Program-made: the position numbers and the translations under genes
Source of the DNA: Trichormus sp. ATA11-4-KO1
Lineage (GTDB): Bacteria > Cyanobacteriota > Cyanobacteriia > Cyanobacteriales > Nostocaceae
DNA length: 25,953 nucleotides
Direction of reading: 5' to 3'
NCBI GenBank assembly: GCA_019358915.1
Contig: JAHHIM010000049.1
Location: 1 to 25,953, forward strand
Shown here: in pieces, positions 1-25,953 of the stretch
How positions within the stretch are numbered: position 1 is the first letter of the stretch
How the letters are laid out: every line of letters begins with the position of its first letter
Notes under the pieces: model-generated
Databases searched by the model: none
What the model was told of the DNA's origin: nothing
Seen by the model: the letters and a program-made list of their open reading frames with translations, nothing else

Positions 1-6
1 AAATCA

Positions 7-41
7 AGAGACTTAATACTACTTATTCTCATTAAGTCTCT
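7..41. repeat. 11-bp inverted repeat (AGAGACTTAAT-N13-ATTAAGTCTCT)
   Basis: Perfect stem, 7-17 / 31-41. Confidence 0.6.
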
Positions 42-105
42 GGAATCTTGAATCTAACTTAGTTCTTATGTACTACTCCGTCAGCTTTTTGTTGATGTGT
101 GACAG

Positions 106-495
106 TTAGGGTGCGGAAGGTGGGTTATAAGACTGTCGCCTAGAACTAGGGGTAGAACGCTGGTTCAATAAAGCGATCGCTCCTTCTAATTGGGCTAACC
201 GGAGAGCGATTGCTTCGGTCTTCTGTTCCAACTTTTCCAGTCGCTGTTGTGAGCTATCGTTTACACCCTGAACTGGCTGAGTATCTTGTTGATTGGCAAG
301 TTGTGTCAATTGGGCTTCGATTTGGTGTAGACGGGTTTCTACATCAGTTTCCATACCATCCACATCGCCCAGGACATAATGTAGTCCTTGAATTACTAAA
401 TTAGTGGCGGTGGTGTTGCGTTCTTTGGCTGCGGCTCTAAGTGCTGCTGCTAAAGGCTTGGGCAGTTTGAAGTTGATGGATTCCCGTTCTGCCAT
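106..495 (-). CDS. Ribbon-helix-helix/CopG-like DNA-binding protein with coiled coil, possibly 3'-truncated
   Basis: N-terminus ESINFKLPKPLAAALRAAAKERNTTATNLVIQGL has the beta-strand/helix/helix pattern of RHH proteins, followed by heptad-like RLEKLEQK..LAQLEGAI. The ORF stops abruptly after a Pro-rich linker. Confidence 0.6.
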   Translation of the reverse strand: MAERESINFKLPKPLAAALRAAAKERNTTATNLVIQGLHYVLGDVDGMETDVETRLHQIEAQLTQLANQQDTQPVQGVNDSSQQRLEKLEQKTEAIALRLAQLEGAIALLNQRSTPSSRRQSYNPPSAP

Positions 496-539
496 TCTAC
501 ACGGTTTATATACGTAAGTGTAGATAGTTTAGCGTTTTG

Positions 540-661
540 TGTTCTATGTATGGGCTTTTTGTTCGGAAATTTGGCTCTGGCTTTTTTGACAACGAGGATT
601 GCTTTGACCTTCAGGTTCTGGGATCTGCTTACCGGGTTTTGGGCTTAACCGAACCGTATTG
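540..661 (-). mobile_element. Internally deleted IS4-family remnant (left IR joined to transposase C-terminal tail)
   Basis: 644-661 CTTAACCGAACCGTATTG matches the IR of the IS at 4060-5547 at 17/18. With one frameshift the minus strand reads NPRVVKKARAKFPNKKPIHR, similar to NPRVVKKPVSKFCSKKPKHR in the intact IS tail. The left boundary is approximate. Confidence 0.75.
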
Positions 662-740
662 AATAGCGTATTTTTACACGTTATATACCTGTTCTGTGAT
701 ATAAACTACAGCAACCTTGTAATTCACTAGAAACAGTAAG

Positions 741-2030
741 ATGACTCATTATGGACTAATCTGTCCGGCGGCATCTGGCCACCTCAACCCTATGACTACC
801 TTGGGTTACGAGCTTCAAAAACGGGGTCATCGCGTCACCTTATTTGGAATAGTTGATGCTCAACCAAAAGCACTAGCAGCCGGATTAGAATTTCAGGCAG
901 TTGGCGAGTCTGATTTTCCTTTGGGGTCTATGCAACAGATGTTTACGCAACTGGGAAAACTGAGCGGATTAGCGGCACTGCGACATACCATCAATGCTAT
1001 ACAAAAAGGGACACAACTGAATCTCCGCGAACTGCCTTCATTAATAAAACAAGCAGGTGTAGATGCGCTCATAGTAGATCAAGTTTCTCCAGAGGGAGGA
1101 AGCGTAGCGGAATTACTCGATATTCCCTTTGTTAGCTGTGCTTGTGCCTTAATGATTAACCGGGATGTCAGTGTTCCTCCTTTTAATACCTCTTGGGATT
1201 ATAGTCCAGCAAAGTGGGCAAAGGTACGCAATTGGGCTGGCTACAAACTATTAAATCAAGTAGGCAAACCAATCCGTGAAGTAATCAGTGAGTACCGTCG
1301 CCAATGGAATTTACCACCACACTTTAGTCCTAACGACTCCTACTCCCAACTAGCCCAACTAAGTCAACAACCTGCTGAATTTGAATTCCCCAGAGAGAAT
1401 TTGCCTAATTGCTTTCATTTCACTGGAGCTTACAATAACCCCGCCAGTCGAGAATCAACACCTTTCCCCTTTGACAAGTTGACTGGGCAACCGCTAATTT
1501 ACGCCTCAATGGGAACCATCCAAAATCGCTTATTAGAAATTTTTCACTGTGTTGCAGAAGCTTGTAGTGAGTTAGATGTGCAATTGGTAATTTCTTTGGG
1601 TGGTTCTGCCAGCCCTGAAGTTCTACAAGGATTACCCGGACAACCTCTGGTAGTTGGTTATGCACCCCAACTGGAATTGCTGGAAAAAACAACCCTCACC
1701 ATTACCCATGCCGGGATGAATACCACATTGGAATCCTTGACCAAGGGTGTGCCAATGGTGGCAATTCCTATTACTAATGACCAACCAGGAGTAGCTTCCC
1801 GTATAGTTTGGTCTGGATGTGGTGAAGCTGTAACCTTGAAGAAGTTAAACGTGTCTAGGCTCAGAACTGCTATTCAAAAGGTGTTGACACAAGAAAGCTA
1901 TCAAAACAATGCTCTTAGATTACAGAACGCAATTAATACAGCAGGGGGAGTTAGCCGAGCTGCTGATATTATCGAGCAAGTTGTATCTACGGGTAAACCG
2001 TTATATAAAACCTATAGGACTACTATTTGA
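741..2030 (+). CDS. GT1/MGT-family UDP-glycosyltransferase (zeaxanthin glucosyltransferase/macrolide GT-like)
   Basis: N-terminal GHLNP...L..RGHRV motif and C-terminal PSPG-like box APQLELL..ITHAGMNTTLESL..GVPMVAIP..NDQ. Confidence 0.9.
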   Translation: MTHYGLICPAASGHLNPMTTLGYELQKRGHRVTLFGIVDAQPKALAAGLEFQAVGESDFPLGSMQQMFTQLGKLSGLAALRHTINAIQKGTQLNLRELPSLIKQAGVDALIVDQVSPEGGSVAELLDIPFVSCACALMINRDVSVPPFNTSWDYSPAKWAKVRNWAGYKLLNQVGKPIREVISEYRRQWNLPPHFSPNDSYSQLAQLSQQPAEFEFPRENLPNCFHFTGAYNNPASRESTPFPFDKLTGQPLIYASMGTIQNRLLEIFHCVAEACSELDVQLVISLGGSASPEVLQGLPGQPLVVGYAPQLELLEKTTLTITHAGMNTTLESLTKGVPMVAIPITNDQPGVASRIVWSGCGEAVTLKKLNVSRLRTAIQKVLTQESYQNNALRLQNAINTAGGVSRAADIIEQVVSTGKPLYKTYRTTI

Positions 2031-2116
2031 TTTTTGAACAGACACGTAGGGTGTGTTAGCGCTAGCGTAACGTACCAAGACTTAATTTTTTTCAGAAATC
2101 AAACCGGATTCCTATA
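2013..2116. mobile_element. 104-bp MITE-like element with an internal REP-like palindrome
   Basis: Imperfect terminal IRs TATAGGACTACTATTTGATTTTTGAA / TTCAGAAATCAAACCGGATTCCTATA with TA ends. Internal GTAGGGTGTGTTAGCGCTAGCGTAACGTACC hairpin at 2046-2076. Confidence 0.65.
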
Positions 2117-2333
2117 TGTGGGTTATTATGAGCGATCGCCTGCGGTAGTGGAACGCCATCGCCCCACTTAATTCTTAGAGGAAAGTATAGGAGCAATGCC
2201 TATCGAAGTTAGGGATGGGGAGTGATTAGAATTGAATACTTATCTATTAATTGCTTATATTACTTTATATAACGCTTTTCTTTTATTCTCCCTAAAAATT
2301 TTCTCCTGTGTCATTATGAGAGGTAAGAGTTAT

Positions 2334-2437
2334 TTCGGTTAACCGCATTTGTTTTTAGTATTGACAGACTTTTTGTTTTTGGTATTGACAGACTTTTCTC
2401 CGAAACTTAAATCTCTACACATTTATAATTTCGGAGA
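2334..2437 (+). promoter_or_regulatory. rbp-type 5' leader boxes (TTCGGTTA, TTTGTTTTTAGT duplicated, TCTCCGAA complementary to the RBS TTCGGAGA)
   Basis: TCTCCGAAA (2397-2405) is the exact complement of TTTCGGAGA (2429-2437). The boxes resemble the conserved leader motifs of cold-regulated cyanobacterial rbp genes. Confidence 0.7.
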
Positions 2438-2443
2438 CAATCT

Positions 2444-2743
2444 ATGTCAGTTTATATAGGCAACCTCTCTTACGAAGTTACCCAAGACACCTTGAGTGGT
2501 GTTTTCGCAGAATATGGTTCTGTCAAGCGTGTTCAGTTACCTACTGACCGCGAAACAGGACAAGTACGTGGTTTCGGTTTTGTGGAAATGGGAACTGAAG
2601 CTGAAGAAACAGCAGCTATTGAGGCTCTTGATGGCGCAGAGTGGATGGGACGAGACTTGAAAGTAAACAAGGCTAAACCCAGAGAAAATAGAAGTTCCTT
2701 TGGTGGCAACCAAGGTAACTATGGTGGACGTAGCCGTTACTAA
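2444..2743 (+). CDS. rbp: RRM RNA-binding protein with short Gly-rich tail (cyanobacterial Rbp family)
   Basis: RNP2 VYIGNL, RNP1 RGFGFVEM, Gly/Arg-rich C-terminus. Confidence 0.95.
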   Translation: MSVYIGNLSYEVTQDTLSGVFAEYGSVKRVQLPTDRETGQVRGFGFVEMGTEAEETAAIEALDGAEWMGRDLKVNKAKPRENRSSFGGNQGNYGGRSRY

Positions 2744-2806
2744 GGTTCACTGGTTCAGCTATTTGAGCTAATTTGCTTTTTTCAACAAATTAATTTCATG
2801 TAGTCG

Positions 2807-2836
2807 AGGCTCAAGTAGAAATACTTGAGCCTTTTT
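2807..2836 (+). terminator. Intrinsic terminator of rbp
   Basis: AGGCTCAAGTA-GAAA-TACTTGAGCCT 11-bp stem followed by a T-run. Confidence 0.8.
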
Positions 2837-2949
2837 GAGTTAAAAAGTGAGAAAAAATCAACGACTGTATAAGTTTAGATAACTAAAAAAGATGGGTAAT
2901 CCTTGATATTTCCCCCAAAAATTTTGGCGCTCGCACTCAATTAGCAGAT

Positions 2950-3153
2950 TTAATCATCTGGAAACTGCCAAGATGAAATACTTTCTACATCTTTGCTGCC
3001 ACATTTAGTACAAGTTACATCAAATTCTGAATCCATCCACTCATAGCCACAACTACGACAATGACAGAAAATATTATTGCGGTTAGCATCTTTTATACCT
3101 TGATGCCATTGCCGCAGTTGGTCGGAATTTTGAAAAGGAAAATTATCAGACAT
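2950..3153 (-). CDS. Small zinc-ribbon protein (67 aa)
   Basis: CHCRSCGYEW...CTKCGS gives two CxxC pairs. The ATG at 3153 (MSDNF) is preferred over the longer 3189 start. Confidence 0.7.
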   Translation of the reverse strand: MSDNFPFQNSDQLRQWHQGIKDANRNNIFCHCRSCGYEWMDSEFDVTCTKCGSKDVESISSWQFPDD

Positions 3154-3242
3154 TGTAATCACTACAAAACAGACCAACACATTACCCACACGCTAAGATT
3201 TTTACATAACTTCATAATTAAAGCTGGGAGTGCAGAACACCA

Positions 3243-3701
3243 ATGGAGAAAGCAACATTTGGGGCTGGCTGTTTCTGGGGTGTAGAGGCGGCATTTCGTA
3301 AGGTAAAAGGAGTAGTATCAACCTCAGTTGGTTACATGGGGGGTCATTTTCCCAACCCATGTTACCTTGATGTGTTATCGAGAATAACAGGCCATGCTGA
3401 GGTGGTGCAAATACAGTATGACCCTCAAATTGTTAGTTATGAAGACCTATTAAAAGTGTTTTGGGATATTCATGACCCGACAACGTTAAACCGCCAGGGG
3501 CCAGATAAAGGAGAACAGTATAGGTCTGTTATCTTTTTCCACAATGCCCAGCAAGCAGAAGCGGCGAAGGAGTCAAAAGCCAAGGTTCAAATGTCAAGCA
3601 GATTTGAACGTGATATTGTGACTGAGATTAAAAAAGCTAGTGAATATTACTTAGCAAGCGAGGAACATCAACAGTATTTTGAGAAGAAAGACAAACATTA
3701 A
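3243..3701 (+). CDS. msrA: Peptide-methionine (S)-S-oxide reductase MsrA (short form)
   Basis: GAGCFWG catalytic motif, GHAEVV, HDPTTLNRQGPD, QYRS, EEHQQY. Confidence 0.95.
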   Translation: MEKATFGAGCFWGVEAAFRKVKGVVSTSVGYMGGHFPNPCYLDVLSRITGHAEVVQIQYDPQIVSYEDLLKVFWDIHDPTTLNRQGPDKGEQYRSVIFFHNAQQAEAAKESKAKVQMSSRFERDIVTEIKKASEYYLASEEHQQYFEKKDKH

Positions 3702-4059
3702 ACCATCGCTTGGTTGATTCTTAGAGGAAAGTTTAGTTATTGGTTTTTCTTCGTGACTATGCCTTTCAATATAGCCTGAAGATGTTTCAACGCTCTAATC
3801 TCAGCAATTAGATACTGGAAACGAGATTTAAGCGAATGCTTCAATCTATTAAAGAATTACAATTAAAAATAATGGAAAATACATTAGTTGATAAAACCTT
3901 CCGTGACAGCGATGGCAACATTGTCATCGCACAGATGCCAAATCTACCGCTTATTGTTTGGATAGTAACCAGTTTACTTGCTTTAATTTTTCCAACTGGC
4001 AAGATTAATACAGTATTGGATGTAGTAGCAAATGGCTCCTTATTTACTTGGGCGTGGAT

Positions 4060-5547
4060 CAATACGGTTCAGTTAAGCCTCAAAGTCATGTAAATTAAGC
4101 ATTGTTCCCAAGAATGGAAATTAAGTGTGGTGCATCTGAGAGATTTTTCGTTGGTGTGTCCCGATATACAAAATGGTGACTTGCTGAAAGCAATCGAGAT
4201 GGCTATTCCAGCAACGGCAATTGAACAAGCGATGGCGAATACTCAAAGCGAAGAAGAACGCAAGCGGTGTTTACCAGCACAATTGGTGGTAAGCCTTGTA
4301 ATAGTAATGAGTTTGTGGTCAAAAGATTCAATGCGGGATGTACTGAAGAACTTGATTGATGGTTTAAGTGAGGCATGGATTAAGGTTGGGAAATACTGGC
4401 GAATACCTTGTAAGTCAGCCATTACACAAGCCCGACAGCGATTAGGGGCAAGGGTAATGAGCCAATTATTTCATCAATTAATACGACCAATGGCGACACA
4501 GGAGACATTACCCGGATTTCTCAATGGGCTAAGAATTGTAGCCATTGATGGCACTTGTTTCGATGTCCCAGACAGCGATGAAAATGCGAGAGTTTTTGGT
4601 CGTCCTGGCAGTCGTCCTGGGACAGTAGCAGCTTTCCCAAAAGTCAGATTAGTAATCTTAATTGAAGCAGGTACGCACTTAATTTTGGATGCTTTGATGT
4701 GTCCATATCGCATGGGAGAGCGTGTACGAGCGTTAAAGTTGTTACGCTCAGTCACCACAGGAATGTTATTGATGTGGGATAGGGGCTTGCATTCTTATGC
4801 AATGGTACAGGCAACAGTTTCCCAGGGATGTGATTATTTAGGCAGAATACCTGCCAATGTTAAGTTTCTCGTAGAACAACCTCTGAGCGATGGCTCCTAT
4901 TTGTCTAGGATTTACCCATCAGGAAAGCTGCGAAAAAAGGGTTCTCAGCCAATACTAGTACGAGTGATTGAGTATACTATTGAGCATCCAGAAAACCCAA
5001 CTGAACAACTTACATATCGCTTGATTACTAGCTTATTAGATATTGAAAAATTTCCGGCACAGTTGTTAGCTAGAGAATATCATCAGCGTTGGGAAGTAGA
5101 AAATACCATTGATGAATTGAAAATACACCTTTTAGGGCGAAAAACTCACGTTCGTTCCCAAAAACCACGCGAAGTAGTGCAGGAAATATATGGCTGGTTG
5201 TTGGGACATTGGTCAGTAAGGGTGTTAATGTTTCAAGCCGCAACTACTGCCGGGGTTCCACCATTACGTCTGAGTTTTACAGGAGCATTACGGGTCATTC
5301 GTCGTGCTATTCCTAAGTTTCAACGCTTACAGCCAGAAGAATTCCCCCTTTTTTCGATTGGTTAACCATAGAGATTCTGGATACGTTGTTACCCGAACGA
5401 ATTCACCGTACTAACCCCAGGGTTGTGAAAAAACCTGTATCAAAGTTTTGTTCTAAAAAGCCAAAACACAGAGGGACTGGAAAACGAGTAGAAGCTCCGA
5501 AGTTTCACATCACTAATAAGCTTCTTACCCTTAACTGAACCGTATTG
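4060..5547 (+). mobile_element. Complete IS4-family insertion sequence, 1488 bp
   Basis: Perfect 18-bp IRs CAATACGGTTCAGTTAAG (4060-4077) / CTTAACTGAACCGTATTG (5530-5547). 10-bp target duplication GGGCGTGGAT (4050-4059, 5548-5557). Confidence 0.95.
4127..5365 (+). CDS. IS4-family DDE transposase (a -1 frame extension runs to 5538)
   Basis: AIDGT, WDRGL and the YHQRWEVENTIDELK (Y-2-R-3-E-6-K) signature. Confidence 0.93.
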   Translation: MVHLRDFSLVCPDIQNGDLLKAIEMAIPATAIEQAMANTQSEEERKRCLPAQLVVSLVIVMSLWSKDSMRDVLKNLIDGLSEAWIKVGKYWRIPCKSAITQARQRLGARVMSQLFHQLIRPMATQETLPGFLNGLRIVAIDGTCFDVPDSDENARVFGRPGSRPGTVAAFPKVRLVILIEAGTHLILDALMCPYRMGERVRALKLLRSVTTGMLLMWDRGLHSYAMVQATVSQGCDYLGRIPANVKFLVEQPLSDGSYLSRIYPSGKLRKKGSQPILVRVIEYTIEHPENPTEQLTYRLITSLLDIEKFPAQLLAREYHQRWEVENTIDELKIHLLGRKTHVRSQKPREVVQEIYGWLLGHWSVRVLMFQAATTAGVPPLRLSFTGALRVIRRAIPKFQRLQPEEFPLFSIG

Positions 5548-5862
5548 GGGCGTGGATGGAATTATTTCAAGGCGTTAACTATTTTCGCAGGTCATTAGGT
5601 CTTGTTGTATTGATTGGCATTATCGCATCAAAAGTTATCTAGTTTACTATGCTAGAATCGCTTCTGCCACTACATAAATAAAGAAAAATGGTAAAACGTT
5701 AAATTGAGCATTTACCACTTTTCCGAATTAGTTATGGTTTTTGATTATATCCAGAAATATCCCCACCGGACAAAACAAATTTTAGGGATTAGTTACGAAC
5801 AGTTGCAATCACTGTTGAATTGCGCGATAAAACGTCATCTTAAATTTTAGTTTTTTGTCAAC

Positions 5863-7275
5863 TTATTTACGTGTAGTTGTGACTCGTAAAGCTTCTTCAA
5901 AATACTGTCGATATAGCTTACAACTGGATATGACCTGATTTCCTTGCAGCTTGACTAACCCCATGCTGTGTAGCTTAAAGGCTAAAGTCTGTTCTAACTC
6001 TACAGGTGTTGATAAGGCGATCGCTAGTTCATAGGCTGCTGCTAATTGTGGATGTTCTTGTAAGCTGCGTAAATGGCGATGTAAGTGATTACTGTAAATA
6101 CCTGCATCTGTAGCTGCTGTTTCGATTAACTGTTGGAAAGTTAAATCTTGCTGTGCTAAATGATATAAAGCTTGTTGTACTAAATATGGATGTCCATCCA
6201 CAAGCTGCATCAGTTCTGATAACTCGTCTTCAGATAGATTAATTCCATAACACTGGGCTAAATTGAATACTTGCACAGGTGTAAGTGTTTGCAACTCAAT
6301 TGCTAAACCCACGTTAAATGGTGACTTATTAATATCAAGCGGGATATATACTTCTGTGGAATGAACAATAACTAACCGCAGATTTTGCCACAGAGGATTA
6401 CCACTATCTCCATAGGCTGCTTCTTCATACCAAGAGCGCAGTAATGTAAAGAAATCATCCGCAATTTCTGGGTGTAAAAACACCTCATCAACTTGATCTA
6501 AAGCTAATACCAAAACACCATTAATATCTGGCAACAAACAGTCTTCAAAATAAGCAGTGCAATTACTTTTACTGCCAAAAGTTTCACTCCAATAATCCTC
6601 TACACGATAGGGTAGTTGCAGCTTACGAGTAATAGAAGCACAAAACCAACGCAAGAATTTATCTAAATCATTAAAAATAGAACGTTCTGCTCGCTGCAAA
6701 CTCAACGCTACAGTACGCACTTGTGAAGAATTATCTTGTTTAGCATGAGCTAAAATTCTCACCATTAAAGAAGTTTTGCCCATTTGACTTGGTGCTTTGA
6801 TGCGAATCAATGCTCCATCTCTAGTAATTTCTTCGTAACAGCGAGACTCGACTGGAGGACGTTCTATATATAAAGCAGAGTCTAATGGTATGAGTCCAAC
6901 TGGTGATTCTAATTCTAATGATTGGGAATTAATAACTGGCGATTGGGAGTTGACTAATAAGGAAGGTTTTTCAATTTTAAATTCTTCAGATGCTCGTTGT
7001 GCGAGGATAGCCATCAAATTAGTTTTACTGACTTTTTCCCCTAAACTAGCTGAAAGAATCTGCCATAATTTCGGACCTACATCATGTTTGATATACTCAG
7101 GAGCGTAGTCACATTCTTCGGCAATTTTATCATATTTTTGACCTAGCAAAGCTCCTCGTAATACAGCTACTTCAATGTTTTTCAGATGTCTTTTAGTTTT
7201 GGCAAATACTGCGGCATCTGCTATTTTCAAAGCTGCTTCAAATGTGATTGCTGTTTCTTGAATTACTTCCGTCAT
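5863..7275 (-). CDS. N-terminal HTH + AAA-like (AAA_35-type, STAND-like) NTPase
   Basis: HTH-like GQKYDKIAEECDYAPEYIKHDVGPKLW, YIERPP, Walker A APSQMGKTS, Walker B LALDQVD, SPFNVG, GHPYL. Confidence 0.85.
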   Translation of the reverse strand: MTEVIQETAITFEAALKIADAAVFAKTKRHLKNIEVAVLRGALLGQKYDKIAEECDYAPEYIKHDVGPKLWQILSASLGEKVSKTNLMAILAQRASEEFKIEKPSLLVNSQSPVINSQSLELESPVGLIPLDSALYIERPPVESRCYEEITRDGALIRIKAPSQMGKTSLMVRILAHAKQDNSSQVRTVALSLQRAERSIFNDLDKFLRWFCASITRKLQLPYRVEDYWSETFGSKSNCTAYFEDCLLPDINGVLVLALDQVDEVFLHPEIADDFFTLLRSWYEEAAYGDSGNPLWQNLRLVIVHSTEVYIPLDINKSPFNVGLAIELQTLTPVQVFNLAQCYGINLSEDELSELMQLVDGHPYLVQQALYHLAQQDLTFQQLIETAATDAGIYSNHLHRHLRSLQEHPQLAAAYELAIALSTPVELEQTLAFKLHSMGLVKLQGNQVISSCKLYRQYFEEALRVTTTRK

Positions 7276-7332
7276 TTTCTTTAATGTTTATAAATTTATC
7301 TCGATTTTTTTAATAGGTATGTTTTTATTTGT

Positions 7333-8082
7333 TTAACTTGCTTTATCTGCTAATTGTTGTAGGGTTTGAGTGAATGGATGGTCAGGATATTGTAAACAAA
7401 ATATGCCACTACTGCCCAGTTGTGCCATGTCTTCCGAAAGTGGCAATATACCTGCAATTGGAACGTTATAAGTTTTCTCTACTTTTTGCTGTAGTGATGC
7501 AAAATCCATACGATTTGGTGTCTTATTAATGACCATCATCATCTCGCAAACTTGCAGTTGACGAGCAATATTCACTGTTACCGCCGTGCCTTGAAAATCT
7601 TGGTGATCTGGACGAAGGATAATAATTAATAAGTCAGAAATAGCGATAGATAGTAAAGTTTCTCGGCTTAATCCAGGGTGAGTATCAATAAATAAGTAGT
7701 CTAATTCTAACTCTGTAATTAATCTTTGAAAGCCACTATTTAGTAAACTAACTTTGTATCCTTCGCTCAAAATCTTGGCAATTTCATCAGCATTGATACT
7801 AGAGGGTATGAGGAAAATTTTCCCCTGAGAAATTGCTAGATGAGAAGTAACATCACAGGCGGTATCCGCAATACAACTACGATTCCACAAATAGTCATTT
7901 AAGGTTTTACCTGCAATTGTCTTATTAATACCAAATAGAGCATGAATACCCGGAGATTGTAAATCAGTATCTACAATTGCCACTCGCTTCTCTTGAAGTG
8001 CCATTGCGACTGCTAAATTCGCTGTTAAGTTAGATTTACCTGTTCCACCTCGAAAGGAGTGAATCGCAATAATTTTAGACAT
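7333..8082 (-). CDS. MinD/ParA-family ATPase
   Basis: Deviant Walker A HSFRGGTGKS, VAIVDTD, FIDTHPG, INK motif. Confidence 0.9.
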   Translation of the reverse strand: MSKIIAIHSFRGGTGKSNLTANLAVAMALQEKRVAIVDTDLQSPGIHALFGINKTIAGKTLNDYLWNRSCIADTACDVTSHLAISQGKIFLIPSSINADEIAKILSEGYKVSLLNSGFQRLITELELDYLFIDTHPGLSRETLLSIAISDLLIIILRPDHQDFQGTAVTVNIARQLQVCEMMMVINKTPNRMDFASLQQKVEKTYNVPIAGILPLSEDMAQLGSSGIFCLQYPDHPFTQTLQQLADKAS

Positions 8083-8089
8083 AAAATAC

Positions 8090-8108
8090 TAATTCGTAAT
8101 TCGTAATT
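8090..8108. repeat. STRR-type heptamer tandem (TAATTCG)n
   Basis: TAATTCG TAATTCG TAATT. Confidence 0.6.
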
Positions 8109-8544
8109 AAGATATCTTGCTATTGCGAAGCGATTTAACTTCTATTTGCAATTGTTGAAAAGATTCGGTTTGAGTGATTTCTTCTACTTGATGTGCAAGT
8201 TTGTTTAAATCAATCTCTATTTGCATTTCTTGGAGTTGGAGTTTTTTCTCCTTTTCCTGCTGTTGCAATAGGCTTTCTAATTCAGCTTTCCCCTGGTTTA
8301 TAACTGCCAATTTCTGCTGCAAATTTGCAACTTCTGCCCTTAAACTCTCTTCGGTATCTTGTAGGTAAAATTTAGCTTTGTGTTTTACCTTATTCTTCCT
8401 TAACTGCTTCTGGGTTAATCTGGAAGGAAAAGGCATGGAAGCATTATTCTTTATTGCATTCTGGAAAGCAATGAGGTTAATTACATCTGCTGGGACTACT
8501 TTGATACCAAAATTAAGAGGATGTTGGGGCATGATATACTCCAT
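8107..8544 (-). CDS. Hypothetical coiled-coil protein upstream of the MinD-like ATPase
   Basis: 145-aa ORF with Q/E/L heptads, a C-terminal IEIDLNKLAHQVEEITQTESFQQLQ segment, and a 24-bp gap to the next gene. Confidence 0.7.
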   Translation of the reverse strand: MEYIMPQHPLNFGIKVVPADVINLIAFQNAIKNNASMPFPSRLTQKQLRKNKVKHKAKFYLQDTEESLRAEVANLQQKLAVINQGKAELESLLQQQEKEKKLQLQEMQIEIDLNKLAHQVEEITQTESFQQLQIEVKSLRNSKIS

Positions 8545-8693
8545 ATCATCAACGTCTGCGTTGGGAGTGTGCGGATCTTTACTGTTTTAGGATGACGCGA
8601 TCGCCCGACACAATGAAAGATCAGTTTTGTCACGAAGCGGTACTTATAAAACTGGTCTTGACAAAAGAGATTTTTTATGAATAAAAAATCAAT

Positions 8694-16769: not shown

Positions 16770-19700
16770 CTATCTACGACGAATTAAGCCTACGCACAAA
16801 TGACGATCTTCCTCTTTCAAATCTGCACTATTTTGTAAATAATCTCTCACATACTCACAAGCCTGTGCCAACAATTTTTCAGGACTAGAATCAAAGTCTA
16901 AATTCCAGAGAGTAACTTTACCAAGGGAATCTGAGGAAGCCAAAACCTTTCCATCTGGGCTAAAACTCACACTTTTAACCCCAGCATCAAGACCTGAAAG
17001 AGTTTGCAGCACTTCTCCCTGAAGGTTCCACAGCTTGATTGACATATCTTCACTTGCCGTAGCGATCGTTTGTCCATGAGGACTAAAAATCGCTGTATTC
17101 ACCTCGCCTTTATGTCCCCACAGCGTCAATAGTTCTTTACCCTCTCGGTTCCAGAGTTTCACAGTTTTATCTTTACTGGCTGTGATGATCACCTGACTAT
17201 CAGGACTGAAACTCACAGTCTGTATTCCTGCTATGTGTCCTTTAAGAGTTACCAATTCTTTTCCTTGAAAACTCCAGAGTTTAACGGTTCCATCTTCACC
17301 GGCGGTAGCGATGATTTGACCATCAGGGCTAAAACTTACGCTTCTGACACCTGCTTGATGTCCGCGTAAAGTCATAATTTCTTTGCCATCCAGATTCCAC
17401 AGTTTAGCCGTTGTATCCCAACTAGCACTAGCGATTGTTTGACCATCAGGGCTAAAACTTGCACTTCTCACATCTGCTTGATGTCCGCGTAAAGTCACTA
17501 TTTCTTTTCCCAATAAATTCCACAGTTTGACAGTTTTGTCTCGACTGGCGGTAACGACCATTTGACCACTAGGGCTGAATTGGAGGCTTCTTAACGTATC
17601 GCTATGACCACTAAGTGTTAACAGTTCCTTTCCTTGGCGGTTCCAGAGTTTCGCCATTGTGTAACGACCAGTTGTACCAAGAGTTTTACCATCAAGACTA
17701 AAACTGACACTTCCCGCAGCAGCTTCGCCAAGATTGAGAATTAGAGATTGAAATTTTTCCGATTCCTCATGAGCCATATTCCACAATCTCACAGTTCCAT
17801 CTTCGCCACTGCTTGCCACGAGTTGCCCATCTCGACTTAAATTTACACCCCAGACAGCATCTGTATGTCCGTGAAAAATGTGCAATTCCTCGCCTTTGCG
17901 GTTCCAGAGTCGAATTGTTTTATCCCAACTGCTTGTAGCAATGGTTTGACCATCGTGACTGAAGACTGCACTGGCAACTGTATCATTATGACCGTGCAGT
18001 GTCGCCAGTTCCTTACCGTCCAAATCCCAAATTTTTGCAGTTTTGTCTCGACTCGTCGTCACCAAATTCTTACCATCCCGGCTGAAATTAACATACATTA
18101 TCCAATGTTTATGATCTTCCAGGCTCAATAATTCTTTGCCATTCAAATCCCACACCTTTGCCGTACCATCCCGACTGGCGGTAGCAATCATATTTCCCTT
18201 GGGACTGAAATGAATAGCAACAGCCGGGGCTTTATGGGTGGGAAAAGATTTTAACTCCTGCCCTTGTAGGTTCCAGAGTCTCATTGTCCCGTTCCATTCC
18301 ATTGATGCCACTGTCTTGCTATCAGGGCTAAATCCCACACACGCTACCCAATCTTGATGATTTAAGGTGATTAGTTCTTGACCATCTTCCACACGCCAGA
18401 CTTTCACGGTTTTGTCTCGACTAGCACTGACCAACAGCTTACCATCAGGGCTAAAATTAATACTCCAGACTGCATCTGTATGTCCACGCAGAGTTTGAAG
18501 TAACTTACCGTCACGCTGCCAAATTTTTATGGTTTTATCCCAACTGGCACTGGCGAGTTTTTGCCCATCAGGACTAAATTTGACTCTTGTAACTACATCA
18601 CTATGATCCAGCAAACGATTACGTTCGCGCACCCAATAAAGAGATTGACGTAAGTTTTTTTCTACTCGCACCTTTAATTCTGTATCTGCGTTTTCCCATC
18701 CTAGATTGTTTAACTTGATACTAGCCTTTAAACTTTCGATTAAAGCATCAAAGTTATTATGGGACTCAAAAGCTGTTTCTGAAGCCAGAGTTAAAGCTTT
18801 AATCTCACCCAAGCTGACCTGTTGTTTTTGTTGGGCGGTTTGCCATGTTAGTAACCCTGATAAGCCCAAGAGGGTGACGGTTACTAAAGACAGTGCAGAT
18901 AATCCCACCACTCCCCGACGAATCGTTTGTTTAGCTTGCTGTTCCGCATCGAGAAGGATTTGATTAGCCTGTTGCGATGCAATTAGCGCACTCTGTACCT
19001 CACGTTTTTCTAATTCCTCGCTAGCAGCTAAAAACCGATAATCTATGTTACTCAAACTTTTACCCTTAGCCCAAGTTTGGGCATCTTTGAGGGCTTGTCC
19101 TCGCAAGAGATGGGTTTCATCCTGATAATTAGACGCTACCCACTGATTAAGTAAATCTGCGTAGGGACGTAATTTCTTTAATTGCTTTTGTACCCACTCT
19201 ATATTAAAAACTTCTTGATAAATACGATTGTAAACTTGTAATTTACCTTGTTTTTTAACAACTAAACCTGATAGGAGTAACTCAATTTTTTCTGGCGAAT
19301 CATCGGCTGGTACACCACCATTTTGTAATATTTGCAGATATAGTCCTAGTAGCCTGCTAGCCCGTTGTTCATTGCACAGTAACCTGTCGCGGATTGTTCT
19401 TAAATGGGGCGGTTCATCCAGAGAAGCCCAGTTATCGATGATATGCGATCGCACTATAGCAGATACTTGATCGGCGATCGCCTCACTGGTAGTTAATATT
19501 TCCTGCATCAATTTTTTCAAGTAGGGCGATTCTATCCGAGAACAGTTTCCCTGTTGTCCTGTTCCTCCATCCCAATGCTGTGCGACTAATTGGCAGAGTT
19601 TCTGGGTCAGAAACGGCTGACCTCCTGTCCATGCAAGTATTTCTTTCAGTGCAGCCTGGGGATTTTCTACTTTATTTGCTAACCCTATTTCTAATGGTTG

Positions 19701-20333
19701 AACTTCTGCCAAATTGAACCCATTTAATTTAATTGCTCGTCCAATATTAAAAGGTGTGCGAGTTTTATCTGTAATTAAATCTGAAGGTGTGGCTACTCCC
19801 AACAAAGCAAAAGTAAATTGCTTATGGTCGTGACAAGCACGAATCAAAGCAAAAAAGTCATCCGTATTAAATGGTAAGCTAATAGTGCTATCGATTTCAT
19901 CGAAGAAAATTACAATCGGCTGCTGAATTAATTCAGGTAAAACAGATTGCAATAACTCACCCAAGCGACCCACAGGTGAAAAATCTTGTCTTTGGGCTAA
20001 CCAATTGCGGACATTAATTTGAGGTGAAAGCCGGAAACTCCTTACCAGGCGCATGATAATATCTGCATACCACTGGTCGGCTGTGATGTTGCTGTTGCCA
20101 ATTCCAGATAAATCAACCGTCGTGCAAGCAATACCATCTTCTTGCAGTCGTTTAGCCACCTGCACTCGTAAACTGGACTTGCCCATTTGACGACAGTTAA
20201 GGACGTAACAAAACGCACCAGCCCTTAAAGCATTGTAGAGTTCTTCATCAGCCTGCCGTACTACATAGCTGGGTGCATCAATGGGAAGACGACCGCCAAC
20301 ATGATATTCGTAGGTGGAAATCAGCTTCTGCAC
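16770..20333 (-). CDS. AAA-like (AAA_35-type) NTPase - coiled coil - transmembrane helix - 14 WD40 repeats
   Basis: YVVRQAD, Walker [10 protein letters not shown], Walker [52 protein letters not shown] (~18843-18920), 14 WD units. GTG start. Confidence 0.9.
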
Positions 20334-20392
20334 GGGTATTCCTGCCTTTCAAGTCTGAATCGATGCAATGTATCACGCTGTTGACTGTCATA

Positions 20393-20442
20393 TTTATAGA
20401 GGTTTTAGCTGTCACTGTCCATGTAGAAAAGTTAAGGATTTT
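20393..20442 (-). promoter_or_regulatory. Shared-motif promoter D (AAA-TM-WD40 gene)
   Basis: AAAATCCTTAACTTTT-CTACA-TGGACA-N17-TATAAA. Confidence 0.55.
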
Positions 20443-20500
20443 TCCAGAAACACAGGTGTAGGGGTGTGGGGGAGGAAAACTAATAATCGTGAATTCGATG

Positions 20501-20610
20501 AACCTCACCCCAACCCCTCTGTCTTGAAAAGTTCAGTTCGTCGCAGACATTGCCGTAGGCATTGCCGGAAGCCAGCGCTCCGACTTTCGCTCCGATGCAG
20601 AGAGGGGCTA
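20501..20610. repeat. Dispersed repeat (CCTCACCCCAACCCCTCT...AGAGGGG) enclosing a GC-rich insert
   Basis: Complementary arms CCCCTCT (20514-20520) / AGAGGGG (20601-20607) around ~80 nt of GC-rich sequence with a CATTGCCG duplication. Confidence 0.55.
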
Positions 20611-20694
20611 GGTAGTTAACTTTGGGGATGAGAAATTAAACTTTTGAATTTGTTATTTATCAATCTTGCAACAGTTAAGTGATTGATTGGCAAT

Positions 20695-20744
20695 AAATCC
20701 CTTAATTTTTCTATATCGACACTAAATCTTTTGCATTTTATAAA
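20695..20744 (+). promoter_or_regulatory. Shared-motif promoter E (FAAL-NRPS gene)
   Basis: AAATCCCTTAATTTTT-CTATA-TCGACA-N17-TATAAA. Confidence 0.55.
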
Positions 20745-20892
20745 AATAAAAGTTCGACAAACATCCAGAGTAGAAGGTTATGAATATGGCAAGTCAATGA
20801 AATAAAGCAATTCATAATTATCTACTTAATTCCAGTGATTGTTACCTCATAAAGCTCTAAAAACACGCAACAAATAAAGAGGATAAAAGTAT

Positions 20893-21642
20893 ATGAAGAA
20901 ATTTTTTGATAACTTAGTAGAGTTATTGCGCTATAGAGCAGTTAATCAGTCAGAAAAACAAGCCTTCTCATTCTTAGTTAATGGACAGCAAGAGACTGAT
21001 TTTACCTATCAAGAATTAGATTTAAAAGCTAGAGCGATCGCAGTCGCCCTGAAAAATATTACAACCATCGGGGACAGAGTGCTGCTAATTTATCCCCCCG
21101 GATTAGAATTTATCGCTGCCTTCTTTGGCTGTCTATACGCTGGAGTCATTGCAGCCCCAGCTTATCCACCCAGACAAAATAAATCTCTATCTCGCTTGCA
21201 GGCGGTAGTAGCTGATGCACAAGCCACAGTTGCACTTACCACTACAACCGCTTTATCTAACATTGAAGGACAATTAACTAACTTAACTAATTTACAATCT
21301 CTGCATTGGCTAGCTACTGATAACATCAATACTGATTTAGCCAACTCATGGCAACAGCCACAAATCAATAGCAACTCCTTAGCTTTTCTACAATACACCT
21401 CTGGTTCTACCGGGATGCCAAAAGGCGTGATGGTTAGCCACGACAACCTTCTGCACAATTTAGCCTCAATTTATCATTGTTTTGGCCATTCGCCCCATAG
21501 CCAAGGTGTTATTTGGTTGCCTCCTTATCACGATATGGGGTTAATTGGTGGCATTCTCCAGCCTATTTACGGAGGCTTCCCAGTCACACTAATGTCACCA
21601 GTGGATTTTTTGCAAAAGCCTTTTCAATGGTCAATACCTTAG
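20893..21642 (+). pseudogene. Fatty acyl-AMP ligase (FAAL), N-terminal fragment cut by a MITE
   Basis: LAFLQYTSGSTGMPKGVMVSH, WLPPYHDMGLIG. Genuine coding sequence ends at 21631 and the stop lies inside the MITE IR. Confidence 0.9.
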
Positions 21643-21882
21643 CCAATTTACGAGGGTGAGATGATGATGCTTTAACCATTAACTCCCATTTCTCGCTCGG
21701 CTTGGCAAAAACAATCAGCCATAAAAATTCCTTTAAGGTTTCCCACAAGGGTTTTTTAACGTATTGACAGCAGGATAAGGGTTTGGGATGACAAACTACC
21801 TTTTTATCGAAACGCTTATGTATGCTTATTTTTGCCAGTTTTGCCAAAAATTATCAAGGCTCTTATTTTGGCTAAGGTATTG
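21632..21882. mobile_element. 251-bp non-autonomous IS derivative (MITE)
   Basis: Perfect 15-bp IRs CAATACCTTAGCCAA / TTGGCTAAGGTATTG and 6-bp target duplication AATGGT (21626-21631, 21883-21888). Excision restores [25 protein letters not shown]. Confidence 0.92.
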
Positions 21883-23399
21883 AATGGTTAGAAGCAATTT
21901 CTCGCTATAAAGCTACTACCAGTGGAGGTCCCAATTTTGCCTATGACTTATGTGTGCGTAAAATCACACCAGAACAACGAGAAACTCTCGACTTGAGTAG
22001 TTGGGAAGTAGCTTTTAATGGTGCTGAACCAATTCGGGCGGAAACACTAACAAAGTTTGTAGAAACATTTGCACCATGCGGTTTTCGTGCTAGTAGCTTT
22101 TACCCTTGCTATGGCATGGCTGAAACAACCTTAATTATAGCTGGTGGTGTGAAAACCAACCCACCGATGCTAACAAGTATTGATGGCAAAGCATTGTTAG
22201 AAAATCATGTAGCTCCAGCATCTCAAATTAATAATTATACTCAAACCCTAGTGAGTTCTGGTCACAATATAGAACATCATGAGATTGTGATCGTTCATCC
22301 TGAAACATTGCAACATTGTTCTGATGATGAAGTAGGAGAAATTTGGGTTAGAGGTGCAAGTGTCGCTCAAGGATATTGGCAGAAAACTGAAGAAATACAA
22401 GCTACTTTTCGTGCTTATTTAACAGATACCAAAGAAGGGCCATTTCTACGGACTGGTGATTTAGGATTCTTGCAGAATGGAGAATTATTTGTGACTGGGA
22501 GGTTGAAAGATTTAATTATTGTTCGCGGACGGAATTATTATCCCCAGGATATTGAACTGACTATAGAAAAAAGTCATCCCGCACTTAAATCTAGTTCTAG
22601 TGCTGCTTTCTCAGTTGAAATTAATGGACAAGAACAATTAGTAGTTGCTTGTGAGGTAGAACGTCAATATTTACGAAAACTAGATGGTGATGCGATCGCC
22701 AAAAATATTATCCAAGCTGTCGGGGAAGAACATGAACTGCAAGTTCACACTGTATTATTACTAAAAACAGGAAGTATCCCCAAAACCTCTAGCGGTAAAA
22801 TTCGCCGTCGTGCTTGTCGCGCTAGTTTTATAGCTGGAGATTTAAATATTATCTGGGATTGGAGTAAGAATCCTGAAAATAAATCAGAGTTCCGTAATTT
22901 GCTGGCAGAGGTAGATGCTTTAAAGCAGCAAATAAAATGTCAAAAACAGGAGAAGGAAGTAGTAAAAGTATCTCCAGAATTAGAGAATATCCGCGTCAAA
23001 TTACGCAATATTGTAGCGAATTTATTACAGGTAGACTTTGCCGAAGTTGATATTTATCAACCTTTAATAGCAATGGGTGTAGATTCTCTAGTAATGGCTG
23101 AAGCTGCTGAAACTATAGAAAATTTGTTTGGGATTAATATTGAACTACGCCAATTGTTTGAAGATTTAACAACTCTTGATGCTTTGGCTAATTACATCAG
23201 TCAAAATCAATCTTCATCAGCTAATTTAACAGCTTCAATACCAGTTAATCTTACACAAAAAATATCAGAGGAAGAAACTATAGTTCCTCTTTCCGAAGCT
23301 CAAAAACAACTTTGGGTTTTGGCACAAATGGAAGATAATGGTTCGCTGGCTTATAATGTCAGAACTTTGACACCAGACTCAAACCACCTATGCAATTAA
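21883..23399 (+). pseudogene. FAAL C-terminal part + acyl carrier domain + first residues of a condensation domain
   Basis: PCYGMAE, FLRTGDLGF, GRLKDLII, PKTSSGKI, ACP motif MGVDSL, C1 motif PLSEAQKQLW...AYNV, then a frameshift. The ORF track shows 21954-23399. Confidence 0.88.
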
Positions 23400-25873
23400 G
23401 AGAATACATTGAGTGGCAAGAGCAGCAAAGTAACACACCAGAAATGAAACTGCATGAATCCTATTGGTTAGAACGATTTTCAGCTACAGTTCCTATTTTA
23501 GACTTACCGACAGACCGTCCTCATCCACCCATAAAGACTTATAAAGGTAGCAGAATAACTATTCAGCTTGATGCTAATTTATTCCGTCAAGTCAAGAAAT
23601 TTAGTCAAGAAAATAGTTGTACTTTGTTGATGACTCTTTTATCTTTATACACTACTTTACTGCACAGATTAACAGGTCAAGAAGATATTGTAGTTGGCGT
23701 TCCGGCCTCTGGAAGATTTAAAGGGAGTGAAGAACTTGTAGGTTATTGTTCTCACTTATTACCAATTAGAAGTTACATTGATGAAAATGTGACATTTTTA
23801 CAGCATTTGCAAATTACTAAAACTGAATTGTTAAATGCTTACGAACATCAAGATTATCCTTTTGCTAGGTTAATTGAAACACTGAAAACAACCGAAAATA
23901 AAAGTTTATCACCTCTAGTCACAGCAGTATTCAACTTAAACCGACCTTTAGCTGTGCCGCAGATGTTTGGAGTTGAGACAAGTTTATTATCTCAACCTGT
24001 TAGTTTTTTGGATCATGATATTTGTCTTAATGTCAGTGAGATAGACGGTGAATTGATTTTAGATTGTGATTACAATACTGACTTATTTGATGCCAGCACT
24101 ATTAATGGCATACTAGAAATTTTCCAAATATTTTTGGAAAAAACTGTAACTAATCCTGATCAGTTGCTAGCTACTATCCCCCTATTAAACGAATCTCAAC
24201 GCCATCAATTATTGGTAGAATTTAACAAAACTAACAAAGAATATCCTCAAAATAAGTGCATTCATGAATTATTTGCGGAGCAAGTAGAAAAAACACCGGA
24301 TGCGGTTGCTGTTGTATCTGGAGAGCAAAAACTTACTTACCGAGAATTAAATCACCGTGCTAACCAACTAGCGAATTATCTGCAAACACTGGGAGTGAAA
24401 CCAGAAGTATTAGTAGGAATTTGCATTGAATCTTCTTGGGAAATGATGGTGGGAATGTTAGGTATTCTCAAAGCTGGTGGTGCTTATGTACCGCTTGACC
24501 CTAGTTATCCCCAAGAACGCTTGGATTATATTTTGTCTGATTCTCGTGTGTCAGTTTTATTAACGACTGAGAATTTGCTGGCACAATTGCCTACATATGG
24601 AGCCAAAGTTATCTGTTTAGATACACAATGGGAAGCAATTTCTAGTTATAGTCAAGCAAATCTTCAGTCTGATGTGCAGCCCAGCAACCTTGGTTATATA
24701 ATTTACACTTCTGGTTCTACAGGCAAGCCCAAAGGAGTGTTAGTTACACATCAGAATTTAGTAAATCATAGTAGCGCGATCACTCGAAAATTTCACCTCA
24801 CATCCCAAGATAAAGTCCTGCAATTTGCCGCTTTCAGTTTTGATGTTGCGCTCGAAGAAATCTTCCCTTCTTGGTTAAGTGGTGCAACAGTAGTATTACG
24901 CCCCCAACAAATGTTTGCTTCTTTTGCAGACTTTGTAGAATTTATCAACACTCAAGGTTTGACCGTATTAAATTTACCCGCAACATTTTGGCATGAATGG
25001 GTCTTAGATTTAGCTCAATCCCCAGACTTTTTACCAAGGTGTTTACGCTTGGTGGTTGTAGGTAGCGAACAAGTTAGATGGGAACGACTAGCTATTTGGC
25101 AAAAACACATTGGTAATCGTATCAAAATACTCAATGCTTACGGCCCCACCGAAGCCACAATTACAGCCACAATTTATGAACCAGACTTGAGAAAGCTAAA
25201 CAATCAAACTGGTGGTATACCCATCGGTTGTCCTATCGACAATACTCAAGTTTATATTCTTGATCGGAATCTGCAACCAGTACCTGTTGGTGTTGTTGGT
25301 GAATTATACATTGCTGGTGCTGGTGTTGCTAGAGGTTATCTCAACCGTCCTGAATTAACCAAAGAAAAGTTTATTAAAAATCAATTTGGTGATTCCAAAT
25401 TGTATAAAACAGGCGATTTGGCGCGTTACTTAAAGGATGGCAATATTGAATTTATTGGGCGCATTGATAACCAAGTTAAAATTCGCGGTTTCCGAATTGA
25501 ACTAGGAGAAATTGAGTCTATTCTCAATACTTATCCCCAGGTAAAACAAGCAATAGTCATTGCCAGAGAAGATAATCCTGGTAACAAGCGATTAGTAGCT
25601 TATGTAGTTGCTAACACTGATACACTTGATACTCAGCAACTGCACTCTGAACTCAAACAGAAATTACCGAATTATATGCTTCCTAGTGCATTTGTAACCC
25701 TCGATGCACTACCCTTGACTCCTAACGGTAAAGTAGACCGTAAAGCATTACCAGCACCAGATAAAAATACAGTAATAGATGTAGTTTCACCTACAGGACT
25801 TACGCAACTGGCACAAATAGGGGGCAGGGCTGCGCCTTACCTGGTGACAATTCAAATCAAACCAAGCACATAA
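23390..25873 (+). pseudogene. NRPS fragment: C-terminal half of a condensation domain + adenylation domain, no PCP
   Basis: YWL..F..LDLPTDRP, AYEHQDYPF, LTYREL, YTSGSTGKPKG, NAYGPTE, YKTGDL, NGKVDR. No GGxS/DSL PCP motif before the stop. Confidence 0.85.
25794..25840 (+). mobile_element. Terminus of a MITE-like element plus REP-like hairpin truncating the NRPS
   Basis: CAGGACTTACGCAACTGGCACA resembles a common cyanobacterial AGGACTTACGCA element end (from memory). It is followed by the palindrome TAGGGGGCAGGGCTGCGCCTTAC. The other end was not seen in the window. Confidence 0.6.
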
Positions 25874-25953
25874 GAATACTTGGACGTTTTAGTTGCTGAA
25901 TTAAATAATTAGAAAGCAAGTTATGCTTGATTTGATAAATAGTTTGACCAGTG

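Follow-up and report, generated by a model that had tools for sequence, protein, structure and literature searches.

A candidate kinase-free route from membrane to promoter in a cyanobacterium, involving two unequal AAA_35 ATPases

STAND NTPases carry effector, NTPase and sensor in one chain. The sensor and executor roles can also be split over two related NTPases, as in paired NLRs and Orc1/Orc4-type hetero-oligomers, where the inactive subunit may donate an arginine finger. MalT boxes are asymmetric and lie next to the -35 element. In the passages of PMC10305011, MalT of E. coli is a STAND-type HTH activator controlled at the membrane by the ATPase MalK, the product of one of its own target genes. 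In the nSTAND2 two-gene system, two STAND-like NTPases per operon are predicted to form a hetero-multimer, in which the eroded one carries the effector (passages of Kaur et al. 2021, PMC8195603). According to these passages, nSTAND2 is another family, close to CR-ATPase/DAP3/RNA12, whose effectors are GT4 or HEPN; they also mention the Npun2340/2341 family by name. We found no function, site or regulon for the latter family in the literature searched. Npun2340/2341 is a tandem cyanobacterial pair; the family, with the MNS-clade STAND NTPases, was reportedly treated by Leipe et al. in 2004. The Hat protein of Synechocystis has an N-terminal domain, a hydrophobic linker and WD40 repeats, and is said to have been described by Hisbergues et al. 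in 2001. Passages in citing papers present Hat as a WD-repeat protein with a regulatory phenotype in inorganic carbon uptake and mention no partner or box (PMC4057619, PMC2951903).

We analysed a stretch of 25,953 nucleotides (the window) of Trichormus sp. ATA11-4-KO1, which encodes two AAA_35 proteins, A and B:

5863..7275, minus strand: protein A, HTH–AAA_35, 470 aa (profile match and structure model), a putative box-binding activator
16770..20333, minus strand: protein B, AAA_35–TM–14×WD40, 1187 aa (profile match, hydropathy and repeat count), a putative membrane receptor

What STAND NTPases hold in one chain is here divided, with effector and NTPase in A, and NTPase, TM helix and repeats in B. 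The likeness to MalT–MalK/MalFGK2 lies in a STAND-type HTH ATPase with a regulon, whose membrane ATPase partner is encoded by a target gene. However, MalK is an unrelated ABC ATPase, whereas B is an NTPase paralogous to A that brings a TM helix and sensor domains of its own. MalT and the LAL regulators combine an internal, TPR-like sensor with a LuxR HTH at the C-terminus, while A has an N-terminal HTH and no sensor region, and thus departs from their arrangement. The nSTAND2 system shares the adjacency of STAND genes and the erosion of one partner, but its inactive subunit bears GT4 or HEPN effectors where A bears only the HTH, and neither a TM receptor nor an HTH or a regulon comes up in the passages of PMC8195603. 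Among the Pfam families listed for A and B there was no nSTAND2 match. Hat is similar by description, as a cyanobacterial WD-repeat regulator. Paired NLRs and Orc1/Orc4 are soluble, with outputs in cell death or replication, whereas A and B would connect a membrane receptor to a bacterial promoter.

An earlier sequence-only reading had proposed that both proteins carry the same ATPase type, and had described A as soluble with an N-terminal HTH and B as having a TM helix between the ATPase and 14 WD40 repeats; all of this was borne out, and the motifs it had cited (QMGK[ST]S, PFN[IV]G and G[HQ]P[YF]L) do occur. In A, the HTH (residues ~10-100, HTH_VMAP-M9-like) is followed by a linker and an A-type STAND-like NTPase, with residues 125-461 matching PF14516 (AAA_35) at 490 bits (Pfam scan, curated cut-off 27 bits). 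The Pfam scan returned no match for the HTH of A, PF26355 included. The N-terminal ~100 aa are nevertheless helical in the structure model, and the best Atlas clusters for this part carry PF26355, HTH_VMAP-M9 (score 0.93, 212 of 256 features in common). No sensor region was found by the Pfam scan or in the model, only effector and NTPase. The NTPase has a largely intact Walker A, but its Walker B is degenerate (DQVD), with the glutamate absent in all 57 orthologues; the GHP motif after the core (G361 and H362 invariant) is the GxP signature of STAND NTPases. In the model, helical and winged-helix domains come after a P-loop core, which is a STAND/Orc1-Cdc6-like fold. Among solved structures its closest matches, which bear on the NTPase part and not on the HTH, were 2qen (Z 21.0, rmsd 4.2, 309 aligned) and 2fna (Z 19.8), followed by NLRs (Z ~17) and MalT (8bob, Z 14.9). 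The archaeal ATPases in these two structures are PAB2304 (2qen) and SSO1545 (2fna), both MNS-type. A sequence search of solved structures returned no relative of either ATPase domain.

B matches PF14516 at 88 bits (Pfam, cut-off 27 bits), and its Walker A and B are intact (RQMGKSS and DEID), as is a GQP motif with G238-P240 invariant, again of the GxP type. A helical linker leads to the single hydrophobic segment (TM 474-497, KD 1.92). Beyond it we counted 14 W-anchored repeats at ~41-aa spacing, 13 by Pfam. The TM helix is found in 42 of 46 rows of the B alignment, with a positive-inside pattern in 38 of these 42, and a C-terminal Cys pair is present in 16/16 B sequences. The charge pattern and the Cys pair are hints of an N-in/C-out topology. 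No histidine kinase or receiver domain was found in A or in the first 470 residues of B, and the best 25 of 61 families matched by B are all propellers.

The sequence-only reading had also noted that the B gene carries a shared box. This is a 25-base motif with five strong copies in the genome, all in the window. The matrix draws on 118 sites from other genomes, near-identical relatives included, and a scan with it gave the following promoter-like elements:

20393..20442, minus strand: box, 17-nt spacer and TATAAA before B, a putative autoregulatory site
20695..20744, plus strand: box, 17-nt spacer and TATAAA before a FAAL/NRPS gene, divergent from the B promoter
16594..16643, minus strand: box, 17-nt spacer and TATAAA before a spondin-domain gene
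15459..15508, minus strand: box, 17-nt spacer and TATCGT before a DUF4278 gene
15167..15217, minus strand: box, 18-nt spacer and TATAAC before a MACPF gene

The box before B (20415-20444, minus strand) outscores every other site in the 5.97-Mb genome, at 39.8. Scores of the other four are 36.0-25.5, and the strongest site after these five reaches 14.1. Column-shuffled versions of a first matrix, which included three window sites, gave 0-1 matches above 20. Of 43 B orthologues, 34 have a box no more than 450 nt away, versus 0/41 paralogues; the other nine lack one at this distance, and in 3-4 of these it is found further upstream, ahead of a small gene. The A gene has no box of its own (0/54 A orthologues). 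Across 70 sites, a TATAA (at least 4/5 matches) follows the TCGAC end of the box at a spacer of 17 in 53, of 18 in 8 and of 16 in none. The box would thus occupy positions -55 to -31 of a sigma70 promoter. Its orientation, its contact with the -35 and its fixed spacing to the -10 are the geometry of a class II activator-dependent sigma70 promoter, and the spacing places the box upstream of the predicted transcription start, which would fall about 7 nt beyond the -10 (near 20386 for B and near 20751 for the NRPS gene). The final T of the -10 is missing in 64/70 sites; hence, boxed promoters would need the activator that reads the box. A site at 5630 was rejected as a box, as it lacks the ATCGAC half and is absent from the matrix matches. 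We also rejected an RNA element, given the fixed -10 spacing and the lack of an Rfam match in the window. A first phylum-wide exact search for the box (8/251 genomes, in a sample of mostly small genomes) was used only for site finding, and none of the 22 RNA runs listed for the region exceeded a 0.05 share of its words.

The co-occurrence of A, B and the motif, which the sequence-only reading had suggested as a check, was found. At least three boxes are present in 33/33 genomes with an A orthologue and in 1/167 without, among 200 genomes of the same family. At least one box is present in 47 of the 48 clade genomes versus neither of two from the sister clade. B orthologues occur in 43 of the 48 A genomes, and in a set of 40 relatives A, B and at least four boxes coincide in the same four genomes. 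Part of this co-occurrence is linkage, because a single mobile island, which is on a plasmid in NZ_CP091914.1, carries A together with most of the boxes. Unlinked boxes are found in three genomes (G054, G312 and G363).

Linkage raises the question of which protein reads the box. We consider it quite likely, from sequence comparisons, that A binds it. The predicted recognition helix is identical in 53/57 orthologues (its columns are conserved at 0.96, those of the NTPase at 0.83) and differs in the boxless sister clade and in paralogues (alignment and quick-version tree). A could instead track the box only through the common island, the reader being an alternative sigma factor or a neighbour of A:

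9845..13669, plus strand: XRE-like HTH–NB-ARC–14×WD40 protein, tripartite, without a box (Pfam; start probably near 9962), a rival box binder

This neighbour lies beside A in 32/57 loci, the TCGAC end of the box is -35-like, and one genome (G008, an assembly of 550 contigs) has three boxes where no A orthologue was found. Yet no NB-ARC orthologue was found (E<1e-160) in 14 of the 48 A genomes. An adjacent copy with a lower score is present in two of the 14, and the remaining 12, several of them incomplete assemblies, are all boxed. The single-contig genome G054 has A, B and three scattered boxes and no match over the XRE part. The helix of A co-varies with the box, and there are 20 conserved bases ahead of the -35, more than sigma region 4 reads. 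Another reader is therefore improbable, and A is the likeliest box binder, given its helix conservation and the looser co-occurrence of the XRE-NB-ARC neighbour with the box.

We then asked how A and B relate to each other. Their profiles align with a probability of 99.7 (E 3.9e-26) at 24% identity, which makes them distant paralogues, each of a different subtype, and not near copies. PF14516 scores split these subtypes (A-type mostly >360 bits, B-type 79-137), which are abundant: we counted 136 AAA_35 matches in five cyanobacterial genomes, with up to about 18 A-types and 18 B-types per genome. Family-wide, an A-type gene is followed by a B-type gene in 32/66 cases versus 0.08 expected, and there are three apparent A/B fusions, so the neighbourhood analysis agreed with the proposed pairing. 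Judged by their motifs, the two ATPases are not equivalent, A having lost catalytic residues that B keeps. Modelling of the two domains, as the sequence-only reading had suggested, gave a confident heterodimer. It scored 0.75 (best control 0.00; runs agreeing at 77% or more, pLDDT at least 85), against a mark reached by 116/157 solved pairs and 2/215 mismatched pairs, in a test that does not separate cognate from cousin pairs. Custom alignments and a ride-along ligand also took this run beyond the calibration, and solved oligomers of Orc1/Cdc6 and of NLRs have a similar fold. The modelled dimer is head-to-tail, and the face of A with the invariant R280 covers the intact nucleotide site of B. 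A direct contact between A and B is thus, in our view, quite likely. It is very improbable that A is a stand-alone one-component activator, with B merely a target and no physical signalling between them. The genes are indeed 9.5 kb apart in the window and not one operon, their spacing is 8-46 kb in most assemblies and 0.9 Mb in G054, and no B lies within 10 kb of 26/66 A-types. The third AAA_35 protein of this genome (C55, an A-type with a GGDEF-like tail) has no B-type neighbour either. The family-wide A→B order, the fusions, the dimer model and the complementary catalytic residues all argue for a physical partnership.

The sign of this contact is less certain. We favour activation of A by B as the somewhat likelier outcome. 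The opposite, which we hold unlikely, is that B tethers A at the membrane in an off state and a signal frees it, as with MalK and MalT, the boxed B promoter providing negative feedback. A hydrolysis-dead STAND protein, as MalT illustrates, would tend to be constitutively on, the dimer model fits equally well, and membrane-anchored B orthologues without a sensor suit a tether. B is also boxed and A is not, as for malK versus malT in the passages of PMC10305011. However, a tether has no need for the full catalytic site of B. The A/B fusions and the TIR or GGDEF-like outputs of paralogous A-types, which would need oligomerisation, better suit activation by assembly.

Concerning the input, the idea that the double propeller senses a ligand is not supported as a general rule: six B orthologues stop just after the TM helix and thus have no domain outside the cytoplasm, the TM helix is missing from one, and another is a soluble PAS fusion. 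WD40 sensing is hence not universal. Three further genes lie between A and the NB-ARC gene:

7333..8082, minus strand: MinD/ParA-like ATPase (Pfam), upstream of A, an accessory gene without a box, within 10 kb of A in 39/57 loci
8107..8544, minus strand: coiled-coil protein, 145 aa, whose tail recurs on PAS proteins beside B
8694..9593, minus strand: PNPOx-family flavoprotein (Pfam), an accessory gene without a box

A and B might act together on a cytoplasmic input, from NB-ARC-WD40 or from PAS proteins via the coiled-coil tail and MinD, with the propeller dispensable or a scaffold. In L158 and L159, PAS-PAS-tail and MinD genes come after a short B gene, in L156 they lie beside one, and in L166 B is fused to PAS-PAS-tail and adjoins MinD. 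Still, the TM helix and WD40 repeats are retained in the majority of B orthologues and in every close one, and in three loci (L043, L045 and L165) A occurs with B-WD40 while neither a MinD nor an NB-ARC gene is close by. We regard a cytoplasmic input as improbable, and lean slightly towards the propeller as the input in this strain.

Taken together, the explanation we prefer, at about even chances as a whole, is a relay from B to A that drives boxed promoters without a kinase. A signal would probably reach the outward-facing propellers and switch B on, and B would dock, as predicted, on the ATPase domain of A. B would be the catalytic switch, and A a hydrolysis-dead partner that donates the arginine finger and carries the output. 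Co-oligomerisation would gather HTHs on the box, where bound A would activate transcription, including that of B as feedback. The pair recalls two-component systems in having a sensor–transmitter and a receiver–output, a conserved gene order, an autoregulated sensor gene, and varied inputs (WD40, GAF, PAS) and outputs (HTH, TIR, GGDEF-like), but the link would be NTPase hetero-assembly and not phosphotransfer. Tentatively, AAA_35 A/B pairs might form a separate class of signal transduction, split STAND 'two-component' systems of a catalytic receptor NTPase with swappable sensors and a pseudo-NTPase with swappable outputs. This member might be an innate-immunity-like surface receptor with a box-driven defence regulon (pore-forming protein, lipopeptide synthetases and exporters, surface proteins). 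The main texts searched contain no description of the pair, the box or the regulon, although the architectures may be listed in the source data of PMC8195603 and PMC7159879, and Leipe 2004 or Hisbergues 2001 may note pairing or topology. We also found no AAA_35 function in the literature searched, despite the abundance of this family in multicellular cyanobacteria. What is at stake is whether bacteria signal from membrane to promoter by paired NLR-like ATPases without phosphorylation. Since the locus provides regulator, partner, predicted interface, DNA site and target list together, one reporter experiment can test this.

The boxed genes other than B are the following:

13761..15116, minus strand: MACPF (pore-forming family) domain protein (PF01823)
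15238..15420, minus strand: DUF4278 protein, 60 aa (PF14105, 47 bits)
15674..16561, minus strand: secreted spondin-domain protein (NF038123) with a PEP-CTERM-like tail, read from the sequence
20893..25873, plus strand: FAAL-ACP-C-A NRPS (Pfam), reaching the contig end

The boxed output consists of secreted, surface and peptide-synthesis or export genes, probably serving defence or competition. The box marks NRPS and exporter genes, which probably respond to one common inducing signal, and this may give a handle on silent natural-product clusters of cyanobacteria. DUF4278 is the commonest boxed target after B (28/145 sites), and the MACPF gene is also boxed in two other loci (L011 and L025). 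In the window, the NRPS gene is broken by a 252-bp mobile element (21631-21882) and by a deletion of ~390 bp near 23355.

Two proteins of the AAA_35 family (PF14516), A and B, are encoded in the window. Pfam, structure modelling and a repeat count bear out the architectures read from the sequence alone, i.e. an N-terminal HTH domain in A, and a transmembrane (TM) helix and 14 WD40 repeats in B. The main features are:

741-2030, MGT-family (macrolide-type) glycosyltransferase; boxless, close to the island
4127-5551, IS4-family transposase; an inverted repeat near 5536-5551 matches repeats at 647-662 and 4059-4084
5863-7275 (-), protein A: four-helix N-terminal domain, low-confidence linker, AAA_35 NTPase (Pfam and structure model)
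16770-20333 (-), protein B: AAA_35 NTPase, single TM helix, 14 WD40 repeats
21631-21882, MITE-like element of 252 bp with 24-bp terminal inverted repeats, inside the NRPS gene
C55:321533-323536 (another contig of this genome), A-type protein (HTH–AAA_35) that ends in a GGDEF-like tail and whose Walker B is altered (NEVD); no B-type neighbour

A and B are distant paralogues (24% identity in a profile comparison). They and the C55 protein are the only AAA_35 NTPases of this 5.97 Mb genome, of which the window is contig C49. Since the window's B is the only B-type protein, its cross-talk with the C55 protein is possible. The best relatives of A are from Nostocales cyanobacteria, and in a fold search its model came nearest to 2qen and 2fna, both archaeal ATPases, followed by NLRs, Orc1/Cdc6 and MalT.

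As the sequence-only reading expected, A, B and the box (a 25-base motif ending in TCGAC) co-occur. We analysed 200 genomes of the same family, drawn independently of all three. An orthologue of the A HTH protein was found in 33 of them, from 18 genera and patchily within genera, at a cut-off of E ≤ 1.1e-33 placed at a visible gap (this leaves out two 58-61% matches, both boxless). At least three boxes were present in 33/33 of these genomes vs 1/167 of the others (G008), and the reversed pattern reached three hits in one of the 200. Among the genomes of 50 of the 80 relative loci of A, a set that overlaps the first and includes non-independent kin, the box is present in 47/48 with members of the box clade of A and in 0/2 of the sister clade. 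B has an orthologue in 40 of the 48 A genomes at E<1e-150, and in three more it adjoins A at a lower score. Across 40 relatives, A, B and at least four boxes coincide in the same four genomes. The PF14516 matches of five genomes comprise 66 A-types and 69 B-types, one 74-residue fragment being left out. A same-strand B-type lies within 1.5 kb downstream of 32/66 A-types (0.08 expected; reverse order, 3), counting three open frames that apparently hold both types. No B was found within 10 kb of 26/66 A-types, some of them on short contigs. L060-L080 share a conserved paralogous pair, in which an HTH–TIR–AAA_35 gene comes before that of a B-type NTPase bearing GAF domains (domains from a Pfam scan of L060).

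The long HTH helix of A, PEYIKHDVGPKLW, is identical in 53 of the 57 box-clade proteins, a clade with an SH-aLRT of 99 in a quick tree of 87 rows. The helix differs in the sister clade and in all paralogues inspected. The neighbouring XRE-NB-ARC-WD40 protein (9845-13669, +) is a rival to A as box binder. However, an orthologue-level search did not find it in up to 12 of the 48 box genomes, and the single-contig genome G054 has no match over its XRE part. Physical linkage accounts for part of the correlation between A and the box, but boxes lie far from A in G054, G312 and G363.

The box consensus, AAAnTCCTTAACTTTTCTGTATCGAC, is non-palindromic (118 sites outside this genome). In the genome's own scan, five sites reach 25.5-39.8, against 14.1 for the next best. 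These five all fall within the window, and each is oriented like the gene that follows it (B, FAAL/NRPS, DUF4278, spondin and MACPF). The box at B, already seen in the sequence, recurs within 450 nt of 34/43 B orthologues, 0/41 B paralogues and 0/54 A orthologues. The genes following 145 sites in the fetched loci encode B (32), DUF4278 (28), CSLREA-type secreted proteins (12), a short lipoprotein-like peptide (11), an exporter-like protein (10) and smaller groups of NRPSs, spondin, MACPF and RTX/cadherin proteins; this is not a census, the loci having been picked around A, B and boxes, and several labels come from sequence starts rather than domain scans. In 53 of 70 non-redundant sites, a TATAA match (at least 4/5) starts 17 nt after TCGACn; the distance is 18 nt in another 8 and 16 nt in none. 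The sixth base of the -10-like hexamer is T in just 6 of the 70. The window's spacers are 17 nt at four sites and 18 nt at the MACPF site. The layout, in which 20 conserved bases adjoin a -35-like end and a spacer of normal length leads to a weak -10, suggests a class II activator-dependent promoter.

Residues D145, E146, D148, R48 and R317 of B are invariant in 85 sequences. In 57/57 box-clade A proteins the Walker B glutamate is replaced and the late HLR-type motif arginine is His; 25/29 other A-types retain the glutamate. The proposed complex of the two ATPase domains is predicted by modelling, with a score of 0.75 against 0.00 for the best control (runs agree at least 77%, pLDDT at least 85), although oligomers of similar fold have been solved, and cousin pairs pass the test too. 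The score mark was reached by 116/157 solved and 2/215 mismatched pairs, counts that apply roughly here (own alignments, ATP included). Sequence searches of solved structures returned no relative of either NTPase domain. The modelled interface involves residues 13-18, 53-99 and 296-316 of B, around its nucleotide site, and 230-244, 274-293 (with invariant R280), 314-327 and 428-448 of A, which may thus donate an arginine finger to that site.

The double propeller had been proposed as the extracytoplasmic sensor. An outward orientation is hinted at by the TM helix (42/46 B rows, two of the rows being truncated where the locus stops), the K/R enrichment on its N side (38/42), the C-terminal Cys pair of 16/16 full-length WD40 forms, and the few Cys after the TM (3 here, whereas the last 634 residues of the NB-ARC-WD40 protein have 28). 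Yet six B orthologues stop just past the TM, one lacks it, and another (L166:3981-7208, MinD gene directly next) is fused to PAS-PAS and a coiled-coil tail. Hence, the conserved core is the NTPase pair and the inputs are exchangeable. This also links the MinD and tail genes more closely to the system. The paired-ATPase feature is real, and comparative evidence largely upholds the earlier model, except that the propeller now ranks as just one input among several.

B co-assembling with A would activate A's output. We favour this in view of the TIR or GGDEF-like outputs found on paralogous A-types and of the apparent A/B fusions. Sequestration of A by B, in the way that MalK sequesters MalT (PMC10305011), is a less likely alternative. 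The A/B/box system would be a variant of STAND signalling. In operation it resembles MalT combined with a membrane partner, or nSTAND2 given a transcriptional output, but it does not belong with the former and probably not with the latter. AAA_35 A/B pairs might even be a separate class of bacterial signal transduction, split STAND 'two-component' systems, though we lean slightly against it. In the sections covered, PMC11119718 reports AAA_35 fused to sigma factors, PMC8195603 names Npun2340/2341 and describes nSTAND2, and PMC4057619 and PMC2951903 treat the Hat protein. The covered parts of these four, PMC7159879, PMC10907252 and PMC10305011 describe no A/B pair, box or regulon; nor does PMC5587647, where a term search came back nearly empty.

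Part of plasmid NZ_CP091914.1 is syntenic with most of 5876-25794 (~90-98% identity), so the module is mobile; the MACPF/DUF4278 region 13660-15619 had no match there. Several IS ends flank the module, and the MITE-like element has copies on C1, C2, C28, C65 and C71.

Well-scoring boxes precede NRPS genes in L170 and L171 (G008), where no A orthologue was found. Two identical box variants with a CTGAAC core (L173:3244 and 4420) lie in a polysaccharide-type cluster of G040, whose A-types are all paralogous. At L183:4118 a box stands 117 nt upstream of a gene whose start presumably resembles contractile-injection tail-sheath proteins. A probable second regulated cluster lies downstream of A: L003 and L006-L010 carry a ~2,400-aa gene, and L003 and L013 a boxed exporter-like gene and a divergent boxed 59-aa lipoprotein-like gene.
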